Source: a virus. From it: 42,129 bases of DNA. The notes under the pieces are model-generated. The model saw nothing but the letters and a program-made list of their open reading frames with translations. It had not been told where the DNA came from and ran no database searches. The stretch is from the UHGV virus genome UHGV-0179013. The stretch is one strand, 5' to 3'. Shown one piece after another: positions 1-42,129 of this stretch; positions within the stretch are counted from its first letter, which is position 1, and the number at the start of each line of letters is the position of its first letter. Made by a program: the position numbers and the translations under genes.

Positions 1-333
1 TCAAAACTGCGCCAATGCCGCCTCAAGAGATATCGCAGCATCAGTGCTGTTGATAAAGTGCGTCACCCGCCTCATAACCTCAGCCTCTTCAGCTGCATCA
101 CCTTCGATCGCTTCGCCGTCATCCGTGATTAACGCTTTCCCCCTAAGCTTCGCAAACTGCGTCCGACCTCCGGACAGAATCAACAGCGCATCACCCTGCT
201 GTGGGCGCGTGACCGGGACGATGATCGCATAACCCGCCGACGTCTCGAGGATGCGACTGTCGGGAGTCATGCAGACACTGGCTGGCGTAACCCGCTGCTC
301 TATATAGTCGGTAGATGGTGAAGGAAAGCCCAT
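1..333 (-). CDS. Hypothetical small protein (110 aa from ATG at 333; stop codon at 1-3); N-terminus MGFPSPSTDYIEQRV resembles the N-terminal arm of UmuD'/MucA-family proteins but no Ser/Lys peptidase motif is visible
   Basis: ATG at 333 preceded by AGAGGG Shine-Dalgarno; divergent from DinI-like gene with a LexA-box-like palindrome in the shared 78-bp intergenic region. The longer ORF-track start at 582 overlaps the dinI-like gene and is not favoured. Confidence 0.4.
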   Translation of the reverse strand: MGFPSPSTDYIEQRVTPASVCMTPDSRILETSAGYAIIVPVTRPQQGDALLILSGGRTQFAKLRGKALITDDGEAIEGDAAEEAEVMRRVTHFINSTDAAISLEAALAQF

Positions 334-376
334 GTTTACGCCCTCTCTTGAATGCTGGATAAAAACACAGTATAAA

Positions 377-396
377 TACTGTATATGCATCCAGTA
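377..396. promoter_or_regulatory. Candidate LexA (SOS) box TACTGTATATGCATCCAGTA
   Basis: Matches the CTGT-N8-ACAG LexA consensus (TACTGTATATATATACAGTA) at 17 of 20 positions with the CTG...CAG core intact; lies 16 bp upstream of the DinI-like start and 44 bp upstream of the divergent ORF. Confidence 0.5.
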
Positions 397-411
397 AAGA
401 GGAAATGAGCA

Positions 412-654
412 ATGTTCGTGGAACTCGTTTATGACAAAAGGAATTTTGATGGGCTGCCTGGTGCAAAAGATATCATTCTGGGCGAATTGACTAAGAGGGT
501 TCACCGGGTCTTCCCTGATGCTGATGTCCGGGTGAAACCGATGATGACGTTGCCGGCGATCAATACTGACGCCAGCAAGCATGAGAAGGAGCAGATTAGC
601 CGTGTGGTTCAGGAAATGTTTGAAGAAGCAGAGTTCTGGTTAGTGAGTGAGTAA
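412..654 (+). CDS. DinI-family DNA-damage-inducible protein homologue (80 aa)
   Basis: Length and sequence pattern (GELTKRVHRVFPD ... KEQISRVVQEMFEEAEFWLVSE) parallel E. coli DinI (GELSRRIQYAFPD ... QRISEILQETWESADDWFVSE); AGAGGA RBS; LexA-like box upstream. Confidence 0.75.
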   Translation: MFVELVYDKRNFDGLPGAKDIILGELTKRVHRVFPDADVRVKPMMTLPAINTDASKHEKEQISRVVQEMFEEAEFWLVSE

Positions 655-668
655 AGTTTTCAATATCC

Positions 669-698
669 GCCACAGTTACGTTTTGATTACGCTGTGGC
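669..698. terminator. Inverted repeat GCCACAG-N16-CTGTGGC between convergent dinI-like and tail fibre assembly genes (possible bidirectional terminator)
   Basis: 7-bp perfect inverted repeat in the 68-bp gap between two convergent stop codons. Confidence 0.3.
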
Positions 699-722
699 AG
701 ATATTCATTTTCGTAAACGTTC

Positions 723-1313
723 CTATGCGGGGATCGCGGGCCATTCAATTGACGGAGCCGTTGAAACGTCCACGGCTTCCAGTGCGTCGATATAATCCAT
801 CCAGATATTTAACTGGTTGGATTCGTTTTCAGTCAGTTTTCGCCCCATTAACAGTTTTGTCTGCCAGACAGTAATGCGCTGTTGTGCTACTACCAATAAC
901 TGTTGTCGTTGCGCTTCTGCTGCTGCAATGTCAGCTGCGTGAGCAGCGGTGTTATCAGTCACCCACATCCCACCATCCCATTTATCAAATCGGGTTACGG
1001 GCATCAGTTGTGTAAATCCTGACTTTATCTCACCGATGTAATCAACAACCGATTCAAGCCCATCAGCTGTTGAATAAACAACGGTGCCGCGATGATCTTC
1101 CTGTTGTATCCATGCGCCACCGGTGAAGACAGCAACCTCTCCAGCCACCTCATCGCCAGGGTTAATATCAGTTGAATACCCCGGCATGCTAACGCCTAAA
1201 TGGATATATTCATCAGACCATCCAGTATATTCAGAAGTGAATTCATCAAAGTAAAAACAACGCATTTCACCAGGTTCTGTTGCCAGTCCGTTTTCATCAA
1301 ATACAGGTTTCAT
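723..1313 (-). CDS. Tail fibre assembly protein (Tfa-like chaperone)
   Basis: 196 aa, immediately downstream of and start/stop-overlapping the tail fibre gene; N-terminal region typical of Tfa proteins. Confidence 0.65.
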   Translation of the reverse strand: MKPVFDENGLATEPGEMRCFYFDEFTSEYTGWSDEYIHLGVSMPGYSTDINPGDEVAGEVAVFTGGAWIQQEDHRGTVVYSTADGLESVVDYIGEIKSGFTQLMPVTRFDKWDGGMWVTDNTAAHAADIAAAEAQRQQLLVVAQQRITVWQTKLLMGRKLTENESNQLNIWMDYIDALEAVDVSTAPSIEWPAIPA

Positions 1314-2314
1314 TATTTTGCTCTCACCAGTAGGTTGAACGCCACGTTGCGGGGGCGATTTTCAGATGCCGTAGGAACGACTTTCGAAGCATCAAAAGTG
1401 GCGTAAGCATTTGCCCCGCCCCCTGATATTGGGTTATTTTTATTCGATGCTGATGGGCCAAGAGAAAAAGCACCTGATGCGTAAGTTAATAATCCATCTG
1501 AATAAACTCCAACATTACCAGTAATGTTACGAATAGCATCACTCTGCGCTGAAAGTAATGCGCGTCCACCATCAACACCTCGCCCGTCATCCCAGATACG
1601 CAGAAACTCACCGCGACAGTCAGTTAATTTCAGGCCTGGCCATACACGCGCAAGTGCTGGATATGTTGACGCCGAGAACGTAGCGTCATTCATTTTTAGG
1701 AAAACATTAGACGACCATTCTGGGACAACTGTGTTGGGCATTGCTGACACGGGCCAGAAAAATGGAATACCAATAGGCGGTGGTGCTGACTGAACTGAGT
1801 TACTGACATCATCCAGAAGAGCCATTGTTCCATATTTTGTCGGTATCTGGATTGAGTTGTTATACTTCCCATCGATATAGACAATTAGTTCGTAGCCAGT
1901 ATCAGATACAAACAGGTTTACCCTCCTGCTCCCGTCACTGGATGCTGCTGACACTCCTTTTTTAGACGCGACCACTCCGTTGAACATTTGTTCATTTGAG
2001 CTGTTTTTATCTGCGAAATTAGTCAAACCAAGGTTTGCGAGAGCCGTAGAAATCGCCGCTGCACCATCTGATTTGATATCGGCAAATGGGTTTGCACGGC
2101 TCAGTGTGAGTTTTTGAATGGCTTTTAAAACCTGAGTCATATCGTTAATGTCGAGCGCCAATCCTGCTGACTCTACGATATGCGCTAACTCTTCCTGCAT
2201 GGCGTTAAACGCTGCTGCCCGCAGCCTCGTTGCGGCAATACCACCAGCAACACTTCCATCAGTATATTTGCCATCCTGCGTTGCAGTGGCTTCGACTTGC
2301 CCGATTCGGAGCAT
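1313..2314 (-). CDS. Tail fibre protein with C-terminal phage tail-collar-like region
   Basis: 333 aa; C-terminal segment GEFLRIWDDGRGVDGGRALLSAQSDAIRNITG resembles the phage tail collar motif; position after baseplate genes and before tfa. Confidence 0.65.
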   Translation of the reverse strand: MLRIGQVEATATQDGKYTDGSVAGGIAATRLRAAAFNAMQEELAHIVESAGLALDINDMTQVLKAIQKLTLSRANPFADIKSDGAAAISTALANLGLTNFADKNSSNEQMFNGVVASKKGVSAASSDGSRRVNLFVSDTGYELIVYIDGKYNNSIQIPTKYGTMALLDDVSNSVQSAPPPIGIPFFWPVSAMPNTVVPEWSSNVFLKMNDATFSASTYPALARVWPGLKLTDCRGEFLRIWDDGRGVDGGRALLSAQSDAIRNITGNVGVYSDGLLTYASGAFSLGPSASNKNNPISGGGANAYATFDASKVVPTASENRPRNVAFNLLVRAK

Positions 2315-2365
2315 AGTTAATCCTCACTTAGTGTTAAGCGATAAAATCAGAGGGGGAAATATCAG

Positions 2366-2959
2366 TTATGAATAATTGAAAATGATGTTCAGATGGGATG
2401 GGGCAATTTTGTTGATTGAACACTCCAGTTGTTTATTGCCCCACGATGCGAGCGGATCTCCGCAGTAGGACGCGCCAGCAAGCGAATACTTGATCGTTGT
2501 TTGTGGCGCATTTATCCGCCAGGTAAATGGCCACTCGTCACCGTTAAGCGCATCACCGCATACTGACATGCCACTCATAGCGGGCCGGAACTGTGTGATA
2601 GTGATGGTATAACCAAGAGCTGCAGCCACCCGGATGTAATAATCGCGGTTCAGGCCGCCGGTGCTGATTAACTTTGCCACCACGGCGCGCTGGCGATCGC
2701 TGACGCCACCGGATTCACCAATCGCACAATCATCTGGTAACCCCAGAGAGCTTTCCCATTCTGACAACATTACCGTCGCTGTAGGGGGAAAAGCACCAGT
2801 AATCAGGCTTTGCGCATCGTTGTCAGAACGCTGAAACGCGCTGCCCAGTGCCCGTAATACCGCAGCCTGTACCGTTTTTTGCGATCTGGGCCACGCCCTG
2901 CCCGTCGGCAGCAACGCGCCAAGCGCACCGGCATAATCATTTTTTGAAAAGAGGCTCAT
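2366..2959 (-). CDS. Mu gp48-like / YmfQ-like (DUF2313) tail protein
   Basis: 197 aa; position directly after baseplate J-like gene and before the tail fibre; sequence pattern as in e14 YmfQ / Mu gp48 family as I recall it. Confidence 0.55.
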   Translation of the reverse strand: MSLFSKNDYAGALGALLPTGRAWPRSQKTVQAAVLRALGSAFQRSDNDAQSLITGAFPPTATVMLSEWESSLGLPDDCAIGESGGVSDRQRAVVAKLISTGGLNRDYYIRVAAALGYTITITQFRPAMSGMSVCGDALNGDEWPFTWRINAPQTTIKYSLAGASYCGDPLASWGNKQLECSINKIAPSHLNIIFNYS

Positions 2960-4098
2960 ACAAAATTCACCCCGCCAAGCACCGGAATTTCGCCAACAGC
3001 AAAGGTGATATTGGCCATCGGAGAGTTAAGGATATAGCCCGTCGTGCCACTAACACCGCCGATACTCCCGTTAATATCAGAGAGGTAAACTTTCCCGGAA
3101 CCATCAGGGTTAGCCTCATCAAAAAACAGCGCCGTCAGCGCGTCTTTTATACCCTGAACTGTGGTGCTGTCGGCATTTTTGATACCAGAGATTTCAATAT
3201 TGATGACTTTCTTGATCGGGGAACATACGAAAACAATGGCAGTGTCTGTCTGCTGCGGATAGATGTGGTCGGCGACAGCGAGCTGGTCTCCGGTGGCTTT
3301 AACAGCCCCCCAGTCCTCAAGTTGGGATATTCCATCGGTACCGACCGGAAACCCACCATTGTCATTCCGATCACACATGATATACACGCCAACGGTCCCG
3401 GCCCCGTTCAGACGCCGCTTTACCCACGCGCGGGTGACGCCCGAAACCTCAAGCGCCCATTTTTTATAATCGGCGTCGCTTCCACCCTGAGGCGGATTCT
3501 GCCATGCCAGCAAGCCACGACTGCGAAAGTCCTCTTCCGTTTCAATATCGGCTCCGCCGGTCGCAGCGGACAGTAACGTTACCTGTGGATCCACGCCAGC
3601 AATATTCGCGTCCAGGGTCATTATGGTCCCGGCATCAGCGTTACCGCGCGCGCCTCCACCCGTTACATCACTGGTAATATCCGGCAGGATGGCCGTCACC
3701 GCGACGATACCAAATCCATCTGCCTGAATTTTAAGATCTGCATCCGTCCGGTACTGGTATCCGTCCCCGCGGTTAATGATCGAGCCAACAGGGATAATAC
3801 TGTCAACACTGCCACTAGCCTGTACCGCAGGCGACTTCGCCGCTGCAGCTGGTTTTCTGAATACCTGCTTAAGGGCCATCCACCCGGCGAGATACTCATC
3901 GGTAGAGGTAAACGGGTTTGTCTGCAGGGCAATATAGTCAAGGTAGGCGTAATGCAGATGCCCCATCCCCGCATCCATGTCAGCCAGTACCTTCAGGTTC
4001 GCGAAGCGCAGGAGCGCACCAACATCCTCAAGCTCCGCCTGCATAAATTTCCGGTTTCCGTCGCGGAGTTCGCTCAGCGTCGGTCGTTTAAACGGCAT
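2956..4098 (-). CDS. Baseplate J-like protein (Mu gp47-like)
   Basis: About 380 aa from the ATG at 4098 (ORF-track start at 4236 overlaps the upstream gene); synteny W-J in a Mu/P2-type baseplate cluster; stop/start overlap with neighbours. Confidence 0.55.
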   Translation of the reverse strand: MPFKRPTLSELRDGNRKFMQAELEDVGALLRFANLKVLADMDAGMGHLHYAYLDYIALQTNPFTSTDEYLAGWMALKQVFRKPAAAAKSPAVQASGSVDSIIPVGSIINRGDGYQYRTDADLKIQADGFGIVAVTAILPDITSDVTGGGARGNADAGTIMTLDANIAGVDPQVTLLSAATGGADIETEEDFRSRGLLAWQNPPQGGSDADYKKWALEVSGVTRAWVKRRLNGAGTVGVYIMCDRNDNGGFPVGTDGISQLEDWGAVKATGDQLAVADHIYPQQTDTAIVFVCSPIKKVINIEISGIKNADSTTVQGIKDALTALFFDEANPDGSGKVYLSDINGSIGGVSGTTGYILNSPMANITFAVGEIPVLGGVNFV

Positions 4099-4099
4099 A

Positions 4100-4537
4100 T
4101 TAACGTTGCTCCCATATCCAGTAAAACCTGAATTCCTGCCAGTCCTTCCCCGGTGCCTGATAGCGGATAATGAGATTGAGCCGGTCACGCAGGACGATCC
4201 TGGCAACAGGAATAACCTCGCTGACAACGCCATCAACCTTTAACCAGTTGAGCGCTTCACTCGAGTATTCCTCCGCTTTTTTTGCTACATCCGGGGTCAG
4301 TTTTTTCCGCCGTAGCAGCCACAGCCGGGATCCCAGTTGGGATTCCTCCCCAGAATCCCCCCACCAGCCGCGGCGATCGCTATCCTCATAATCATCGTCA
4401 GCGCGCGCCAGCCTGTCAGTAAACAGGCTGTCCAGTATTGCAGTCTGTAAATCGTTCCCCGTGGTGAGTTCGCCCAGCCCTTTCTGCCAGTCAGCAAACA
4501 TCTCATCCACATTCCAGAATGAAGCGATGTCACTCAT
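4100..4537 (-). CDS. Baseplate wedge protein, GPW/gp25-like (Mu gp46-like)
   Basis: 145 aa, size and position between V-like and J-like genes. Confidence 0.5.
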   Translation of the reverse strand: MSDIASFWNVDEMFADWQKGLGELTTGNDLQTAILDSLFTDRLARADDDYEDSDRRGWWGDSGEESQLGSRLWLLRRKKLTPDVAKKAEEYSSEALNWLKVDGVVSEVIPVARIVLRDRLNLIIRYQAPGKDWQEFRFYWIWEQR

Positions 4538-5118
4538 GTCACCTGATCCTCTGTTTTTTGGCTGCGGATATTGTCATTGCCACTCTGGGCATTTTTAACC
4601 ACATGATCATGGTCATTATGTGCATCCCGCAGCTCTTTCAGTGTTCGGGTATTGGTTTCACAGTTATCAACAATGTCACCCGTGCACCTCAGGATCGGGG
4701 TATTTGCAAGAATCCCCTGGCTGGCATTGATGGTCACGTTAGTGGCGTTATTGACCTCAACATTCTGGCCCTTTGCATCCAGGAAGATCCCCTTCTCCGT
4801 CAGGAGAATATTAAGACCCCACTGGTTATACATGACCGTTTCGCCCGCTTTCAGGCCTGTATGACGGAACCCCTGATGGTTGGACGCAATTACCACCGCG
4901 CTGGAACGATCACCGCCAATAAAAGCCAGAACCACGTCAGTCCCTGACGGCAGGCCGGATGAAAAACCAAATTCAGCCATCCGCGGTGCGCTGGCCACCT
5001 CCAGCGGAGTCTGGTACTGGATTGACTGCACCACCCCACCATCTTTCATAGCCGTGATCCGGCCAATCCCCAGCATGCCGGCGATCCTAGTCGCTGCATG
5101 TTTAAATAGTTGCTTCAT
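4534..5118 (-). CDS. Baseplate assembly protein V / spike-like (Mu gp45-like)
   Basis: 194 aa; position in baseplate cluster; overlapping stop/start with flanking genes. Confidence 0.5.
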   Translation of the reverse strand: MKQLFKHAATRIAGMLGIGRITAMKDGGVVQSIQYQTPLEVASAPRMAEFGFSSGLPSGTDVVLAFIGGDRSSAVVIASNHQGFRHTGLKAGETVMYNQWGLNILLTEKGIFLDAKGQNVEVNNATNVTINASQGILANTPILRCTGDIVDNCETNTRTLKELRDAHNDHDHVVKNAQSGNDNIRSQKTEDQVT

Positions 5119-6200
5119 GTATTGAATCCCGCCAGGTTCTGGTAGAAGGCATATGGCTGAACGGCGAATGCTTCAGGCGGCATCAGCGTCATGCGTGCAT
5201 GGGTGCCGTAGTCATCGCGCATATAGGTGACTTCTGCCAGTAGCAATTCAGTCTCCGGCAACCGTAAGGTGGGAAGATCAACGGGGATCAATGTGTTTGG
5301 TTCCCACAGTTTCCCGTCTTTATCCCGCCAGGAATCGATGGTTACCGAGAGCTGTTTTGAACGTCCGTACCGCCGGTTCATTTCCCAGTCGATCGCACTT
5401 TGTGCCTGTTGAGTAGCCATCAGGGTACTTTCCACAATCGATATATGTTTTCGGTACCGCATACGGGCGGCCTCCGGATCTCTCGCCGTTGCCAGAGTCA
5501 CAGCGTCATAGGCCGTATCAGGCGAATACCCTGCAATTGGAGAAACGCTCATTGATACACCGACATAATCTGAAAACCTGTCAGCCATCGATTTGCGGTA
5601 GTATGCCTGCTCGACATTTACCCCTTCGGCTATCCCACTCGCCGCACGACGTGTTCCCACCCGGGTCAGTAACAGGTTTCCATCGGGCTGATCGTAGTAA
5701 AGCAGAGCAGACCATCTGGCCACCCGATCGATGACTTCTTGCGGAGACTCACCCCAGTTCAGAGTGAACTGGGGTACCTTCACAAGCTCATCAACATCCG
5801 TGGTTACGGTGATGCCGTAGTAGGATGCCAGGCGAGAAGCAATTTCAAGTGCATTACTGGCATTAATGACGTTGTTAGGCCACTCAGCTGAGCAATCCAC
5901 CAGGTCCTGACATTTGCTCCTGCCCGTGGCGCGGACCTCATGGCGGGAGCGCGATAGTGCGGGTTCCCAGTCATCAACATATCCCGTCAGTGTCAGATCA
6001 TCTCCGATACGAACTTCACAAGACATTCCCTCTTCAACGAGTTGACGATCTTCGTTGCCAGGGAAGTAATCCATTAGCCCAAGATCGAAATCAGAGGGAA
6101 AACGCTCAATACCCCGCGTTACCCGGACAGAATCCCACCCCTCGATGATTTTGCCGTCGACCGTCAAAGAAACAACATCCAGATCGCTGTCTGCATTCAT
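5115..6200 (-). CDS. Baseplate hub / tail protein (Mu gp44-like, P2 gpD-like)
   Basis: 361 aa; synteny between DNA-circulation-like gene and V-like gene. Confidence 0.45.
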   Translation of the reverse strand: MNADSDLDVVSLTVDGKIIEGWDSVRVTRGIERFPSDFDLGLMDYFPGNEDRQLVEEGMSCEVRIGDDLTLTGYVDDWEPALSRSRHEVRATGRSKCQDLVDCSAEWPNNVINASNALEIASRLASYYGITVTTDVDELVKVPQFTLNWGESPQEVIDRVARWSALLYYDQPDGNLLLTRVGTRRAASGIAEGVNVEQAYYRKSMADRFSDYVGVSMSVSPIAGYSPDTAYDAVTLATARDPEAARMRYRKHISIVESTLMATQQAQSAIDWEMNRRYGRSKQLSVTIDSWRDKDGKLWEPNTLIPVDLPTLRLPETELLLAEVTYMRDDYGTHARMTLMPPEAFAVQPYAFYQNLAGFNT

Positions 6201-7597
6201 TGCCTCAGTACCTTCATGGTTGTCGGCATAAACGCCGGATGCGGTACGCGCGCTTCCTGTACCAGTTCATCTGCACGGGTGGCATCCTGGTATAATCGGT
6301 TTGCCAGCGTCAGCGCCGGAAGCGGCTGAGCGGTAGTAACCTGCAGAAGCTCGCTCAGACCAGAAGCACGCTCACTCATCGTAGAAAGGAATGCCGATCT
6401 GACGGCGAGAAGCGCGTTATACATATCATCGTCCGCGCGGTCTCCAGCCAGAACCAGCGCCGTATCAAGTTGCACAGAAACTCGTTGAGTTAACTCTTCT
6501 GCCTCGTCTGTACTGGCAGGTCTGGAGTCCGCAGCGGCACTGGTCATGGCACCAGTACATAGCACAACAATCAGCGTGCTCATGGTCGCCGAAATCGCTT
6601 TACTGCTGTCGGACTGCTGGTACTCCGTGCTGATTGAATTAGCCAGTTTTTCCAGCGCTGTAATTCGGTCATTAACGCTGCCGGCGCTGTTAAGAATTGC
6701 GTTTACCACGTCGGCGACGCCCTGGACAAACTCATCAGGGGTGTTGGAGCTGCTAAGCTGGCTCGACCTGTCGGTAACATTTTTCCGGTCCATTACCGAC
6801 TGGGCTGTTACCTTGTCAGCCAGTGCTCTCTCATCATCCACATCAGCAACTGACAATTTGCCAGCAACAGCAGAGGAACTACCGCCCACAGAGCCTTTAC
6901 TGTAACGTCCGTACCGGGTATTCCCGAACGTGGAGTTCAGGACATTACTGAGATTCGTTACCTGGCTGATGGTATTGTTAACCATGTTAGTCCAGAACGT
7001 GACCGTGCCTCTGATGGTGTTTATAGCCTGTGTGACACCGCGGATTTCACTTTTAACCCTGGCAATCGTACTCAGCACAGCAGTGCTTACCAGTTTCAGA
7101 TAGTTGGTTTTCACCGTGGCGCCTGCAACGGTACTGCCCGTGACGGCAAACACTTTAAGCCCTGATTCAATTGCCATCAGAGTAAATTCAAATACTCGCC
7201 CGTTCTCCATCGACCCGGAAATACGCAAACCATTCTCAGGGATGGAAACCGTTAATTCTCCCAGTGTAGGATGGACAAGCGTACCGCTTCCTTTTTTTTC
7301 ACAGGCAGCAATGAGCGACTGACGTTGAGTGATAACATCACCACCACCGTAAACCTGACTGTTCTGGATGATAAATCCGCGGAGAACAAAGCGCCGGGTT
7401 CCCCGACCAAGATCCTCTATCCAGGCCGTATCCCGATAAGGGTATTCATGTACAGCCTGACGTCTGCCGTGGCTACCTTCTTCCATCACCATGGCGAAAG
7501 GCACACCACGAAAGGAACTGGATCGTATTAATCCCCGCCAGTCATCGTTGTCACCGCCCCCCATCAGTGCAGTTATTGCATTCTGGATAATTGGCAT
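6197..7597 (-). CDS. Mu gp43-like DNA circulation protein (tail-associated)
   Basis: About 466 aa from ATG at 7597 with AGGAG RBS (ORF-track start at 7627 lies inside the terminator hairpin); position directly after the tape measure gene. Confidence 0.45.
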   Translation of the reverse strand: MPIIQNAITALMGGGDNDDWRGLIRSSSFRGVPFAMVMEEGSHGRRQAVHEYPYRDTAWIEDLGRGTRRFVLRGFIIQNSQVYGGGDVITQRQSLIAACEKKGSGTLVHPTLGELTVSIPENGLRISGSMENGRVFEFTLMAIESGLKVFAVTGSTVAGATVKTNYLKLVSTAVLSTIARVKSEIRGVTQAINTIRGTVTFWTNMVNNTISQVTNLSNVLNSTFGNTRYGRYSKGSVGGSSSAVAGKLSVADVDDERALADKVTAQSVMDRKNVTDRSSQLSSSNTPDEFVQGVADVVNAILNSAGSVNDRITALEKLANSISTEYQQSDSSKAISATMSTLIVVLCTGAMTSAAADSRPASTDEAEELTQRVSVQLDTALVLAGDRADDDMYNALLAVRSAFLSTMSERASGLSELLQVTTAQPLPALTLANRLYQDATRADELVQEARVPHPAFMPTTMKVLRQ

Positions 7598-7612
7598 CAG
7601 GTCTCCTGAAAT

Positions 7613-7634
7613 AAAAAAAACCGCCACCTGGCGG
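7613..7634 (-). terminator. Intrinsic terminator between tape measure gene and baseplate genes
   Basis: Hairpin CCGCCAGGTGGCGG followed on the minus strand by a run of 8 T. Confidence 0.6.
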
Positions 7635-7665
7635 TTACCGTATATACAATGACAGTTGAAAATGA

Positions 7666-9603
7666 TCAGTAAGACATGGGTAACGTTATTCTTCCGCCAT
7701 CTTCGGCGCTGTATTCCCTTCGCCCTCCCTTCCCGTCGATCATGGTGATCTCAAGTTTCAATTTTTGCTCAGCCATCGCACTCATGAAGGAGCGCGTAAT
7801 ATTATCGGTAAGGGTCTTATCTGGTCCCGAACGCTGCAACTCTGGCTGAATGATTCCGTCTCCAGAGGATTGTTCGTTCACCGGACTGTCAGGGAAAGCA
7901 TCACTTTTCCCTTGTTGTGTTCTGAGTATCGTGGGTTCTTGATCCACGCCGCGTGATCCAGAGATAATGTCATACCGCTGCTGGGCCAGCACATCCGGAT
8001 TTCTCTTCCCTGACCACCGATCATCAGTAATGGCGGTCTGGATGGCGTTTAGCAGTTGTTCCTCAGTATAAGGTTGTGCGCCATTCTCATGTTTAATCAT
8101 GGCTGCCATTATCGTTTTTAATGTTTCCGGATCGTGCAGATTTACTTGCTCTTTGGCTCCATATCCAGTGGCTTTTGAGACGGAGTCAATATATGCACGA
8201 GTCTTATTCTCTGATTGCGGAGCATAGGTATGAATAATCCCATCCAGAGTATTATTCCCCCTGTCACCATACAACATCAGCTGTCTCGCCATTGCAGTTC
8301 TTCCGTCGGCATCATTCGCAAAGGTAGAAAATCCGCCATTTTTACCCGTTGCGTTTGCTGCAACCCTCAAATTACCGGGATTATTATTTCTGAAGCCAAT
8401 TGCGTTATTCCTTGTTTCCCCGTAAGGAACATTGCCGCGTGCAACGTTGGATTGTGGCTGGCTGATAGCGGATAAGTCATTCTGCAATTGAATCGCAGAA
8501 TCGGTCGCGCGGTAATTCGCATCGTACCGCTTTCTTACAGCATCAGTCATGAAACCCGCGTCAACCTGCCCACGTTCACTGCGGGGTAAGCTGTTATAAA
8601 GTTCCTTATCGTTCTGAATGCGCCGTAGTTTCTCAGCATCATTGCTGTTGATAAAACCGAGAGCATGAGACAGCCCAGTAAAATCACCATTAGTGAACAG
8701 ATCGGTAACACCTTCAAGGCCGTCTTTGACTGAACCATCCGAAAGAATGGTCTTAAGTGCCTTGTTTTTTGAACGTTGCCACAGACCATCCCAGGATGCG
8801 CTGAGCTCATTCATCGTTCCATTGATGTCGCTTAGTTCTTTATTAAGTTCAGGATCAATTGTTAGCCCAAACTCATCAGATTTAGCCAGCAGCGTTTTCA
8901 TGCGCTCACCTTCACGCATTAACGCCAACATTTCTGGCGTCAGCCCAAGAGCATCCGCTACGGACTTTTGTTGCTCAGGCCGCAACGAAGGGAAGACACG
9001 AGCAATCTCCTGTAATGTTTTTAGCGTATCAACAGAACCATCATTGTTTTTCTGTATCTGGACACCAATTTGTGCGAGAGCACCGAGCACCTGACCATTA
9101 GCGCCACTGGCAGCTTCTTTCAGCGTCTTAGCCATGCCATCAATAGAAGCATTTGCGCTTTCACTATCAGCACCGAGGATGCGCATAGCTCCAGCAAGAC
9201 GAGAATAGTCGTCTACACGCATTCCAGCATTTTTTGATGAAACGTCCAGGTTATATGCCTCCCTGGACGCTTCACGAAAGCCATAGGCAACTTGTTTGAG
9301 ACCGTACCCGGCTGCACCAACAATACCTAGTGACCCGAGTTTACCAGATAGCTCCCCTACCATTTTCAATGGAGGGACTATATCCCCGATAAACTGCACG
9401 TTATCCCTGGCACTTTTGGACAAATTTTCAAAACGTGAAATAAAGCCATTCAGCCCGTCAACTGTCTCCTGTCCACCTAACTGAAGCCCTTCTTTAGTTT
9501 TATCAAGCTTAGGTTCAAGACCTCGGATAGCTTCATTAATACGGTCAATAACATCACTGACCTGATCATTAGCCACCAGCTCAAAATCAAAGACATTACT
9601 CAT
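7666..9603 (-). CDS. Tail tape measure protein
   Basis: 645 aa, largest tail gene, located between the frameshifted chaperone and baseplate genes; low-complexity Ala/Gly/Ser-rich segments. Confidence 0.65.
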   Translation of the reverse strand: MSNVFDFELVANDQVSDVIDRINEAIRGLEPKLDKTKEGLQLGGQETVDGLNGFISRFENLSKSARDNVQFIGDIVPPLKMVGELSGKLGSLGIVGAAGYGLKQVAYGFREASREAYNLDVSSKNAGMRVDDYSRLAGAMRILGADSESANASIDGMAKTLKEAASGANGQVLGALAQIGVQIQKNNDGSVDTLKTLQEIARVFPSLRPEQQKSVADALGLTPEMLALMREGERMKTLLAKSDEFGLTIDPELNKELSDINGTMNELSASWDGLWQRSKNKALKTILSDGSVKDGLEGVTDLFTNGDFTGLSHALGFINSNDAEKLRRIQNDKELYNSLPRSERGQVDAGFMTDAVRKRYDANYRATDSAIQLQNDLSAISQPQSNVARGNVPYGETRNNAIGFRNNNPGNLRVAANATGKNGGFSTFANDADGRTAMARQLMLYGDRGNNTLDGIIHTYAPQSENKTRAYIDSVSKATGYGAKEQVNLHDPETLKTIMAAMIKHENGAQPYTEEQLLNAIQTAITDDRWSGKRNPDVLAQQRYDIISGSRGVDQEPTILRTQQGKSDAFPDSPVNEQSSGDGIIQPELQRSGPDKTLTDNITRSFMSAMAEQKLKLEITMIDGKGGRREYSAEDGGRITLPMSY

Positions 9604-10023
9604 CGTCTTCAGAGTTCCTGAGTTTGTTGATTCGGGCTGCCTGGGCTACCCACCATTTCAATCGGGCGCGGGTCATTCCCCACGCCCTGTCCTCTGTCCA
9701 TCGGAAGTAATACGTGACATCAGCTGCCGCTTCCTGCCAGGCCGTCAGGCCTTCCAGGTCAAAAAACTAAGCAGATATTCCTCACACTTACGGAAGTCGA
9801 GAAAATCCATCGGCTGCAGTACGCTTTCACGCGTACCGGAAACCAGCGCAATAAGCAGGCGCATCGCCGCGAGCGACGTTGACGCAGCCTGTTTCTCGTA
9901 AAACTGCTCAGCCTGGCTTAGCGTGGGTGCTTTCAGCTCCAGCTGCGTATAAGTGGTCTTCTCCGCAGCATCATCCAGCGCTACGGTTAATGGAATGGTT
10001 TTAACGCGTTCAATCTCAGCCAT
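9596..10023 (-). other. Predicted -1 programmed ribosomal frameshift product of the tail chaperone (GT-like fusion); slippery site T-TTT-TTG at 9760-9766
   Basis: After the heptamer the -1 frame stays open for 46 codons and ends at a TAA (9596-9598) that overlaps the tape-measure ATG, exactly filling the otherwise non-coding 140-nt gap. Confidence 0.6.
9745..10023 (-). CDS. Tail assembly chaperone (short, unshifted product; G-like)
   Basis: 92 aa between tail tube and tape measure genes; contains slippery heptamer near its 3' end. Confidence 0.6.
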   Translation of the reverse strand: MAEIERVKTIPLTVALDDAAEKTTYTQLELKAPTLSQAEQFYEKQAASTSLAAMRLLIALVSGTRESVLQPMDFLDFRKCEEYLLSFLTWKA

Positions 10024-10024
10024 C

Positions 10025-10396
10025 TTAGTTCTCCGTTACGTCGCGGCCTTCCCAGCGAACATCAAATACTGCATCTTCGCTTTCCACTTCCTGGACGTTG
10101 ACCGTCCAGAGTGAACGGCCAATGATAGTTTTCCCGTTAGCCAGCTCGGCGATCACGTTGACGTTCGTCTGCTGGTTAAAGCCCTGCACATTCGTTCCGC
10201 CACTGTCACGCAGTCGGGCAGAAATGTATGGCGCCACAGGTTTTTCCTTATATCCGTGCACACCATCCATCCCTGTCAGGGTGGTACGGTTTACGGTGGC
10301 AGCCTGGTATTTAAACGAGCCCTCCACCATTACCGTCACACCGTTAACAGTGACATAGGCGGTTCCCGCCAGGCGGTTAGTAGTATCACCTGCCAT
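10025..10396 (-). CDS. Tail tube protein (contractile tail)
   Basis: 123 aa directly downstream of sheath gene; conserved sheath-tube-chaperone-tape measure order. Confidence 0.6.
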   Translation of the reverse strand: MAGDTTNRLAGTAYVTVNGVTVMVEGSFKYQAATVNRTTLTGMDGVHGYKEKPVAPYISARLRDSGGTNVQGFNQQTNVNVIAELANGKTIIGRSLWTVNVQEVESEDAVFDVRWEGRDVTEN

Positions 10397-10399
10397 CGT

Positions 10400-11902
10400 T
10401 TAAGCTCCTGTTGATTCAGCCCGAGTGCGGAACTGATTGAGCAGCGCGAAAATGCGCAACTGGTTCATGAGGGTTCCCGGCCACAGCACATCGACGCGGT
10501 TCGGATTTTTGGCGTTCTGCTCGACGATGATATTTTTTGCGAATGCCTCCGCATCCTGCGCATAACCGTTCCATACCAGAGTCTGGTACTCGGCAATCTG
10601 ATCGGCCTTGATAATGTTTGGCGTGACGATCGCCGCGCCAGGTGCAAATCGGGTTCCATCCGCAGCAAGCTTCATACGGCCAAACTTGCTGGTCACCGCT
10701 GTGCGCAGGTAGCGGGTCACAAACATCAGGCTGAACAGCGTCTCCACTTCCAGATAACTGTCATCTGCATCGCCATAGCTGTTTTTCTGGTAGGTGGTGA
10801 TCAGGTTTTCAATGCGCACCGTGCCATCGTCATCGACCGTAAATGTCGAAATGCCGCTGTACAGCAGATTGTTACGCTCGGTCAGCTCAAAGCGATCCTG
10901 CAGTTCTGGCGCAAGCACCCCCTGAACAGCGAGCGACTGTAGCGGGCGGCCGGGGTCATTACGCAGACTCACCGCAGCTGCGCCGGTGTAAGCTGCAGAC
11001 CATGCCCAGGAAGGGGACGGCGATTTATTTACGCCCAGCAGGGTCTCATGCTGGTTATTGCGCAGCTCACCTTTGGTACCGAGCTGGGCGTAAGTCCCGG
11101 TGGTGGTACCAAAGGAATGGCCATAAAGCTGCTTGTCCCATGCCCAGCGACCGCCAGTGTCTGACAGGAACTCCTTCATCACATTCAACGAGGTTGTATC
11201 GTCGTAAGGGTTGATGATGAAATCGAATGTCCGATCCTGCAGGTTTGCCAGCGCGCCGGTAATATCCGGAGCCCCGACTCCGTTAGACATAGCAGTAATC
11301 GTCAGTTCCAGGCCTGCAGGTGTGGACTCGCCTCCAGGTAAGCCGAGGAAGTTCAGGCGAATGTCGATCCCATTACCCGTAGCACCAAGATTCTTCGCGG
11401 TCAGGGTTACGGTATCCGTAGTCGCACTGGCGGTTACAGGTAGCGTGGTTTTTGCGTTAATCGCCGCGGCCAGAGAGGTGGCGATCGCTGCCACCGTATC
11501 TGTTGCTACAACGGTCAACTGAATGCGCTCACCAGCAATATAAAGGGAGATCACTCCGGTTGCCGTCGGTGCGCTGCTCACTTTAATGGTGCCGGTTGCA
11601 GCCACCATGGAATCGGAGTCTTCCTCCAGCGGCAGGATCCAGACTTCGGCTGCGGTATCATTTTTCTGATACGCCGCCATCATGGCCTGCAGAATTCCCC
11701 CTTTTCCTGTCAGCTCACCGACGGTATCCGAAGAGGAAACTCGCTGCGGAATACCAGGGGGGGTTGAGCCGGTACTGAGCATCCCACCGATAAGCAGGGT
11801 GCGCTGCGTGGCAGTGGCGTTATTCGCCATTGAGTTATCAAACTCAACGAAGAAAAGCCCTACCCGCAGGTTATCGGGAACACGAGCGAAAGGTACGGTC
11901 AT
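10400..11902 (-). CDS. Tail sheath protein
   Basis: 500 aa; position upstream of tube gene; size typical of contractile sheath. Confidence 0.6.
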   Translation of the reverse strand: MTVPFARVPDNLRVGLFFVEFDNSMANNATATQRTLLIGGMLSTGSTPPGIPQRVSSSDTVGELTGKGGILQAMMAAYQKNDTAAEVWILPLEEDSDSMVAATGTIKVSSAPTATGVISLYIAGERIQLTVVATDTVAAIATSLAAAINAKTTLPVTASATTDTVTLTAKNLGATGNGIDIRLNFLGLPGGESTPAGLELTITAMSNGVGAPDITGALANLQDRTFDFIINPYDDTTSLNVMKEFLSDTGGRWAWDKQLYGHSFGTTTGTYAQLGTKGELRNNQHETLLGVNKSPSPSWAWSAAYTGAAAVSLRNDPGRPLQSLAVQGVLAPELQDRFELTERNNLLYSGISTFTVDDDGTVRIENLITTYQKNSYGDADDSYLEVETLFSLMFVTRYLRTAVTSKFGRMKLAADGTRFAPGAAIVTPNIIKADQIAEYQTLVWNGYAQDAEAFAKNIIVEQNAKNPNRVDVLWPGTLMNQLRIFALLNQFRTRAESTGA

Positions 11903-12096
11903 TCATTTTCTCCCGCTTTTTTAGGTAATGATTGTTTCTCTGGCGCGCCCTCATCCTTTTTAGAGAGGATCACGTCCCCATCGCTCAGACGGCGACGCCA
12001 GAAAATATTATCAGGTACTTCAGCACCCTCTTTAGGCAATGGGATGCCCTTGACGGGGCAGCGAACGCTGAGCCCGTTGTTCGGCTTAACAAACAT
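11899..12096 (-). CDS. Small conserved tail-cluster protein (DUF2635-like)
   Basis: 65 aa, stop/start overlapped with sheath gene. Confidence 0.35.
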   Translation of the reverse strand: MFVKPNNGLSVRCPVKGIPLPKEGAEVPDNIFWRRRLSDGDVILSKKDEGAPEKQSLPKKAGENE

Positions 12097-12099
12097 GGA

Positions 12100-12645
12100 T
12101 TACTCCTGAAGATTGAGGCTGATACCCGGTTTAACTGTGCCGTCTGGCATGTCGACCGCAATATCCATGCCCTCAAGGGGAACCGACTGGACAGGATAAA
12201 AATCTTCCGGCCCCTGGTAATGCTCTATGTCGATCTCGAAAAGAAGCTGCCCCATATGGGCCTCTCCTTCTGAATCAACATTGATGGTTGAACGAACTTC
12301 CGCGTATTTCTGAATATTCCGCGTCAGTTCGTAGCTGTTGATCACCGCGCGCTCCACCTGCTCGCGAAGGCTTTCAAGCGCCAGCTCTGCCCGCATGGCT
12401 CCATCATCCACTGTATCGCCGTCATACTCCTGAACGCGCCCAGTGATCCTGACAGTGGTGAGGGTGGTAAAAGCAGGGGTATTACGCCCCTGTGATTTTT
12501 TCTGTTCAAAAGGCGTCTGAACCAACAACACAGGATACATATCTGGTGAAGTTGACCAGTCGCGTGGAGAGAATACGCGGTCGCCCGCGCTGGTTGTCCC
12601 GGTTAGTGCAGTGACAACCATTTGCCGTATCGCTGCTGAATTCAT
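12100..12645 (-). CDS. Putative tail completion / neck protein
   Basis: 181 aa, sits at the head-tail junction of the gene order; no recognisable motif. Confidence 0.3.
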   Translation of the reverse strand: MNSAAIRQMVVTALTGTTSAGDRVFSPRDWSTSPDMYPVLLVQTPFEQKKSQGRNTPAFTTLTTVRITGRVQEYDGDTVDDGAMRAELALESLREQVERAVINSYELTRNIQKYAEVRSTINVDSEGEAHMGQLLFEIDIEHYQGPEDFYPVQSVPLEGMDIAVDMPDGTVKPGISLNLQE

Positions 12646-13001
12646 CGCGGTTTTACCACATTGAGGACAAGACGAGATCCGCCATGACTGTCGGGTTCGA
12701 CATTTGACACAACAAATAACTGATTGATGATGTGACCACCGACCGTCTTTATAAATACCCGGTCAGATACAGCAGGTTGCGATTTACCCAGCTTGCGAAA
12801 TTCAGCATCGCGCACACCCAACATCGGGCTGGAGGTGTTAATTTCTGAATCGCCATCAAGGTTTTCAGCAACCTGCGCATAACCACGGTCAAAAATCCCG
12901 TTAATTGTAAAAGGAGTACCGTTACGTGGACGGTACTCGTGCTCATCGCCAAAGACATCATGCAGCGGACTCAGAAGATGAGAATCCCAGTCCACGCCCA
13001 T
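12642..13001 (-). CDS. Head-tail connector protein (lambda FII position)
   Basis: About 119 aa from ATG at 13001; the ORF-track start at 13106 would overlap the upstream gene by 100 nt. Confidence 0.35.
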   Translation of the reverse strand: MGVDWDSHLLSPLHDVFGDEHEYRPRNGTPFTINGIFDRGYAQVAENLDGDSEINTSSPMLGVRDAEFRKLGKSQPAVSDRVFIKTVGGHIINQLFVVSNVEPDSHGGSRLVLNVVKPR

Positions 13002-13005
13002 GTCA

Positions 13006-13386
13006 TTACCCTGTCGTAACTGAAACTGATGGCTGAGAAGCAAGAACTCGCTTACGAAGCACATCAACATCAGCAATAACGCCGGACTGCAGAAGACGCT
13101 CAGCATCTTTGCCGGTTACAGGGATGCGCATATTTTCGCGGTACATCTCCCCGTCATGACGAATGCAATTCCCTTTCAACACCACATACTCCTGCGATTC
13201 AGTGTCTCCGGATTTTTCGTCACCACCATCGTCATCAACAGACAATTCGGCATCATCTGTTTTGCTCAAAGGCTGTTTTTCCTGGGTGTTATCGCCAGCA
13301 TTCAGGTCGTCAACGCTCAGGCCGTCTTTGGCAGATCCTTCTGCATTCAGATCATCAGCCAGCCCGGTATTAGGTTGTTTTGCCAT
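13006..13386 (-). CDS. Acidic head-associated protein (lambda FI position)
   Basis: About 126 aa from ATG at 13386, immediately after capsid gene stop; Asp/Glu-rich. Confidence 0.35.
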   Translation of the reverse strand: MAKQPNTGLADDLNAEGSAKDGLSVDDLNAGDNTQEKQPLSKTDDAELSVDDDGGDEKSGDTESQEYVVLKGNCIRHDGEMYRENMRIPVTGKDAERLLQSGVIADVDVLRKRVLASQPSVSVTTG

Positions 13387-13387
13387 A

Positions 13388-14437
13388 TCAGACCACCGTT
13401 GCGCAGAGGGATGCATTTACCCGGCTCGGAATAACCAGCGGGGAGGATTGCATCAGGATAAGACGCTGGGCTGGATCTTCTTTCACCCAGGATTTTGGCG
13501 CATAAGCCAGCGGACCGTAGTTGAAAGCCGGGTCCAGGATAACGCCAAAGGCGCGGGTACCCATCAGATCGGCACCACTCATAATGACAGCGCCATCGGG
13601 GATCATAGGCTTCTCGACGTTGTCCAGCGGGTCAATAAACCAGTCGTTATATAACCAGAGGTCAAAGTTACCCCAGCGCCCTTTATAAATTGCGCCCTTC
13701 ATTACCTGTGGGCCGGCGTTAATCTGGTTACCAAACGGGCTCAGCGCCGGGAATGTAATGGCGTTATCCTTGATGGTGGTATCCAGTCGGAATGCACGCC
13801 ATGACTTATTCGTAAAGACCAGATCCGTGGCGACAGAGCCGGACTCTTTCAGGAAAGTAGTCTGCCAGATTTCAATGTCATCTGATGGCTGGGTATTGGT
13901 AGCGCCAGCTGCAACGGTCAGTGGCCATTTATCCGAGCCGCTAAGAGTGATGGTCAGATCCGAAGCACGCCCGAAATCCACCACCTTAGTTTCATAGCCC
14001 TCCCCGGCGACGGTTACGGTCCCAGACACCAGCGCACTCGCCGCCATCCATTCCAGACGACGGTTGATCATGTCAATCTGGTCAGTCATTTCAAACTGAA
14101 GGTTCAGCATTTCGCGCTCGGCAGCGGTATATTCCCCGCCAATACGCTCACCAATCTGGCGGCGGATAGGTTTGCGCAGGTCCGGCGCGCGCTTATCTTT
14201 GATGTATGCCGGTTTGAAGGTATTGGTCTGGTATTTACGGGATTCGACCAGCTTACCTTCCACCAGCGGGGAGACGAACGGCGCCATACGACGCAGGCCG
14301 ACATCAACATCAATCGCCACTTCTTCAGTCTCGTAAGTCACGACATTCGGGAAGAAGCGATCGAGCAGCCAGTTCTGACTGGTTTTCAGGTTAGGAACAA
14401 CCTGCACCAGCACGCTGGTATCAAAAATATTTTCCAT
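13388..14437 (-). CDS. Major capsid protein, lambda gpE family
   Basis: C-terminus KSWVKEDPAQRLILMQSSPLVIP parallels lambda E C-terminus KNWVTTGDPAREFTMIQSAPLMLL; about 349 aa from ATG at 14437. Confidence 0.8.
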   Translation of the reverse strand: MENIFDTSVLVQVVPNLKTSQNWLLDRFFPNVVTYETEEVAIDVDVGLRRMAPFVSPLVEGKLVESRKYQTNTFKPAYIKDKRAPDLRKPIRRQIGERIGGEYTAAEREMLNLQFEMTDQIDMINRRLEWMAASALVSGTVTVAGEGYETKVVDFGRASDLTITLSGSDKWPLTVAAGATNTQPSDDIEIWQTTFLKESGSVATDLVFTNKSWRAFRLDTTIKDNAITFPALSPFGNQINAGPQVMKGAIYKGRWGNFDLWLYNDWFIDPLDNVEKPMIPDGAVIMSGADLMGTRAFGVILDPAFNYGPLAYAPKSWVKEDPAQRLILMQSSPLVIPSRVNASLCATVV

Positions 14438-14534
14438 ATTCAGTCTCTTGATAGTGCCAGCCGCAGCTGGCAAAAAATTTAAACGAGCCAGCCCCTGCCG
14501 GTTAAAGCATTCGTCAGGAGAGCCGTGGGGGAAA

Positions 14535-14939
14535 TCAGGAGGTGGTTACAGGTGCCTGGTCACTGTCTTTCAGGAAGATAGCCAGCGGTCGGAGCGCTTT
14601 TTTCAGGTCAGCGGTCGTCCAGGAGTTATCAAAAATAATTCGGTGCTGGTTGAATTCCCCCATCAGATACAGGCCGCCGTTCTGATCGGAAGACGATGCA
14701 TCAACATCATCAACCAGAATAGCAACGGGTAACTGACTGCCATCTTCAGCCGTTTTCACACATTGCGTGTATTTCCCGCTGGCAGCCACCAGGCCCAGGA
14801 CAGTACCACGCTTAAAGGCACCGCCCGTAATGATCCCGGTGTCAGTCACCAGCTGGAGCGTGCCAGCGACAAGCTGATCCGGAACAAACAGCGCGCTCTT
14901 CATGCCAGGCGCAAACGCATTCTGACCAAACTGATCCAT
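14535..14939 (-). CDS. Head decoration protein (lambda gpD-like)
   Basis: 134 aa between scaffold-like and capsid genes; Gly/Ala-rich pattern as in gpD. Confidence 0.5.
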   Translation of the reverse strand: MDQFGQNAFAPGMKSALFVPDQLVAGTLQLVTDTGIITGGAFKRGTVLGLVAASGKYTQCVKTAEDGSQLPVAILVDDVDASSSDQNGGLYLMGEFNQHRIIFDNSWTTADLKKALRPLAIFLKDSDQAPVTTS

Positions 14940-15529
14940 TATTTCTCTCCTCTTGTGGAGTTGTAGAGGCCGGTCATTTTACTTACCAGCGCAGACTTTC
15001 CGGTCTCTTTCTGTCCGCTATCCGGATTAAGCCGGACCTGGTGGCTTTCCTGCATACGCTGATCGAGAGAGCGTTTACGGGATGGCTGAGATGCGGCTGC
15101 GGCCGGAGCCGAAGAGGCTAGGACATTAATTGCTGCCGCAGAACTCATCCCGGTATTGAAAGCCAGTGACGCGGCCAGTGAAGGATTCGCAGCTGCATGC
15201 TTACTGCCGAAAATACGGGCGCAGCGTTTACGCTCAGCAGCGCGTGCATTTTTTACCGCCTTACTCTCTTTGCGATCGTCGTCGCCGTCGTCTTCAGAAT
15301 CATCATCTTCTGACGCATCCGGATCATCGCCGTCATCTTCAGCATCATCGTCGCGTTCGTCTTCTTCCGCGTCGTCGTCGCGCTCATCATCATCGGCATC
15401 ATCTTCGCGCTCGTCCTCTTCCGCGCGACGGGCTTTCGCTTTTTTGGCTTTTTTATCCTCTTCTTCCTCAGAAGCGGAAGGGCCAAGACCAATGAGGTGA
15501 GCAAAACTAAACGTCTTTTTCTTTGCCAT
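14939..15529 (-). CDS. Acidic scaffold-like protein (lambda Nu3 position) with internal tandem acidic repeats
   Basis: ATG at 15529 with AGGAG RBS, overlapping the protease stop; contains about three degenerate 30-33 nt tandem repeats encoding DDAEEDERDD-like units. Confidence 0.45.
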   Translation of the reverse strand: MAKKKTFSFAHLIGLGPSASEEEEDKKAKKAKARRAEEDEREDDADDDERDDDAEEDERDDDAEDDGDDPDASEDDDSEDDGDDDRKESKAVKNARAAERKRCARIFGSKHAAANPSLAASLAFNTGMSSAAAINVLASSAPAAAASQPSRKRSLDQRMQESHQVRLNPDSGQKETGKSALVSKMTGLYNSTRGEK

Positions 15530-15530
15530 T

Positions 15531-16397
15531 TCAGGCTCCTGTTTTTTCAAGTAAGTTTTTGAACGCAGCGTCAGGAGGACACACCTCATCAGCCAGTCCA
15601 ATTTCAACGCCATCAGCAGCCATAAAACAGGCGGCCTGGGTACTTTTTATAACCTTTGCGCTAATCCCCCGGTTTCTGGCAACAGTGTTCACAAACAATT
15701 CGCCCATGGTGTTAATGTCCTGCTGGATGGCGGCCAGCGCTTCATCTGACAACTCTCTCAGCGGCGAACCTTCAGCCTTGCGGGATCCATAGGTGATGAT
15801 AGTAACTTTAAGACCGTCATCTTTAATCCGCTGCGTCCAGTCAAGGTGCATGGTGATCACACCCACAGAACCCACTCCGCCGGTGCGCGGAACAGAAATC
15901 CGGTCCGCTGCACTGGCAATGGCATACGCAGCGGAATAAGCGCTTTCCGTCAGAATGGCATGGATAGGCTTTTTCCCCCGGGAGCCGTAAATGACATCAA
16001 CCAGATCGAAGCATCCAGCGACCTCGCCGCCGGGTGAGTCGATATCCAGGCAAATGCCCGAAATGTCGGGATCTTCCATCGCAGTAAGAAACGCCTGACG
16101 AATGCCGTCATACCCTGTCATTCCACTGTACGGACGCAGACTGCCCAGTTTTTGCACCAGCGTTCCGCATATCGGGATGACGGCGACACCCAGCACATTG
16201 TCATAACCCGGATCACTACGGGATTCACGTCCCCGGTTATCGTCATATCCGTACCAGTCATCCTCCATGGCAAGAGAAGATTCGATTTTACTGATACCAA
16301 ATCGGTCCATTACGGATGCCATGATGACTTCGGCTTTACTCGGGTGCAGCGCCAGCGGGGTGTTAAATAATCGCTGGGCCAGATGGGGTAGATTCAC
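15531..16397 (-). CDS. Prohead protease, S49 (SppA/ClpP-like) family, lambda gpC-like
   Basis: Motif DSPGGEVAGCFDLVDVIY ... SAAYAIASAADRI typical of S49 peptidases; position after portal gene. Confidence 0.75.
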   Translation of the reverse strand: MNLPHLAQRLFNTPLALHPSKAEVIMASVMDRFGISKIESSLAMEDDWYGYDDNRGRESRSDPGYDNVLGVAVIPICGTLVQKLGSLRPYSGMTGYDGIRQAFLTAMEDPDISGICLDIDSPGGEVAGCFDLVDVIYGSRGKKPIHAILTESAYSAAYAIASAADRISVPRTGGVGSVGVITMHLDWTQRIKDDGLKVTIITYGSRKAEGSPLRELSDEALAAIQQDINTMGELFVNTVARNRGISAKVIKSTQAACFMAADGVEIGLADEVCPPDAAFKNLLEKTGA

Positions 16398-18031
16398 TTT
16401 TCCTCCGGATCGGTAATGGTCTGGCTCGCAAACTGGTCAGCCTGTGCCCAGCTCGGAAGCGGTAATCCGCGTTTAAGACATGACTCAATTTCTCTCTGGC
16501 GCTGATCAAGCACTTCTTCCCAGTCTTCACCGACGTTTTCACCCACCTCAATCTCGAGGGTGGAAAGTCCGGCATCCAGACCAAGAATGGCGCCTTTTTT
16601 CTCTGCAACCGGATCCACCCAGCCGCGCCCTGGCCCCATCCAGCGCGCGCGAGAATACGCGGCTCTGGCGTCAACAAAATCAGGTGCGCCTGCGGGCAGG
16701 GGTAAATCCTCATTGTCGTGAACTTCTTCAACAAAGGCGGTGAGAATGGGCTGAGCGAAGCCGGTAGAAAAATCATCCCGGCGGCGAGTCAGTGTTTTCC
16801 ATGCCTCCAGCAACGAGGAGCGTGCAGAACTGTAGTTAACGTCAGACCAGTCCTGGGTGACCTGCTGTGGGGACAACCCTGTTCCTGAAGAAAAATTACG
16901 GAGAACAGCAGATTCGAAGACTTCAAAATTGCTGTAGGGCCGCGCCGCGTTAACCGTCGTGATTTTCTCACCAGGATAAAGAATGGGCATTCGGGCACCA
17001 TTCTGAAGTGTCAGACGCCGATCGTTATGGAACTCAACACGCCCGTCCTGATAAGTGCCTAACTCCGACTCGTCATAGGTCTCGCCCAGGGCAGACTGAA
17101 CCATCGCAGGGTCATAGGGTGACTCAATGTAAGCGGCGAATATGGCATTAAGAATTGCTGCCTCAAGCTCACTCTGGTCATACTTCACCAGCATTTTCAG
17201 ACGCTGAATAACCGGAGTCAGGATGCCGTTACCGCGGTGCTGCGCGCCACGCTCATGATCAAAATCGTGAACCACATGCGGGCGGCCCCAGTCAGTTTCA
17301 CGCGGGATACGCTGCCACGTCATGGTTTTAGCCCCGCTCCACCAGTCACCGATATGAGCCTCCCTGATGTGGTAAGCAACCGGCGCACCGTCCGCATCAA
17401 TTTCAACGCCACCACGGACATTTGGCATATCGAAATTCTGCTGAGGATTACTGAGGCGGTCAGGATCGACAATCTGTACCGTGGTGGCGTAACGCCCTCT
17501 TCCGGGACCAAGCCTGTCAGTTCTGTACTGGAGAATGGCCAGAGCATCCCCGTCAATAAGCTTGTGACGAAATCCCAGGCGTAACATCTGCGACACGGTG
17601 AGTTTTCGTTCAACATCACAATACCGGCCAGGATCGTTACTCCAGGTCCGCCAGTGCCCGTCCAGTGCTTTTCCGTACTCTTCCGCCCAGGACGCATCAA
17701 ACGCCTTGTTTCCGGTGATCATTCTGAGAACACGGTAATCGGGTTTCATGATGGGGCGGAAGTTGGCACCAACCGCATTATCCAGCAGACGTGTGACCGC
17801 ACCGTTTGCCCAGCCGTCATTACGGACCAGATCGCGTGCGCGGGACACGATGCGATCCCGGTAAATGTTAATTTCATTGTCCGGGGACCACAGCGCGGGT
17901 TGCCAGTTCGCCAGTTGATCGCTGAAAGAGTCAGCTGCGTCATAAGGTACGCGGCTCCCCCCCACCAGCATAGAGGGACGCTGCTGTCGCAACGGCTGCC
18001 CATCAGAGCCCAGTATCTGTACTTTATTCAT
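16394..18031 (-). CDS. Portal protein, lambda gpB family
   Basis: 545 aa; segment NYSSARSSLLEAWKTLTRRRDDFSTGFAQPILTAFVEEV parallels lambda B MSYSTARASANESWAYFMGRRKFVASRQASQMFLCWLEEAI. Confidence 0.85.
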   Translation of the reverse strand: MNKVQILGSDGQPLRQQRPSMLVGGSRVPYDAADSFSDQLANWQPALWSPDNEINIYRDRIVSRARDLVRNDGWANGAVTRLLDNAVGANFRPIMKPDYRVLRMITGNKAFDASWAEEYGKALDGHWRTWSNDPGRYCDVERKLTVSQMLRLGFRHKLIDGDALAILQYRTDRLGPGRGRYATTVQIVDPDRLSNPQQNFDMPNVRGGVEIDADGAPVAYHIREAHIGDWWSGAKTMTWQRIPRETDWGRPHVVHDFDHERGAQHRGNGILTPVIQRLKMLVKYDQSELEAAILNAIFAAYIESPYDPAMVQSALGETYDESELGTYQDGRVEFHNDRRLTLQNGARMPILYPGEKITTVNAARPYSNFEVFESAVLRNFSSGTGLSPQQVTQDWSDVNYSSARSSLLEAWKTLTRRRDDFSTGFAQPILTAFVEEVHDNEDLPLPAGAPDFVDARAAYSRARWMGPGRGWVDPVAEKKGAILGLDAGLSTLEIEVGENVGEDWEEVLDQRQREIESCLKRGLPLPSWAQADQFASQTITDPEEK

Positions 18032-18258
18032 CAGAATCTAAACCTCGCTGGTTTCCGGGGACGAGAGATAATCCCCAGTTGCGCCTGCAGAAGTTGAATC
18101 AGGGCCAGCAGATCAGCCAGGGTGCTTTGCTGATAGGACACTGATCGCGTCCCGTCTCCCTGCGTATAGGAAAACGAAACACCGTGGCTCCCGGTTGCTA
18201 AATCAATGTACGCCTGCTGAGCTTTCGCAAGCGCATCCCTGAGCTGATCGTCAGTCAT
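18031..18258 (-). CDS. Head-tail joining protein, lambda gpW-like
   Basis: Small protein between terminase and portal; C-terminal RPRKPARFRF resembles gpW C-terminus RRRGPAGFYV. Confidence 0.5.
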   Translation of the reverse strand: MTDDQLRDALAKAQQAYIDLATGSHGVSFSYTQGDGTRSVSYQQSTLADLLALIQLLQAQLGIISRPRKPARFRF

Positions 18259-18302
18259 TGCGCCGGCAAGCAGGCTGGTGTTCCGGTTGAACATGATTTT
18301 CC

Positions 18303-20432
18303 TTATTTCGGCAGGAGTTGCGATATTCGCTTACGTTTGACCGGCGCTGGTTCTTCAATAACCGCACCCGGCAGCTCGTAATTGATTTTTTCTTCCTGTC
18401 CAACTGGCGCTGGCAGGAACTTATCCGGATCGGCTTCGAGGTTGGCGGCCCGGACGTTGAGTTTTAACCCCATATGTTTGAGACCGCACAGCGCGGCATA
18501 GCTGTAAACGAGGCAGTCAAGCGCTTCGTTAGCTCGTCCTGGTATTGCTTCCCAGATACTGTACCGCTGCCCGGAAATGACTTTGTAAACCAGTCGCTCC
18601 GCCAGCAGCTGATTGAAGTACCCGAGATCGCGATCGTCAGGAAAATGCATATAACCCGCAGCGGCGGCGCCAGGTTTGGGTGGCTCAAGATGCAGGCGAC
18701 CGCGTATCACGTCTTTCGCTGAGTTAACCCCCAGAATGACAGGGCGGAAACTGGCTTTGCTTTTCGATGATGGTCGTTTGGTCGGCCAGACAGGATTGCG
18801 TTTGCCTCCCTGTGCAGACTCCCCCTTAATTGCCCAGACACGACGGCCAAGACGCTCTTTGGCGAATTCGTATACCTTCTGCGTATGGTGGCCGCCGGAG
18901 TCCATGCACGTTGCCATGATATTCAGGCCGCGCCCGTCACCACGTCGCCAGATCTGTTTCAGGTATGCATCCAGTCGCTTCCAGGGTTCTTCCGTCTCAA
19001 GGTCACCATAAATAACGTCATGCGCGACCGACCACGATTCTTCATCTCTCCCCCAGCCGGTGATCGTAATTTCGAAGCGATCGTCCTGGGTATCAACTCC
19101 AGCTGTTAACAATGCCACCCCGTCCGGAACGACGGCCGGAAATATTTCCCGGCGCGCCAGCAGAACATCAACAGGGAGCTGTTTCCCATGATTAGGTCGG
19201 TGCGGAAGCCCCATCTGGGTATTCCACCACGCCTGTTCCTTATCCGGATCGCCCTTCGCATCGATATATTTTTTCGCAATATCCGACGGCTTATCTTTTT
19301 GCCAGGGGCTGAAAAGCTTGGATGCCTGGTACCCCACGTGGTGGTTATCGACTGCCTCCTTTCCACAGGAGGGGCAGATTGCGCGATAGACCGCATGCCG
19401 TTCCGACTCTGACCATTGCCAGACCTTTTCAACGCTGCCCTCGTCTGCCGCCCGCCAGGCAAGGTCATAATCCATCAGCGGTGAGTGCCGCTCCCCGCAG
19501 CACTCAAATGGGCGCGTCTGATGCCATCGAATAGTTTGCAGAGCTCTGAGGCGCTGTCCTTCGGACCAGCCACTACCACAGCATTCGCAATAGAGCATCG
19601 CCGATTTAGTCAGGTGTTTATCTCCCTCTTTCGGCCACTGAACGTGTTTGAAAAAGTCGGGGAACTGGCGGTGGCCACAGTGCGGGCAAACCACAGATGC
19701 CCGGCGCTGATCGGAGTCGGCGTAGCTGTCAGCAATGCGGCTCTCATCCTCCACCGTCGGCGAACAGGCGCGTACAGACAGCCAGGTCAGGCCAAATGTC
19801 GCTGTACGCTCTTCGGCCAGCGCAATTGGATCGCCTTCGCGGGTTATCGGGTACTTGTCCACTTCATCCGCCAGCAGGACACGAATCGGACGACGCGCAA
19901 GGTTATCAGGGCTACCAGCACCCGCCAGCGCCAGAAATCCGCCAGTGAACGCCTTGTAAAGAATGGTTTCTTTCGAGCTTTTCTGTTTCGAATCACCGAT
20001 GATTTTACGCAGTACCGGCGTCACCCTTACCAGCGGGCTAATACGCTCTTTCGAAAACTGTTCAGCGGCTTCTTCTTTCGGCTGCAGCAGCAGTATCGGA
20101 CAAGGATCGAGGTGGGCAAAATAGCCAAAAAGGTTTTCCAGCAGTGCTGTCTTCATCAACTGGGTACAGCACATTACAGTGATGATATGAACCCCGGACT
20201 CCGTCGCGGCAAGCATCGGTCCGCGGGCAATTTCTACCGTCGATGTTTCCCAGTTTCCCGAAGTGCTCCCAGCCTCTTTTGCCAGCTTACGATAGTCATC
20301 TGCCCACTGCGGCACACTGATACGCGGCGGGGGTGTCCAGCCTTTGCGGACGCTTAATTCAAGACGCTCAATCTTCTGCCGGGTTAAACTCTGGCTCTCC
20401 GAGGACTGAGATGTGTTTGTGGACATGTTCAA
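18303..20432 (-). CDS. Terminase large subunit, lambda gpA family
   Basis: 709 aa; N-terminal WADDYRKL and C-terminal NEALDCLVYSYAALCGL parallel lambda A (EWADANYYL ... NEALDCFVYALAAL). Confidence 0.9.
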   Translation of the reverse strand: MNMSTNTSQSSESQSLTRQKIERLELSVRKGWTPPPRISVPQWADDYRKLAKEAGSTSGNWETSTVEIARGPMLAATESGVHIITVMCCTQLMKTALLENLFGYFAHLDPCPILLLQPKEEAAEQFSKERISPLVRVTPVLRKIIGDSKQKSSKETILYKAFTGGFLALAGAGSPDNLARRPIRVLLADEVDKYPITREGDPIALAEERTATFGLTWLSVRACSPTVEDESRIADSYADSDQRRASVVCPHCGHRQFPDFFKHVQWPKEGDKHLTKSAMLYCECCGSGWSEGQRLRALQTIRWHQTRPFECCGERHSPLMDYDLAWRAADEGSVEKVWQWSESERHAVYRAICPSCGKEAVDNHHVGYQASKLFSPWQKDKPSDIAKKYIDAKGDPDKEQAWWNTQMGLPHRPNHGKQLPVDVLLARREIFPAVVPDGVALLTAGVDTQDDRFEITITGWGRDEESWSVAHDVIYGDLETEEPWKRLDAYLKQIWRRGDGRGLNIMATCMDSGGHHTQKVYEFAKERLGRRVWAIKGESAQGGKRNPVWPTKRPSSKSKASFRPVILGVNSAKDVIRGRLHLEPPKPGAAAAGYMHFPDDRDLGYFNQLLAERLVYKVISGQRYSIWEAIPGRANEALDCLVYSYAALCGLKHMGLKLNVRAANLEADPDKFLPAPVGQEEKINYELPGAVIEEPAPVKRKRISQLLPK

Positions 20433-20937
20433 TCAGCACCTCTGTCATCCTGTCCGCCGGTACATCCAGATCAGCAGCCATTAGCGGCGCCACCCTGGAC
20501 GGCCAGTTAAGCCAGGCATCACGCTGTTGGCGAAAGGCGTTGAATAAAACCTCCTCGGCTGCTGTCAGCTCAATAAGCTGGCCGCTGTCTTTTTCATACT
20601 GCAGCTTTGCCTGCAGGGCCATGTAATTCTCGCGGATACGTCCCGCTTCCTCTCTCGAAAGATCTGCCCCTTCAGTGAGCATTATCTGGCGGACAGTTTT
20701 ATTGATTTCATCACCGTCATCATCGTTATCGCTAACGACGGGAGTTTTCTTTTTCTTCGCGTTCGAGGCGCGCGGGTCTTTGCCATCGCGGTTTTTCTTC
20801 AATGCCGCATCGCTGGCCTCTACGTCAATCAGGTCTCCGTCCATCACAATGAAGCGCCCGGCTTTAATCCACCGGCCAATTGTTTTGCGATCCACACCTG
20901 AATGTTGTGCGTACTGACTCTGGTTCATCGTGGTCAT
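20368..20937 (-). CDS. Terminase small subunit, lambda Nu1-like, N-terminal HTH
   Basis: 189 aa; N-terminal MNQSQYAQHSGVDRKTIGRWIKAG parallels Nu1 VNKKQLADIFGASIRTIQNWQEQG; upstream TGGGACA repeat array. Confidence 0.7.
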   Translation of the reverse strand: MTTMNQSQYAQHSGVDRKTIGRWIKAGRFIVMDGDLIDVEASDAALKKNRDGKDPRASNAKKKKTPVVSDNDDDGDEINKTVRQIMLTEGADLSREEAGRIRENYMALQAKLQYEKDSGQLIELTAAEEVLFNAFRQQRDAWLNWPSRVAPLMAADLDVPADRMTEVLIEHVHKHISVLGEPEFNPAED

Positions 20938-21084
20938 GGGACATCACCTGGGACATTTTCTGGGGTGGGACATTCGCCTGGGACATTTTCGCAATGTCCC
21001 ACCAGAATGTCCCACTGGAATAAACTGGAATAGCCAGAGCTGGCGAGGTGTCCGTAATGATCGCCAGAGGTGGGACATGGGACA
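20937..21084. repeat. cosB-like repeat array: six direct TGGGACA heptamers and two inverted TGTCCCA copies immediately upstream of the terminase small subunit gene
   Basis: TGGGACA at 20937, 20949, 20966, 20979, 21071, 21078; TGTCCCA at 20995 and 21008; the 14-mer CCTGGGACATTTTC occurs twice. Confidence 0.55.
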
Positions 21085-21227
21085 CAAATCTGAAAGTTGT
21101 AGCTAGGAAAACACCGCGGCGCGCAATGCCCGTACCTTACAAAAGTCTCAGGAAGGACCCATTTTTTTAATGGCTTCGACCATTCGCTCCGACTATGATT
21201 ATTCCTATTCAATACAAGGAGAATGTA

Positions 21228-21731
21228 ATGGGTAACAATATAATCAAAATAACTTTCGTAGCCGCAGTGCTGGCATCACCAATTGCTCATGCCCAGTGGG
21301 TAACTAATACTGAAGATGACCTTTTCTCTGGTGGTAAGAAAGCAATGATGCTTGGCGAGGTTTCATCCGACAATGGCGCCATTGTGTTTGACTGCACTAA
21401 AGAAAAGCTATCGGCGGCATACGTTGAAATGGATAAAAGCACCGAATCACTATCAGAGGTACCAATGGACCTGATAATGAAGGTCGACGGGAATACCGCA
21501 GCGAAGCTCGATGCTACCCTTTCAAGACGTAATGTTCAGAGCCTCCAGATTCAATCGGATGACACGGACCAACTAAAAACAGTGCTTAAGCAGCTTCAGG
21601 GGGCGAAATCCAAAGTGTTAGTTGGTGTGCAAACAAAGGATGGCGGAAACCAGCATTCCATGTCAGCCAATGTTTCTGGATCGACAACTGCAGTAAACAG
21701 CTTCATAAAAGCTTGCGAAATTAGCTTATAA
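21228..21731 (+). CDS. Secreted/periplasmic protein of unknown function (moron); Sec signal peptide
   Basis: ATG at 21228 with AAGGAG RBS; N-terminus MGNNIIKITFVAAVLASPIAHA-QW has n/h/c regions and an AHA cleavage motif; plus strand within a minus-strand late region; AT-rich. Confidence 0.6.
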   Translation: MGNNIIKITFVAAVLASPIAHAQWVTNTEDDLFSGGKKAMMLGEVSSDNGAIVFDCTKEKLSAAYVEMDKSTESLSEVPMDLIMKVDGNTAAKLDATLSRRNVQSLQIQSDDTDQLKTVLKQLQGAKSKVLVGVQTKDGGNQHSMSANVSGSTTAVNSFIKACEISL

Positions 21732-21741
21732 GTTACTGCTT

Positions 21742-22389
21742 TTATTTTGCCGTCCTGATGGCTTCTGCTATCGCCTGATTTAAAGCAGACGGTAGCAGTG
21801 CGTTCGCCATGGTATGGGACCTATCCATATACCCCAGCACTGGAGTCACAGGTAGCGCATCACCAAACCGGATCAAAAGCTTTGGAGAACGCTGTTTGCG
21901 TTTCGGTCTTCGCGTCCCGTTAGCGGAACGTTTGGCCCGTCGCTTCTTAGCTTTCATCGGCTTCTTACGCTGCCAGACAGCGTTAACGCCATCAACCTCA
22001 CCTACGAATACATTTTCCTTTGTTTTAAGCTGTGAGAGCTTATTACGCGGCATGTTGCCGTATTTGTTTAGCTTAACGTTCTTGGGATTTAATAGAGCCT
22101 GGCTATTGAGCTTGTGCTCTCCGCCAAACTCGAATGGTTCCAGATAACCAGCAGCGGTATCGCGGACAAAAACCTTTGCGGTCAGATTGTTCTTTCTTGC
22201 CGCCACCGAACCAACTGATTTAACGGTAAACGGCGTGGGGCTCTCCAGATGTCGTTCGAATGCCGTCTTCTGAGCCAACTCAATCTGGCGTACAACTTTT
22301 GTCATCGCCTGAGCTGTGGCAAACGGGATTTGCTTTTGCAGTTGCTTTAACTGGTTTGATAAATCCTTCAGTGTTGCCATATCAGTCAC
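21742..22389 (-). CDS. Hypothetical phage protein with basic Lys/Arg-rich C-terminal region
   Basis: 215 aa ORF; KKPMKAKKRRAKRSANGTRRPKRKQRSPK tract; function not recognised. Confidence 0.4.
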   Translation of the reverse strand: MTDMATLKDLSNQLKQLQKQIPFATAQAMTKVVRQIELAQKTAFERHLESPTPFTVKSVGSVAARKNNLTAKVFVRDTAAGYLEPFEFGGEHKLNSQALLNPKNVKLNKYGNMPRNKLSQLKTKENVFVGEVDGVNAVWQRKKPMKAKKRRAKRSANGTRRPKRKQRSPKLLIRFGDALPVTPVLGYMDRSHTMANALLPSALNQAIAEAIRTAK

Positions 22390-22557
22390 CTGTATTTACT
22401 GCCTATTCTTCAGCATTATCGATTACAGTTACTGTCTGAATATCAGGATGTTACTTATCGTTGAGTCTGGGTAAGGTAATGGCTCAGCCCGTCAGCGGTG
22501 GGACGTTGGCGTACCAGCCTTGAGAGGAGTGCTGATTGCCTCTTGATAAGGAGACTT

Positions 22558-22827
22558 ATGCAATTTCTTCACAAACGAATGCACCTGAATGCAGGTGATG
22601 TCGTTGTTGTTGACTGCTCGCACCAGTGCAACATCCTTCTCACTACCGACAGTAACTTCAATAGTTATAAAAATAACCGGGGTTTTCATCATCATGGTGG
22701 TGGTGGTTTCTTCGAGAGACTTCCGACCCGGTTGGTTGCGCCTCATATGGGATACTGGAACGTTACGATTGATTTAGGTGGTGGCTCAGGAAATGTCACT
22801 CACAGCATCAGAGTCATTCCAGCATAA
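22558..22827 (+). CDS. Hypothetical small protein (89 aa), plus-strand moron
   Basis: ATG at 22558 preceded by AAGGAG with 8-nt spacing; overlaps antisense ORF 22492-22746, which I consider the shadow. Confidence 0.4.
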   Translation: MQFLHKRMHLNAGDVVVVDCSHQCNILLTTDSNFNSYKNNRGFHHHGGGGFFERLPTRLVAPHMGYWNVTIDLGGGSGNVTHSIRVIPA

Positions 22828-22983
22828 TAACTCACCCTTTGCCTGAGCTAAGGCATCCTCAAGGGCGGCAATAATCTTTTGCTGTACGCCGTCCTTAATA
22901 TAACTCCTGCAGGCCACACCTTCAGATGTTTCATTATCACGCATCCAGATAACTTTGGAGTTGTGTTCAACTAAAATTTTCAT
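22786..22983 (-). CDS. Hypothetical small protein (65 aa)
   Basis: ATG with GGGG-containing RBS; 3' end overlaps the convergent plus-strand ORF by 42 nt, so one of the two may be wrong. Confidence 0.3.
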   Translation of the reverse strand: MKILVEHNSKVIWMRDNETSEGVACRSYIKDGVQQKIIAALEDALAQAKGELLCWNDSDAVSDIS

Positions 22984-23022
22984 GATTTTTACCCCGTCGT
23001 TAACAATGATAATAAAGCATTA

Positions 23023-23054
23023 TCGCAGACACTCAGGGAATGCCTGCTGTAATG
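23023..23054. repeat. 32-bp direct repeat copy R1 (TCGCAGACACTCAGGGAATGCCTGCTGTAATG)
   Basis: 30 of 32 identical to copy R2 at 24041-24072; both lie 2-6 nt downstream of a minus-strand stop codon. Confidence 0.7.
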
Positions 23055-23060
23055 TCGCGA

Positions 23061-23585
23061 TCAGCCAATCAACAATTCTGGCTGCGTCACCTGCATGATG
23101 TGCTCATGCTCCAGTGCCAGGACGCGCTTTTCCTTCTTGCGTTCGTTCATTAAACGACTGCCGATCGTGCCTTTCAGCTTCGAGCGTGTTTCTTTGATGG
23201 CATAGCGGTGCTGCATTTCTTCGCCCATCGCCATGCGTCGGCTAAGTTGTTCGGACATCCAGTTGAATGCTGAGATATAACTCTCTTTGATTGCTGCAGC
23301 AGCTCTCCCAGTGAATCCCATCACAACCATGATCCAGCCATCTCTTGTCAGGCTGTACATCGGGCGAACCTTACCCTGCTCATCGATATAATCAGCCGAC
23401 GCAAAATTGCGTTGGCCAAACTCACTCGAGCAATCGGACTTAACCTGCTCGATTTTCCTGAGCACATCGCCGTGTCGCTTGCCGAAGTACTTGGCAACTT
23501 TTCTGGAAGTGGTGACGACCTCTCCGTTTTTGGCTTGCACCATTTCGCGGAAGTCGAAGGCCGGAATAACTGACGGATTATTCAT
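23061..23585 (-). CDS. Rha-family phage regulatory protein
   Basis: About 174 aa from ATG at 23585 (MNNPSVIPAFDFREMV ... TSRKVAKYFGKRHGDVLRKIEQ), pattern typical of the Rha N-terminal domain. Confidence 0.65.
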   Translation of the reverse strand: MNNPSVIPAFDFREMVQAKNGEVVTTSRKVAKYFGKRHGDVLRKIEQVKSDCSSEFGQRNFASADYIDEQGKVRPMYSLTRDGWIMVVMGFTGRAAAAIKESYISAFNWMSEQLSRRMAMGEEMQHRYAIKETRSKLKGTIGSRLMNERKKEKRVLALEHEHIMQVTQPELLIG

Positions 23586-23730
23586 AGCGTTTTTACCTTT
23601 TAGAAAGATGAGCCTGTTCGCACAGAAAAGCCGCCCCGAGATGGTCGCCACCATATACGGCAGTTCTCAGGCTCAGCTTTCTGAAAGACTCGGGATTGTC
23701 ATGCGCTGCGATGCGCGGTTTACTGCTGGT

Positions 23731-23756
23731 ATAAAAAAGCCTCGCAATTGCGAGGC
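23731..23756 (-). terminator. Intrinsic terminator (hairpin GCCTCGCAATTGCGAGGC followed by T6)
   Basis: Perfect 7-bp stem with 4-nt loop followed on the minus strand by TTTTTTAT; 26 nt downstream of the zinc-ribbon ORF stop. Confidence 0.7.
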
Positions 23757-23781
23757 CTGGGGTTATTTGTATCGCGACCCA

Positions 23782-23946
23782 CTACCTGTGAATGACAAAC
23801 AGAGATTTACATTTAGGGCAAAGTAACGCCTGTTGTTGGCGTACTTTCGTGGTCGAGTGTGTGGATTTATGTCCGCATATCGGGCACATGACAGTCGTAT
23901 TGGCTGCAAGCCCAACACGCTGCATTGCATAATCGAAAAATGACAT
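23782..23946 (-). CDS. Unannotated small zinc-ribbon protein (54 aa): MSFFDYAMQRVGLAANTTVMCPICGHKSTHSTTKVRQQQALLCPKCKSLFVIHR
   Basis: Hand-translated ORF below the 60-aa cutoff of the ORF track; CPxC-N18-CPxC motif; followed by a strong intrinsic terminator. Confidence 0.45.
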   Translation of the reverse strand: MSFFDYAMQRVGLAANTTVMCPICGHKSTHSTTKVRQQQALLCPKCKSLFVIHR

Positions 23947-24040
23947 GGTGGTTAACCTTTCAATGAATGGGGCTTATTATACCATGCATAGCTCAATTAT
24001 TAATCAATCATCATCGCATGCTTGATGCCATTTAGCTTTG

Positions 24041-24072
24041 TCGCAGGCACTCAGTGAATGCCTGCTGTAATG
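24041..24072. repeat. 32-bp direct repeat copy R2 (TCGCAGGCACTCAGTGAATGCCTGCTGTAATG); contains internal inverted repeat CAGGCA-N9-TGCCTG
   Basis: See R1; copy lies 2 nt after the stop of the 24075-24368 gene. Confidence 0.7.
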
Positions 24073-24074
24073 CC

Positions 24075-24368
24075 TTACTCTTCAACCGCCGCACCTTCCG
24101 GCAACTCAACACAACCAAAGACAGGCATACCCGGCGAACGGTCATCTTCCACCGCTACCAGTTGCGATTCGGAATACCAGCGCTCAGTCGCACATTTATT
24201 GGCGGCCTGGTAGTAAATAAAGTACTGGTTCTCACCTGTCACATGCTGGGAGCGGGCCTGTACCTCGCCGAACTCATCACTAATGCGCAAGTTCACTAGT
24301 TGCCCAAGACAGAATTTAAAGTCTTTTGCTACAGGAAAGATTGCAGCGCCGTTTTGTTCTTTTTCCAT
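24075..24368 (-). CDS. Hypothetical phage protein (97 aa) downstream of lysis cassette
   Basis: ORF with start after the Rz terminator; function not recognised. Confidence 0.4.
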   Translation of the reverse strand: MEKEQNGAAIFPVAKDFKFCLGQLVNLRISDEFGEVQARSQHVTGENQYFIYYQAANKCATERWYSESQLVAVEDDRSPGMPVFGCVELPEGAAVEE

Positions 24369-24380
24369 TACTCCCTCTCT

Positions 24381-24409
24381 TATTGTTAAAGAACCCCGCT
24401 ATTGCGAGG
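24381..24409 (-). terminator. Intrinsic terminator at end of lysis cassette (hairpin CCTCGCAATAGCGGGG plus T-rich tail)
   Basis: Hairpin shares the GCCTCGCAAT core with the terminators at 23739 and 25877; Rz stop codon lies inside the stem. Confidence 0.5.
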
Positions 24410-24941
24410 CTCTTACGTTCTCTATTTCCCGTATTCCGGAAAAATTGCCATTACCCTTTTCTATCGTTGCCAGCAAAGGTTCAATCCAGAGGACGGCCTG
24501 GCAATACGTCATTGAGCTGGCGGCAGCGGTACTATCATCGGTTGCGTTAGTGTTCCCGGTATCGGGGTGCATTGCGCTGGCACGTAAACGGTACGCGTAT
24601 TTGAGCAGCCCACCAGCGACATCAGCAGGAACAGGCAGATCACAGGTCTTTTCACGTCGGAGAATCTCCCGGTATTCGATGACAGTTTTCTCAGTACCGG
24701 CATCGATCAGCGAGTTAAGGCGGTTGGCGTTCTCTGCTATCTGGTTAAACCGATTGAAGTTGAAAGCCTGTGTAGTTATCACCGTCGCCTGCAGCGCGTT
24801 ATCATTACGTAATACCCGATTCTCACTCTGTTCTGTTTCAAGAGCTGAGCGGCTACGAACCAGTAATACGCTAAGCACTGCAATAATGATTACGACAGCC
24901 ACCAGCAGAACCGCAACAATCGTAATTTTTCTGGGTTTCAT
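24399..24941 (-). CDS. Rz-like i-spanin
   Basis: 180 aa; N-terminal transmembrane segment IVAVLLVAVVIIIAVLSVLLV; start overlaps endolysin stop; embedded lipoprotein ORF in another frame. Confidence 0.7.
   Translation of the reverse strand: MKPRKITIVAVLLVAVVIIIAVLSVLLVRSRSALETEQSENRVLRNDNALQATVITTQAFNFNRFNQIAENANRLNSLIDAGTEKTVIEYREILRREKTCDLPVPADVAGGLLKYAYRLRASAMHPDTGNTNATDDSTAAASSMTYCQAVLWIEPLLATIEKGNGNFSGIREIENVRASQ
24509..24703 (-). CDS. Rz1-like o-spanin lipoprotein embedded within Rz
   Basis: Signal peptide with lipobox LVGC followed by proline-rich mature part (VYVPAQCTPIPGTLTQPMIVPLPPAQ); entirely inside Rz in a different frame. Confidence 0.6.
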   Translation of the reverse strand: MPVLRKLSSNTGRFSDVKRPVICLFLLMSLVGCSNTRTVYVPAQCTPIPGTLTQPMIVPLPPAQ

Positions 24942-25513
24942 CAGAATACCCCCGGAACTGATACCGGAATGCCAGGGTTAAGCGGCCCGAGTCCATCCCC
25001 CAGAACCTGAGGTTTCTCTGCCCACAGGCAAACTTCACGCTCAATCTCACGCCTCGTGATTAAACCCTTCCACTGTTTGTCACCAGCATAGATCCAGCGC
25101 CGCAGTTGTTCGCATGCGCCTTTCGAATCACCCTGGTTGATTTTTCGTAACAGTGTGGAGGTTTTGAAGTTTCCCGCGCCTACGTTATACGCAAATGAGT
25201 ACAGCGCCCCTCTCATCGTTTCGGGGATCGGAGCATTGATATATGGGTTAATCTGTCGGGCGACAATATTCAGGTCTTTATCCAGCAGCGCCTGGCACTC
25301 TGCTTTGGTGTAGGTCTTGCCGAGGATAATATCTTTACCAGTATGGCCCCAGCATACAGTCCACACTCCAACAACATCCCGATAAGGCTGATAGCGTACA
25401 CCTTCAAGGCCATCATTACCCGTTGGGCCAGTAATCAACGCCGCAGCGATAGCAATAGCGCCAGCGGGTATCGCTGCAATAACGCTATTCTTCAGCTTTG
25501 GTGGCATAGCCAT
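24941..25513 (-). CDS. SAR endolysin (T4-lysozyme-type muramidase, phage 21 R21-like)
   Basis: N-terminal signal-anchor-release segment [16 protein letters not shown] followed by [10 protein letters not shown] ... [11 protein letters not shown] catalytic region; pattern closely parallels phage 21 endolysin as I recall it. Confidence 0.85.
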
Positions 25514-25763
25514 TGCGCCGATCCTCCCGTTCTTTCCAGCGGAAATACCAGTTCACTGCACACGTAATAACAGTGCATGCGATACCGACAATAATTGCCC
25601 AGTCGCTCAGGCTTAACCCTGCAATTCTGTCGGCCAACATCCAGGACACCTCTTTTGCTGTTTTAGCTGTTTCGGCATATGCCTTCGCTGATACACCGCA
25701 GCCGGTCAGCGTGGTTCCTGTTCCATATGAAAGTCTGCTGTAAATGGTGCTCATTCTGGTCAT
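25485..25763 (-). CDS. Pinholin (phage 21 S21-like) with dual-start motif
   Basis: Two in-frame ATGs three codons apart (M-T-R-M) behind a GAGGTGAGG RBS; transmembrane segment [25 protein letters not shown] then charged tail REDRR, as in S21. Confidence 0.65.
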
Positions 25764-25870
25764 AGCCTCACCTCGCATAGTTAGCGGGTGCTGTTTGAGT
25801 AAGGGATCAGGCTTCACGGGCTGGATTTATCAACAAAGCACGCAGTGAGTGATACCCGTGAGCCTGAAAT

Positions 25871-25896
25871 GAAAAAGCCCCGCAGAATTGCGAGGC
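25871..25896 (-). terminator. Intrinsic terminator-like hairpin upstream of holin (candidate tR'-like element)
   Basis: Minus-strand hairpin GCCTCGCAATTCTGCGGGGC followed by TTTTTC; third member of the GCCTCGCAAT hairpin family. Confidence 0.45.
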
Positions 25897-25985
25897 TTTA
25901 TATTTTTGGAAGATTAGATCGACGATATGACAGGGGTACTGGTGCTATGCACCTCGCGAATACCCCTGTCGTATCGCCGGAAAGC

Positions 25986-26010
25986 AAAACCCCCGCACTG
26001 GCAGGGTTTT
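25986..26010. terminator. Bidirectional terminator-like hairpin (AAAACCC-N11-GGGTTTT) at the left edge of the accessory cassette
   Basis: A4/T4 tracts flanking a short GC stem, between the holin-proximal region and the cassette promoter. Confidence 0.3.
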
Positions 26011-26063
26011 GATGATTAAGCTGTGTGACGTAGTAACCACTCTTAACAGATTACGATAGTTTT

Positions 26064-26092
26064 TGCGTACGCGTTAGAGATTTCGTATGCTG
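26064..26092 (+). promoter_or_regulatory. Candidate sigma-70 promoter of the accessory cassette (TTGCGT-17 bp-TATGCT)
   Basis: -35 at 26064-26069, 17-bp spacer, -10 at 26087-26092; about 36 nt upstream of the ATG at 26128. Confidence 0.35.
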
Positions 26093-26127
26093 CAATGAAT
26101 AACATGCTAATAAGCAAGGATAAGGCG

Positions 26128-27213
26128 ATGGCGAGTGTAGACTTTAGCTTTGAAGGACTTCTAATAGAGAGAATTATCGCACACAGAGTTTTTCCTAAAA
26201 GTGCTGATAAAACCTTAACTCCCCCAAAAACCAGCAAATTTTTAATGGCATTCAAACAAGATGCATTAGATGCTTTTCAGGTGAGGATTACTGAGGCCTT
26301 AGCAAGTAAATCTCATGGAATTGAAATGTCTATTGGTGGTGTTGGTGATGATTGTTTTTTGAATCTGTCGGCTTCAACGTTTTCTAATGATACAGAGCAC
26401 TTCATCAAGGTTACAGAACGACTTGCAAGTAAACTTAGCGAGGCACAATACAACAGTTCTGCCCCTGGTGGGATATTGGCTGTATTGTCAGGGCGCGTAG
26501 GAAATGACTCACTTCCATTCCTTGCGGTAATAAAAGCTGAAACCCAAAATGGTTTTAGAACTATTGAAAATGATGAGCAGGTGACAATGGAGTTTATTGC
26601 TGAGCTTCTTTTAACTCCAGCGCAACGTTTTTATAAGATTGGTTTTATAGTCCAAACTATTGCTTTACCTCCTGATAGTGATGGTAATTATAGCAGCTCA
26701 TCTTATCGTGCATTTTTGTTTGACCATTTAATGACATCGACAGAAACAAAAAACGCCGCCGGATATTTCTACTCTCGATTTTTAGATATGGATATAAGCA
26801 AATCATCAAAAAAACTTACTCAAGATTTTTTTGAGAATACTAGGGACTTCATTAATACCGCACAAATAGAGGAAAGTAATAAACTTGCGCTGCATGAGGC
26901 TTTAAGAAGTGAAATGCGCTCAAGAAAGACCACATTAAGCACTGCGGATTTCGCAGAAACCAACCTCCCAGAAGAAATGCAGGGGGAGTATTTGGATTTT
27001 ATGAAGAACAAAAGCTTCCCTGCTGCCGCAGTAACTAAAGACAATGGTTATATTGAATCCAAATTAAAAATAAGAAGCAAGCTCGTATTCTCCAATGATG
27101 TATGGGTTTCCGTACCGCCAGATCAATTAAAAAATCTTGTGGAAATTATCCCGTCGGATGATAATGAATCAACGATTTTGAAAATAAAAGGGCGACTTAA
27201 AAGTCAACAATAA
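26128..27213 (+). CDS. Cassette gene A: 361-aa protein with YejK/NdpA (NA37 nucleoid-associated protein)-like features
   Basis: ATG at 26128 behind AAGGATAAGG RBS (ORF-track start 26095 lacks an RBS). Segments SAPGGILAVLSGRVGNDSLPFLAVIKAE and C-terminal ESTILKIKGR parallel E. coli YejK ([40 protein letters not shown]). Very AT-rich; stop overlaps gene B start (TAATG). Confidence 0.45.
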   Translation: MASVDFSFEGLLIERIIAHRVFPKSADKTLTPPKTSKFLMAFKQDALDAFQVRITEALASKSHGIEMSIGGVGDDCFLNLSASTFSNDTEHFIKVTERLASKLSEAQYNSSAPGGILAVLSGRVGNDSLPFLAVIKAETQNGFRTIENDEQVTMEFIAELLLTPAQRFYKIGFIVQTIALPPDSDGNYSSSSYRAFLFDHLMTSTETKNAAGYFYSRFLDMDISKSSKKLTQDFFENTRDFINTAQIEESNKLALHEALRSEMRSRKTTLSTADFAETNLPEEMQGEYLDFMKNKSFPAAAVTKDNGYIESKLKIRSKLVFSNDVWVSVPPDQLKNLVEIIPSDDNESTILKIKGRLKSQQ

Positions 27214-28205
27214 TGGATATCAATGAGTTCCGTGAGTTTTTACAGGCAAACCAGGATGCTTACGCAGCTTGGGGGCAGTTTGTGTCTGAAGAAATTTACA
27301 GTACTCTTTGTAGCTCTCTAGGGGATGACAAAGCCAAGCTCTTTCTAAAGATCCACTCAGAACCAAGACTAAAAAGTATAGCCTCGGCATTAGGAAAGGT
27401 CAGCCGTAAAGGATATGACAATCCAGTAGTGCAAATGACTGATTTGATTGGTGTACGCTTTGTAGTTCTACTCTCTGTTGAAATCAGAGCTATCAGTGAA
27501 ATAATTGAAAACTGTGATAAATGGGATGCGACTGTTTCTAAAGACTATTTATCAGAGATTGATGTTAACCCCAAAATTTTTGACTATCAATCGCGGCATT
27601 ATGAGGTAAGGCCTAAAGCTCAATTCGATTACTGTGGACAAAGCATAACGCCTGAAATGTGCTGCGAAGTTCAAGTTAGAACATTGCTTCAGCATGCCTA
27701 TGCTGAATTAGTCCATGATAGCGTCTACAAGCCTTCCGGTGATGTACCAAAATCTGCTGAAAGGCAAATAGCGCGTAGCATGGCCTTAATGGAAACAACG
27801 GATGATCTTTTTTGCAAAACAATGGAAATCTTGGCTGACAATAGCAAAGAGAGAAATGAGCTTTTAGAATTTCTTTCAGGATATTACGCAGAAAAAATAG
27901 GGAGGCAGTATATTGATGAAGATTTGCATGTTAACTTCTCCGTCATTGACACCTTTAAAGACCACATTGACGACAACTTACCAAATAAAATACACACACT
28001 TCTCAGTGAGAAAAAATACATCTCTGCACGGATAATTAATAGAGTTGAATACAATCCTCTATTCACTCAACCATGTATATTATTTGTGTACTGGTTAGCA
28101 AGCCAGATAGACTCAGGGGAAATGCTTTCAACATGGCCCCTGCCGGGCAATATTAGTGGGCTGGAGATGGTGCTAAGTGATTTAGGGAAAAGTATTTCTC
28201 GTTAG
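27213..28205 (+). CDS. Cassette gene B: RelA/SpoT-type nucleotide pyrophosphokinase (synthetase-fold) domain protein with about 150-aa C-terminal extension of unknown function; candidate toxSAS-like effector
   Basis: Synthetase motifs in order: RLKSIASALGKVSRK, DLIGVRFVV, DYQSRHYEV, EVQVRTLLQHAYAELVHDSVYK; compare RelQ RVKSPESIIEKLERK, DIAGLRVV, GYRSYHLVV, EIQIRTLAMNFWATIEHSLNYK. Translationally coupled to gene A. Confidence 0.7.
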   Translation: MDINEFREFLQANQDAYAAWGQFVSEEIYSTLCSSLGDDKAKLFLKIHSEPRLKSIASALGKVSRKGYDNPVVQMTDLIGVRFVVLLSVEIRAISEIIENCDKWDATVSKDYLSEIDVNPKIFDYQSRHYEVRPKAQFDYCGQSITPEMCCEVQVRTLLQHAYAELVHDSVYKPSGDVPKSAERQIARSMALMETTDDLFCKTMEILADNSKERNELLEFLSGYYAEKIGRQYIDEDLHVNFSVIDTFKDHIDDNLPNKIHTLLSEKKYISARIINRVEYNPLFTQPCILFVYWLASQIDSGEMLSTWPLPGNISGLEMVLSDLGKSISR

Positions 28206-28229
28206 AAAGCCAATCTTCCAACTGGCTTT
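28206..28229. terminator. Hairpin (AAAGCCA-N10-TGGCTTT) between convergent cassette gene B and Q gene; probable bidirectional terminator
   Basis: Perfect 7-bp inverted repeat in the 39-bp gap between two convergent stop codons. Confidence 0.4.
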
Positions 28230-28244
28230 CCTGAAGTTTAATAT

Positions 28245-28673
28245 TTAAAAGTCTAACATGGCAATGCATCCATCTACGAACCCCATTGCCGTCTGTAGTT
28301 CCTTTCTTATAGTCCCATCAGAGCACTTTCGCTTTTTAGCAATGGATCTCAACGAGATACCGATAACGAAGTGGGCAACAATCAATTCATATTCATCAGG
28401 CTTATATTTACGTAAGCGAGCCACACATCCATCAATCATGATTCCCTCATCGTCATCACACTGAAGTCGTGATTTCTTACCATGAGGTAAAAGTCCCTTG
28501 AATCCAGCTGCAATGGGTTGCCAGTCGACACCACTACTATCGGCTGCCGCCCATGCTCCCCATAAATCCATCACTTCATACATATCACGCATTGCAATTT
28601 CTCTTTCGTCTTCTCTGCTTAAAGGGTTAGCTCCCTGAGGGCTGAAATGTTTGAGTGATGCTTCCAGTTTCAT
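28245..28673 (-). CDS. Q-like late-gene antitermination protein
   Basis: About 142 aa from ATG at 28673; C-terminal region LIVAHFVIGISLRSIAKKRKCSDGTIRKELQTAMGFVDGCIAM resembles the region-4-like HTH of phage 82/21-type Q proteins; last gene of the early operon after replication genes. Confidence 0.55.
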   Translation of the reverse strand: MKLEASLKHFSPQGANPLSREDEREIAMRDMYEVMDLWGAWAAADSSGVDWQPIAAGFKGLLPHGKKSRLQCDDDEGIMIDGCVARLRKYKPDEYELIVAHFVIGISLRSIAKKRKCSDGTIRKELQTAMGFVDGCIAMLDF

Positions 28674-29005
28674 TGGATAGTGCCTCCCTTCTCGGCAGTG
28701 CCAAACCAGCCAGGATGCGCCCACTGAATATCGGTAACTTTATGGCCTTTCCCCCATAGCGATATCGAACGCATTGCAACGTAGTGCATAAATATTTTTT
28801 CCCGCTCAAGCCATTCATCCTCAGGCTTATCTTCAAGAAACTCATCGATTGCATCAGCAATAAGGCCAAAGCATTCGGGATAGTCGCTATGACTGATATC
28901 TATGTCTCGTACAGCATCCTGGAGTTCCATGAAGCGCTTTTGGGTGAATAAATAAGACATTTCGTGAATTAGACGATCCATTATTGGTTCCTTAAGCTTT
29001 TGCAT
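28670..29005 (-). CDS. Hypothetical phage protein (nin-region position)
   Basis: About 111 aa from ATG at 29005 (longer ORF-track start would overlap the DnaB-like gene). Confidence 0.35.
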   Translation of the reverse strand: MQKLKEPIMDRLIHEMSYLFTQKRFMELQDAVRDIDISHSDYPECFGLIADAIDEFLEDKPEDEWLEREKIFMHYVAMRSISLWGKGHKVTDIQWAHPGWFGTAEKGGTIQ

Positions 29006-30350
29006 ACCGACGCGGTTGTGATTTTTGCTGCGGGGCTGATTTTGATTTCGCTTCTTCCTGGTCAATCGGCAAAAAATGCCCATTGTAGAAACGGCGGTAT
29101 ACGGTCCCAAGAACGCCGTTACGCTGTTTGGTGATGTTAATTTCCGCGATCCCTTTTGCCGGTGATTCGGGGTTATACACTTCATCGCGATAGAGCATCA
29201 TGATGATGTCAGCATCTGCCTCAATTTCGCCGGAGTTCTTCAGGTCTGAGTTCATAGGACGTTTGTTAGGTCGGGATTCCACGCCTCTCGAAAGCTGGCT
29301 CAGCGCCAAGACGGGAGTGCGGTTTGTTTTGGCGAGGCGCTTTAATCCCTTCGACAACTCACCCACCGCGAGGTCATAGCGTGCCGTACTCTGGATCTTA
29401 ATGAGTAACAGATAATCGATAACTACCAGCGCGGTTTCAGGATGAGCAATCTGATGACTGGTTGCCGTTTGCTGGATCTGTTCAAGCGTCAGATCTGTGG
29501 CATCAACCATCCAGATATTGCGCCCGGTAAGATGCCCGATACCTGTAGATAATCTTGCCCAGTCTTCATCTTCAAACTTCGCGGCCTCTTTGAGCCTGGA
29601 CACTGACATGCCACCAGCAGCAGATACCATTCGCTCGCCAATCTGGATGTTGGCCATCTCCATGCTGAAAAACAGTACGCCATGCCCCTGCTCTGATACT
29701 TTATCGATAATGTCCAGGGCAAACTCGGTTTTCCCCATCGACGGACGGGCGGCGATGAAGACCAGATCTGTCGGTTCAATGCCACCGGTTTTTGCGTCCA
29801 ATTCTTCAATACCGGTCATCAGAGGTTTGGCCTCTTCCAGCCCCTGATTTCTTGCGTCTACCCGGTCAATTACCGCAGGTAAAATTTCATCAATATGCAC
29901 AGGTTGAACGGTATCAGGAGTGAGAGAAATTGCAGCCATAGCCCCCTGTGCGGCCTTCAACGCTTCGACTGCGTTATCACCATTGGCAGCATTGCGAATG
30001 CCAGCCAGCGCTGTCTCGATTACAGCCTCAGCGTCACGAACGGCAGCGTTACGTTCCAGCGTGGAGACGTAATACGTCAGCGCTGATTTAGCCCAGGCGA
30101 TACGGCTTGATTCGAGTATCGTTGCGCTGTGTTCTGGCATGGACTCACAAAGCAACAGTGGATCTATCACTCCGGTTCCTCGAGCCTGACGACAAATGCC
30201 AGAATAAATTTCACGGTACTGACGGACGGAGAATACGCTCGCCGGCATACGGGAAAGAATGCCCAGAACCTCAGGATCGGTATTGCGCAGAAAAATTGCG
30301 CCAATTACCGCACCTTCCAGATCATTATTTTTCCATACCGGAGTCATCAT
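28992..30350 (-). CDS. Replicative DNA helicase, DnaB family
   Basis: 452 aa; Walker A FIAARPSMGKTEF and Walker B-like LVVIDYLLLI; N-terminal DnaB-type domain. Confidence 0.85.
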   Translation of the reverse strand: MMTPVWKNNDLEGAVIGAIFLRNTDPEVLGILSRMPASVFSVRQYREIYSGICRQARGTGVIDPLLLCESMPEHSATILESSRIAWAKSALTYYVSTLERNAAVRDAEAVIETALAGIRNAANGDNAVEALKAAQGAMAAISLTPDTVQPVHIDEILPAVIDRVDARNQGLEEAKPLMTGIEELDAKTGGIEPTDLVFIAARPSMGKTEFALDIIDKVSEQGHGVLFFSMEMANIQIGERMVSAAGGMSVSRLKEAAKFEDEDWARLSTGIGHLTGRNIWMVDATDLTLEQIQQTATSHQIAHPETALVVIDYLLLIKIQSTARYDLAVGELSKGLKRLAKTNRTPVLALSQLSRGVESRPNKRPMNSDLKNSGEIEADADIIMMLYRDEVYNPESPAKGIAEINITKQRNGVLGTVYRRFYNGHFLPIDQEEAKSKSAPQQKSQPRRYAKA

Positions 30351-31228
30351 GCGGTTATCCCTGCAGCAATTGCGCGATAGCTTTCCCAGCCAAACGCCAG
30401 ACGGTTTCGCCCACCATCGGTAACCCTGTCCACAATGCGCTCACCGATGGACTCCTTCAATTGCTCAAAGGTCAGGTTACTTATCAGGATTGTCGGAAGT
30501 ACGCTCTCATAGCGGGCGTTGATAATTTCCTGCAGGATGGTCATTTCCGTCGGACTACCGAATTGCACGCCCACCTCGTCGATAATCAGCAGATCCAGTG
30601 ATGCGAAACGCTCGATAACGTCTTCCTCGGTACTGTCAGCACCATGGCGCCACGTGTTTTTTACGGCACGGGTCAGGCGCATAACATCGGTGATTTGCAC
30701 ACTGGCCAGATACTCACGAACAATGCTCTTTGCCATCGATACCGCCAGATGGTTCTTTCCTGTCCCGCAGTTCCCGGTCATCACCAGCCCCGTTCCTGCG
30801 TTAAGACGCTCCGACCAGCTGTTGACGTAGCGCTGGCAGGCTGCAAGGTTTTTTGCGGCACCCTGATTAACCGCCTGATAATTACTAAACTCACAGCCCT
30901 CAAATCGGCGGGCGATCCCGACGTTGTCCAGCAGGTCAGATACCTGCAACGCACGCAGCCCGGAATCGACTGCTGCCAGCTCATCGCGCACGCACCCCGG
31001 GCACAGGGAATGTTTAACATTTTCGGTACCACGAAACGCTTTACCAGTGAGCGACATGCGCTCATAGTCGCCATGTTTTTCGCACACTACGGTGTGGACT
31101 TCGCCTGACTCCCAACTTCCCCACTGCCACGGTTTTTTATGTTCTACAGCGAACGCCAGTTCTTCGCGAAGTCCTTCGCGTTTCGCCAGCAGAGAATCCC
31201 TTTCTTCGCGTTGTTTGATGTTCAGCAT
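30347..31228 (-). CDS. DnaC-like helicase loader (AAA+ ATPase)
   Basis: ATG at 31228 with AAGGGGA RBS (ORF-track start 31246 is GTG); Walker A GNCGTGKNHLAVSMA, Walker B LLIIDEVG. Confidence 0.8.
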   Translation of the reverse strand: MLNIKQREERDSLLAKREGLREELAFAVEHKKPWQWGSWESGEVHTVVCEKHGDYERMSLTGKAFRGTENVKHSLCPGCVRDELAAVDSGLRALQVSDLLDNVGIARRFEGCEFSNYQAVNQGAAKNLAACQRYVNSWSERLNAGTGLVMTGNCGTGKNHLAVSMAKSIVREYLASVQITDVMRLTRAVKNTWRHGADSTEEDVIERFASLDLLIIDEVGVQFGSPTEMTILQEIINARYESVLPTILISNLTFEQLKESIGERIVDRVTDGGRNRLAFGWESYRAIAAGITA

Positions 31229-31242
31229 TGTGTTTCCCCTTG

Positions 31243-32229
31243 TCACCAGTTGCAGTCTGTTTGTCCGTAATCCTGTTCACTGAAGCCAGATACCGGAAGC
31301 GCACTGCGACGCCCACCTCCGGGAGCGGATGGAGTTTGCCAGGCTTCTTCGAAATGCCGATCAGGTCCAAAGAACGTTGCCGCCTGTTTGACGTATTCAG
31401 TACCAAGCTTGCCCGTCGCACGGATGTAGGCCGCGTAGCGCTGCACACCCGCCAGCAGCTCTGATGCCGTAGCGCCGTCGGCGATGCGAGCCTTCCAGTG
31501 TTTGTAGGCCGTTGCCTTCGGGTTGCCACCAGCGCGTTTTGGGTATGCCTGCCACGCTGTTTCAAATTCAGGTGAATAATCCTGCTTTGCAGAACGAGCT
31601 GGTGCAGGAGCGTCAGCGGATGCGCCATTAGTGTTTTTAATCTTTGTAGTAATCTCTGTTGTATTCTCTGTATACGTCTCACTTTTCAACGTAGGGTCAC
31701 TTACGTCAGGACGTGACAGGGGTTCCACTTCAACGGAGGGGGTATTCCGTTTCAACGTAATAGCTGTTCCAGTTTTGTTATCTTGTGGCGCTTCTTTGAT
31801 GGTGTTAGTGATGTGCGCGATAGCCCCAGGATTAACGCCAATAAACAGAACATTACTCATTACTGAACCTGCGGTGGTGTTAACCGTACGAAGCTCAAGC
31901 GTAATAAGTCCGGCATCACGCAGACGTTTAAGGGCATCGGTTGCTTCGCGTTTGGAGAAGCCAAACTGGTCAGCAAACGCCTGATAGTTACGCTGCAGCT
32001 TGTCGCCGTGGAAACGCTTGCGATAGCCCGTCAACTCCCCGGTAGTCTCATTGCGCACTTCCGCGGGGCGATACCAGTACACAATCTCGGCAAGCAGAGT
32101 TATCGCGGTCTGATCCGGGCGCCCGCTTGGCAGGGTTATATGCCGCCACCAGTTAGCGGGGGTGACGTTACCTGTAAAGCTTATCCGGCCGATAGCCGTT
32201 ACAGCGTCGGTTGGTGCGTGGGTTGTCAT
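31243..32229 (-). CDS. Phage replication initiation / replisome organiser protein (lambda O position)
   Basis: ATG at 32229 overlapping upstream stop (ATGA); N-terminal HTH-like region and C-terminal domain FETAWQAYPKR ... typical of phage replisome organisers. Confidence 0.6.
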   Translation of the reverse strand: MTTHAPTDAVTAIGRISFTGNVTPANWWRHITLPSGRPDQTAITLLAEIVYWYRPAEVRNETTGELTGYRKRFHGDKLQRNYQAFADQFGFSKREATDALKRLRDAGLITLELRTVNTTAGSVMSNVLFIGVNPGAIAHITNTIKEAPQDNKTGTAITLKRNTPSVEVEPLSRPDVSDPTLKSETYTENTTEITTKIKNTNGASADAPAPARSAKQDYSPEFETAWQAYPKRAGGNPKATAYKHWKARIADGATASELLAGVQRYAAYIRATGKLGTEYVKQAATFFGPDRHFEEAWQTPSAPGGGRRSALPVSGFSEQDYGQTDCNW

Positions 32230-32534
32230 TGCCCCCCCTCCCACTGCCATGACGGCATCAAAACAAAGCCCATAGGATCGCTGACCTTTGCACACCTAAC
32301 ATCACCTGGCTGCACAATCTCCATCCCGATGTATCCGGCACAAAGTAAGAGCTCAAGAGCAATGAAAAGCTCATCAACGGAGCAACAGCAGAATTCTGCG
32401 AATTCCGATACACTGAGATAACGAAAACCTGAACAATCGCAGCTACCGGACATCCAGATGCGGCACATAATCAGGCGATGAAGGGCGCTTTCAAAAGGAT
32501 GTTTATTGATAAAATCAGGGATAGACTTACTCAT
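32226..32534 (-). CDS. Hypothetical Cys-rich small protein
   Basis: 102 aa, stop/start overlapped on both sides; multiple Cys (CDCSGF, CCCS); function unknown. Confidence 0.35.
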   Translation of the reverse strand: MSKSIPDFINKHPFESALHRLIMCRIWMSGSCDCSGFRYLSVSEFAEFCCCSVDELFIALELLLCAGYIGMEIVQPGDVRCAKVSDPMGFVLMPSWQWEGGQ

Positions 32535-33379
32535 GCGGCACCTGCCAACTCTTTGTCGTGGGTAAATTCACCTTTCCAGCGCTTCTTCATCGGAAGATGC
32601 CCCTTGAGATAGTGTCGGTAAATCCATACCGCGCCTTTGCGCAGAAGGATCGGTTTGAATGTGTCACGCATCTCGCCGTCGTCCTGTTCTACTTGACCAG
32701 AACGCTCACTGAGGTAGAGATCGCGTGCATAGTGATGAACCCGCCAGCGCGGATATTTAGCCTTTGGCTGGTCGTCGTAGAGCCAGTTATGTTCGAACAA
32801 AAACGCATTAACCTGCTGGACGTTGACGCCGTTCAGCTGCTTACAGAACTGGCAAGGAGACATACCCGGCTGAAAGAGGTTTTCCAGGTGCTCGATGTAC
32901 TTTGCCTGTCGCTCGACGTATCCAAGCGCACGCCGGGCAGCTTCACGTTCGTCAGCCCATGCACGCGCAGCAGCCACCTCATCTGAGAAATCAGGCAGAT
33001 CTGAGTTAACCGCCACCAGCTTACCTGTGCGAAAGTCGAGGAAGGTCTGATTCACCTGCAAGCGGAATACTGGTGAGATCCACCCGGCATACTCAATGGC
33101 CAGCAGTTCGTGAGCGAAAGTGCCGCCATTCCTGCCTTCGTCTGAAACTATGCAAATCTGCACAGTTTCTTTTTCCAGCTCAGCGATTAGCGATTTAGCA
33201 GTTTGAGTGCGCAACCACTGGGCAGGGGCTTTGTTAGCACCAAGCCCACTCGCCTTGTGCAAAGCATTCAGGTTAAAACGCCCCTCAGCATCGGTAGTGA
33301 TTTCCACACCTGCAATAACAGGTAGGCTTTCAGCACCATTACTTGAATTATTCAGATGTTTATTGATATTATTTTTCAC
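32531..33379 (-). CDS. KilA-N domain protein with C-terminal ANT-like antirepressor domain
   Basis: 282 aa; N-terminal VIAGVEITTDAEGRFNLNALHKASG pattern of KilA-N domains; C-terminal region typical of phage antirepressor C-domains. Confidence 0.6.
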   Translation of the reverse strand: MKNNINKHLNNSSNGAESLPVIAGVEITTDAEGRFNLNALHKASGLGANKAPAQWLRTQTAKSLIAELEKETVQICIVSDEGRNGGTFAHELLAIEYAGWISPVFRLQVNQTFLDFRTGKLVAVNSDLPDFSDEVAAARAWADEREAARRALGYVERQAKYIEHLENLFQPGMSPCQFCKQLNGVNVQQVNAFLFEHNWLYDDQPKAKYPRWRVHHYARDLYLSERSGQVEQDDGEMRDTFKPILLRKGAVWIYRHYLKGHLPMKKRWKGEFTHDKELAGAA

Positions 33380-33690
33380 GAATTTACCTCGCCAGGTAGA
33401 TTTATGCAGGTATGAACAGTAGTGAAGTTAGAAAAGGCCGGTGAGGGAACCCATTCTCTTTCCGGCCTTTTTCTTGCCGTCTCTCCGATCTGCTGTTGTC
33501 GTCTGACCTTTAGCCCACTGGCGCGCGTAGTGAAGACAATCGTCATACGCCCTGCCTTTACGGGTTGCCTGCGACATCCGGCGGTAGTGGTCAACGCCGA
33601 TCTGCCCCCCCCCTGACACACCTGCTCAGAAAATCCCTCGGACGCCAGCTGCGCGGCAATATTCTTGCGAATAAAATCTACCGGATTCAT
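33376..33690 (-). CDS. Small early protein in cII position, reading frame ambiguous across a G9 homopolymer
   Basis: ATG at 33690 behind GGAGG RBS; the N-terminal 29 codons run into G9 (33605-33613), where a second frame (ORF 33428-33619) opens; as-is frame ends at an ATGA overlap with the KilA-N gene. Confidence 0.4.
   Translation of the reverse strand: MNPVDFIRKNIAAQLASEGFSEQVCQGGGRSALTTTAGCRRQPVKAGRMTIVFTTRASGLKVRRQQQIGETARKRPEREWVPSPAFSNFTTVHTCINLPGEVNS
33434..33475 (+). terminator. Plus-strand intrinsic terminator antisense to the early operon (oop-like antisense RNA 3' end)
   Basis: Roughly 15-bp interrupted stem (AAGGCCGG ... CCGGCCTT with inner GAGGGAA/TTCTCTT pairing) followed by TTTTTCTT on the plus strand; no plus-strand gene ends here. 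Confidence 0.45.
33605..33613. repeat. Homopolymer tract (C9 on plus strand, G9 in the coding strand) at a reading-frame junction
   Basis: Nine consecutive C at 33605-33613; a +1 nt change would fuse the ATG-initiated N-terminus to the alternative downstream frame. Confidence 0.9.
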
Positions 33691-33694
33691 ACTG

Positions 33695-34174
33695 TTATCC
33701 CCTCCAGAACATCAAATGAGACAGGATATGGAAAACCCGATCGCTAAACTTGCGCTTAACTACTGGTACAAAGTGCTTATTGCTGGCGGATTCTTTGTCT
33801 TCTTGGTGAATGGAACCGGGATCCTCACTGCATACCCGACAGCAGGTACTGGACTCATTTCCCTTGGTTGCGCTTTGTGGGGAGTCGGCGAATGGATTAA
33901 CCACCCCTACCAGGAGGTATTGATCCCCGGAGTTTTTGGCCGACCATCCGGGAAGCTGTCCGGTTACCCCAGAAAAGTCAGCTTGGCCGGTATTGCCTTC
34001 GATGTTATCGGTGGCGCCCTTATCGTCTTTGGAATTGTTAAATTGTTCCAATGACCACCCAATTAGACTTACACCCCCAGTAGCTGGATCGATAACTACA
34101 GACCCAGGAAACTTACGCTCAAGATCAACCAGCATCATCCTTAGCGCCTCAAGGTCAGAATATCGCTGTGGCAT
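33695..34174 (-). CDS. Hypothetical early protein immediately downstream of cro (159 aa)
   Basis: ATG at 34174 behind GAGGTG RBS, 2 nt after the Cro-like stop; low-complexity Gly/Ser/Asp-rich middle; fully overlapped by a membrane-like antisense ORF. Confidence 0.4.
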   Translation of the reverse strand: MPQRYSDLEALRMMLVDLERKFPGSVVIDPATGGVSLIGWSLEQFNNSKDDKGATDNIEGNTGQADFSGVTGQLPGWSAKNSGDQYLLVGVVNPFADSPQSATKGNESSTCCRVCSEDPGSIHQEDKESASNKHFVPVVKRKFSDRVFHILSHLMFWRG

Positions 34175-34175
34175 G

Positions 34176-34415
34176 TCACACCTCTGCGCTTCTATTCCTC
34201 AATGGAGAAAAAATGAGATTTTCTTTTTTCAAACTGAGGTTGGGGGAAACCTTAGATACAGCAACCTCAATACGTGAGGCCATTGCTACAGATGGACGAC
34301 GGAACCCTAAAGCCATTTGATTTAAGTAAGCGACGCTCGTGCCCGATAGTTGAGCCAACTGCTTCCACTCATCTGTAGTCATAACGTCCCTGATTGAGAG
34401 CAATCCTCTATACAT
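34176..34415 (-). CDS. Cro-like HTH transcriptional regulator
   Basis: 79 aa from ATG at 34415 (GGAGG RBS), or 68 aa from ATG at 34382; HTH segment WKQLAQLSGTSVAYLNQMALGFRRPSVAMASRIEV; divergent from repressor gene across the operator region. Confidence 0.65.
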   Translation of the reverse strand: MYRGLLSIRDVMTTDEWKQLAQLSGTSVAYLNQMALGFRRPSVAMASRIEVAVSKVSPNLSLKKENLIFSPLRNRSAEV

Positions 34416-34440
34416 GTTACCTCCCGCTCTGTATTCATTA

Positions 34441-34507
34441 TTAGCAACGTGCTAACATTAGCACACCACCAAACAATGTAGCAATACGCTACAAAGCACA
34501 TTGCTAA
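34441..34507. promoter_or_regulatory. Immunity-region operator cluster with TTAGCA/TGCTAA half-sites
   Basis: TTAGCAacgTGCTAA (34441-34455), TTAGCA (34459), TGTAGCAatacGCTACA (34478-34494), TGCTAA (34502) in the 105-bp divergent cro/repressor intergenic region. Confidence 0.5.
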
Positions 34508-34520
34508 CAAAGGGGCCAAC

Positions 34521-34976
34521 ATGGAAATCAAAGATATTCGATTAAATAACCTACAATCAGTAATTCAACGCAGCGGTTTAACGCAGACTGAATTGGCTTT
34601 GAAATGTGATATATCTCCTTCACTTATCAGCCAGATAATGACTAAACGCAGAAATATGGGGACCGCTTTTGCCCGGAAACTGGAAGGTAGGCTAAATCTT
34701 TCAGAAGGGTGGTTTGACATGCCTCACTCCCTGCTAGACTCGCCGTGGCATCTGGCAAAAATGGGAGAAAAAGACAATCTAGTGGCTGGTCAAGAACAAC
34801 CATTAAACAAAAGAGAGAGCCGTCTTGTAGAGCTATTCAGACAGATGCCTGAAAGCGAAAAAGACAGAATAATAAATGATTTAGCACAAAAAAAACGAGA
34901 TTTTGACAAACTTCTTGATGAACTAATGGCCGTGAAAGCTGCAAAGATGCCAATTGATAAAAATGAAAATGAATAA
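34521..34976 (+). CDS. CI-like prophage repressor, XRE-type HTH, without S24 peptidase (non-autocleavable) domain
   Basis: 151 aa; N-terminal HTH LTQTELALKCDISPSLISQIM; C-terminal part is charged/coiled-coil-like with no Ser-Lys peptidase motif; AAGGGG RBS. Confidence 0.65.
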   Translation: MEIKDIRLNNLQSVIQRSGLTQTELALKCDISPSLISQIMTKRRNMGTAFARKLEGRLNLSEGWFDMPHSLLDSPWHLAKMGEKDNLVAGQEQPLNKRESRLVELFRQMPESEKDRIINDLAQKKRDFDKLLDELMAVKAAKMPIDKNENE

Positions 34977-35001
34977 TAAAAACATTGTGTTATAAAAAAA
35001 C

Positions 35002-35023
35002 AGCAAAATATTAGCATTTTGCT
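35002..35023. terminator. Hairpin AGCAAAAT-ATTAGC-ATTTTGCT after repressor gene (possible terminator; loop carries an operator half-site)
   Basis: Perfect 8-bp inverted repeat preceded by an A7 run; loop sequence ATTAGC matches the TTAGCA operator half-site. Confidence 0.3.
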
Positions 35024-35024
35024 A

Positions 35025-35085
35025 TTGTCAAAATTAACGCGCAGCGCTACATTCACCTCATCCAGTAAATTAGTGAGGTGAATGT
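35025..35085 (+). promoter_or_regulatory. Candidate promoter (TTGTCA-17 bp-TACATT) overlapped by a perfect 13-bp inverted repeat TACATTCACCTCA-N11-TGAGGTGAATGTA that covers the -10, RBS and start region of the downstream gene
   Basis: Inverted repeat arms at 35048-35060 and 35074-35086; right arm contains the GAGGTG Shine-Dalgarno. Confidence 0.45.
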
Positions 35086-35086
35086 A

Positions 35087-35533
35087 ATGTTCAGTACAAA
35101 TCACGACCCAAGATCAATTAATTCTCTTTTGCTTTGTGCTCAGGTAGCGTTATTGAATGGTTCTGTTTCAAATATCGATATTATCAATGTTTTAGACGTA
35201 GCGCAGGACCTAATTTCATTAACCGTCACCAGCTCGGCTGATAATGAAATAAGCGCCACTAATTCAAACAAAGAACAACCCACACCACGATACGCTCCTT
35301 ACACTGGCAGTATTAACATTGGTCAACGCATACGACTGGCACGCAAATACTCTGACCTAAAACAGAGCCATATAGCTAACGCTTTAGGGGTAACCATTCA
35401 AGCGGTGTCCTTATGGGAAAATGACTCAACAGTTCCCACCTGCGACAAAATTATCCCACTGGCTAACGTACTTAAATGCGATCCGATGTGGTTATTATCA
35501 GGTGCTCCTTTAGAAGTCACAGAGGAATCCTGA
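35087..35533 (+). CDS. Hypothetical protein with C-terminal XRE-type HTH domain (148 aa)
   Basis: ATG at 35087 behind GAGGTG (ORF-track start 35078 is GTG); HTH IGQRIRLARKYSDLKQSHIANALGVTIQAVSLWEN; AT-rich locus downstream of repressor (rex-like position). Confidence 0.5.
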   Translation: MFSTNHDPRSINSLLLCAQVALLNGSVSNIDIINVLDVAQDLISLTVTSSADNEISATNSNKEQPTPRYAPYTGSINIGQRIRLARKYSDLKQSHIANALGVTIQAVSLWENDSTVPTCDKIIPLANVLKCDPMWLLSGAPLEVTEES

Positions 35534-35955
35534 TGATGAAAACCCATGTTGAAATGTTGGAAAGCATCGCAGCTGATATTGTGGAAAACACCTCGTTACT
35601 TGAGGTTATTTACCGCATCAATGAATTGCCACCAGAAGCCGATAATGCAATTGCTTGCCTTATTCGCTCAATGCAGAAAACGCTGGATGGTGTTAATGAG
35701 TATGTTTCGATGTTACCCACTACTACTCGAGGTGATAAAGCAAAAGATAGAATCGATATTGATGATATCGCTGATGATGTATTTAATGTGACTATTACAG
35801 TGAACCAGCTTAACGAACTGGCACATATATACAATGAGTCATATTTCACCGATAAAGATAGTGACGATCCAAAATGCCTGATGTCAGCAACAATTTATGA
35901 CTACGCAAGAAAAGTTAAGGATGAACTGAAAACCATCGAAACTAAATTAGGTTAA
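35533..35955 (+). CDS. Hypothetical acidic protein (140 aa), coupled to upstream HTH gene
   Basis: Start overlaps upstream stop (ATGATGA context); AT-rich; no recognisable motif. Confidence 0.4.
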   Translation: MMKTHVEMLESIAADIVENTSLLEVIYRINELPPEADNAIACLIRSMQKTLDGVNEYVSMLPTTTRGDKAKDRIDIDDIADDVFNVTITVNQLNELAHIYNESYFTDKDSDDPKCLMSATIYDYARKVKDELKTIETKLG

Positions 35956-36010
35956 TAAATAAAATTTTTAATAACGCCTTAATCGGTGGGACATCACTCA
36001 CCCTGAGGAA

Positions 36011-36307
36011 ATGCAAATGAATATTATCGTCAGAAATGAAGTCGTGAATAACAAAGCCCATCCAGCCAATCAGGATGACGACATTCTTTACATAAACAAA
36101 GCCCACAAAACAGCAGAGTGTGCCAATAAATATGCACATGAACTCCGTGCTGAATTTACCCAGTTGCTTATGCCAGCAATCACACGCACTGATGTGAAGG
36201 TAGCGGGAAGATTCACCTCATTACTTAATGAGCTTTGCTTCATGACAAAAATGACGATGGAGAACACCTCAAAGGGGGGGGGCAATAATGACGTTTCTGA
36301 AAGATAA
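36011..36307 (+). CDS. Hypothetical early protein (98 aa)
   Basis: ATG behind GAGGA RBS; AT-rich. Confidence 0.4.
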   Translation: MQMNIIVRNEVVNNKAHPANQDDDILYINKAHKTAECANKYAHELRAEFTQLLMPAITRTDVKVAGRFTSLLNELCFMTKMTMENTSKGGGNNDVSER

Positions 36308-36400
36308 AGCAGCACACAAGACAGCAAAACTTTTCGCCTCTTATGGAAATAGTTATCTGCATATTGCAAACCTTTTTCTGCGCAAGGCTTACGGGCGGTA

Positions 36401-36763
36401 GTGACAATGAAAAACAACATCATTGAAATTTATCGCCGCCGCATTGCTATTGCGACATTAAACCGAATGAAGCGCAAGACAGGAGGTTATTGTCTCTCCG
36501 TAAATATGCCCGATGACAATATTCAGGTTATCGAGATTAACGAAGAATCAATGCTGAAACTTTTGCTGCGCTTCGAAAAACAGGCTCGGACTGAATTCAA
36601 CACAGAAGCGGAAACATTTCTTCGCCAGACGTATATGAAAAGCGTCGATATCAATGGACACACCGAATATCTGACCGAAACCGGAAAGATGATTGTTGAC
36701 GAGATTTTTGCGGAATTAATTAAACACGCGAAAGAGAAATACGTATGTGGAGGAATTAACTGA
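36401..36763 (+). CDS. Hypothetical early protein (120 aa)
   Basis: ORF in early-left operon; stop overlaps next ATG (TGATG). Confidence 0.4.
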   Translation: MTMKNNIIEIYRRRIAIATLNRMKRKTGGYCLSVNMPDDNIQVIEINEESMLKLLLRFEKQARTEFNTEAETFLRQTYMKSVDINGHTEYLTETGKMIVDEIFAELIKHAKEKYVCGGIN

Positions 36764-37013
36764 TGGCCTCACAACAAACAATTATTCACGGAATGCAGAT
36801 CCCCCCCCAGTCCTCAACGTGGATCTGCATGTGCTTCCGGATTTCACCGGACGCGTGGTTCTTTACATCGAAAAAGGGCGTGTGACATGCGACCGCCGGC
36901 TGCTCGACGACGAACATATTTGCGCACTGGACACTTTTATCGAAATGGCCCGCGAAGCCGGGTTACGTATACAGGAGCTAACTGGTGGCACTGACAGCAA
37001 TTCGAATACCTGA
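36763..37013 (+). CDS. Hypothetical early protein whose ATG-initiated frame and long ORF are separated by a C8 homopolymer (frameshift or sequencing error or phase-variable)
   Basis: ATG at 36763 coupled to upstream stop; after C8 (36801-36808) this frame stops after 39 codons, whereas a +1 C would join it to the 88-codon ORF 36747-37013, which itself has only a GTG start. Confidence 0.3.
36801..36808. repeat. Homopolymer tract C8 at a reading-frame junction
   Basis: Eight consecutive C at 36801-36808. Confidence 0.9.
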
Positions 37014-37199
37014 ACGCGTACACCTGCAGGCGATGCAGGTCCTGCTGCGATACCGACGGAAGCGAGTATATGCACGACGTATGCGACGCACCGGATTTCT
37101 CAGTCTGAAGGTTAATCCGCGCTGGCGGATGCTATCGAAAGACAATGGCCGCAATTGGGAAGTAATGAGTCATAAAACGTATAACGGAGAATTAAAACG

Positions 37200-37706
37200 A
37201 TGAGTACCAACAAAAACGACAACGTAAAGCAGCTAGTTGCCCGACTGAAAGAAATGCAGGAGCAGTCCGGTACGCACATCCCCGCGTGGATGCTCGATGA
37301 AAATCGTTACGGCAAAGGTGCTCTGACAACTGAAGAACAGCATGAATGGGCTGAAACCGTTTGTCACTCCATGCGCGGAACTGTCGCCCTGCTTTACCTG
37401 ATTGAATGCGAAAAGCGCTGGGGACTTCGTGACGGTGAGTATCAGTTTAAAACCGGTGAGTTTGTTTTTGGCTTAACGCGGCAGCTTATCGAGAACCTGC
37501 TTATTGAACACGTAGAAGGCGCACTGATCGAGAAAAAACCGCAGGAGCGATATCTGGCTGTATTCCAGTTCTACTCCGCCAACGATCAGCGCCTGAAAGA
37601 AGACGGTCATTCGTGGTTCAGCGGTTTTCTCGACGAGATGTTTATGGATCTTGCTGTTCGGTTACGTGTCGGCGAAGCAATACCCGTTCAACACATTTTG
37701 CACTGA
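37200..37706 (+). CDS. Hypothetical early protein (168 aa)
   Basis: Long ORF in early-left operon; no recognisable motif. Confidence 0.45.
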   Translation: MSTNKNDNVKQLVARLKEMQEQSGTHIPAWMLDENRYGKGALTTEEQHEWAETVCHSMRGTVALLYLIECEKRWGLRDGEYQFKTGEFVFGLTRQLIENLLIEHVEGALIEKKPQERYLAVFQFYSANDQRLKEDGHSWFSGFLDEMFMDLAVRLRVGEAIPVQHILH

Positions 37707-37711
37707 GGTAA

Positions 37712-37996
37712 ATGATGATGAAAAACGAACTTATCACTGTGTGGTACATCGTCACATTCATGGTGACTGAAAATGCCGAGCGCCGCGAATATTCAATCTT
37801 TGTCGGCAGTAGTAGCGAAATGGAGGCGGTGGTTTCTGCGACTGCTGGGCTCTGTAAGGGACATGCTGAATTCAGCGAACCAGCATTCAAATCTATCCGC
37901 ATCGCGACCTATGGCGAGGCCGGATCGCTTGATGCAGAACTCGATGCAATTGCCGAACGGGAACAGAAAGAACTGGAGGAAGAAGACAATGAGTAA
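37712..37996 (+). CDS. Hypothetical early protein (94 aa) with acidic C-terminus
   Basis: ORF ending in an overlap with the Bro-N gene start. Confidence 0.4.
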   Translation: MMMKNELITVWYIVTFMVTENAERREYSIFVGSSSEMEAVVSATAGLCKGHAEFSEPAFKSIRIATYGEAGSLDAELDAIAEREQKELEEEDNE

Positions 37997-38747
37997 TCAA
38001 CTGATGAAATTTAACTCGTCGGATCTCGGCATTTCTCTGAGCGGGATGCTTTACCAGGGGAAACCAGTATTTGATGCCGTTGAGCTGGCAAAATCCCTGG
38101 GTTACGCAAATCCGGCTGACGCGCTAAAAACTCACTGCAAGTCATTGATTAAACTTAATTATAGCGAATCGCGAGAATTGGGTTTTAACGACAAAATTCG
38201 TGGCATGCAACTTGCGTCTGAATCTGATGCTTACCGGCTCATTCTCCGTAGCCAGCTTGCTTCCGCTGAACGTGTACAAGACTGGGTATGCGAAGATGTT
38301 CTGCCATCTATCCGCGAAACTGGCAGCTATAGATACCAACGCCCTAAATCTCAGGCGGAGATCATTGCCGAAATGGCTCTGCTGAATGTTGAGCAGGAGC
38401 GTCGCCTTAACCACGTTGAGGACAAGGTCGTTGAGGTTACCGAGCTAGTAGATCATATCGCTCGTGGTGCAACGCCTCCTGGTTGGGCTGGATACTCAGA
38501 ATTGAAAGCACTGTGCGGACTTTCAGATGCAAAGTGTCGCCAGTTAGTATCCGCTTATGACATCGACCATAAGCCTATCCCATTTATTGCGCCTGGAGGA
38601 ACCAAATCCACCATGACCATTGTGCGTGAGCAGCCATTTATGACGGCATTCACCAAAATGATGTTTGAAGCTGAACCTCGAGGCACCCGGTGGTATCACC
38701 CTAAGATGGGGCTGTTCCAGGTGATTGGATGGGATGGTCAACAGTGA
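37989..38747 (+). CDS. Bro-N domain protein (phage antirepressor-like)
   Basis: ATG at 37989 (ORF-track start 37773 is upstream in the same frame); N-terminus MKFNSSDLGISLSGMLYQGKPVFDAVELAKSLGYANPADALKTHCKS fits the Bro-N pattern. Confidence 0.55.
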   Translation: MSNQLMKFNSSDLGISLSGMLYQGKPVFDAVELAKSLGYANPADALKTHCKSLIKLNYSESRELGFNDKIRGMQLASESDAYRLILRSQLASAERVQDWVCEDVLPSIRETGSYRYQRPKSQAEIIAEMALLNVEQERRLNHVEDKVVEVTELVDHIARGATPPGWAGYSELKALCGLSDAKCRQLVSAYDIDHKPIPFIAPGGTKSTMTIVREQPFMTAFTKMMFEAEPRGTRWYHPKMGLFQVIGWDGQQ

Positions 38748-39169
38748 ACAATAATGAAATTTGGGTACCGGTTGGCTCTGTTGAGCTGGCCCACCAGCAA
38801 GCGCTGATATGGGTGTCTGATGCCTACCTGTTCCACTTAGTCAGCATGCATCGTCGCCCGGTGTACCGCCATCAGTACGGGGATATTTCACTAGACCAAC
38901 CAGCCATTAAGAGCTTTATCGATTCGTATTTGGAAGATAAGGGATGGGATATGGAAAAACGCCGTGCCCATTACATCAACATTCTGGACCTCATTAAATA
39001 TATGCACCGCAGTAATTCTGACTTCATCGACTGGGGGACTGTACCAACACTAACCCCAAGGGGCATCCGATGGATGAATGCTTGCTTCTCGCGGCTGGGC
39101 GAAATGGTTAACAGCTATGGTGGATGGGAAAACTACACAAAAGAAACTGCCGGAGATTCAATTTCATGA
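38729..39169 (+). CDS. Hypothetical early protein (146 aa)
   Basis: ORF in operon context. Confidence 0.4.
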   Translation: MGWSTVNNNEIWVPVGSVELAHQQALIWVSDAYLFHLVSMHRRPVYRHQYGDISLDQPAIKSFIDSYLEDKGWDMEKRRAHYINILDLIKYMHRSNSDFIDWGTVPTLTPRGIRWMNACFSRLGEMVNSYGGWENYTKETAGDSIS

Positions 39170-39390
39170 AAATCCAATACCAGGACTATGGCGCCGTAGC
39201 GAACATCGTGATCACCAGCACTGTGTTTGAGTTCCGTAAACATAACCGCGTGGTAGACGCCACGCTGCTCTGCACACCAGGAATAGTTGCAAACCGTAGT
39301 GGAATGTTCTTCATGAAGACGGTTTTGTCCGGAAAATCTCGCGATATGTTACTAGCCTACAAGACAATTCAACGAGAGGCGACACGATGA
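39166..39390 (+). CDS. Hypothetical early protein (about 75 aa)
   Basis: ATG at 39166 overlapping upstream stop. Confidence 0.35.
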   Translation: MKIQYQDYGAVANIVITSTVFEFRKHNRVVDATLLCTPGIVANRSGMFFMKTVLSGKSRDMLLAYKTIQREATR

Positions 39391-39599
39391 GCAAAGGCCA
39401 GCATTCAGCTTACCCATGCCCGCGCATCGATACTCCCCGTGGCATGACCTATCGCCAGCACCTCGTTGTGCAGATAGCGCCAGTAATGCTCACGAATTTT
39501 TTTAGCAATGATGCATGGCAGGATTACGACGACCTAGCCAGAACTCTGGTGATGGCTGTAGATGCCATCATCGAAGCTGAGCGGGAGACGGCGAAATGA
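39387..39599 (+). CDS. Hypothetical early protein (70 aa)
   Basis: Start/stop overlaps with neighbours. Confidence 0.35.
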   Translation: MSKGQHSAYPCPRIDTPRGMTYRQHLVVQIAPVMLTNFFSNDAWQDYDDLARTLVMAVDAIIEAERETAK

Positions 39600-40057
39600 G
39601 CAAAATCACTAACCCTGTCGTGCTTATCTATAAGCGCGAAAACAGTGATACCTACGCTGTCGCGATCACCAATGGCAGCCAGGACTATCACGACGCCGTT
39701 CTGATGGCGACGATGGAACCGGATATGGCCGGTGATGATGTAGATACCTGGAGCAAAACCGGTTACTACATGGCGGCGGAGATTCAGCGCTTACGCCAGC
39801 AGTTGATCGCCCCTTTAAGTATTGGGGAGTTAATTCAGCGTCTTGAATCGCAGACTGGCGACCACTGGGAGAGAGTGGTTAGCGATGTCACTTCTGGTAA
39901 ACCGTTGACCATCACCCTGCCAGATATTACGTCAAAAGCGTTCTGGAGCGATACCGGGAAAAGCGAAGTATTCCATCCGGAAACCTATAAGCGCTGGGTG
40001 AAAGAAGCTATAGAGCGAGCTTGTGTCATTGCCGGGATCGGCGTGGAGGTGAAGTGA
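39596..40057 (+). CDS. Hypothetical early protein (153 aa)
   Basis: Start/stop overlaps with neighbours. Confidence 0.4.
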   Translation: MSKITNPVVLIYKRENSDTYAVAITNGSQDYHDAVLMATMEPDMAGDDVDTWSKTGYYMAAEIQRLRQQLIAPLSIGELIQRLESQTGDHWERVVSDVTSGKPLTITLPDITSKAFWSDTGKSEVFHPETYKRWVKEAIERACVIAGIGVEVK

Positions 40058-40368
40058 TGACCACCACTACACCAATAATGACCGCCTCAGGAAGTGTGCA
40101 GTTTCGCCACTACATGGTGACTGTTCACGCTATTGAACGCTATATCGAACGCATTGGTGGCGATGTAGGAAATCTGATCCTCGATCTCAAAAACGCCTGG
40201 GTATTTGATGTCAGCAAGAAAGGTATTCCCCGCTCTTTGTGCGCCTCAGTCGCACGCTGCGAACGTGAAGGTGGATACGGGCTCAGGCATGACAAGGCTA
40301 TTTTTCTGATAAAACCCAAGGCGCGCCAGCATGTCATTGTGACGACGTTATCTGCAGAGGTGAAGTAA
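40057..40368 (+). CDS. Hypothetical early protein (about 103 aa)
   Basis: ATG at 40057 overlapping upstream stop (GTGATGA). Confidence 0.4.
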   Translation: MTTTTPIMTASGSVQFRHYMVTVHAIERYIERIGGDVGNLILDLKNAWVFDVSKKGIPRSLCASVARCEREGGYGLRHDKAIFLIKPKARQHVIVTTLSAEVK

Positions 40369-40514
40369 TGCACAAAGCATTTGAAATATGGGTGCGCCAA
40401 CGGTACGGGAGCCGTTACGACCTTACGCGAGATTGCGACGGTTTTTACTGTAGGGAAGTGGTAAAGCGGATGTTTGATGTGTGGCGCCACTGCCGTGGCC
40501 TTGACTTGGTGTGA
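40368..40514 (+). CDS. Unannotated small protein (48 aa) MHKAFEIWVRQRYGSRYDLTRDCDGFYCREVVKRMFDVWRHCRGLDLV
   Basis: Hand-translated; ATG overlaps upstream stop (TAATG); below the ORF-track length cutoff. Confidence 0.35.
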   Translation: MHKAFEIWVRQRYGSRYDLTRDCDGFYCREVVKRMFDVWRHCRGLDLV

Positions 40515-40523
40515 GGCGGGTAT

Positions 40524-40760
40524 ATGAGCAATGTTATTCAGTTAGCTCCTAACGATTGGGTTTGTGAAAGCGTTCTTATCGCGGTTACCGGGCTCAAGCC
40601 CGGTACCATCCTCCGGGCCAGAAAAGAGTGCTGGATGGTTGGGAGGGAGTATATCCACGTATCACCTGACGGGAATCCAAAACCTTCCAGTGAGTGCATG
40701 TATAACAGAAAGGCTGTAGATGCCTGGGTAGCTTCGATGAAAAACAAACAGCCAGGGTGA
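40524..40760 (+). CDS. Excisionase-like protein
   Basis: 78 aa directly upstream of integrase on the same strand; GAGGCGGG RBS; sequence resembles the putative-excisionase family found next to lambdoid prophage integrases. Confidence 0.5.
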   Translation: MSNVIQLAPNDWVCESVLIAVTGLKPGTILRARKECWMVGREYIHVSPDGNPKPSSECMYNRKAVDAWVASMKNKQPG

Positions 40761-40815
40761 TTTGATGCCATGAAAAAGGTAAGCTCATATCGCTCTTGGG
40801 CGTCTGGAGGTATCA

Positions 40816-42129
40816 ATGGATAAAATCACATATCCAACAGGCGTCGAAAACCACGGTGGCAGTCTGCGCATCTGGTTTAATTTTAAAGGTAAGCGCGTCA
40901 GGGAAAACCTCGGTGTCCCTGACACCGCTAAGAACAGGAAGATCGCCGGGGAACTGCGGGTGTCGGTATGCTTTGCCATCCGCACGGGAAGCTTTGATTA
41001 TGCTGAACGGTTTCCAGATTCACCTAACCTTAAAATTTTTGGGTTGGGCAAGAAAGAAATCACAGTGAAAGAACTCGAAGAGAAGTGGCTGGATCTGAAA
41101 AAGATGGAAATCAGCGCGAACGCGCACAAACGGTACGAGTCGGTCGTGGCAGTTGTTGTACCGCTGATCGGGGCTACCCGACTAGTGACAGCGATTGAGA
41201 AAGAAGAGTTGCTGTACATCAGGAAAGAGCTTTTGATGGGTTATCAGTGCGCGGCAAAGGGCAGGATCCCTGTTAAGGGCCGGAGCGCGGTCACCGTCAA
41301 TTACTACATGACGACTATCGCCGGAATGTTCCAGTTCGCCGCCGATAATGGGTACATAAAGGCAAATCCCTTTGATGGAATAAAGCCATTAAAAAGGGCC
41401 AGGGTGGAGCCAGATCCGCTCAGCCGTGATGAATTCATCCGTCTGATAGATGCGTGCCGGCATCAGCAGACGAAAAACATGTGGTCACTGGCGGTGTACA
41501 CAGGTGTTCGTCACGGAGAACTGGTTTCCCTGGCATGGGAAGATATAGACCTTGAAGCGGGTACAATAACAATTCGCCGTAATTATACAAAACTGGGCGA
41601 GTTCACACTACCGAAAACGGACGCCAGTACGGATAGAGTGATACACCTCATTCAGCCAGCCATCGATGCGTTAAGGAATCAGATGGAAATGACTAGACTC
41701 GGGCAGCAGTATCACATCAACGTGCAATTGCGTGAATATGGTCGAACAACGCAGCACAGCTGTACATTTGTCTTTAACCCTAAGATAGTCCGTCGAAGTA
41801 AGGATGTGGGGGTTATCTACAAGGTTGATTCGTTTGGTGACTCGTGGGACGCAGGGTTAAAAAAGGCGGGGATCAGGCATCGAAAAGCTTACCAGTCGCG
41901 CCACACTTACGCGTGCTGGTCACTGGCCGCTGGCGCCAATCCAAGCTTTATAGCCAGTCAGATGGGGCACGCTAGTGCGCAAATGGTTTTCAATGTGTAC
42001 GGCGCATGGATGGCAGACAATAACGCAGAGCAGATCGCAATGCTGAATCAGAAGCTGGGTGATTTTGCCCCATTGATGCCCCATAGACCACAAACTAGCA
42101 GTAGAGGATTATTAAAATCAGTAAGTTAA
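40816..42129 (+). CDS. int: Tyrosine recombinase / phage integrase (lambda-type, with N-terminal arm-binding domain)
   Basis: 437 aa; catalytic-region signatures TGVRHGEL, SRHTYACWSLAAGANPSFIASQMGHAS, NVYGAWM (R, H-x-x-R, Y); stop codon is the last three bases of the window. Confidence 0.9.
   Translation: MDKITYPTGVENHGGSLRIWFNFKGKRVRENLGVPDTAKNRKIAGELRVSVCFAIRTGSFDYAERFPDSPNLKIFGLGKKEITVKELEEKWLDLKKMEISANAHKRYESVVAVVVPLIGATRLVTAIEKEELLYIRKELLMGYQCAAKGRIPVKGRSAVTVNYYMTTIAGMFQFAADNGYIKANPFDGIKPLKRARVEPDPLSRDEFIRLIDACRHQQTKNMWSLAVYTGVRHGELVSLAWEDIDLEAGTITIRRNYTKLGEFTLPKTDASTDRVIHLIQPAIDALRNQMEMTRLGQQYHINVQLREYGRTTQHSCTFVFNPKIVRRSKDVGVIYKVDSFGDSWDAGLKKAGIRHRKAYQSRHTYACWSLAAGANPSFIASQMGHASAQMVFNVYGAWMADNNAEQIAMLNQKLGDFAPLMPHRPQTSSRGLLKSVS

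What the first reader, a model, noticed from the sequence alone, without database searches (positions are those of the whole stretch)
1..654. SOS-regulated divergent module: LexA-like box between a DinI homologue and a small ORF with a UmuD' N-arm-like motif
A near-consensus LexA box (TACTGTATATGCATCCAGTA) lies in the 78-bp gap between a DinI-family gene and a divergent 110-aa ORF whose first 15 residues (GFPSPSTDYIEQRV) closely match the N-terminal arm of UmuD'/MucA (GFPSPAADYVEQRI), while the rest does not look like an S24 peptidase. Because the CI-like repressor lacks a cleavable domain, induction probably needs a LexA-controlled antirepressor or RecA modulator, and this small ORF is a candidate. 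Phage 186 has a comparable LexA-controlled tum operon that also carries a DinI homologue.
Basis: partly seen in the sequence, partly recalled or inferred. Interest (0 to 1): 0.55.

Follow-up and report, generated by a model that had tools for sequence, protein, structure and literature searches.

The report
SOS-controlled DinI plus truncated UmuD′ cassette
The end of this prophage carries a DNA-damage-inducible gene pair, a DinI-type RecA binder and a ready-made copy of the mutagenesis factor UmuD′ that has lost its protease site; this is a variant of the known phage P1 humD module rather than a new prophage induction switch.

Summary
A near-consensus LexA box (377-396) and a second, weaker one (353-372) fill the 78-bp gap between a DinI-family gene (412-654, +) and a 110-aa ORF (333-1, -). 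These are the only LexA-like sites in the 42-kb window.

The small ORF is not just an "arm" motif. With a diverse alignment it is homologous over its whole length to UmuD′ and to phage P1 HumD. An 11-residue deletion removes the Ser60 loop and Ala replaces Lys97, so it is a pre-processed UmuD′ with no protease site. More than 650 homologues exist (PHROG 3469, "UmuD-like protein"), and they are under purifying selection.

The same LexA-controlled cassette occurs with full-size HumD (Nissle 1917, HK140, P1, N15) or the truncated form (mEp390, Flotzy, phiES15). It often includes a 79-aa upstream ORF and sits next to the att site.

The antirepressor idea is weakened but not excluded. The identical protein sits in an E. 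coli prophage with an S24-type CI, and 8 of 12 carriers examined have cleavable-type repressors.

My best reading is an SOS-induced UmuD′ surrogate or competitor acting on host UmuC/RecA*, partnered with DinI. This is a new variant of a known kind.

The parts
1..333 (-). 110-aa 'mini-HumD': a pre-processed UmuD' homologue lacking the Ser-Lys dyad. ATG at 333-331, stop at 3-1. A GAGAGGG Shine-Dalgarno sequence ends 7 nt upstream of the ATG.
334..411 (.). 78-bp divergent control region shared by both genes.
   Evidence: Sequence. It is nearly identical to the humD-dinI intergenic region of E. coli Nissle 1917.
377..396 (.). LexA box 2, near-consensus: TACTGTATATGCATCCAGTA.
   Evidence: 24.5 bits. 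It overlaps the -35 hexamer and spacer of the minus-strand promoter and lies just after the -10 hexamer of the dinI promoter.
353..372 (.). LexA box 1, weaker: TGCTGGATAAAAACACAGTA. It lies 24 bp centre-to-centre from box 2.
   Evidence: 22.1 bits. It is conserved in relatives L004, L005, L009, L012 and L013 and in MS 115-1, and degraded in L008 and L010.
369..398 (-). Sigma-70-like promoter for the mini-HumD gene: TTTACT, 18-nt spacer, TATACT.
   Evidence: the only promoter-like hit in 1-800, 9 of 12 matches.
348..376 (+). Candidate promoter for dinI: TTGAAT, 17-nt spacer, TATAAA.
   Evidence: Read by eye. The scanner did not report it because the last base of the -10 hexamer is A.
412..654 (+). 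80-aa DinI-family protein (RecA-filament binder).
   Evidence: Pfam PF06183, E 1.5e-18. PHROG 189 'RecA filament binding protein DinI', E 1e-20. An AAGAGGA Shine-Dalgarno sequence lies 8 nt before the ATG.
34521..34976 (+). Context only, not part of the cassette: 151-aa CI-like repressor with an HTH domain and no S24 domain, divergent from a 79-aa Cro-like HTH gene (34415-34176).
   Evidence: Pfam HTH_3 only. PHROG 5736 'transcriptional regulator', E 8e-50.

Best explanation
This is a portable, LexA-repressed accessory cassette at the tail-fibre/att end of a lambdoid prophage.

- Uninduced state: in an undamaged lysogen, LexA occupies two adjacent boxes that cover both back-to-back promoters and keeps both genes off (inferred from sequence).
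- After DNA damage, one promoter makes a DinI-family protein, which binds RecA filaments.
- The other promoter makes a 110-aa homologue of phage P1 HumD, that is, of UmuD'. It is translated already 'processed'. After removal of Met1 it starts at the Gly that RecA-mediated cleavage exposes in UmuD.
- This protein keeps the conserved N-terminal arm and the beta-fold. It has lost the Ser60 loop and Lys97, so it cannot be a peptidase and needs no activation.
- The most likely target is the host Pol V/RecA* axis. The arm docks on UmuC as the UmuD' arm does, so the protein acts as a surrogate for, or competitor of, UmuD'. DinI acts in parallel on RecA*.
- The likely effect is to change when and how much translesion synthesis is available to damaged host or phage DNA.

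Shown here: the genes, the boxes, the full-length homology, the loss of the catalytic dyad, purifying selection, and interchangeability with full-size HumD at the same locus.

Inferred: LexA binding, UmuC binding, and the direction of the effect (activation or inhibition).
For: - Full-length homology to UmuD' and to P1 HumD, including the HumD-specific C-terminal DDCPVI-type tail in most family members.
- The fold search returns only LexA/UmuD'/CI C-terminal domains at the top.
- The family starts invariably with M-G-F. Residues G2, F3, S5, P6, A7 and D9 are at least 90% conserved across 26-80% identical members.
- A published AlphaFold model of Pol V puts one UmuD' arm deep in UmuC. The same paper cites work showing that armless UmuD' dimerises but is dead for mutagenesis, and that the exact N-terminal residue matters (PMC11791011).
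- The truncated form and full-size HumD are alternatives in one cassette. They share position (tail fibre to att), LexA box, divergent dinI and the 79-aa upstream ORF (HK140; mEp390 and Flotzy; orf79 with both forms).
- The Nissle 1917 prophage drives a 129-aa HumD, 72% identical to P1 HumD, from a control region almost identical to the window's.
- P1 humD is annotated with a LexA site shared with the divergent gene lxr and 'functionally complements E. coli UmuD'' (title of McLenigan 1999 as cited).
- The family has more than 650 members of conserved length and 241 representatives at 50% clustering. dN/dS is 0.06-0.27.
- The cassette travels independently of repressor type.
Against: - No experiment on any member of the truncated family was found.
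- In the Pol V model, the UmuC C-terminus binds the former active site of UmuD': UmuD' residues S36, T71, K73 and E69, which are UmuD S60, T95, K97 and E93. That site is deleted or remodelled here, so a normal UmuD'2C complex may not form.
- The family has its own strongly conserved motif, ITxDGEAIEG, which is absent from UmuD and HumD. This hints at a different partner.
- The window's copy has lost the conserved C-terminal DDxPV(I) tail.
- In the four carriers without an S24-type repressor, this cassette holds the only strong LexA site.
Confidence: 0.5

Rival explanations
1. LexA-controlled antirepressor. After SOS derepression the small protein binds the non-cleavable 151-aa CI, removes it from its operators and so induces the prophage. 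This would parallel 186 Tum, Gifsy GfoA/GftA and N15 AntC.
For: - The window's CI has an HTH domain and no S24 domain.
- The two boxes at 353-396 are the only LexA-like sites in the window.
- The same holds for phiES15 (HTH-only 134-aa CI; the record says it was UV-induced) and for BUCT711 and Kp4865-1 (HTH-only repressor; a LexA box sits directly upstream of the truncated gene alone).
- LexA-controlled antirepressor operons that include DinI homologues are an established design (PMC3121763).
Against: - A 100% identical protein with the same promoter sits in an MS 115-1 prophage with an S24-type CI.
- 8 of 12 carriers have a cleavable-type CI.
- Fifteen IMG/VR contigs carry a copy at least 97% identical. 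None of them is among the 11 contigs found to carry a relative of the window's CI. That CI scan reaches only close relatives.
- A VR50 prophage with a related HTH-only CI has DinI but no HumD, truncated form or orf79.
- The gene is interchangeable with full-size HumD, whose tested function is UmuD'-like.
- No hit to antirepressor families in PHROGs or Pfam.
Confidence: 0.15
2. RecA* pseudo-substrate or decoy. The uncleavable S24-fold protein docks in the groove of activated RecA filaments, as LexA, UmuD and CI do. Together with DinI it damps or times RecA co-protease activity, and so sets the threshold or duration of SOS and of induction of co-resident prophages.
For: - It has an S24/LexA-like fold without a catalytic dyad.
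- It is paired with a RecA-filament binder under one operator.
- The cassette is found with any repressor type, as expected for a general SOS modulator.
- Solved RecA-UmuD and RecA-LexA complexes appear among the sequence and fold hits (8gmt, 8s7g).
Against: - This reading does not explain the very strong conservation of the mature UmuD' N-terminus (M-G-F-P-S-P-A-x-D-Y). In the Pol V model that segment contacts UmuC, not RecA.
- Nothing here tests RecA binding.
Confidence: 0.15
3. Decaying remnant of a humD/umuD gene with no function of its own.
For: - It has lost the catalytic loop and Lys.
- The window's copy has also lost the family's conserved C-terminal tail through a junction right after codons S-T-D-A.
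- No Pfam hit.
Against: - More than 650 homologues of constant length (104-111 aa) occur across Escherichia, Citrobacter, Leclercia, Enterobacter, Klebsiella, Cronobacter and Erwinia.
- dN/dS is 0.06-0.27.
- It has its own Shine-Dalgarno sequence, promoter and conserved LexA box, or translational coupling to orf79.
- New invariant motifs have arisen in the family.
Confidence: 0.05

Closest known systems
Phage P1 HumD with its divergent, LexA-regulated partner lxr (also N15 gene 26 and the HK140/HK639 'UmuD-like protein')
   Same: - Phage-encoded and translated without the 24-residue UmuD pro-segment, starting MGFPSPA.
- A LexA box sits in a divergent control region.
- In lambdoid phages and N15 it lies after the tail fibre gene, next to att.
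- Most truncated-family members share the C-terminal DDCPVI-type tail.
- Full-length profile homology (98.7%, E 2e-16).
   Different: - HumD is 129 aa and keeps residues aligned with Ser60 and Lys97.
- The window protein is 110 aa, lacks the 11-residue Ser loop, has Ala at the Lys97 column, has shorter beta5-beta6 loops, and carries its own ITxDGEAIEG motif.
- The window's allele has also lost the DDxPVI tail.
- The divergent partner here is DinI, not Lxr, which has no Pfam hit.
- HumD has been tested in mutagenesis assays. This family has not.
E. coli UmuD' (the RecA-processed form of UmuD, subunit of Pol V)
   Same: N-terminal arm (10 of 14 residues identical), S24-like beta fold, and LexA control.
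   Different: - No pro-segment and no self-cleavage.
- No Ser-Lys dyad.
- No adjacent umuC.
- About 24% identity outside the arm.
impCAB-type operons of plasmids (ImpC, a DinI-family protein, with the UmuD homologue ImpA and the UmuC homologue ImpB). This rests on my own knowledge of the DinI family and was not checked here.
   Same: A DinI-like gene is paired with a UmuD-like gene under SOS control.
   Different: The arrangement here is divergent rather than co-directional. There is no polymerase gene. The UmuD-like partner is pre-processed and catalytically dead.
LexA-controlled antirepressor loci: 186 tum (whose product is DinI-like in its second half), Gifsy dinI-gfoA/gftA-irsA, N15 antC
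   Same: A prophage-borne LexA box controls a small gene next to a DinI homologue. The cognate repressors are non-cleavable (PMC3121763).
   Different: - The Gifsy loci lie downstream of the replication genes, and the antirepressor follows dinI in one operon.
- No sequence relationship was found. Neither the truncated family nor orf79 hits Gifsy phages by tblastn or PHROG/Pfam antirepressor families.
- The cassette occurs mostly with cleavable repressors.

Membership tests
UmuD'/HumD-like proteins (LexA/S24 superfamily, UmuD branch) | Sequence homology across the whole UmuD' domain, not only the arm | tested here: met
   hhalign of A2 against UmuD: 97.9%, E 3.6e-13, 96 columns. Against P1 HumD: 98.7%, E 2e-16, 105 columns. 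hmmsearch against PDB hits UmuD at E 5.6e-10. Single-sequence and shallow-profile searches saw only the arm.
UmuD'/HumD-like proteins (LexA/S24 superfamily, UmuD branch) | S24/LexA C-terminal-domain beta fold | tested here: met
UmuD'/HumD-like proteins (LexA/S24 superfamily, UmuD branch) | Mature N-terminus at the Gly25-equivalent with the conserved GFPSPAxDY arm | tested here: met
   The ORF starts MGFPSPSTDY. M1 is invariant, and G2, F3, S5, P6, A7 and D9 are at least 90% conserved in 35 diverse members. Removal of Met before Gly is inferred from the known specificity of methionine aminopeptidase.
UmuD'/HumD-like proteins (LexA/S24 superfamily, UmuD branch) | Supports UmuC-dependent mutagenesis and binds UmuC | not testable with these tools
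   This needs genetics or biochemistry. No multimer modelling tool was available.
Active S24 peptidases (Pfam PF00717) | Ser-Lys catalytic dyad | tested here: not met
   An 11-residue deletion removes the Ser60 loop, and the Lys97 column holds Ala or Gly in the truncated family (alignment A3).
Active S24 peptidases (Pfam PF00717) | Scores above the Pfam gathering threshold | tested here: not met
   No PF00717 hit even at E 1. The Nissle HumD-type protein does hit, at E 1.9e-8.
DinI family (ORF 412-654) | Match to the DinI profile over the whole domain | tested here: met
   PF06183, E 1.5e-18, 67 bits against a cutoff of 24.2, profile positions 3-63 of 63. PHROG 189, E 1e-20.
SOS (LexA) regulon member | Gammaproteobacterial LexA operator (CTG-N10-CAG palindrome) overlapping the promoter | tested here: met
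   There are two boxes overlapping the promoter hexamers. Boxes are conserved upstream of the cassette in P1, N15, HK140, mEp390, Nissle, phiES15, the Klebsiella phages and most of 80 IMG/VR loci.
SOS (LexA) regulon member | LexA binding and damage-inducible transcription | not testable with these tools
   This needs EMSA or footprinting and reporter fusions in lexA(Ind-) and lexA(Def) backgrounds.
LexA-controlled phage antirepressors (Tum, GfoA/GftA, AntC) | Consistent linkage to a non-cleavable cognate repressor | tested here: not met
   The identical protein occurs with an S24 CI in MS 115-1. An S24 CI is present in 8 of 12 carriers. A prophage with a related HTH-only CI lacks the gene.
LexA-controlled phage antirepressors (Tum, GfoA/GftA, AntC) | Sequence relationship to a known antirepressor | tested here: inconclusive
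   No antirepressor family hit in PHROGs or Pfam. No Gifsy or 186 records among the tblastn hits. The Tum, GfoA and AntC sequences themselves were not available for direct comparison.
LexA-controlled phage antirepressors (Tum, GfoA/GftA, AntC) | Binds and inactivates the repressor; required for induction | not testable with these tools
   This needs deletion and complementation experiments and binding assays.

The most novel reading that the evidence does not exclude
In phages whose repressor has no S24 domain (this window, phiES15, BUCT711/Kp4865-1), the catalytically dead UmuD'-fold protein, alone or with orf79, could be the device that couples SOS to the lytic switch. That would be an antirepressor, or RecA*-dependent co-factor, recruited from the same fold that cleavable repressors use. 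The same cassette would serve as a mere SOS modulator in phages with cleavable CIs.
Probability: 0.12. Interest if true: 0.75.

Novelty: new variant of a known kind. Interest (0 to 1): 0.4.

Why it matters
Phage-borne, pre-activated UmuD' homologues have been known since P1 HumD, but it is still unclear why phages carry them. This window belongs to a large, uncharacterised sub-family (PHROG 3469, more than 650 proteins in Enterobacteriaceae).

- What it keeps and loses: the sub-family keeps the UmuD' arm and fold but has discarded the catalytic cleft. In a current Pol V model that cleft holds the UmuC C-terminus.
- A natural separation-of-function variant: testing whether it activates, blocks or ignores UmuC would show what the arm and the cleft each contribute to Pol V.
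- Effect on the host: the result would also show whether prophages tune host mutagenesis and SOS timing during antibiotic or DNA-damage stress.
- Annotation: a LexA box beside a small ORF in a prophage with a non-cleavable repressor is not enough to call an antirepressor.

Tried and rejected
- Pfam on the 110-aa ORF gave no significant hit.
- Megablast of 1-720 against the phage collection gave no match.
- A shallow alignment (A1, all members above 65% identical) gave hhalign matches to UmuD and HumD over the arm only and a poor AF2 model (pLDDT 55). Both were superseded by the diverse alignments A2 and A4.
- I looked for the 79-aa partner ORF in the window and found none.
- I looked for other LexA sites in the window. 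The next best scores 10.7 bits.
- tblastn of the window's CI against phages matched only the HTH half of unrelated CIs, so it could not be used for co-occurrence analysis.
- I tried to relate contigs carrying the window-type CI to contigs carrying the window-type truncated gene in IMG/VR. There was no overlap between the two lists, but the lists are truncated and the CI scan reaches only close relatives, so this is weak evidence.
- E. coli complete genomes hold the window's immunity region at only about 76% identity.
- The paper describing HumD (PMC94175) is not held. Its claim is taken from its title as cited elsewhere and from the P1 record annotation.
- I considered the Ant/Bro-N/KilA-type ORFs at 37773-38747, 32531-33379 and 23061-23654 as alternative antirepressors. 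They have no LexA box and lie inside the early and late operons.
Full report
**1. What is in the sequence**

Positions 1-654 hold two divergent genes separated by 78 bp.

- On the plus strand, 412-654 encodes an 80-aa protein that matches Pfam DinI over the whole profile (E 1.5e-18) and PHROG 189, 'RecA filament binding protein DinI'.
- On the minus strand, an ORF with ATG at 333-331 and stop at 3-1 encodes 110 aa beginning MGFPSPSTDYIEQRV. The mechanical ORF list extends it to an ATG at 582. Every homologue starts at MGF, and a GAGAGGG Shine-Dalgarno sequence precedes the 333 start.

**2. LexA operators**

- TACTGTATATGCATCCAGTA at 377-396 is the only site in 42 kb within 3 mismatches of the palindromic consensus, with none expected by chance.
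- A CTG-N10-CAG scan shows a second box, TGCTGGATAAAAACACAGTA, at 353-372.
- I built a rough weight matrix from E. coli LexA boxes that I recalled from the literature, so it is approximate. The two boxes score 24.5 and 22.1 bits, inside the range of the genuine boxes (12.6-26.3). The next best site in the window scores 10.7. One of 30 mononucleotide shuffles of the window gave any site of 22 bits or more.
- The matrix finds the LexA site annotated in the P1 record at its exact coordinates.
- The promoter scan reports one sigma-70-like promoter in 1-800: TTTACT, 18-nt spacer, TATACT on the minus strand (398-369), aimed at the small ORF.
- By eye, a TTGAAT, 17-nt spacer, TATAAA promoter (348-376) points at dinI.
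- Each box overlaps elements of both promoters. Bound LexA would therefore shut both genes, although binding itself is inferred.

**3. What the small protein is**

- Pfam gives nothing, but PHROGs places it in phrog_3469, 'UmuD-like protein' (E 1e-40).
- The large protein database holds 652 homologues of 104-111 aa, all unnamed, in Escherichia, Citrobacter, Leclercia, Enterobacter and relatives.
- A profile search of 1.84 billion representatives found 241 clusters.
- With only close homologues, profile comparison to UmuD or HumD stops after the arm. With a diverse alignment (A2, 26-80% identity) the match is full-length:
  - UmuD 25-137: 97.9%, E 3.6e-13.
  - PDB UmuD and UmuD' by HMM: E 5.6e-10 to 1.9e-8.
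  - P1 HumD 1-129: 98.7%, E 2.1e-16.
- The multiple alignment (A3) shows how it differs. An 11-residue deletion removes the loop that carries Ser60. The Lys97 column holds Ala (Gly in others). Two shorter deletions trim later loops.
- Most family members end in a D-D-x-P-V/I tail that HumD shares and UmuD lacks.
- Pairwise dN/dS against 10 homologues is 0.06-0.27. For five more distant homologues dS was saturated.
- The ORF is therefore a conserved, selected, catalytically dead, pre-processed UmuD' of the phage HumD lineage. It is neither a bare motif nor a decaying fragment.

**4. The cassette and its relatives**

The gene sits at the very end of prophages. Most IMG/VR prophage contigs end at its stop codon. 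In free phage genomes it lies between the tail fibre genes and attP/int. The layouts seen are:

| Source | Layout |
|---|---|
| P1 | lxr, LexA box, humD (divergent) |
| N15 | LexA box, gene 26 (HumD-like) |
| HK140 | dinI, LexA box, orf79, humD (129 aa); the annotated attP overlaps the 3' end of humD |
| mEp390, Flotzy | dinI, LexA box, orf79, truncated form |
| phiES15, the Erwinia phage vB_EhrS_59, and most of the 80 IMG/VR loci | (LexA box), orf79, truncated form, with overlapping stop/start codons; a box was confirmed for phiES15 and most of the IMG/VR loci, and the Erwinia locus was not scanned |
| BUCT711, Kp4865-1, L040, L077 | LexA box, truncated form alone |
| E. coli Nissle 1917 | dinI, LexA box(es), humD (129 aa, 72% identical to P1 HumD), with a control region almost identical to the window's |
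| This window, E. coli MS 115-1 and about a dozen IMG/VR contigs | dinI, two LexA boxes, truncated form |

- orf79 (PHROG 3893, function unknown, no Pfam hit) accompanies both HumD and the truncated form. It is absent from the window.
- The window's homology to Nissle starts at position 317, inside the arm-coding codons. The shared arm sequence therefore looks like a recombination joint between a HumD-type and a truncated-type body.
- The window's allele also departs from the family right after codons S-T-D-A, replacing the DDxPV(I) tail with AISLEAALAQF. In MS 115-1 and in locus L017 an AT-rich spacer and a hemerythrin-domain gene follow.

**5. Is it the antirepressor?**

Points in favour:
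- The window's CI (34521-34976) is 151 aa with an HTH domain and no S24 domain.
- The cassette holds the only LexA sites in the window.
- The same is true of phiES15, whose record says it was UV-induced and whose CI is 134 aa and HTH-only, and of BUCT711/Kp4865-1.

Points against:
- MS 115-1 carries a 100% identical protein and the same two-box region in a lambdoid prophage whose repressor is a 229-aa S24 peptidase.
- mEp390 and Flotzy have HTH+S24 CIs.
- In a 12-genome census using an S24 HMM and Pfam, 8 carriers have S24-type repressors.
- The VR50 prophage, with a related HTH-only CI, ends in a DinI-like gene with two weaker boxes and has no HumD, truncated form or orf79.
- The truncated form is interchangeable with HumD, whose documented activity is UmuD'-like (title cited).

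The cassette therefore moves independently of the immunity module. An antirepressor role is not excluded for the S24-less phages, but it is not the best reading.

**6. Most likely mechanism**

- Established knowledge: UmuD' is the form that activates UmuC.
- A 2025 modelling study places one UmuD' arm deep in UmuC near the active site. It recalls that armless UmuD' dimerises but is inactive, and that changing the first residue alters mutagenesis (PMC11791011).
- The truncated family conserves exactly that arm and, after Met removal, exactly that N-terminus.
- I therefore favour a UmuC-directed UmuD' surrogate or competitor. It would be made immediately on SOS induction without RecA-mediated processing, together with a DinI that acts on RecA filaments.
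- The direction of the effect is open. The same model has the UmuC C-terminus sitting in the UmuD' ex-active site (S60, T95, K97, E93), which is deleted or remodelled here. The family has also gained its own invariant ITxDGEAIEG motif.
- A RecA* decoy role is a reasonable rival.

**7. Novelty**

- The kind is known: P1 humD, and DinI-plus-UmuD-homologue pairings such as impCAB (the latter from my own knowledge).
- Databases and some annotators already call these proteins 'UmuD-like'.
- I found no study of the dyad-less sub-family.
- It is a new variant of a known kind, of moderate interest. There is a minority chance (about 0.12) that it couples SOS to induction in phages with non-cleavable repressors.

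Noticed in passing
window 26095-28205 (+): This is a two-gene cassette on the opposite strand to the flanking Q-like (28245-28724, -) and lysis genes. It encodes an NA37/YejK-like nucleoid-associated protein (PF04245, E 2e-12) and a RelA/SpoT-domain protein (PF04607, E 1.6e-16). The latter has a weak hit to the PADLOC candidate PDC-S33 (E 5e-12). It may be a small-alarmone-synthetase toxin or a defence moron.
   Followed up: partly
window 1-36 (3' end of the ORF); L001 5700-6000; L017: The window's allele ends ...STDAAISLEAALAQF instead of the family's conserved ...DDxPV(I) tail. The DNA diverges right after the S-T-D-A codons. In E. coli MS 115-1 and L017 an AT-rich spacer and a hemerythrin-domain gene follow. 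In HK140 the annotated attP overlaps the 3' end of humD, so integration or moron insertion can rewrite this C-terminus.
   Followed up: partly
related loci L003, L018-L083, L085, L089, L102, L112 (not in the window): In most relatives a conserved 79-aa ORF precedes the HumD or truncated gene, with overlapping stop and start codons (TAATG or TGATG). It begins MPRKSDINAAF and ends NRLWMLRNMGRVL, belongs to PHROG 3893 (function unknown) and has no Pfam hit. It was left unannotated in mEp390, where a minus-strand ORF was called instead. Some database proteins look like fusions of it with the truncated form (P0168, P0172).
   Followed up: partly
window 35078-35533 (+): A second 151-aa HTH protein (HTH_19/HTH_3 at residues 82-143; PHROG 4836 'CII-like regulator') lies directly downstream of the CI-like gene on the same strand.
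   Followed up: no
window 37773-38747 (+), 32531-33379 (-), 23061-23654 (-): Three ORFs carry Bro-N, KilA-N plus ANT (KilAC), or Rha-like domains, which PHROGs labels 'anti-repressor'. None has a LexA-like box nearby. They lie inside the early-left, early-right and late regions.
   Followed up: partly
protein P0140: This is a 141-aa database protein. It has a full UmuD-type pro-segment (IRPAELREIIALTLFSDSMQCGF) joined to a truncated-type body that lacks the Ser loop. It looks like a recombinant between a umuD-like gene and a truncated gene at the arm. If real, it could not cleave itself.
   Followed up: no
L111 (E. coli VR50) 3100-3440: A prophage with a related HTH-only CI ends in a different DinI-like gene preceded by two moderate LexA-like boxes (17.1 and 16.6 bits) and has no UmuD-like partner. 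LexA-controlled dinI genes at prophage ends appear to be a recurring unit in their own right.
   Followed up: partly
L089 (Flotzy) 36295; L104 7696; L105 6070: Strong LexA-like boxes (23-24 bits) lie inside the coding sequence of the S24-type CI genes of Flotzy and the Kp4871/Kp4882 Klebsiella phages.
   Followed up: no

Follow-up and report, generated by a model that had tools for sequence, protein, structure and literature searches.

The window, the whole 42,129-nt stretch of virus genome UHGV-0179013 that was analyzed, encodes a phage tail module in which the sheath, tube, chaperone, and tape measure genes and a candidate frameshift site all lie on the minus strand (Table 1). The chaperone ORF, with its ATG at 10023 and its TGA at 9747..9745, is preceded by the tube gene and followed by the tape measure gene, the arrangement of a P2-type chaperone pair. 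Its product belongs to PF10109 (Phage_TAC_7, the P2 gpE/Mu gp41 family), with a score of 35.6 bits (gathering score, 25; E = 9.6e-9). This was the sole Pfam match at E <= 0.01, and the protein also matches the phrog_166 tail protein family (E = 9e-28). The tape measure gene opens with the codons ATG AGT AAT, the ATG occupying 9603..9601, which leaves 141 nt (9744..9604, 47 codons) between the two ORFs. Scans of this gap for Rfam families, and for promoters and terminators on the gene strand, were negative.

A sequence-only reading of the region had picked out a slippery heptamer, T-TTT-TTG, in the chaperone gene, and the heptamer is indeed present and in phase at 9766..9760. It had been placed 13 nt before the stop codon; 12 nt were counted, consisting of the four codons ACC TGG AAG GCC that separate the heptamer from the zero-frame TGA. 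The −1 frame extension begins by re-reading G9760 and continues through 54 sense codons (DLEGLTAWQ...NSEDDE) to a TAA at 9598..9596, filling from end to end the gap that the same reading had described as otherwise unexplained and 140 nt long. The frame is thus open as claimed, but the 46 codons assigned to it approximate the length of the gap. It also ends on a TAA near the tape measure start as claimed, but this stop falls in codons 2 and 3 of that gene, 2 nt past the ATG with which it was said to overlap, giving an 8-nt overlap of the two ORFs in which no base of the ATG belongs to the TAA. At the other end, a TAG at 9769..9767 means that, in the window, the −1 frame cannot be entered at any point further upstream.

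Table 1. Features of the chaperone–tape measure region (window coordinates)
Feature	Coordinates	Strand	Basis or detail
Tail sheath gene (context)	10400..11902	minus	phrog_165, E = 1e-188; PF04984 and PF17482
Tail tube gene, upstream neighbor	10025..10396	minus	PF10618 Tail_tube, E = 1.8e-35
Zero-frame tail assembly chaperone ORF (gpE/gpG equivalent), 92 aa + TGA	9745..10023	minus	ORF listing and translation
GAGG, Shine-Dalgarno-like tetramer, putative stimulator	9780..9783	minus	13 nt upstream of heptamer
TAG stop in −1 frame, directly upstream of heptamer	9767..9769	minus	Blocks −1 frame entry from further upstream
Slippery heptamer T_TTT_TTG, proposed −1 tandem tRNA slippage site	9760..9766	minus	X_XXY_YYZ phase, AG(T TTT TTG)
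−1 frame extension (gpE'/T-domain equivalent), 54 codons + TAA	9596..9760	minus	Translation
Predicted frameshift product, 142 aa (~16 kDa)	join(10023..9760, 9760..9596)	minus	Junction ...EEYLLSFL/DLEGLTAWQ...
Tape measure protein gene, 645 aa	7666..9603	minus	phrog_2276 tape measure, E = 9e-149

Conservation of the heptamer and the −1 frame

Relatives were compared at increasing distance. The first comparison set comprised 83 loci, with 59 distinct sequences used for analysis of wobble sites. A scan of contigs by peptide patterns, which limited the yield, gave only 8 close relatives, and distant relatives were obtained by a separate search for contigs encoding related proteins. The two-frame arrangement, under frame-specific purifying selection, was present in 91 loci from many genera and assemblies, although conserved-locus counts of this kind do not represent independent events because the relatives share phylogeny. 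The group was found in 35 of 5,426 complete Escherichia coli genomes, and also in Citrobacter, Kluyvera, Edwardsiella, Salmonella, and two isolated phages, phiNP and BZS1.

The heptamer is constrained at the nucleotide level beyond the needs of the encoded protein. It was retained in all 83 loci first examined. The codon before TTT is GGT, AGT, or TCT, ending in T in every one of the 59 distinct sequences, TTT is the middle codon in all 59, and 58 end in TTG and one in TTA. At wobble sites upstream of the heptamer, only 1 of 85 is invariant in the same sequences and 84 vary. Across the relatives, the heptamer marks a switch in wobble phase. T_TTT_TTG or T_TTT_TTA persists in relatives that are only 48 to 50% identical, the TTA form being that of Serratia phage BZS1, and a zero-frame stop soon after the heptamer is kept throughout, with a tail of 4 to 14 codons in distant relatives.

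An alternative route to the same 142-aa fusion is transcriptional slippage, in which RNA polymerase would add an extra U on the T6 run and the frame change would reside in the mRNA. In its favor, the site consists of six consecutive T, and public assemblies carry indels at exactly this homopolymer, indicating that polymerases or sequencers stutter there. Ribosomal and transcriptional slippage both need the T6 run, and hence the comparative data fit either. However, the fixed seventh base (G or A) and the X_XXY_YYZ phase, kept in 59 of 59 distinct sequences, would be irrelevant to polymerase stutter; both are requirements of tandem tRNA slippage and therefore argue against it. In known cases, productive slippage by bacterial RNA polymerase takes runs of about 8 to 9 or more A or T, which also counts against this route, and the identical heptamer of phage P2 is annotated and cited as a site of translational frameshifting. 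Transcriptional slippage is accordingly considered very unlikely.

Selection on the gap is specific to one frame. The pN/pS ratio was 0.19 in the −1 frame, whereas the two remaining frames, interrupted by 118 and 127 stops, gave 1.6 and 2.2. When the extension was divided into halves, the ratios were 0.137 (codons 7 to 28) and 0.273, so that the strongest constraint precedes the first in-frame ATG, at extension codon 29 (9676..9674). The extension is 54 codons long in 83 of 83 loci, and ATGAGTAA, the tape measure start region that contains the −1 frame stop, forms the junction in all 83 as well. The extension matches phrog_10636 (E = 3e-20), and each distant relative has a homologous extension that ends at the tape measure start.

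These data bear on whether the gap could hold a small independent gene, read from its own −1 frame start codon with no recoding. Gene callers have predicted ORFs of 39 to 69 aa in some relatives (phrog_10636; P0121-P0134), sometimes from a −1 frame ATG or GTG that 27 of 83 loci have 21 nt before the heptamer. In the remaining 56 of 83, the window included, the −1 frame offers no start codon after the last stop that precedes the heptamer, and no start is conserved among the relatives. The window ORF lacks a usable start codon of its own: TAG precedes TTT TTT, and initiation at codon 29 would leave out codons 7 to 28, the most constrained part. An independent gene would also leave the nucleotide-level fixation of the heptamer unexplained, making this reading even less probable than transcriptional slippage.

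Taken by itself, the sequence pattern is weak evidence, as the window contains 19 copies of TTTTTTG (10.8 expected), ORFs of 80 aa or longer contain 98 in-phase XXXYYYZ heptamers, four of them near the end of an ORF and accompanied by a long −1 ORF, and the −1 frame stays open in 12% of shuffles of the 162-nt stretch. It is the comparison of relatives, at the level of sequence, that is decisive. The least probable explanation, a fortuitous open frame in a noncoding spacer or a sequencing indel splitting a single gene, could draw on those shuffles, on the similar configurations elsewhere in the window, and on the homopolymer indels of some assemblies, but is effectively refuted by the frame-specific purifying selection on a two-frame arrangement across 91 loci, by the zero-frame stop kept shortly past the heptamer, and by the nature of the few "fused" proteins, which carry N or extra frame hops typical of assembly errors. 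Two apparent natural in-frame fusions were rejected on this last basis, one with N inserted after the heptamer (L004) and one with a second frame hop near the C terminus (P0001).

Comparison with P2 and other recoding systems

Programmed −1 frameshifting yields gpE and gpE+E' from the FETUD tail operon of phage P2 (Christie et al. 2002 and Xu et al. 2004, cited in PMC3091744), and the P2 record annotates the shift at a heptamer identical to that of the window. Likenesses between the two loci extend to most features of the arrangement. T_TTT_TTG occurs in a matching context (GGT/AGT TTT TTG), with the zero-frame stop following within a few codons, the short products are 91 aa in P2 and 92 aa in the window, and the fusion is 142 aa in both. 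In each case the −1 ORF reaches its stop within ATGAGTAA, in the start region of gene T in P2 and of the tape measure gene in the window, and both tape measure products begin M-S-N. PF10109 is N-terminal in both chaperones (47.8 bits for P2 gpE+E'). Conserved downstream RNA structure is absent in the window group, as has likewise been reported for P2 (PMC3091744). In contrast, BLASTP aligns only 31 residues, at 32% identity, 4 zero-frame codons follow the heptamer in the window as opposed to 6 in P2, and the surrounding tail module of the window is Mu-like (PF10618 tube, DUF2635, DNA_circ_N) and unlike that of P2, accompanied by a capsid of lambda gpE type. Although hardly any protein identity is left between P2 and this Mu-tailed group, the ATGAGTAA junction has been conserved in both.

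Homology of the extension to P2 E' is likely, judging from profile comparison and intermediate sequences. Comparison of the extension-family profile with P2 E' in hhalign gave a probability of 94.9% (E = 4.6e-8), and two relatives of the extension (P0124 and P0127) pass the gathering score of PF06528 (Phage_P2_GpE). The window extension itself had no PF06528 match in a direct hmmscan and no significant match when compared directly with Pfam and NCBIfam. An alignment-based AlphaFold model of the 142-aa fusion (mean pLDDT, 78) contains two strands followed by helices; a single-sequence model (pLDDT, 39.5) was unusable. The best PDB match of the model was the HK97 tail assembly chaperone (2OB9), a weak match (E = 0.58, probability 0.63, TM 0.36/0.45). 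A PDB sequence search returned PSRP-3 as its sole match (E = 0.009), which was judged to be due to chance.

The sequence-only reading had classed the locus as the G/GT-type arrangement of tailed phages. The general logic of a frameshifted chaperone holds, with P2 E/E+E' rather than lambda G/GT as its exact counterpart. The slippery site of lambda, a siphovirus, is G_GGA_AAG. As in lambda gpG/gpGT, the tape measure gene comes next, and the two products would share an N terminus with a −1 extension on the longer. Membership in the lambda gpG sequence family was rejected, as only PF10109 was matched and the heptamer is T_TTT_TTG; the functional analogy stands. The presumed role is also common to both, with the ratio of short to long chaperone controlling tail assembly (PMC5009743). 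The frameshift is widely conserved in long-tailed phages, with an efficiency of about 1 in 30 in lambda (PMC5009743), which is 2- to 3-fold lower than in P2-like phages (PMC5009743; PMC3091744).

Phage Mu resembles the window in tail gene order (sheath, tube, chaperone, tape measure, DNA circularization protein), and Mu gp41 reaches PF10109 weakly, at 24.7 bits. However, gp41 is 144 aa long and matches PF23746 (Gp41_Mu) at 119.5 bits, while the window chaperone has no PF23746 match. The Mu gp41 frameshift product (Mu_41/Mu_56) arises by a −2 shift that is verified according to its record note (PMID 15469818). A Mu-type −2 shift in the window was rejected, because the −2/+1 frame closes immediately on the TGA within TTT TTG A.

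A further point of comparison is E. coli dnaX (tau/gamma), a bacterial gene whose −1 shift likewise uses a homopolymeric heptamer of the X_XXY_YYZ type. In dnaX, A_AAA_AAG is joined by a strong downstream hairpin, and a shift of about 50% gives the shorter product. The window group differs in that it has no conserved hairpin and the shift would lengthen the product. The window sequence does fold after the heptamer, but with a z score of −0.72, and this hairpin was rejected as a conserved stimulatory element; a consensus fold of 16 sequences downstream of the heptamer reached −3.1 kcal/mol, with covariation absent. An upstream Shine-Dalgarno-like element, a possible further feature in common with dnaX, may exist in the group as GAGG. 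Of 59 distinct sequences, 57 use GAG as the Glu codon of this tetramer, and G is always the first base of the next codon.

Proposed expression of the chaperone pair and its annotation

Together, the PF10109 chaperone, the in-phase heptamer, the coding constraint on the −1 frame, and the P2 counterpart make programmed −1 ribosomal frameshifting, as the sequence-only reading had proposed, very probable at this locus, with a tail assembly chaperone pair of the P2 type as its predicted products. Most ribosomes would terminate at the TGA and release the 92-aa chaperone. In a minority, with UUU in the P site and UUG in the A site of U_UUU_UUG, both tRNAs would move back one base onto UUU_UUU, and the slipped ribosomes would read the further −1 codons to the TAA, producing a fusion of the N-terminal chaperone domain and a helical domain probably homologous to P2 E'. 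The tryptic junction peptide of this fusion is predicted to be LLSFLDLEGLTAWQEAAADVTYYFR or a variant. We infer the slippage itself, the residue at the junction, and the efficiency, which is about 10% in P2, a figure indirectly supported by PMC5009743, and perhaps about the same here.

By analogy with lambda gpG/gpGT and P2 gpE/gpE+E', the short and long chaperones would coat the tape measure protein, and the extension of the rarer fusion would recruit the tube subunit to start tail polymerization; neither form would be expected to stay in the virion. Going by lambda and P2, tails of proper length would require both forms in unequal amounts. More speculatively, GAGG might aid the heptamer as a dnaX-like internal Shine-Dalgarno stimulator and, separately, termination inside ATGAGTAA might couple synthesis of the long chaperone to tape measure initiation, proposals that are both regarded as doubtful. 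If such coupling were true, termination-reinitiation would set the stoichiometry of chaperone to tape measure.

The main value of the finding is in annotation. Frameshifting of this kind is well known in phages, and what should count as new is its predicted presence in a phage group where public annotation missed it. The gap is unannotated in public records of E. coli prophages (PGAP), Citrobacter phage phiNP, and Serratia phage BZS1, so the earlier remark that the ORF track misses the frameshift product was also right for related records. A widespread enterobacterial prophage group is thus recorded as lacking a second, probably essential, tail assembly protein, and join(10023..9760, 9760..9596) would replace an unexplained gap of ~140 nt in such records. 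In addition, the P2 recoding cassette (T_TTT_TTG, the 142-aa product, and ATGAGTAA) appears to persist beside a Mu-type tail module, while Mu itself shifts by −2, a small data point suggesting that recoding signals can outlast protein sequence similarity.

Layout of the chaperone locus

The 92-aa protein is a member of PF10109 ("Phage tail assembly chaperone proteins, E, or 41 or 14"; 35.6 bits versus a cutoff of 25). The locus is encoded on the minus strand throughout; genes for a tail sheath and a tail tube (PF10618) precede the chaperone, and the gene for a tape measure protein of 645 aa (phrog_2276, E = 9e-149) follows it. The two conventional ORFs are separated by a 141-nt gap (9744..9604), and inspection of the locus confirmed a slippery heptamer followed by an open −1 frame. 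A reading of the sequence without database searches had described this frameshift arrangement, which was borne out apart from three details: the heptamer lies shortly before the chaperone stop codon, but at 12 nt rather than 13; the −1 frame stays open past that stop, but the extension is 54 codons and not 46; and the TAA falls at the tape measure start, but 2 nt downstream of the ATG rather than sharing bases with it. The −1 ORF and the tape measure gene overlap by 8 nt, inside the string ATGAGTAA.

Coordinates of the features of the chaperone locus in the window
Feature	Position	Strand	Details
Chaperone ORF	10023..9745	minus	92 aa, C-terminal end EEYLLSFLTWKA, then stop
Heptamer TTTTTTG	9766..9760	minus	phase AG[T TTT TTG], the canonical X_XXY_YYZ register
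Zero-frame TGA	9747..9745	minus	4 codons (12 nt) past the heptamer
−1 extension	from G9760 (re-read) to TAA 9598..9596	minus	54 sense codons, DLEGLTAWQEAAADVTYYFRWTEDRAWGMTRARLKWWVAQAARINKLRNSEDDE
Tape measure start codon	9603..9601	minus	ATG AGT AAT ...

The extension alone matched phrog_10636 (E = 3e-20), so the same peptide is present in other phage genomes. In the gap, promoter and terminator scans of the gene strand were negative, as was a search of Rfam. In an AlphaFold model built from an alignment (pLDDT 78), a beta hairpin is followed by helices, with a pair of long helices formed by the extension; the model's top PDB match, the HK97 tail assembly chaperone 2OB9, was weak (E = 0.58). 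The model is consistent with the chaperone interpretation and adds no weight to it.

Taken by itself, the window sequence places the pattern barely above chance. TTTTTTG occurs 19 times versus 10.8 expected. ORFs of 80 aa or longer contain 98 XXXYYYZ heptamers in phase, 4 of which are close to the end of their ORF and have a long −1 ORF, and shuffling the 162-nt stretch leaves it open in 12% of cases. The case for frameshifting rests on context and comparison. A second in-phase heptamer, T_TTA_AAT (21778..21784, minus), lies 33 nt ahead of the stop of ORF 22389..21742, has an open −1 frame of 60 codons, and is probably a chance occurrence.

Conservation of the slippery site and extension

The initial comparison set of 83 loci comprised Citrobacter phage phiNP, two prophages of E. 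coli, and 80 viral contigs; it was later extended by eight bacterial-genome loci and by more distant relatives identified via their chaperone proteins. The heptamer and an extension of exactly 54 codons, ending on the TAA of the junction string, were present at 83 of 83 loci. Among 40 distinct gap sequences, variable sites at the three −1-frame codon positions numbered 21, 18, and 37, and pN/pS was 0.19 in the −1 frame versus 1.58 and 2.19 in the other two, which contained 118 and 127 stops. At the heptamer, the codon site with the most variation changed from the wobble position of the zero frame to that of the −1 frame, and it changed again at the tape measure ATG.

Upstream of the heptamer, only 1 of 85 zero-frame wobble positions was invariant among 59 distinct sequences. 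In all 59, the codon preceding the T run ended in T despite amino acid variation (GGT, AGT, or TCT) and the heptamer Phe codon was TTT; the Leu codon was TTG in 58, TTA in one, and never CTN. The selection seen in this comparison is on the slippery-site nucleotides rather than on the protein. In distant relatives, with chaperones only 48 to 50% identical, the heptamer was T_TTT_TTG in a metagenomic contig and T_TTT_TTA, still X_XXY_YYZ, in Serratia phage BZS1. Their −1 extensions were clearly homologous (...LAADVTYFYRW...RLSWWVEQAQRI...) and ended at the tape measure start, and the zero-frame tail past the heptamer was freely variable, at 4 to 14 codons.

Public assemblies carry indel artifacts at the T6 run; one compared locus (L004, about 1737..1745) has an N immediately past the heptamer, and several database "proteins" (P0001, P0113, and P0129) change frame in or close to the run and so look like in-frame fusions.

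Probable frameshift mechanism and phage P2

Programmed −1 frameshifting at the predicted slippery site is very likely, and gene context and comparative evidence support the sequence-only interpretation of the chaperone. The best-supported reading is tandem −1 tRNA slippage, in which peptidyl-tRNA-Phe and aminoacyl-tRNA-Leu would move from UUU_UUG onto UUU_UUU and GAC would then be decoded, joining ...LLSFL to DLEG.... Transcriptional slippage on the T6 run in place of ribosomal frameshifting is disfavored, because selection additionally fixes the phase and the seventh base. As for an independent start in the −1 frame, gene callers have called small ORFs from an ATG or GTG located 21 nt upstream in some relatives, and this start is not conserved; 56 of 83 loci lack any ATG, GTG, or TTG in the interval from the closest −1-frame stop upstream to the heptamer, a −1-frame TAG (9769..9767) immediately precedes TTT TTT in the window, and codons 7 to 28, the most constrained part of the extension (pN/pS 0.137), lie upstream of its first ATG at codon 29 (9676..9674).

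No conserved downstream stimulator was found at the locus, as in P2. Ahead of the heptamer, at a distance of 13 nt, is a GAGG (9780..9783, minus). Of the 59 distinct sequences, 57 use GAG for the Glu codon of this tetramer, and in all 59 the next codon begins with G. Speculatively, GAGG could be a dnaX-like internal Shine-Dalgarno stimulator. Frameshifting in P2 has an efficiency of about 10%. P2-like phages frameshift at 2- to 3-fold the efficiency of lambda (PMC5009743).

In P2, a −1 frameshift at TTTTTTG without downstream structure yields E (91 aa) and E+E' (142 aa) (PMC3091744), and record AF063097 lists both products, at these lengths, with a "−1 translational frameshift" site. The P2 site reads GTC GGT TTT TTG TCG ..., the heptamer and its context being the same as in the window. 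The E' end, AAT GAG TAA, overlaps gene T (ATG AGT AAC), so that the junction string is common to P2 (L086, 2851..2858) and the window (9596..9603, minus), and both tape measure proteins start M-S-N. Translational coupling might explain why all 83 relatives and P2 have this junction, as might common descent alone.

Pairwise identity between the window proteins and P2 E/E' has almost vanished. P2 gpE+E' matched PF10109 (residues 7 to 85) and PF06528, "Phage P2 GpE" (residues 104 to 139); scanned directly for PF06528, the window extension fell below threshold. A full-library phmmer search with the extension recovered 14 relatives, two of which (P0124 and P0127) exceeded the PF06528 gathering score, and a 13-sequence extension-family profile aligned to P2 E' with 94.9% probability (E = 4.6e-8, 37 columns). 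Because of these PF06528-passing relatives and the profile alignment, we infer that both halves are homologous to P2 E and E'.

Mu, lambda, and the structural module

Mu, whose chaperone belongs to PF23746 and whose −2 shift is verified, has the same tail gene order as the window. The window chaperone did not match PF23746, and its −2/+1 frame is closed at once by TGA. Lambda G/GT is the functional paradigm and no sequence relative; G and GT are made at about 30:1, both bind the tape measure, and the T part recruits the tube subunit (PMC5009743).

Frameshifting of this kind is a textbook phenomenon, and the only mildly notable point is an almost unchanged P2 recoding cassette in a phage that combines a lambda-type capsid with a tail module of Mu type, whereas Mu itself shifts −2. 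The gap is left empty, and no joined CDS is given, in the PGAP annotation of the E. coli prophages and in the phiNP and BZS1 entries in GenBank; the paper on the phiNP prophage makes no mention of frameshifting in the chaperone gene.

The structural module (6197..14473, minus) is a mosaic, combining a lambda gpE-type capsid (PF03864) and a PF05354 head-tail attachment protein with a contractile, Mu-type tail (PF10618 tube, DUF2635, and a DNA circularization protein N terminus). Isolated phages offer almost no close match to this region; the Rha-like regulator region (23017..23756) is 79 to 89% identical in nucleotides to lambdoid phages phi80, HK639, and 2B8. Residues of about 393 to 525 of the short, 645-aa tape measure (7666..9603, minus) form an endolysin/transglycosylase-like segment matching phrog_873 (E = 1e-40) and phrog_7182, "tail injection transglycosylase," and the homologous tape measure of a relative (L101) has PF01464 SLT. 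The listed 154-aa ORF (12642..13106, minus) has a hydrophobic N-terminal stretch of ~35 aa and matches PF05354 only from residue 44; its true start is probably an internal ATG (MGVDWD...).

Follow-up and report, generated by a model that had tools for sequence, protein, structure and literature searches.

A candidate lambda-type cos site with a TGTCCCA heptamer array upstream of the small terminase gene of an Escherichia coli prophage

Why does one heptamer recur eight times within 148 bp at the start of a phage small terminase gene? The locus lies in a viral genome of 42,129 bp, the whole of which is here called the window, and a sequence-only reading of it had proposed a dense TGGGACA array of six direct and two inverted copies at 20937-21084, placed like the cosB element beside cosN in cos-type phages. 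Judging from sequence comparison, the stretch 20937-21160 in all likelihood serves as cos in an E. coli prophage of the lambda type with cohesive ends, the heptamers acting as cosB and being recognised by the N-terminal domain of the small terminase subunit, TerS.

The heptamer array and its conservation

A search of both strands returned positions identical to those proposed: TGGGACA starts on the plus strand at 20937, 20949, 20966, 20979, 21071 and 21078, and on the minus strand at 20995 and 21008. The window holds 11 copies on the two strands together, the remaining three lying outside the array. Dinucleotide-preserving shuffles gave an expectation of 5.14 copies in the whole window, equivalent to 0.018 per 148 bp, and the Poisson probability of at least eight in such an interval is 2.8e-19, or about 1e-14 after correction for all possible start positions, which bears out the earlier claim of a density far above chance. 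The exact duplication of a 14-mer was also recovered, with CCTGGGACATTTTC occurring twice (20947-20960 and 20977-20990) against an expectation of zero. Each copy roughly follows the extended consensus (G/C)(G/T)TGGGACAT(T), and four of them, the inverted pair and its two neighbouring direct copies, together make up a 23-nt imperfect palindrome (20965-20987 / 20993-21015, 87% complementary).

Footprints were drawn from 62 distinct sequences of the TGTCCCA class (the heptamer as read on the terS-sense strand). Invariant columns amount to 80% within the heptamers and 33% between them, with the spacer value given in Table 1; in terS itself the proportions are 89%, 93% and 20% for codon positions 1, 2 and 3. 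The heptamer columns are thus conserved about as well as the first two codon positions, while the spacers drift, and all eight copies are kept at 82-85% overall DNA identity despite spacer divergence. A functionless origin of the array, by chance clustering or by recent duplication in place, could draw on the local 13-bp and 30-bp duplications of the region (D1 and D3), but the probability of this is close to nil: a P of about 3e-19 stands against it, and the retention of eight copies while spacers diverge effectively refutes it.

Predicted layout of the cos region

On the minus strand the order of elements is cosQ, cosN, cosB, terS (Table 1), with the terS ATG at +193 from the predicted nick. 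The distal heptamers (20937-43, 20949-55, 20966-72 and 20979-85) fall at +187, +175, +158 and +145 from the left cohesive end. The copy at +187 overlaps the terS start codon, the T at 20937 pairing with the A of the coding-strand ATG, and it is separated from the copy at +175 by an AGGTGA ribosome-binding site. Within the otherwise variable spacer we found a conserved doubled ACTGGAATA (21014-21022 and 21024-21032; repeat family D7), a conserved GATC, and TATTCCnnTTTATTCCAG, which is conserved among relatives. A scan of both strands of 20900-21200 for the IHF consensus WATCAANNNNTTR, allowing one mismatch at most, gave no match.

Table 1. Predicted features of the cos region and the terminase genes, in window coordinates
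Feature	Position	Strand	Description
Putative cosB distal cluster, R1-like	20937..20985	-	Four direct TGTCCCA on the terS-sense strand
Putative cosB inverted pair, R2-like	20995..21014	-	Heptamers in opposite orientation at 20995-21001 and 21008-21014 (+129 and +116)
Spacer, inverted pair to proximal pair	21015..21070	-	Mostly variable; 34% invariant columns
Putative cosB proximal tandem pair, R3-like	21071..21084	-	TGTCCCATGTCCCA, +46 to +59 from left cohesive end
cosN-to-cosB linker, conserved	21085..21117	-	GCGGTGTTTTCCTAGCTACAACTTTCAGATTTG; similar to lambda CGCGGGTTTTCGCTATTTATGAAAATTTTC
Predicted cohesive-end sequence of cosN	21118..21129	-	5'-GCATTGCGCGCC-3' on the terS-sense strand
cosQ-like heptamer GGGTCCT	21154..21160	-	-31 to -25 from predicted nick, inside conserved block AAAAAAATGGGTCCTTCC
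terS, small terminase subunit, 189 aa	20368..20937	-	PHROG 57 at 4.6e-36
terL, gpA-type large terminase, ATPase and endonuclease domains	18303..20426	-	PF05876 at 2e-64, PF20454 at 3e-78 (for 18303..20432)

The 12-mer assigned to the cohesive end is single-copy in the window, stands 33 bp past the array and matches at every base the 12-nt 5' overhang of Serratia phage vB_SspM_BZS1, for which the cohesive end was established by PhageTerm plus virion-end sequencing against a prophage PCR product. A nick site with cohesive ends, which the sequence-only reading had suggested seeking nearby, therefore has a candidate whose sequence is that of a mapped virion end. The nicks would fall between 21130 and 21129 on the terS-sense strand and between 21118 and 21117 on the opposite strand, the cohesive end being transferred from a phage that has only about 30% overall TerS identity to the window. 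The 12-mer is present in 78 of the 80 loci retrieved via TerS similarity alone, which are close relatives; conservation of cosN is circular in a separate DNA-pattern scan of viral contigs, which demanded the cosN 15-mer, but not in this protein-based set. When the literature was searched for the cohesive-end 12-mer, and for the heptamers in combination with 'terminase', the only paper matched was that on BZS1, which makes no mention of cosB. The IMG/VR contig of one relative (L180) starts at GGCATTGCGCGCC, one base earlier (GGCATT...); as a sign of a virion end at cosN this is suggestive only, and the offset of one base counts against the transferred end.

A repeat array of this kind could instead mark headful (pac) packaging, in which the first cut is imprecise and the virion DNA comes out permuted and terminally redundant. 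The pac hexamers of P1 are multi-copy short repeats that flank the cut. Multi-copy short repeats flank the cut site in pac phages such as SPP1 as well (PMC4669245). However, the TerL encoded here is of the gpA type with both lambda-type domains, and in the relative BZS1 the ends are defined and cohesive, with 12-nt 5' overhangs; the same 12-mer and the cosQ heptamer are conserved beside the array, so that we consider a pac site very improbable. Directly downstream of the cohesive-end site favoured here are genes for a PHROG-57 TerS, a gpA-type TerL, gpW and a lambda-family portal.

TerS and the exchange of repeat classes

The terL gene overlaps the 3' end of terS, and the RefSeq annotation in L001 likewise supports terL; with both PF05876 and PF20454 matched, the earlier description of a gpA-like large terminase stands. 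The companion description of terS as 'Nu1-like' holds for its position and, weakly, for its predicted fold, but not for family membership. Against Pfam, TerS matched no family at E <=0.001, Phage_Nu1 (PF07471) included, and gave sub-threshold generic helix-turn-helix matches only (E up to 1), while a profile of nine TerS sequences searched against PDB sequences returned only noise and no gpNu1 match. Assignment to the gpNu1 family was therefore dropped and a fold comparison, itself weak, was used instead. The predicted architecture consists of an N-terminal winged helix-turn-helix (residues ~3-50), a disordered basic/acidic linker (52-75) and a helical oligomerisation/TerL-binding part; in the AlphaFold2 model the N-terminus forms a strand, helices 6-13 and 17-25, a hairpin 31-38 and a helix 39-50 (pLDDT about 75). 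The best Foldseek matches to this domain are Pukovnik Xis, BldC, the gpNu1 DNA-binding domain 1J9I (TM 0.50) and RacA, all of them weak (E 0.2-0.7). The protein is currently annotated as 'hypothetical protein' and has no Pfam model. A near-identity DNA search against sequenced phages found none, and only distant TerS matches were obtained.

At least eight repeat classes occur on the common cosN 15-mer, each paired with its own TerS N-terminus. Where cosN and cosQ are shared but the TerS N-terminal domain differs, the repeat is instead GGTAACA, GGTAACG, GGTAAGG, GGTTTCA, TGTTCGC, TGTCCGC or TTCACAC; GGGTCC is retained in all classes, 19 of 19 representative loci spanning eight classes have their first repeat starting at +45 to +48, and nearly all exact repeat copies in each locus are confined to the cos region. 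When the window is compared with the E. coli prophage L002, TerL is 92% identical, the TerS C-terminus 97% identical and the cosN/cosQ block near-identical, whereas the TerS N-terminal domain is different and GGTAACA replaces TGTCCCA in the same geometry. Among natural chimeras the repeat tracks the N-terminal 50 aa of TerS (70-74% identity within a class, 50-54% between classes) and does not track the TerL-binding C-terminal 65 aa.

This co-variation bears on whether the heptamers are bound by another protein, either the product of the 215-aa gene across cos or a host nucleoid protein, with TerS recognising something else. The 215-aa gene always adjoins cos in this prophage family, and TerS is a putative binder. 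Against this, the 215-aa proteins of TGTCCCA and GGTAACA prophages are 81% identical and differ evenly along their length, and the module that switches with the repeat is the TerS N-terminal domain; a host factor, for its part, cannot account for eight repeat sequences within enterobacterial hosts. We rate the chance of another binder as slight, and the 215-aa gene was rejected as the specificity determinant, given the same identity across classes and no module swap.

The arrays that TerS probably reads come in two forms. In the long form (the window and L002) all sites lie upstream of an ATG at about +193. In the short form (BZS1, Citrobacter phage phiNP and others) there are one to three sites at +45 to +67 and the ATG is at +55 to +80; a further four to seven sites, in both orientations, lie ~170-260 bp away inside terS, where they give the protein linker its GNK, GKG or ANS repeats.

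The two forms help in weighing the proposal that the heptamers are operators, bound by TerS or another regulator for transcriptional or translational control of terS or the late operon, perhaps in a role secondary to cosB. A heptamer overlaps the start codon with a ribosome-binding site between two copies, every class has a heptamer abutting the ATG, and the modelled TerS N-terminal fold appears to resemble the Xis, MerR and BldC regulators. Yet no sigma-70-like promoter was found in 20800-21800, the first repeat is fixed relative to cosN (+45 to +48) and not to the ATG (+55 to +242), and in short-form relatives most copies lie ~200 bp inside the open reading frame. In addition, a 17-kb satellite-like island of E. 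coli 2015C-4136CT1 that has no terminase gene carries the same cos with about ten TGTCCCA copies, so the array is retained where there is no downstream terS to regulate. An operator role is in our judgement unlikely, though it is the least so of the alternatives considered. Scanning the region for promoters, terminators and Rfam families gave nothing beyond noise that would account for the array, and lent no support to an operator or an RNA element. The divergent open reading frame at 21195-21731 was dismissed as a target of the array, being an insertion that is absent from relatives keeping the array.

Relation to known cos sites and proposed function

The cosB interpretation can be set against lambda position by position. 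Lambda and the window have in common a gpA-type TerL, a terS gene that directly follows cos, similar cosN flanks and a 12-nt 5' cohesive end, which in the window is predicted. The cosQ element, a highly conserved 7-bp termination signal (PMC4669245), reads GGGTCCT in both, at -31 to -25 in the window and at 48473-48479, or -30 to -24, in lambda. The window sites are direct at +46 and +53, inverted at +116 and +129, and direct again from +145 to +187, ahead of the ATG at +193; the lambda core CGTTTCC is direct at +53, inverted at +114 (GGAAACG, R2) and direct at +155, with the ATG at +191. R3 spans bp 50-65 in lambda and bp 48-60 in N15 (PMC9026076). The window heptamers thus follow the complex cosB plan of direct R3 and R1 with an inverted R2, and the cosB-like location that the sequence-only reading had assigned to the array is borne out by the cosN candidate, by cosQ at the lambda distance and by the presence of all three parts of the plan. 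A winged helix-turn-helix comparable to that of lambda is weakly predicted for TerS, with a putative recognition helix at about residues 17-25.

The two differ in the cohesive end (GCATTGCGCGCC in the window, GGGCGGCGACCT in lambda) and in the recognition core (TGTCCCA versus CGTTTCC). The window has eight 7-bp sites, several of them in tandem pairs, where lambda has three 16-bp sites, and the IHF scan that found a one-mismatch match at about +79 in lambda found none between the proximal and distal clusters of the window. Given eight 7-bp cores and no IHF consensus, the lambda bending model may not carry over.

Lambda and phage 21 are known to have the same cosQ and cosN but a different cosB and a different TerS recognition helix (PMC4669245). 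The same modular logic appears to be mirrored by window-type and L002-type prophages, with specificity here presumed, and the window family has at least eight repeat classes as against two or three in the lambda/21 case. The short and long forms parallel the 'simple' cosB of N15 (R3 alone, with an accessory inverted rR2 lying within the TerS gene) and the 'complex' cosB of Monarch, although the intragenic rR2 of N15 is single and short-form relatives of the window have multiple intragenic sites. The closest sequenced phages, BZS1 and phiNP, have the cosN 12-mer, the cosQ block, the gene order and a homologous TerS in common with the window (28-31% TerS identity over the full-length alignment), but differ from it in a TerS N-terminal domain of the GGTAACA class and a short-form cosB.

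By analogy with lambda we infer for this prophage how TerS would bind the heptamers and in what stoichiometry, how the DNA would be bent and where it would be nicked. The DNA-binding domains of a terminase oligomer would occupy the proximal pair (+46 to +59) and the copies at +116 to +193, and this occupancy would bend or wrap ~150 bp of DNA. Such an assembly could position the gpA-type TerL to make staggered nicks 12 nt apart at 21118-21129. The terminase would then stay on the cosB-bearing left end and dock on the portal, packaging in the direction terS, terL, portal, until GGGTCCT at -31 ended packaging at the downstream cos.

The element is very probably of an ordinary kind, a lambda-style cosB, but with a recognition sequence not previously described. 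If so, a function can be assigned to an unannotated stretch of 225 bp and to a 'hypothetical protein', the virion ends of these prophages can be predicted, and the lambda cos plan (cosQ at -30, then a site in the R3 position, R2 inverted, R1 and an ATG at about +190) reaches phages in which TerS and the cohesive ends are not recognisable as lambda-like. At least eight repeat classes on one cosN, together with the natural chimeras, offer material for studying how small terminases read DNA. There is also a bearing on which helper mobilises which satellite, and current understanding is not overturned.

Lysogens of this prophage include E. coli MLI104K1 (NZ_CP116923) and HS. About 1% of complete E. 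coli genomes (59-63 of 5,426) carry the terS gene, and the same TerS occurs in many Klebsiella, Raoultella, Citrobacter, Yersinia and Serratia prophages. We raise, as a speculative proposal that we think more apt to fail than to hold, that these loci represent a large undescribed terminase/cos family in which one cosQ/cosN is combined with interchangeable pairs of TerS domain and heptamer, DNA is wrapped on a TerS oligomer through 5-10 short sites without IHF, sites inside the terS frame shape the protein linker, and terminase-less satellites copy the array of their helper. Were this true, the natural variation within the family would serve as a recognition-code panel, both for TerS-DNA specificity and for matching satellites to helpers. 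L187, considered as a second satellite, was rejected as such; it is a prophage with its head genes deleted, in which cos is directly followed by tail genes, and is uninformative. The tail module of the window prophage is Mu-like myoviral.

The heptamer array and its surroundings

An exact-match search of both strands found 11 copies of TGGGACA in the window, eight of them inside 20937-21084, six direct and two inverted, as the sequence-only reading had given. The 14-mer CCTGGGACATTTTC, which it had described as duplicated, has exactly two occurrences, at 20947 and 20977. Shuffled sequences lead to an expectation of 5.14 heptamers in the whole window (0.018 in 148 bp), and the Poisson probability of at least eight in 148 bp is 2.8e-19 (~1e-14 when corrected for all window positions), so the density is indeed far above chance. 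Four copies build a 23-nt imperfect palindrome, and several pairs abut or are spaced by 12-13 bp.

When 62 distinct TGTCCCA-class sequences are aligned, 80% of heptamer columns are invariant (mean majority frequency 0.994), as are 89% and 93% of columns at terS codon positions 1 and 2; the figures are 33% between heptamers, 34% in the 56-bp spacer and 20% at codon position 3. All eight copies are kept in E. coli HS and D53-1 at 82-85% DNA identity. Judged from this alignment, the repeats are under purifying selection, each as a unit; statistics and conservation together exclude a chance origin of the array.

Features of the cos region and neighbouring genes
Feature	Position	Strand	Basis or remark
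terL ORF	18303..20426/20432	minus	both gpA terminase domains, PF05876 and PF20454
terS ORF, 189 aa	20368..20937	minus	PHROG 57 'terminase small subunit', 4.6e-36
TGGGACA, six copies	20937, 20949, 20966, 20979, 21071, 21078	plus	exact-match search
TGGGACA, two copies	20995, 21008	minus	exact-match search
Doubled ACTGGAATA	21014-21032		TATTCCnnTTTATTCCAG on terS-sense strand
GATC	21058-21061		
cosN candidate 12-mer GCATTGCGCGCC	21118-21129	minus	predicted cohesive end; single occurrence in window
cosQ-like heptamer GGGTCCT	21154-21160	minus	
Insertion region	21162-21741		
ORF, 167-178 aa	21195/21229..21731	plus	PHROG 19473 (unknown function)

The packaging genes are all on the minus strand; the terS ATG has one base in common with the first heptamer, and the terS and terL ORFs overlap. 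After terL come gpW, a lambda-family portal, an S49 protease, a decoration protein, the major capsid protein and then a contractile tail of Mu-like type. The window represents an E. coli prophage: strain MLI104K1 has one with 99.6% identity, and among 5,426 complete E. coli genomes 59-63 carry it. Among sequenced phages no close relative was found; a TerS protein search returned distant ones, including Serratia phage vB_SspM_BZS1 (BZS1) and Citrobacter phage phiNP. TerS matched no Pfam family, and its relatives (P0001-P0120), spread through Escherichia, Klebsiella, Raoultella, Citrobacter, Yersinia, Serratia, Cedecea and Pectobacterium, are entered as 'hypothetical protein' in virtually all NCBI/UniRef records, which carry no precomputed Pfam domain. 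The probable cosB here is part of a sizeable family with a database-unannotated TerS.

A lambda-type cos layout

An 81-bp query from just past the array matched phiNP and also bp 1-38 of the BZS1 record, where bp 1-12 are annotated 'cosL'. BZS1 has 5' cohesive ends with the overhang GCATTGCGCGCC, mapped with PhageTerm and confirmed when the sequences of virion ends were set against a PCR product spanning the prophage cos (PMC7556043). The nearby nick site with cohesive ends for which the sequence-only reading had suggested looking thus has a candidate 33 bp away from the last heptamer, identical to this mapped overhang. Flanking it on the side away from the array is AAAAAAATGGGTCCTTCC, a block common to the window, BZS1 and phiNP; the exact 12-mer with an upstream GGGTCCT lies at a constant distance from terS in 78 of 80 IMG/VR loci retrieved by TerS similarity only. 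A headful pac site conflicts with the gpA-type TerL and the mapped ends of BZS1. The metagenomic viral contig of a GGTAAGG-class relative (L180; IMG/VR 3300037466_000051, 13,890 bp) has GGCATTGCGCGCC as its very start, a single base ahead of where the BZS1 cohesive end begins. This fits a physical DNA end at this cos and would allow a one-base shift in the nick position.

Lambda ends were taken from NC_001416 and compared on sequence, with distances counted from the nick. The cosN flanks are alike (AGGTTACG|..12..|CGCGGGTTTTCGCTA in lambda, AGGTACGG|..12..|GCGGTGTTTTCCTAGCTA in the window), and GGGTCCT lies at -30 to -24 in lambda (48473-48479) and at -31 to -25 in the window; cosQ is a conserved 7-bp termination signal (Feiss and colleagues; PMC4669245). 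TerS binds at cosB, whose spacing from cosN is critical and in which R2 points the other way from R3 and R1 (Feiss and colleagues; PMC4669245, PMC9026076), lambda R3 being bp 50-65 (PMC9026076). The lambda R-site core CGTTTCC occurs at +53 in R3, at +114 in the inverted R2 and at +155 in R1, and the Nu1 ATG is at +191; in the window, TGTCCCA is direct at +46/+53, inverted at +116/+129 and direct again at +145/+158/+175/+187, and the terS ATG is at +193. The array therefore has both the position and the orientation pattern of cosB. Unlike lambda, the window has eight 7-bp cores rather than three 16-bp sites, a different cohesive-end sequence and no IHF consensus at one mismatch or fewer near the array. 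The doubled ACTGGAATA and the GATC are conserved within an otherwise variable spacer, the former adjoining the inverted pair at the place of lambda's IHF site I1, and both fail to match the consensus for IHF.

With the array next to the cosN candidate and to terS, which a gpA-type terL follows, the location proposed for a cosB-like site stands, and the comparisons support the array as cosB of a lambda-type cos site. Such an element is of an already known kind; the novelty is the TGTCCCA-type recognition sequence, apparently undescribed in the literature searched (BZS1 paper included).

Co-variation of the repeat with TerS

The strongest evidence for the cosB reading is that the repeat changes with the TerS N-terminal domain. 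In L002, an E. coli prophage relative, TerL is 92% identical, the cosQ/cosN block near-identical and the last about 75 TerS residues about 97% identical, whereas the N-terminal domain is different and the interval from cosN to ATG carries GGTAACA/TGTTACC in the window's layout (tandem pair +47/+54, inverted pair +122/+134, direct +152 to +189, ATG +196). BZS1 and phiNP, with an L002-type N-terminal domain, also have GGTAACA repeats. Scanning IMG/VR with the cosN 15-mer gave 66 distinct cos-to-terS sequences, in which each kind of TerS N-terminus has its own repeat: TGTCCCA, GGTAACA, GGTAACG, GGTAAGG, GGTTTCA, TGTTCGC(AC), TGTCCGC(AC) or TTCACAC. All classes have their first repeat beginning between +45 and +48, and nearly all exact copies at each locus fall in this region. 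Natural chimeras form a two-by-two design in which the repeat tracks the first 50 residues of TerS (identity 70-74% inside a repeat class and 50-54% between classes), independently of the C-terminal 65 (97% and 68% between classes, 11-17% inside one). Binding of the heptamers by another protein is unlikely, since the neighbouring 215-aa gene does not switch along with the repeat and a host factor could not account for eight repeat classes. An operator for terS expression is likewise disfavoured: a search for a promoter-like site found none, the repeat distance is anchored to cosN rather than to the ATG, and a 17-kb integrase/primase island without terminase genes retains cos and about ten TGTCCCA copies. 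Beside its place in cosB, the heptamer over the start codon may conceivably have a secondary autoregulatory role.

An AlphaFold2 model of TerS (30 homologues, mean pLDDT 70) has a strand, helices 6-13 and 17-25, a hairpin 31-38 and helix 39-50, then a disordered linker 52-75 and long helices. The top Foldseek matches in the PDB were Pukovnik Xis, BldC, the lambda gpNu1 DNA-binding domain (1J9I; TM 0.50, rmsd 2.9 Å over 55 columns) and RacA, every E-value being at least 0.1. The predicted helix and wing coincide with the gpNu1 recognition helix 17-24 and wing 31-39 (PMC9026076), which is consistent with, though not proof of, a Nu1-like winged helix-turn-helix. The earlier label 'Nu1-like' thus finds weak agreement in the modelled fold; by sequence, TerS falls outside Phage_Nu1 (Pfam; PDB sequences).

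In the long form (window, L002) every site is upstream of the ATG; in the short form (BZS1, phiNP and many others) only 1-3 sites precede an ATG at +55 to +80, and four to seven more, in both orientations, lie 170-260 bp away within terS. These forms mirror two cosB types (Feiss et al.; PMC4669245): the 'complex' one of lambda, 21 and Monarch, and the 'simple' one of N15, whose rR2 lies within the TerS gene. At the short-form loci L096 (about 7590-7690), L008, L180 and L205, the four to seven intragenic repeats encode the flexible low-complexity TerS linker, GGTAACA giving GNK/GNR, GGTAAGG giving GKG and TGCGAACA giving ANT/ANS, so that the linker sequence would be dictated by the predicted DNA-binding sites of TerS itself.

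Neighbouring insertion and cos-bearing loci without terminase genes

Homology to HS, D53-1 and ECCTRSRTH03 ends at 21161. The divergent ORF beyond, whose product has an N-terminus resembling a signal peptide (MGNNIIKITFVAAVLASPIAHA), is a moron inserted at about 21161. It separates cos from the conserved 215-aa gene and runs antisense to the late transcript; it was rejected as the array's target, being missing from relatives that keep the array.

A cos module without terS or terL behind it (GGGTCCTTCC, GGGCATTGCGCGAG and TAGCTA, with about ten TGTCCCA/TGGGACA copies after them, grouped into two clusters as in the window; L003 3850-4100) ends a roughly 17-kb island in the thiM-rcnR interval of E. 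coli 2015C-4136CT1 (L209; NZ_CP027550.1, about 1,657,900-1,674,000); the island is found in three E. coli genomes. With genes for an integrase, a DNA primase family protein, an Icd-like protein, SSB, ProQ/FinO and PerC, it looks like a phage satellite copying the packaging site of TGTCCCA-class helpers. In another IMG/VR locus (L187 5253-7529; 3300031419_000557), genes for the tail sheath and baseplate come straight after cosN and a TGTCCCA array; lacking genes for terminase and head, it is apparently a deletion derivative.

Follow-up and report, generated by a model that had tools for sequence, protein, structure and literature searches.

In lambda, the bor gene, which encodes a 97-aa lipoprotein, is found in the interval from the lysis genes to cos and runs antisense to the late transcripts. 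Lom is an outer-membrane barrel, and gp15 of HK97 is an inner-membrane protein. P1 Sim and T4 Sp are small Sec-exported periplasmic proteins with which a resident phage blocks DNA delivery by incoming phages. Morons are defined as genes with their own promoter and terminator and a different GC content, present in some relatives and absent from others (PMC3594210). Bor confers serum resistance, and in HK97 gene 15 separates the chaperone gene from the tape measure gene (PMC3594210). The gene analysed here lies in a 42,129-nt stretch of viral DNA (UHGV-0179013, hereafter the window), in a slot that matches the position of bor in lambda. Lambda bor and lom and HK97 gene 15 are likewise extra genes with their own leader, a different GC content and an exported or envelope product. 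The encoded protein has no sequence similarity to Bor, Lom or HK97 gp15 and, unlike these three, carries neither a lipobox nor a membrane segment and is predicted to be soluble. Whereas Bor/Iss, Cor and Llp have a lipobox cysteine, it contains no cysteine in residues 1–55. The mode of action that we propose for it below would, by analogy, be that of P1 Sim and T4 Sp.

The packaging genes are found immediately to the left of the insertion, both on the minus strand: TerS at 20368–20937 and a gpA-type TerL at 18303–20432. They are followed by a putative cos/terminase-binding region (20937–21161) containing seven TGGGACAT repeats in both orientations. This motif is present in eight copies in the window, seven of them clustered at 20937–21078, against a chance expectation of about 1.3 for the whole window, and eight copies were reached in none of 100 shuffles. 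The cluster upstream of terS fits a set of terminase-binding sites beside cos. On the right flank, a minus-strand gene encoding a 215-aa protein (21742–22389) converges on the insertion; its product matched phrog_1924, annotated as 'minor tail protein' (E 1e-61), and no Pfam or NCBIfam model. In this phage lineage, the 215-aa gene is the cos-proximal one. Farther to the right are a Rha gene, an Rz/lysozyme/holin set (lysozyme at 24941–25513, holin at 25485–25817) and the antiterminator Q. A near-identical prophage of E. coli EC2641 adds gpW, a portal, an S49 protease, a decoration protein and the major capsid protein, and its tail is of the Mu-type contractile kind, with sheath, tube, DNA-circularisation protein and baseplate J/gp46/gp48-like proteins. 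The window thus derives from a temperate myovirus prophage that combines a lambda-type head and terminase with a Mu-type contractile tail, and no sequenced phage isolate resembles its structural module at the DNA level. In the orientation of the phage, the ORF follows the late region, to which it is antisense, and precedes cos.

Comparison with related prophages delimits the insertion as a plus-strand cassette of 581 bp (21162–21742), where these prophages have 15 nt. In blastn searches, three related E. coli prophages (L002, L003 and L004) aligned to window positions 20800–21161 and then again from 21743 or 21749. In L002 and L003, the left block ends at their positions 4262 and 3262 and the right block, from window 21743 onward, starts at 4278 and 3278, leaving 15 nt between the two. 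The alignment of L004 picks up again at window 21749 and is collinear on both sides, and in all three prophages the 215-aa gene lies directly beside the cos region. The flanks are 98.6% (left, 20937–21161) and 73–79% identical to those of the cassette-free prophages. The cassette has a GC content of 43.5%. It is a self-contained, horizontally mobile single-gene cassette placed between the last gene of the late operon and cos. A sequence-only reading of the window had described a moron beside the packaging site, inserted between a cos-like region and the minus-strand late genes, and the comparisons bear this out: TerS, TerL and the TGGGACAT cluster adjoin the cassette, which is an indel among collinear prophages, runs on the opposite strand, is lower in GC and has its own leader with a conserved putative −10. 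With regard to the definition given above, the cassette is extra DNA absent from collinear relatives and differs, modestly, in base composition, and the window copy has no terminator of its own. In sum, the gene is an ordinary moron whose protein family has been catalogued though not characterised.

The leader (21162–21227, plus strand) is 66 nt long and travels with the ORF. It contains a T-tract (21162–21168), a weak −35-like ATGGCT (21170–21175), an 18-nt spacer and a putative −10, TATGAT (21194–21199), all on the plus strand, which would form a non-consensus promoter. When 12 diverged copies encoding proteins 60–99% identical were aligned, T55, A56, T57, A59 and T60 (TATnAT) proved invariant or near-invariant, the T-tract and an AT(G/A)GC motif 18 nt upstream of TATnAT were kept, and the AAGG core of the Shine–Dalgarno sequence was invariant, with variable bases around the kept features. 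The Salmonella −35-like sequence is ATGACT. Given that a strict consensus scan of the cassette region found no sigma-70 promoter, we refer to the cassette promoter as putative and non-consensus. Other copies of the moron gene have, like classical morons, a terminator of their own: in the Salmonella copy (L012), a 13-bp hairpin and a T-run follow the stop codon (fold z −4.3, 0 of 200 shuffles), and strong structure is also predicted past the ORF of the Mu-type copy (z −5.6). The window has a very short 3′ spacer between the converging stop codons (21732–21742); the hairpin is missing from the corresponding region (z −0.8), and a terminator scan there was also empty. The element type has a terminator that the window copy has lost, so that transcripts would run antisense into the late genes.

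The coding sequence occupies 21228–21731 on the plus strand (504 nt, a 167-aa precursor plus stop) and is preceded by an AAGGAG ribosome-binding site at 21216–21221, 6 nt ahead of the ATG. The ORF is exactly that of the sequence-only reading, which had also noted a strong ribosome-binding site. Its further description of the gene as AT-rich stands in direction and has to be toned down in degree: GC is lower in the ORF (44.8%, GC3 44.6%) than in the window (50.0%), but this places it only at the 12.6th percentile among the 504-nt windows of the stretch, a modest deviation. Among the neighbours, terL has a GC content of 55.4%, terS 52.6% and the 215-aa gene 48.9%, with 53–55% in the adjacent head/terminase genes. 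Some gene callers choose an alternative start at ATG 21195 that would give a 178-aa product (P0001, P0007). Because this ATG falls within the conserved TATGAT −10 and the N-terminal extension is not conserved, we consider the longer form unlikely and take 21228 as the start. Between the window copy and the Salmonella copy, pN was 0.20 and pS 0.68 (dN/dS about 0.14); in comparisons with more distant copies, pN is still 0.22–0.34, with saturation at synonymous sites. The ORF was intact in all copies examined. This substitution pattern marks the moron gene as a real gene under purifying selection.

Considering that an exported product had been proposed, with a Sec signal peptide cut after AHA, we checked the N-terminus by rule-based criteria and by conservation across the family, and the proposal agreed with both. 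The signal peptide would comprise residues 1–22 (21228–21293). It reads MGNNIIKITFVAAVLASPIAHA and is followed by QW; there is a single lysine (K7) in the n-region, then a hydrophobic core whose best 11-residue Kyte–Doolittle window reaches 2.5, and A-H-A at −3 to −1. The window protein has no twin-arginine pair, no lipobox and no cysteine before residue 56. These features are family-wide: among 137 full-length relatives, −3 is alanine in 93 and −1 in 117, the n-region carries a lysine or arginine in 130, and a lipobox cysteine at the cleavage site was found in none. No transmembrane segment was found in the mature protein. In the AlphaFold2 model, residues 1–21 have pLDDT below 50 and the folded domain begins at residue 24. 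By these criteria, the product has a Sec/signal-peptidase-I leader and neither a lipobox nor a membrane segment, and the protein is most likely periplasmic and soluble, rather than a lipoprotein or a membrane protein. A lipoprotein was rejected for want of a lipobox, and a membrane or outer-membrane barrel protein for want of a hydrophobic segment, the model being a sandwich with two helices. The computed mature protein has 145 residues, 15.5 kDa and a pI of about 4.95, with two cysteines, Cys56 and Cys163.

Structure prediction, which the sequence-only reading had named as a check, gave an AlphaFold2 model with pLDDT 85.5 and pTM 0.78 from a 26-sequence alignment. With good confidence, the model predicts a compact alpha/beta sandwich, in the order seven strands, helix, two strands, helix, in which a Cys56–Cys163 bond would tie the C-terminal helix to the sheet. 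Foldseek against the PDB returned nothing below E 0.001. Against the BFVD collection of predicted viral protein structures, six matches fell below E 0.001, the top three with a TM of about 0.5; the named matches, from Klebsiella phage KP15, Escherichia phage RB16, Vibrio phage VH7D and Serratia phage MTx, are uncharacterised. Among proteins of known structure, the invasion-associated locus B protein IalB (PF06776; PDB 3DTD) is similar in size to the moron protein, and 3DTD shares 13% sequence identity with it. The moron protein did not match PF06776 even at E ≤ 1, and profile searches of PDB sequences with two family alignments did not find 3DTD. One of 65 relatives matched PF06776 at a sub-threshold E of 0.002; in later scans, the model was absent from the top 25 families for 98 members and from the results for 30 further proteins. 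Three further scans did not recover this potential bridging relative, so that remote homology to IalB is no more than a possibility. We therefore describe the predicted fold as IalB-like and do not place the protein in the IalB family. The second comparison is with 8z5n_A, a 'component of sodium-driven polar flagellar motor', at 10% sequence identity; we take it to be MotY, the matched part presumably being the MotY N-terminal domain. MotY has an added OmpA-like domain and works with MotX, and nothing in the present analysis links the moron protein to flagella.

The window protein matched PHROG 19473 over its full length (residues 1–167 against profile positions 1–167 of 167, E 5.6e-98, 326.6 bits). 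This family is catalogued as 'unknown function', and RefSeq names all copies 'hypothetical protein'. Scans with Pfam, NCBIfam and PADLOC gave no model that was significant or above its curated cut-off; the best hit among the PADLOC-DB 2.0 defence models, an unrelated Type I specificity subunit at E 0.005, is noise. The family had been called unknown from the sequence, which is right as far as annotated models go, although a catalogue entry exists. In the literature on IalB, MotY and Mu-like prophage morons, we found nothing on PHROG 19473. A word-indexed search yielded 33 clusters, all 'hypothetical protein', those with an organism name being from Enterobacter, Citrobacter, Salmonella, E. coli, Klebsiella aerogenes, Leminorella and Dryocola. 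An exhaustive profile search extended the family to 269 clusters at E ≤ 1e-3, or 127 at E ≤ 1e-10, most of about 165 aa and a few with two to three tandem domains or an unrelated C-terminal extension. W24 and C56 do not vary in an alignment of 98 diverse members, in which D31, G133 and C163 are near-invariant; D87 is near-invariant in the 65-member alignment. Using tblastn on 50,697 phage isolate genomes, we obtained no match for either the window protein or a 183-aa paralogue, and no sequence relationship to P1 Sim or T4 Sp emerged. A search of plasmids with the 183-aa paralogue gave only three weak matches, and a narrower family alignment searched in genome contigs pointed to four species genomes only. 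Matches of two relatives to the T6SS VasI model, at E 0.17, were regarded as noise. Few complete E. coli genomes carry the gene (22 + 5 + 3 of 5,426, about 0.5%), with a filled cos-slot site in 22 of the 5,426, and its carriers are mostly environmental or commensal isolates, from tableware, frogs, river water and poultry.

Relatives of the gene occupy at least five accessory slots of temperate phages, as well as core chromosomal sites. The cos slot, with the same convergent orientation, is filled in Salmonella and K. aerogenes prophages and accounts for 46 of the 59 IMG/VR viral contigs carrying a relative. A second slot is found in E. coli Mu-like prophages, where the relative follows com-mom as the final gene and leaves 188 nt to the Mu-type right end; the Mu-like prophages that carry it are integrated all over the chromosome, at varied sites. 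The DNA that follows the Mu-type copy may retain a piece of the 215-aa gene from its 3′ end, although of the five comparisons made only one gave a signal, and a marginal one (p about 0.004). The 183-aa paralogue represents the third slot, in the immunity region of lambdoid prophages. It has an S24-type repressor on one side; on the other, ahead of antA-kilR-gam-recT, is a strong promoter-like site (TTGACA-18-TATATT), probably the early-left promoter. The paralogue shares this slot, the equivalent of the rex/sie position in lambda and P22, with a restriction-modification pair or HicAB. The fourth slot belongs to another type of phage and is bounded by the lysis genes and HNH/Terminase_4. The DNA shared with the window is longer here than the cassette: it takes in 46 nt of the window-type flank on the cos side and, from the 215-aa gene, about 94 nt at the 3′ end, a footprint of transfer from a window-type phage. 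In the fifth, the L080 homologue is located between the tape measure and DNA-circularisation protein genes of a Mu-type tail operon, and its place beside the tape measure gene recalls that of HK97 gene 15.

Outside these slots, stand-alone chromosomal copies occur in Leminorella, Serratia and Edaphovirga, there are enterobacterial singletons outside obvious prophages, and distant relatives lie in core neighbourhoods, between recA and alaS or between ruvX and DUF808. No partner gene is conserved across these contexts; hence, the moron protein presumably acts by itself. The moron gene was the most diverged of its block in all cos-slot comparisons, as in one where TerL was 98%, the 215-aa gene 82% and the moron gene 74% identical. 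Such divergence above the flanks could reflect mosaic recombination instead of an arms race.

We propose that the cassette's own weak sigma-70 promoter (ATGGCT-18-TATGAT, 21170–21199) transcribes the gene antisense to the late operon, with the consequence that the product would be made in the repressed lysogen. The 15.5-kDa acidic product would be exported by Sec, cut after AHA, oxidised to form a single disulfide and soluble in the periplasm, where it would act alone by binding a component of the envelope. Its effect may be superinfection exclusion, which the sequence-only reading had listed as a candidate role next to lysogenic conversion and virulence, through interference with a periplasmic step in the DNA delivery of incoming phages. 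We hold the general description, a lysogen-type moron encoding a soluble periplasmic protein of an uncharacterised family with an IalB-like fold, with considerable confidence. The whole explanation, from mobile moron and a periplasmic protein made in the lysogen to protection at the envelope, we regard as reasonably probable. The specific role, protection of the lysogen at the envelope by superinfection exclusion, is put forward tentatively. That guess has a circumstantial basis: the rex/sie-type slot that one paralogue shares with restriction-modification and toxin–antitoxin genes, the predicted periplasmic location, the autonomy of the gene and its high divergence compared with the flanks; the protein resembles no known exclusion or defence protein.

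The alternative that survives best is a conversion of host fitness or virulence, in which the periplasmic protein would strengthen or remodel the envelope, with effects on serum survival, stress or host-cell interaction, and have no part in phage–phage conflict; its counterparts would be lambda Bor by position and Bartonella IalB by fold. The Bor-like slot, from lysis genes to cos and antisense to the late genes, is compatible with it, and so are the stand-alone copies in Leminorella and Serratia and the distant relatives that are chromosomal genes; core chromosomal neighbourhoods and singletons outside prophages speak against exclusion, as they suggest that the function in the envelope is general and not specific to phages. 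However, the similarity to IalB is at the level of the fold only, PF06776 being unmatched apart from one of 65 relatives at E 0.002, the molecular function of IalB is itself unknown, and the carriers are mostly environmental or commensal and of very low prevalence. We therefore rate this alternative as unlikely. An accessory role in the lytic cycle, with a late-made, exported protein that acts during lysis or after it, modulating the endolysin or spanin or masking receptors on debris as T5 Llp does, to spare the progeny, would suit the nearby lysozyme and holin genes and the L080 homologue, which has the same orientation as its tail operon and would be co-transcribed late. What makes it improbable is that the gene runs counter to the late operon, both in the window and in the 46 IMG/VR contigs, that it is absent from close relatives otherwise complete in the region, and that relatives of the gene are present in the immunity region and at non-phage chromosomal sites. 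That the gene is a decaying hitch-hiker, silent or expressed at levels of no consequence, as the lost terminator hairpin, the lack of a consensus promoter and the rarity in E. coli might suggest, is very improbable given intact copies throughout, a dN/dS of about 0.14 and the conservation of the −10, the Shine–Dalgarno sequence, the signal peptide and both cysteines across copies 60–99% identical.

Protection of the lysogen at the envelope is thus the reading that we prefer. A bolder version of it, doubtful at this point, would make these proteins, with their IalB-like fold, an unrecognised class of factors for exclusion or envelope defence that work in the periplasm as single proteins. They would descend from an old family of periplasmic proteins encoded in the chromosome, and a cassette with its own promoter would have carried them into five or more temperate-phage architectures in Enterobacterales. 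Morons for exported proteins are well known to bring about lysogenic conversion and phage exclusion, and the one described here adds a clean, testable example: a small, single, autonomous gene, with natural pairs of prophages that have and lack it and a confident structural model. If it is an exclusion factor, a soluble periplasmic type would join a list dominated by membrane proteins and lipoproteins, and the protein would provide the first functional handle on the IalB-like fold.

The cassette relatives in L065 and L069, two IMG/VR viral contigs of a different phage type, were compared with the window (positions 4878-5618 in the contigs against 21115-21834 in the window), and the cassette plus flanks were common to both. 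The phage hosting these copies has a packaging module composed of HNH and Terminase_4 genes, and its cassette is bordered by 46 nt of window-type cos-side sequence and by approximately 94 nt from the 3' terminus of the 215-aa gene that lies next to the cassette in the window. This flanking by window-type DNA shows that the source was a window-type phage, from which the cassette was copied with its flanks included. In L006, an Escherichia coli Mu-like prophage, the region downstream of the Mu-type copy (region 6505-6692) contains a 33-nt stretch similar to the 3'-terminal part of the window's 215-aa gene (TCTGCTATCGC...), with a p value of ~0.004 in one of five comparisons. This stretch may be a second, weakly supported transfer footprint.

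The 215-aa gene (21742-22389, minus strand) matched the 'minor tail protein' family phrog_1924 (E 1e-61), and scans of its product against Pfam and NCBIfam returned no matching model. The product contains a strongly basic stretch, KKPMKAKKRRAKRSANGTRRPKRKQRSPK, and the gene is the final one ahead of cos in all the related prophages examined. For a tail-type gene, it is unusual to lie upstream of both cos and the terminase. Directly upstream of terS, seven copies of TGGGACAT in both orientations were detected at 20937-21084, arranged as four direct, two inverted and one direct, against a chance expectation of ~1.3 copies per whole window. These copies probably serve the small terminase as cosB-like binding sites.

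Approximately 100 nt past the 215-aa gene, there is a plus-strand ORF (22498-22827) that may be a second small moron of the region; in the E. coli EC2641 prophage, the annotation of its counterpart reads DUF1883 domain-containing protein. That prophage is otherwise 99% identical to the window, and the two appear to diverge to the right of ~22500, according to a comparison of gene lists beyond 22500. On this side, the window carries a Rha gene (23061-23654), and the EC2641 annotation lists YnfU, GnsA/GnsB, CspG and YmcF genes, together with a truncated region adjoining napB.

The classical Q-S moron slot, bordered by the minus-strand genes for the holin (25485-25817) and antiterminator Q (28245-28724), holds two plus-strand ORFs at 26095-28205. 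One, of 372 aa, encodes an NA37/YejK-like nucleoid-associated protein (PF04245, E 1.9e-12), and the other, of 330 aa, encodes a RelA/SpoT-domain protein (PF04607, E 1.6e-16). The two look like a toxin or defence pair of the small-alarmone-synthetase type.

Follow-up and report, generated by a model that had tools for sequence, protein, structure and literature searches.

A 37-nucleotide gene-end hairpin repeated in the late operons of temperate Enterobacterales phages

The two hairpin copies and their neighbours

The window considered here is the whole of the viral genome UHGV-0179013, 42,129 nucleotides long. A repeat search of it returns a direct repeat in two copies (23016-23054 and 24034-24072; 39 nt, 90% identity, spacing 1018), within which lies the 32-mer that an earlier note on this DNA had picked out (23023-23054 and 24041-24072, 30 of 32 positions identical). 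The 32-mer has exactly two matches, with none in 100 dinucleotide-preserving shuffles, and the chance expectation for repeat copies is none. Every gene around both copies is on the minus strand, and the features of the region, read in that direction, are as follows.

24075..24368, minus: 97-aa accessory gene (phrog_1935), function unknown, with its stop 2 nt before copy 2
24036..24072, minus: hairpin element copy 2, CATTACA GCAGGCATTC ACT GAGTGCCTGC GACAAAG
24003-23976, minus: sigma-70-type promoter with extended -10 (TTAATA, 16-nt spacer, TG-TATAAT) for the zinc-ribbon gene, predicted by scan
23782..23946, minus: YnfU-like zinc-ribbon ORF, 54 aa (Pfam PF23499, E = 9.5e-8)
23758-23737, minus: intrinsic terminator from the terminator scan, a 9-bp stem then TTTTTTAT
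23581..23756, minus: conserved terminator-plus-leader block ending at the Rha start codon, from phage matches and homology to the prophage L082
23061..23585, minus: Rha-family regulator gene, 174 aa, phrog_518 (Pfam PF09669, E = 6e-28)
23018..23054, minus: hairpin element copy 1, CATTACA GCAGGCATTC CCT GAGTGTCTGC GATAATG
22786..22983, minus: 65-aa gene (phrog_21096), the first downstream of copy 1, identical in L082

Both copies, each 37 nt on the minus strand, follow minus-strand stop codons as had been noted, copy 1 at 6 nt (Rha TGA, 23061-23063) and copy 2 at 2 nt (TAA of the 97-aa ORF, 24075-24077). The internal inverted repeat reported for each is likewise there: the minus-strand RNA folds with a 10-bp stem and a 3-nt loop, at -18.4 kcal/mol (z -3.2) for copy 1 and -19.7 kcal/mol (z -3.9) for copy 2, and the plus-strand fold is weaker (-13.5 and -14.6 kcal/mol, respectively; z about -1.6). 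One G.U pair in the stem of copy 1 is G-C in copy 2, and the 3' flank of copy 2 has diverged (GACAAAG). A covariance model scores copy 1 at 62.6 bits on the minus strand compared to 30.6 on the plus strand, and copy 2 at 58.4 compared to 30.7; its application to the 42-kb window gives no third copy. The promoter and terminator scans list no promoter-like or terminator-like match at either copy. Comparison with Rfam gave no match at the gathering score for the whole window, nothing overlapping either copy for 22900-24200 at E up to 10, and nothing at the element for 10 related loci, where the only hit was STnc100, upstream of holins.

The segment between the copies was said to hold a terminator, a zinc-ribbon ORF and the Rha gene, and all three are present; phi80 carries a terminator annotation at the place homologous to 23758-23737. 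The ynfU ORF with its own promoter and terminator is, judged by these predicted signals, a moron (23731-24003), since the unit has promoter, ORF and terminator of its own in a late operon and the block 23731-24073 is transferable. In 13 loci this same protein is encoded next to the element on its downstream side. Below this unit, the terminator-plus-leader block is common to many phages, where it lies upstream of alternative genes (Rha, KilA-N or GIY-YIG); its phage matches (query 1179-1357) have about 94-95% identity, with different genes annotated beneath. The segment 23067-23756 is the only part of window positions 1-24000 with at least 88% identity to any deposited phage. As to the hairpins themselves, copy 2 is at the upstream edge of the ynfU moron and copy 1 bounds the Rha gene downstream.

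A hairpin family in temperate phages

Both repeats are members of a large family of gene-end hairpins in temperate Enterobacterales phages. In this family CATTACA is followed by a 10-bp stem that closes a loop of 3-9 nt, with GATAATG after the return stem; as sense RNA the consensus reads (GG)CAUUACA, a stem topped by UUC/GAG with a conserved U.G wobble, the loop, the return stem and GAUAAUG(C). In a variant with TGTAATG at the 3' end, the stem is 17 bp. At least 120 IMG/VR contigs contain the exact core, and further scans bring the total to more than 340. Phages with the element include phi80, where it lies at 44298-44337 of NC_021190, as well as ST64B, phiP27, Fels-1 and ZF40, and it is carried by prophages of about 15 Enterobacterales genera, with conservation ranging from phages of Pectobacterium to those of Salmonella. 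A copy is also present in common laboratory strains that have phi80 remnants. The sequence was not found in the full-text literature, where coverage of subscription-journal phage genome papers is thin, and keyword searches gave nothing specific on an earlier description of such an element in lambdoid phages, though given that coverage a prior description is possible. The 37-base hairpin family is apparently undescribed.

In all five annotated phage records examined, as well as in this window, the element has the lysis cassette on one side and the terminase genes on the other, with its sense orientation that of the late operon. A set of 185,579 species-representative genomes yields 38 matches. 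Apart from one spurious match, all belong to Enterobacterales, where a genome has 1-3 copies, situated in prophages or their remnants. The exception, in a Gemmatimonadota MAG (L249), was treated as a chance match because both flanks are absent and the surrounding DNA is unrelated and G+C-rich. The main form is found in 430 of 5426 complete E. coli genomes, with a median of one copy and a maximum of four, and never under an annotated gene; overall, copy number is 1-4 per genome, in prophages only. This is not the picture of a ubiquitous host REP-like element, which the earlier note had named as the finding that would speak against its reading.

The placement after stop codons holds for the family at large. 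An ORF of at least 60 codons ends between -2 and +10 nt from the 5' end of the element in 81 of 128 cases in the sense direction compared to 14 of 128 in antisense, and a second sample, of other stem subfamilies, gave 58 of 103 compared to 15 of 103. Pairs of elements within one locus are in direct orientation in 44 of 45 cases; strict criteria were used here, as accepting up to 2 mismatches per flank led to obvious false positives, three of them in the window. The next gene often starts 10-30 nt downstream of the element, with no promoter of its own and with a ribosome-binding site often only about 20 nt past it. With regard to the ATG within GATAATG as a possible start codon, 23 of 128 copies have an ORF of 40 aa or more that begins at the 3' end of the element or no more than 10 nt from it, about the chance rate. 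The same gene family is followed by differing stem subfamilies, and most copies of the element do not adjoin rha.

With four stem pairs left unconstrained and the main stem type excluded, a pattern search yielded 41 distinct sequences. The four pairs are complementary in 41, 39, 40 and 40 of the 41, respectively, with A-U, C-G and G.U alternatives at each, and G.U wobbles number 33 compared to a single A.C mismatch. For a constant 5' arm, nearly every change in the 3' arm is C-to-U. An alignment of 76 sequences has double-sided changes in 39 cells (8.6 +/- 2.5 in shuffles) and a covariation score of 0.207, reached by none of 500 shuffles, compared to 0.110, with slid controls at or below 0.06; here as elsewhere in the analysis, counts are of sequences and not of independent evolutionary events. 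Sites picked by the flanks alone have a bimodal pairing count. Taken over these alignments, the substitutions show a hairpin that has evidently been kept by selection, and in the transcribed sense strand only. The CATTACA and GATAATG flanks are conserved as sequence with no covariation (0 double changes, 22 unpaired cells), which points to a putative sequence-specific partner. The earlier proposal of a reused post-gene RNA structure thus gains support from the covarying stem, the fixed flanks, the abutment on stop codons and the orientation with the upstream gene, all of which would suit such a structure.

Mosaic joints and the proposed role of the hairpin

Homology between the window and its relatives stops exactly at the element for both copies (breakpoints 23054|23055 and 24073). 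For instance, the near-identical prophage L082 has 100% identity up to the edge of copy 1 (23054), followed by about 1.2 kb of different genes that replace the Rha body, before homology returns at 23581; its 65-aa gene is identical, while the genes upstream of the element differ. A similar picture emerges at copy 2, where seven other contigs carry the ynfU module 23731-24073 at 99.7% identity and an eighth carries it at 99.1%. In all eight it follows Rz and the element rather than the 97-aa gene, and homology to these Rz-linked relatives ends at 24073. In a further locus (L015) the 97-aa gene and element are joined directly to a 215-aa gene. The suggestion of a module swapped at the repeat therefore stands with respect to the breakpoints, found at both copies (L082 and the ynfU block), but not with respect to the module, as the 1-kb interval is made of three or more pieces that assort independently, among them the ynfU moron, the conserved terminator-plus-leader and the Rha body. 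Likewise, relatives compared for the segment between the repeats have mosaic breakpoints at the element, but none among the compared loci is without the whole 1018-bp interval.

Across the family, the flanks of 194 unique copies fall into 99 families on the left and 112 on the right, which occur in 156 combinations. Positions 1-7 of the element track the left flank and positions 29-36 the right, a gradient seen over many small clusters with modest z-scores of 2 to 6. For one copy, the two flanks can be found apart from each other in E. coli, one in 12 genomes and the other in 8, with each match ending at the element, and no element-free site for that junction is found in E. coli genomes. No empty site, with both flanks joined in the absence of the element, was found with 272 constructs against 3.2 Mb of loci, and no duplicated target sequence was seen at the sites checked for empty junctions. 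These flanks show the element to be, in the loci compared, a point that joins unrelated flanking genes in many combinations, and on the same grounds the hairpin evidently marks points of accessory-gene swapping between phages.

The explanation that we consider moderately probable is a late-mRNA hairpin that doubles as portable homology for cassette exchange, with both repeats in the window as members of the family. The element resides in the variable part of the Q-dependent late operon that separates the lysis cassette from the terminase genes, directly after the stop of an accessory gene, and in the polycistronic late message it would act as a hairpin between cistrons. There it may shield or set the ends of processed RNA, or alternatively may insulate the translation of one cassette from the next; we infer an RNA-level role of this kind from the sequence patterns above. 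Being near-identical over 37 nt in otherwise unrelated phages, the element would provide enough homology for the phage or host homologous recombination machinery, such that gene cassettes could be exchanged by crossover at it. An exact run of at least 23 nt is common to 45% of random between-genome pairs of elements. The two possibilities raised earlier, an RNA structure and recombination at the repeat, thus both hold up and are not mutually exclusive. Regarding processing, about 93% of contexts have (G/A)C|AUUA at the 5' foot, which agrees with an RNase E-type motif (R-N-cut-W-U-U), but this motif is too weak to serve as evidence. A classical RNase III site would be longer than the 10-bp stem with its weak 5-bp AU-rich extension. 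An RNA hairpin is also not the only source of these patterns, since a single-stranded DNA hairpin of the same strand would yield equal covariation and wobble asymmetry.

Exact breakpoints and the many flank combinations would also be expected of a pure DNA-level linker, with no RNA function and persisting only as a homology patch for module recombination, and the element is just longer than the minimal efficient pairing segment of 23-27 bp for Red-beta and 31-34 bp for RecA (PMC3945230). A homology patch needs identity and not a hairpin, however, whereas the stems diverge by compensatory changes that keep the pairing; together with the asymmetry between G.U and A.C and the strict orientation to the upstream gene at its stop codon, this makes a linker alone unlikely. 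A site-specific recombination site that acts as a folded single strand (attC-like or HUH/Y1), by which a dedicated enzyme moves gene plus hairpin, has several points in its favour: the attC-like anatomy of partly complementary conserved ends (CATTA/TAATG), an unpaired 2-nt spacer and a variable, always-paired stem; flanks conserved as sequence rather than as pairs; and the position right after the stops of small genes, many of them promoterless, in same-orientation arrays spaced about 300-1000 nt. Yet there is no integrase or transposase gene beside the arrays, which share their lysis-terminase location in very different phages, the attC core motifs are absent, one gene family has different stem subfamilies after it, neither empty sites nor target duplications are seen and there are only 1-4 copies per genome, so we consider such a site improbable. 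Its extension to the whole lysis-terminase interval as an integron-like cassette array, in which a dedicated mechanism recognises the element as a folded single strand and recombines at it, we regard as quite improbable. Were it true, the conserved ends would be recognition or cleavage boxes and the covarying stem the structural part, and gene-plus-hairpin cassettes would move between phages without general homology, by means of a phage or host enzyme.

A stable G+C-rich hairpin directly after a gene resembles a transcription terminator or attenuator, one for each accessory gene. This is very unlikely, as neither copy is followed by a U tract (GAUAAUGCUUUAUUA and GACAAAGCUAAAUGG), the scan lists 23758-23737 and neither repeat, the next gene is often promoterless and within 10-30 nt, and the late operon of lambdoid phages is read by Q-modified polymerase, which ignores terminators. 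The absence of the U run, with tails of GAUAAUGC... and GACAAAGC..., led us to reject a terminator here. The inverted repeat and the adjacency of one copy to rha might instead indicate a double-stranded DNA operator for a dimeric regulator such as Rha, or a cruciform-forming site, but the majority of copies are away from rha, the half-site sequences vary through compensatory substitutions and the half-sites are 16 bp centre to centre, and so would lie on opposite helix faces. The wobble asymmetry leaves A.C mismatches on the complementary strand, which weakens a cruciform and is irrelevant to a duplex-binding protein; on balance an operator or cruciform is highly unlikely. Least credible is a host REP-like repeat or an autonomous miniature transposable element within the prophage: the short extragenic imperfect palindrome is like REP, but the E. 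coli and species-representative counts given above, the prophage contexts, the same phage interval in every annotated case examined and the failure to find empty sites all stand against it. We rejected it on copy number and context.

Whether the modules of mosaic phages are joined at random, by illegitimate events, or by recombination at conserved linkers is still debated. The element offers a concrete, easily searched 37-nt sequence, with structural evidence of covariation grade, at hundreds of different gene junctions. It provides a direct experimental handle on the late-operon shuffling of accessory genes, among them morons and perhaps defence or virulence cargo, and on the question of processing or insulating hairpins between the cassettes of long late transcripts. 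It is additionally a candidate new RNA family and could be a practical marker of prophage cassette boundaries in annotation.

Comparison with known systems

The promoter-early stem-loops (PeSLs) of T4-like phages (PMC2839356, PMC4122927) are likewise short conserved stem-loops repeated between small variable genes of a hyperplastic region, with endpoints of insertion, deletion and replacement at the motif, at which homologous recombination has been proposed. They differ in being a composite of terminator and early promoter in virulent T4-type myoviruses (PMC4122927), whereas our element has neither a promoter consensus nor a U tract. Additionally, it has another sequence and lies in the late operon of temperate phages, abutting stop codons.

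Conserved boundary or 'linker' sequences of lambdoid phages were reportedly described by Susskind and Botstein in 1978, Juhala et al. in 2000 and Clark et al. in 2001. They too are short and conserved, lie at gene boundaries and have been proposed to direct the homologous exchange of modules. The patches in question are scattered and locus-specific, whereas the element is one structured 37-nt family with covariation that recurs at many junctions, in several phage types and several host families.

REP/BIME sequences, like the element, are extragenic imperfect palindromes of about 35 nt at gene 3' ends within operons, with a short conserved motif at the side of the stem. REP hairpins, which are associated with a RAYT transposase, stabilise upstream mRNA and act as recombination sites. 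They number hundreds of dispersed chromosomal copies compared to 1-4 for the element, in prophages only, and have GTAG at the 5' end and the REP consensus, to which CATTACA...GATAATG is unrelated.

Integron attC sites are also imperfect inverted repeats after the stop of small cassettes, with conserved ends and a variable paired centre, and form one-orientation arrays under an upstream promoter. In contrast, the element has no R/L core motifs: RYYYAAC/GTTRRRY is absent, and its ends are CATTACA and GATAATG or TGTAATG. Nor is there evidence of site-specific excision or an intI, attI and Pc platform, the neighbours in the window and in the annotated phages being lysis, accessory and terminase genes, and within subfamilies its centre is highly conserved, unlike that of attC.

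The RNase III hairpins of the T7 group are similar in that related hairpins lie between the cistrons of a long phage transcript. After cleavage, the 3' hairpin stabilises the upstream message. Those sites have a helix of about 20 bp with an internal loop, compared to 10 bp plus a weak 5-bp extension here. Lastly, morons, a term from work on HK97 and HK022, are units of promoter, gene and terminator inserted in late operons. The ynfU unit (23731-24003) resembles them in its predicted promoter and terminator and in the 99.7% identity of its block in other contexts; the term, however, names the cargo, whereas the hairpin is the junction element.

The repeat pair and its place in the late operon

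The window is a lambda-like prophage whose minus strand carries, in order, Q, two hairpins, the lysis genes, the repeat region, more small genes, terS, terL and the portal.

28245-28724, minus strand: Q antiterminator
26006-25874, minus strand: two terminator-like hairpins
25817-24399, minus strand: lysis genes (holin, lysozyme, Rz)
20368-20937, minus strand: terS
18303-20432, minus strand: terL, gpA-type
After terS and terL in minus-strand order: lambda-family portal

Given this order, from Q through lysis and the repeats to packaging, the repeats sit in the late operon, in its variable stretch between lysis and packaging genes, and all genes of the repeat region lie on the minus strand. We found no close relative of the window among deposited phages, and the one part of its first 24 kb to reach at least 88% identity with known phages is 23067-23756 (Rha and its leader).

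A repeat search of the window returns a direct repeat of 39 nt in two copies (23016-23054 and 24034-24072), 90% identical and 1018 nt apart. The 32-mer described in the earlier note occurs exactly twice in the window and never in 100 shuffles, so the pair is real. Read on the minus strand, copy 2 begins 2 nt past the TAA of a 97-aa ORF (24075-24368) and copy 1 begins 6 nt past the TGA of Rha, as the note had it (2-6 nt after minus-strand stops), and the inverted repeat it saw inside each copy is a 10-bp stem on the minus-strand RNA. This RNA folds as GCAGGCAUUC, the 3-nt loop NCU and GAGUG(C/U)CUGC, with energies of -18.4 and -19.7 kcal/mol for the two copies (z-scores -3.2 and -3.9); the plus-strand fold of both copies is poorer because the G.U pairs turn into A.C mismatches there. 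The copies differ at two sites, one being a change of a stem G-C to G.U, and their longest common exact run is at most 17 nt. The segment between them does hold the terminator, the 54-aa zinc-ribbon ORF and Rha that the note had listed, and also an extended -10 promoter:

24003-23976, minus strand: extended -10 promoter
23782-23946, minus strand: YnfU-like zinc-ribbon ORF, 54 aa
23758-23737, minus strand: intrinsic terminator
23061-23585, minus strand: Rha gene

On the plus strand, two genes are inserted between Q and holin (26095-28205), one encoding a 372-aa NA37-family (nucleoid-associated) protein and the other a 330-aa protein with a RelA/SpoT domain and a weak PADLOC match to PDC-S33, a candidate defence family; this may be a defence or toxin moron (a transferable promoter-gene-terminator unit) of the alarmone-synthetase type. 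The Rfam sRNA STnc100 lies upstream of holin in related prophages (L082, 2100-2299; L137, 4210-4395; L126, 57-275; L002, 5800-5914); an Rfam scan finds it absent from the window, where other DNA occupies the corresponding region. At least 7 copies of TGGGACAT(T), in both orientations, lie in 20930-21085, immediately 5' of terS and extending over its start; they look like cosB-type sites for binding of the small terminase subunit. Just before terS, a 178-aa protein with a signal-peptide-like N-terminus (phrog_19473) is encoded on the plus strand (21195-21731), opposed to the late operon, and the adjoining 215-aa gene (21742-22389, minus strand) has a PHROG match annotated 'minor tail protein' though it lies upstream of the terminase genes.

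A strand-specific hairpin at gene ends

The 37-nt gene-end hairpin (copy 1, 23018-23054; copy 2, 24036-24072), here called the element, has the consensus CATTACA, a 10-bp stem, a loop, the return stem and GATAATG. Its lower stem, CAUUA/UAAUG, is able to pair across a 2-nt internal loop, and is fully paired in the variants CATTACA...TGTAATG and CATTATT...AATAATG. Among 218 distinct upstream contexts the two bases 5' of the element are usually GG (76% and 82%), and a stop triplet ends 0-3 nt before it in 147; the base on its 3' side is often C, and the next gene starts 10-30 nt past it in about one third of copies. The stem subfamilies have identical flanks, and the UUC/GAG top and U.G wobble are common to all:

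GCAGGCAUUC/GAGUGCCUGY, subfamily of the window
GAAGCYCUUC/GAGGGGCUUC
GCAGCCCUUC/GAGGGGCUGC
GGAGCCAUUC/GAGUGGCUUC

A short-stem form lies 3' of rha in one E. coli prophage.

The cleanest test of pairing searched with a pattern in which only the flanks and some stem positions were set, the main stem type was left out and four stem pairs were under no pairing constraint. These were complementary in 41/41, 39/41, 40/41 and 40/41 distinct sequences, compared to 37.5% by chance, and each occurs as two or three pair types (for one, A-U 21, C-G 11 and G.U 9; for another, C-G 27 and A-U 13). When sites are selected by flanks alone, the pairing count is bimodal, with a chance hump at about 4/10 and a second peak at 9-10/10 that is kept among sites with arms at least 4 positions off the main consensus. 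In a 76-sequence alignment both sides are changed in 39 cells, compared to 8.6 +/- 2.5 after shuffling, and there is a covariation score of 0.207 against 0.110 (0/500 shuffles), with slid partners at 0.06 or less; these sequences were picked for at least 8/10 pairs, which makes the percentage paired circular, though not the double-change counts. The flanks show no covariation in this alignment and are kept as sequence. Wobbles are asymmetric, with 33 G.U cells against 1 A.C in the 41-sequence set, and when the 5' arm is held fixed the 3'-arm changes are nearly all C-to-U. Pairing, double changes and wobble asymmetry together mean that the hairpin forms on the sense strand only, which speaks against both a cruciform and a duplex operator and fits RNA, or single-stranded DNA of the sense strand.

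Gene positions are also polar: the end of an ORF of 60 codons or more falls -2 to +10 nt from the 5' end of the element in 81/128 cases in sense compared to 14/128 in antisense, and for the other stem subfamilies an ORF end falls at the element in 58/103 compared to 15/103. In multi-copy loci 44 of 45 copy pairs are in direct orientation, typically 300-1100 nt apart, and the commonest spacing, 311 nt, corresponds to a DUF2560 gene between two different stem subfamilies. The hairpin is strand-specific, selected, and placed at the ends of late-operon genes, in keeping with the earlier suggestion of a reused post-gene structural element; that it acts in RNA, in the late mRNA, is what we infer. 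Its likeliest role would be that of an inter-cistronic hairpin defining or protecting RNA ends, or insulating translation of neighbouring cassettes.

In a group of related loci (L014 and L041, with L060, L071, L077 and L107) that have the same flanking gene and identical stem arms, the central loop region is found in either orientation, as ATTCACTGAGT or as ACTCAGTGAAT. The pattern points to inversion or exchange involving copies of opposite orientation, which may also be the source of the fully palindromic TGTAATG variant.

Mosaic joints at the element

The 194 unique copies fall into 99 families by their left 200 nt and 112 by their right 200 nt, in 156 combinations, with Rz, DUF2560, Rha, KilA-N-like proteins and lipoproteins among the upstream genes, and several terS types, an HNH endonuclease, the YnfU-like gene and lipoproteins among those downstream. 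Variable sites in the 5' part of the element follow the left flank at z = 2-3 but show no such tie to the right (z about 0), and positions 29-36 follow the right flank (z up to 6.4), a gradient expected from crossovers inside the element.

Breakpoints fall at the element. The near-identical prophage L082 is 100% identical to the window over 21823-23054, ending exactly at the edge of copy 1; beyond it the Rha body gives way to about 1.2 kb made up of a KilA-N-like gene, a pair of small genes and a terminator, and identity restarts at 23581, the Rha start codon. The ynfU moron with copy 2 (23731-24073) recurs in eight contigs, seven at 99.7% identity and one at 99.1%, in all of which it follows Rz and the element, not the 97-aa gene; in the related locus L015 the 97-aa gene and element are joined directly to the 215-aa gene at 22380. 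In an independent check on one junction, searched with the element removed in E. coli genomes, 3 genomes have both flanks and the 37 nt, 12 have one flank only and 8 the other only, with matches stopping at the junction, and none has an empty site with both flanks and the element missing. Two single-flank genomes were inspected, one per kind: one has the element joined to a new downstream flank, and the other only a degenerate variant at the junction.

The proposal that a module was swapped in at the repeat thus stands as to the breakpoints, as at 23054 in L082, but not as to the module: the 1-kb interval is made up of the ynfU moron, a terminator-leader block shared with other phages, and a Rha body open to exchange. 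A second sharp mosaic joint falls at the start codon of the Rha gene slot.

The terminator-plus-leader block upstream of Rha (23579-23756) is found at about 94-95% identity in many P22-like, epsilon34-like and other phages, where it precedes different genes with a common start (Rha, KilA-N, GIY-YIG nuclease family, 'DNA-binding protein'). The pre-Rha terminator AAAAAGCCTCGCAATTGCGAGGC (23734-23756) is a second repeated hairpin, recurring with 83% identity at 24388-24410, where it straddles the Rz stop codon (24399-24401). These two terminator-like copies enclose the 97-aa gene, copy 2 and the ynfU moron, so recombination between terminators may have brought this segment in.

Being nearly identical in unrelated phages, the element would serve as a site for crossovers. 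For Red-beta the published minimal efficient pairing segment is 23-27 bp, and for RecA 31-34 bp (PMC3945230). Exact runs of at least 23 nt are found in 45% of random between-genome copy pairs compared to 5% of within-genome pairs (median runs 20 and 8 nt), a contrast that is suggestive only, as a few architectures dominate the within-genome sample. By these lengths equivalent copies in different phages could recombine, whereas copies in the same genome seem too unlike to delete the intervening genes, and their divergence may reflect selection against deletion between direct repeats. Same-genome copies are usually of different stem subfamilies, for instance in the related loci L064 (6401-6437 and 6712-6748) and L002 (2993-3029 and 3304-3341).

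Distribution and relation to known elements

At least 120 IMG/VR contigs carry the 23-nt core of the element, and half-site scans together with a scan for other stem types add more than 220 contigs beyond these. The element lies directly 3' of rha in phi80 and 3' of DUF2560 genes in E. coli prophages, and is also present in ST64B, phiP27, Fels-1, Pectobacterium phage ZF40, mEp390, cdtI, Edwardsiella EPP-1 and many Klebsiella prophages; in each annotated record examined it sits between the lysis cassette and the terminase genes, in sense orientation, whatever the packaging type. A one-genome-per-species set (185,579 genomes) gives 38 matches with 1-3 copies per genome, from Leclercia, Erwinia, Citrobacter, Enterobacter, Kosakonia, Atlantibacter, Rahnella, Pectobacterium, Kluyvera, Raoultella, Ewingella, Mixta, Yokenella, Mangrovibacter and Phytobacter. 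For 30 of these loci a match to viral contigs covers 38% or more of the locus; of the other eight, seven were inspected, and in five of these an Rz remnant next to icd, transposase fragments or lysis genes point to a prophage or its remains. Locus L250, where the element adjoins rph and yicC, is possibly a small prophage remnant; L249 was rejected as a chance match, both flanks being missing.

The main form is present in 430 of 5426 complete E. coli genomes, with a median of 1 copy and a maximum of 4, and never under an annotated feature. These counts rule out the ubiquitous host REP-like element that the earlier note had set against its own reading, and a terminator scan led us to reject an intrinsic terminator as the identity of the element. 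No Rfam family matches it in the window or in ten related loci, and a full-text search found no paper with its sequence, older subscription-journal genome papers being beyond reach. The repeat pair in the window belongs to a large family of gene-end hairpins that are found at cassette junctions and are apparently new to the literature; apart from the single module, the original interpretation was essentially right. The family would carry greater weight if its conserved flanks prove to be the site of a dedicated enzyme.

Among known systems, REP is similar in form, but the element fails the abundance and sequence that define it. attC sites are similar in anatomy and position, though the element is without attC core sites and without any integrase. 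The closest concept is the PeSLs of T4-like phages, conserved stem-loop motifs where variable genes are exchanged (PMC2839356, PMC4122927), which, unlike the element, are promoter-terminator composites of virulent phages.

Follow-up and report, generated by a model that had tools for sequence, protein, structure and literature searches.

A YnfU-Family Zinc-Ribbon Gene Carried as a Probable Moron Cassette between the Lysis and Packaging Genes of a Lambdoid Prophage

The best-described relative of the gene considered here is YnfU of Escherichia coli K-12, a 56-aa protein of the Qin cryptic prophage that was found by Ribo-RET, confirmed by tagging and western blotting, and noted to carry two CPXC zinc knuckles; it is abundant in uninduced cells, and the tagged form outranked every other newly found small protein in abundance (bioRxiv 10.1101/511675). 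It was detected again by PIRT-seq (PMC12350097). A second point of reference is the moron, an additional gene that brings along both a promoter and a terminator and so can be expressed from a repressed prophage (PMC3594210). Two groups of small zinc proteins offer further comparisons. Ogr and Delta (PF04606) are phage-borne Cys4 proteins of P2-like phages, with a first knuckle similar to that of the protein described below. Lar (TIGR03655 and PF14354) and the gyrase inhibitor YacG resemble YnfU in being small solitary zinc ribbons, and act by binding a host enzyme.

The window analyzed here is the whole 42,129-nucleotide stretch of UHGV virus genome UHGV-0179013. Its minus-strand open reading frame at 23782..23946 (54 codons plus TAG) encodes exactly the 54-aa peptide to which a preliminary description had drawn attention, and the CPxC-N18-CPxC motif reported there, read from 23946 to 23782, consists of C21-P-I-C24, 18 residues, and C43-P-K-C46. 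The product is basic, with a pI of 9.7. Profile searches for zinc-ribbon families, also proposed in that description, gave matches above the cutoffs of both family models: 72.9 bits versus 36 for NCBIfam NF038384 (residues 1 to 53, profile positions 1 to 51 of 52) and 32.3 bits versus 27 for Pfam PF23499 (YnfU). With two CPxC knuckles spaced by 18 residues and a length near 55 aa, the peptide has the features of the YnfU family. An identical protein from E. coli EC2641 (WP_213090494.1) carries the RefSeq/PGAP name "YnfU family zinc-binding protein," and the protein collection contains the exact sequence on 327 contigs, chiefly of Citrobacter and E. coli. The gene had been called unannotated, which holds for the open reading frame track behind the preliminary description and for some GenBank phage records (e.g., Citrobacter phage Chris1) but not for RefSeq/PGAP. 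It is almost certainly an already named member of the YnfU family, not a new gene.

The predicted structure of the peptide (pLDDT 67.7) is that of a zinc ribbon, in which an N-terminal helix (residues 3 to 11) is joined to four short strands bearing the two knuckles. The conserved Cys4 pattern and this model suggest that the four cysteines would bind one zinc. Two other readings of the coding region were set aside. An overlapping 55-aa frame on the same strand (23763..23930) is unconserved and has stops in other loci, and translation from Met8 is unlikely because residues 1 to 10 are conserved and a Shine-Dalgarno sequence precedes the first ATG.

An exhaustive profile search of 1.84 billion proteins (E of 0.001 or better) returned 51 representatives, making this a narrow family. 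In the alignment of short members, the CPxC-X18-CPxC pattern was free of gaps down to about 27% identity; S28, a K or R at position 34, F50, and a pair of hydrophobic residues ahead of the second knuckle were also kept. Genomic context was compared across 35 loci from Citrobacter, Kluyvera, Phytobacter, Raoultella, Silvania, Buttiauxella, Erwinia, Pantoea, Dryocola, and Klebsiella. Every locus had an intact frame of 53 to 57 codons with an AGG or GAGG motif 8 to 11 nt upstream of the start, and the YnfU frame was the single frame open across all 35. Synonymous sites were near saturation (mean pS, 0.73), and the median Nei-Gojobori dN/dS was 0.16 over 174 usable pairs, a figure from a simple pairwise method applied to 54 codons in which many pairs were saturated. 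In several close pairs of YnfU genes, pN was 0 at a pS of 0.03 to 0.15. The preliminary description had named lack of a translation signal and lack of conserved cysteine pairs as the findings that would count against the gene; a Shine-Dalgarno-like motif was found in 35/35 loci, and the cysteine pairs were kept. By sequence, the pattern is far beyond chance, and the gene is real and under purifying selection.

An alignment of K-12 YnfU (b4776) with the peptide spanned the two knuckles with no gap, at 40% identity over 30 aa (E = 2e-8). The two proteins share a length of about 55 aa and the CPxC-X18-CPxC motif, and their genes are both prophage cargo near lysis genes, each followed by its own terminator. 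They differ at the N terminus, which is basic and unstructured in the K-12 protein (MSERKNSKSRRNY...) and forms a conserved MSFFDYAMxR helix in the type found in the window. They also differ in placement: K-12 ynfU lies between Q/cspB and the holin gene, antisense to the late operon, whereas the window gene follows a spanin-like gene in the sense orientation. Because it is antisense to the late operon, the K-12 copy needs its own promoter. A second YnfU paralog in five loci (L001 to L004 and L006) is likewise antisense to the late operon, which implies independent transcription there as well. Many prophages carry two YnfU genes of different subtypes, one K-12-like and often antisense and the other of the MSFF type; examples are the genes at 5381..5554 (−) in L002 to L004 and L006 and at 7617..7814 (+) in L009. 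The coexistence of the two subtypes suggests that their roles are not redundant.

The window itself is a mosaic lambdoid prophage that reads on the minus strand in the order Q antiterminator, holin, lysozyme, a 180-aa spanin-like open reading frame, a 97-aa open reading frame, YnfU, Rha, and a GpA-type terminase. The Q antiterminator gene (28245..28724) lies upstream of the lysis genes and matched PF06530 with 155.6 bits. Several neighbors merit description in their own right. The 97-aa frame (24075..24368, minus strand), directly after the spanin-like gene, is annotated as hypothetical, had no Pfam or PADLOC match, and has conserved counterparts, 97% identical in DNA, in a prophage of E. coli O157:H16 (L056) and in L007. 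Between Q and the holin gene lies a low-GC (38.7%) two-gene insert (26095..28205, plus strand), antisense to the late operon, whose products are a 372-aa NA37-like nucleoid-associated protein and a 330-aa protein with a RelA/SpoT domain; the second of these matches PADLOC candidate PDC-S33. This insert may be defense or toxin cargo of the alarmone-synthetase type. A 178-aa frame with a signal-peptide-like N terminus and no Pfam match (21195..21731, plus strand) lies antisense between the Rha region and the small terminase gene; its gene also occurs in L012 and L013 (cluster c41), and it is probably another moron.

Upstream of the window gene is a predicted sigma-70-type promoter at 23976..24003 (minus strand), with 10 of 12 consensus matches plus a TG extension. 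Its −35 element, TTAATA (24003..23998), is separated by a 16-nt spacer from the −10 element, TATAAT (23981..23976), which is extended by the TG at 23984..23983 and places the predicted transcript start near 23969. This promoter and the terminator described below are computational calls. Across the 35 loci, representing 10 genera, there were 33 distinct upstream sequences; in 27 of them the pattern TGnTAnnnT started at position −38 or −39 relative to the ATG. The pattern occurred only twice elsewhere in the 80 nt examined, and upstream of about −45 the sequences of different lineages were unrelated. The fixed position of the −10 element, the unrelated sequence beyond about −45, and the near-saturated synonymous sites together imply that the element is the gene's own and has been maintained by selection.

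Between the predicted transcript start and the ATG is a leader of about 22 to 23 nt (23947..23969, minus strand) with the motif cATTCATTGAAAGG, which is conserved across loci and includes the Shine-Dalgarno sequence AAAGG at 23960..23956, 9 nt before the ATG. The leader is unstructured, folding no better than shuffled sequences. A different conserved motif, GGATAACTTGTGCGCTATTT, lies at about −62 to −43 from the ATG of Buttiauxella chromosomal homologs (L020, L023 to L029, and L033 to L035), just 5′ of the extended −10 element, and could be an operator for some regulator. A reading of this region as a sigma-28 promoter was rejected: candidate sigma-28 (FliA) promoters upstream of chromosomal homologs near methyl-accepting chemotaxis protein (MCP) or fli genes scored 13/16 at best and were scattered in position.

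Downstream of the gene, the preliminary description had placed a perfect hairpin followed by a T6 tract, and this predicted intrinsic terminator was confirmed as a sequence feature at 23733..23758 (minus strand). The perfect 7-bp core, GCCTCGC/GCGAGGC (23756..23750 and 23745..23739, with an AATT loop), begins at the 26th nucleotide after the stop codon, as had been stated. The stem extends to 9 bp (23758..23737), and the T6 tract occupies 23738..23733. Its predicted folding energy was −18.7 kcal/mol (z = −3.55), with none of 200 shuffles as stable. An Rfam scan of 22900..24400 gave sub-threshold matches alone, reflecting this hairpin. The terminator is part of a module that is 99.7% identical in L005, L008, and L009. 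In L001 to L004, identity stops at the stop codon, so that version is without this terminator. In about 16 of 37 loci, among them that of K-12, the homolog is followed by a strong terminator whose hairpin is unrelated in sequence. Upstream of the holin gene in the window, a terminator-like hairpin at 25872..25898 (minus strand; AAGCCTCGCAATTCTGCGGGGCTTTTT) closely resembles the YnfU terminator (AGGCCTCGCAATTGCGAGGCTTTTTT) and may be a terminator that is overridden by Q-modified polymerase.

The gene and its signals form part of a larger unit. A 345-bp segment (23731..24075, minus strand), comprising a boundary hairpin, the promoter, the leader, the gene, and the terminator, is found again, at least 99.7% identical, in L005, L008, and L009, where its flanks are unrelated and contain different lysis cassettes and terminases. 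The identical YnfU protein is encoded beside three lysis cassettes (holin_2/lysozyme/DUF2514, holin_3_1/CHAP, and holin_8/holin_3_7/GH19) and at least four packaging modules, as defined by terminase type. The GC content of the unit is 44.6%, a modest difference from the 50 to 51% of flanking genes.

At the left edge of this unit, where identity to other prophages begins, is a 32-nt boundary element (CATTACAGCAGGCATTCACTGAGTGCCTGCGA; 24041..24072, minus strand). It contains a 10-bp hairpin (stem, 24065..24043) without a T-run, with a folding energy of −19 kcal/mol (z = −3.95), and had no Rfam match. A second copy (23023..23054, minus strand) lies just after the Rha stop codon, closes the next module, and keeps the hairpin by means of a G-U wobble. 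In all, 19 copies were found in the window and 14 prophage loci, all on the late-operon strand and with at least nine different left flanks; loci with the element include L001 to L009, L011 to L014, L043, and L056. Variants mostly keep their pairing through G-U or compensatory A-U changes, and the elements sit at junctions between cargo modules downstream of lysis genes. An empty site was provided by the E. coli O157:H16 prophage (L056), which has the same 97-aa gene and hairpin followed by a different gene, without YnfU. When the window was compared with this empty site and with other YnfU prophages, the switch in homology fell inside the boundary hairpin, which is what a module-boundary sequence where lambdoid mosaics recombine would look like. 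The element is a candidate recombination linker, RNA element, or both.

Measured against described morons, the unit has most of the expected properties. The gene is present in some related phages, amid unrelated neighbors, and absent from others, as at the empty site in L056; its base composition differs modestly from that of the flanking genes; it has a strong predicted consensus promoter whose extended −10 element is held in position in 27 of 33 upstream sequences; and it has its own predicted terminator in the window copy, a feature that varies among other copies. In these respects, and in its known cargo position downstream of lysis genes, it resembles lambdoid morons such as HK97 gene 15 and lambda bor, which are extra genes of some relatives with their own promoter and terminator and a lower GC content. 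It differs in that its product is unrelated to characterized moron proteins and in that some versions have a replaced or missing terminator. We consider it quite probable that the unit is a moron cassette, with expression predicted in the lysogen.

Beyond the window, 11 of the 35 loci (L011 to L019, L043, and L044) had prophage contexts and most of the remainder had no phage markers; these context statistics cover a few dozen loci that are in part related by descent. The usual neighbors of YnfU in prophages were Csp, YmcF, and GnsA/B genes. In about nine Buttiauxella species, YnfU follows genes for a Ysc84-like lipoprotein and an MCP in conserved synteny; MCP genes were also near homologs in Erwinia and Dryocola, and fliF/fliE precede the homolog in two loci. 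Pfam contexts of distant members included CsbD, fliCDST, and IraP (L048), Mn-catalase and DUF892 (L047), YmgB (L049 and L055), and Usp, GhoT, and a DksA-like gene (L055). Three other distant members (L050 to L052) were part of prophage cargo, with BON and YnaE genes nearby. A giant gene for a GH94 cyclic beta-glucan synthase lies beside non-phage homologs from several genera (L047, L049, L053, and L054), and such a neighbor is also probable at L022 to L024, L030, and L031. Runs of spurious small open reading frames downstream of homologs in Buttiauxella and Erwinia loci were the GH94 gene running off the end of the locus; an rRNA operon, considered as another source of these runs, was rejected, with no Rfam match. 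No partner gene was constant across YnfU contexts. These contexts suggest a solitary small protein that acts on a conserved host target and is possibly linked to stress.

The explanation that we find likely as a whole is a YnfU moron cassette that is expressed in the lysogen and directed at the host. The zinc ribbon would be encoded by an autonomous accessory cassette in the cargo region between the lysis and packaging genes of a Citrobacter-type lambdoid prophage, and the cassette would be exchanged between otherwise unrelated prophages at the hairpin-containing boundary sequence. In the lysogen, host sigma-70 RNA polymerase would transcribe the cassette from its own promoter, and the terminator would halt this transcription before the downstream Rha gene. 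After induction, read-through by Q-modified polymerase would place the gene in the late transcript as well. With less confidence, we propose that the basic zinc ribbon and the conserved N-terminal helix may bind a host macromolecule conserved across Enterobacterales, and that the effect may be on host physiology, possibly related to stress, rather than on phage development. This host-target mechanism, proposed because homologs are also found as solitary chromosomal genes surrounded by small stress and motility genes and because a constant partner gene is lacking, is tentative, and we give it somewhat less than an even chance. A broader version, in which the YnfU family is a host-derived zinc-ribbon regulator of Enterobacterales linked to stress or motility that was repeatedly captured by lambdoid phages, spread as a promoter-bearing cassette swapped at a conserved RNA-hairpin boundary, and tunes a conserved host pathway in the lysogen, is speculative and on present evidence less likely than not.

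Two alternatives would give the protein a role in the phage's own development. The preliminary description had likened the peptide to Ogr and Delta and raised the possibility of a late-gene regulator, and the peptide is indeed a small Cys4 protein in a prophage whose first knuckle, CPxCxH, resembles the CPLCQH of Ogr. However, that resemblance did not extend further. On PF04606, P2 Ogr, used as a positive control after its sequence was verified at 100% identity in P2-like phages, scored 76.9 bits, and no PF04606 match was listed for the YnfU peptide. BLASTP aligned only the first knuckle with Ogr (5/14 residues), and hhalign of the YnfU family profile gave a probability of 6.5%, with two gaps needed to align the cysteines. 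The cysteine layout of Ogr is C-X2-C-X22-C-X4-C, compared with an invariable CPxC-X18-CPxC in the YnfU family, so that the two differ in spacing and in the second knuckle, and they differ as well in profile, genomic position, and phage type: the window has a lambdoid layout with Q (PF06530) rather than the activator-dependent late genes of a P2-type phage. YnfU homologs also exist outside prophages, the K-12 copy, which runs antisense to the late operon, is produced in uninduced cells, and the window gene, being absent from closely related prophages, is dispensable. An Ogr/Delta-like activator of phage late transcription is therefore extremely improbable. In the other alternative, the gene would be a passenger of the late operon, with a nonfunctional promoter-like site, made in lytic growth only and acting in lysis or packaging. 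The orientation of the window gene, in line with the late operon between the spanin-like and packaging genes, fits such a role, but the −10 element is at a fixed position across genera, other copies are antisense to the late operon or outside prophages, and related phages are without the gene; we regard this reading as very unlikely, if less so than the Ogr-like one.

Two further alternatives keep the action of YnfU in the host cell. An anti-host, anti-defense, or exclusion factor, the first of which the preliminary description had also suggested, would inhibit a host enzyme in the way of Lar or YacG or block superinfecting phages. Morons often encode exclusion or defense functions (PMC3594210), the same prophage holds another candidate defense insert, two YnfU paralogs are often found in one prophage, and the Lar and YacG models gave weak matches below threshold. 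Those matches were far under the family cutoffs, at 14.3 bits versus 39.6 (TIGR03655) and 14.5 versus 28.6 (PF14354) for Lar, placing the peptide outside that family, and at 10.9 versus 83 for YacG. YnfU had no PADLOC match, and the stable synteny of chromosomal homologs in Buttiauxella and Erwinia is easier to reconcile with housekeeping or stress than with an arms race, as is the strong purifying selection without diversification. By analogy, the Lar/YacG mode of action is a plausible model for YnfU, but a dedicated anti-host or exclusion factor appears unlikely. A zinc ribbon associated with translation or the ribosome and linked to cold or stress adaptation is a slightly less likely proposal again, ranking above the late-operon passenger.

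The gene itself adds little, since RefSeq already names the identical protein and the K-12 relative is a documented small protein, and the guess of an Ogr/Delta-type late regulator can be set aside. What was worked out here, with the classification unchanged, is the extent of the cassette, the conserved extended −10 element, the boundary hairpin, and the occurrence of non-phage homologs. YnfU is among the better-expressed uncharacterized small proteins of E. coli, and its function could be approached through the conserved promoter and leader motif, through the boundary hairpin, or through those chromosomal homologs that lie in stress-gene islands. As read from its sequence, the anatomy of the cassette suggests that proteins of the YnfU family are made in lysogens and act on the host.
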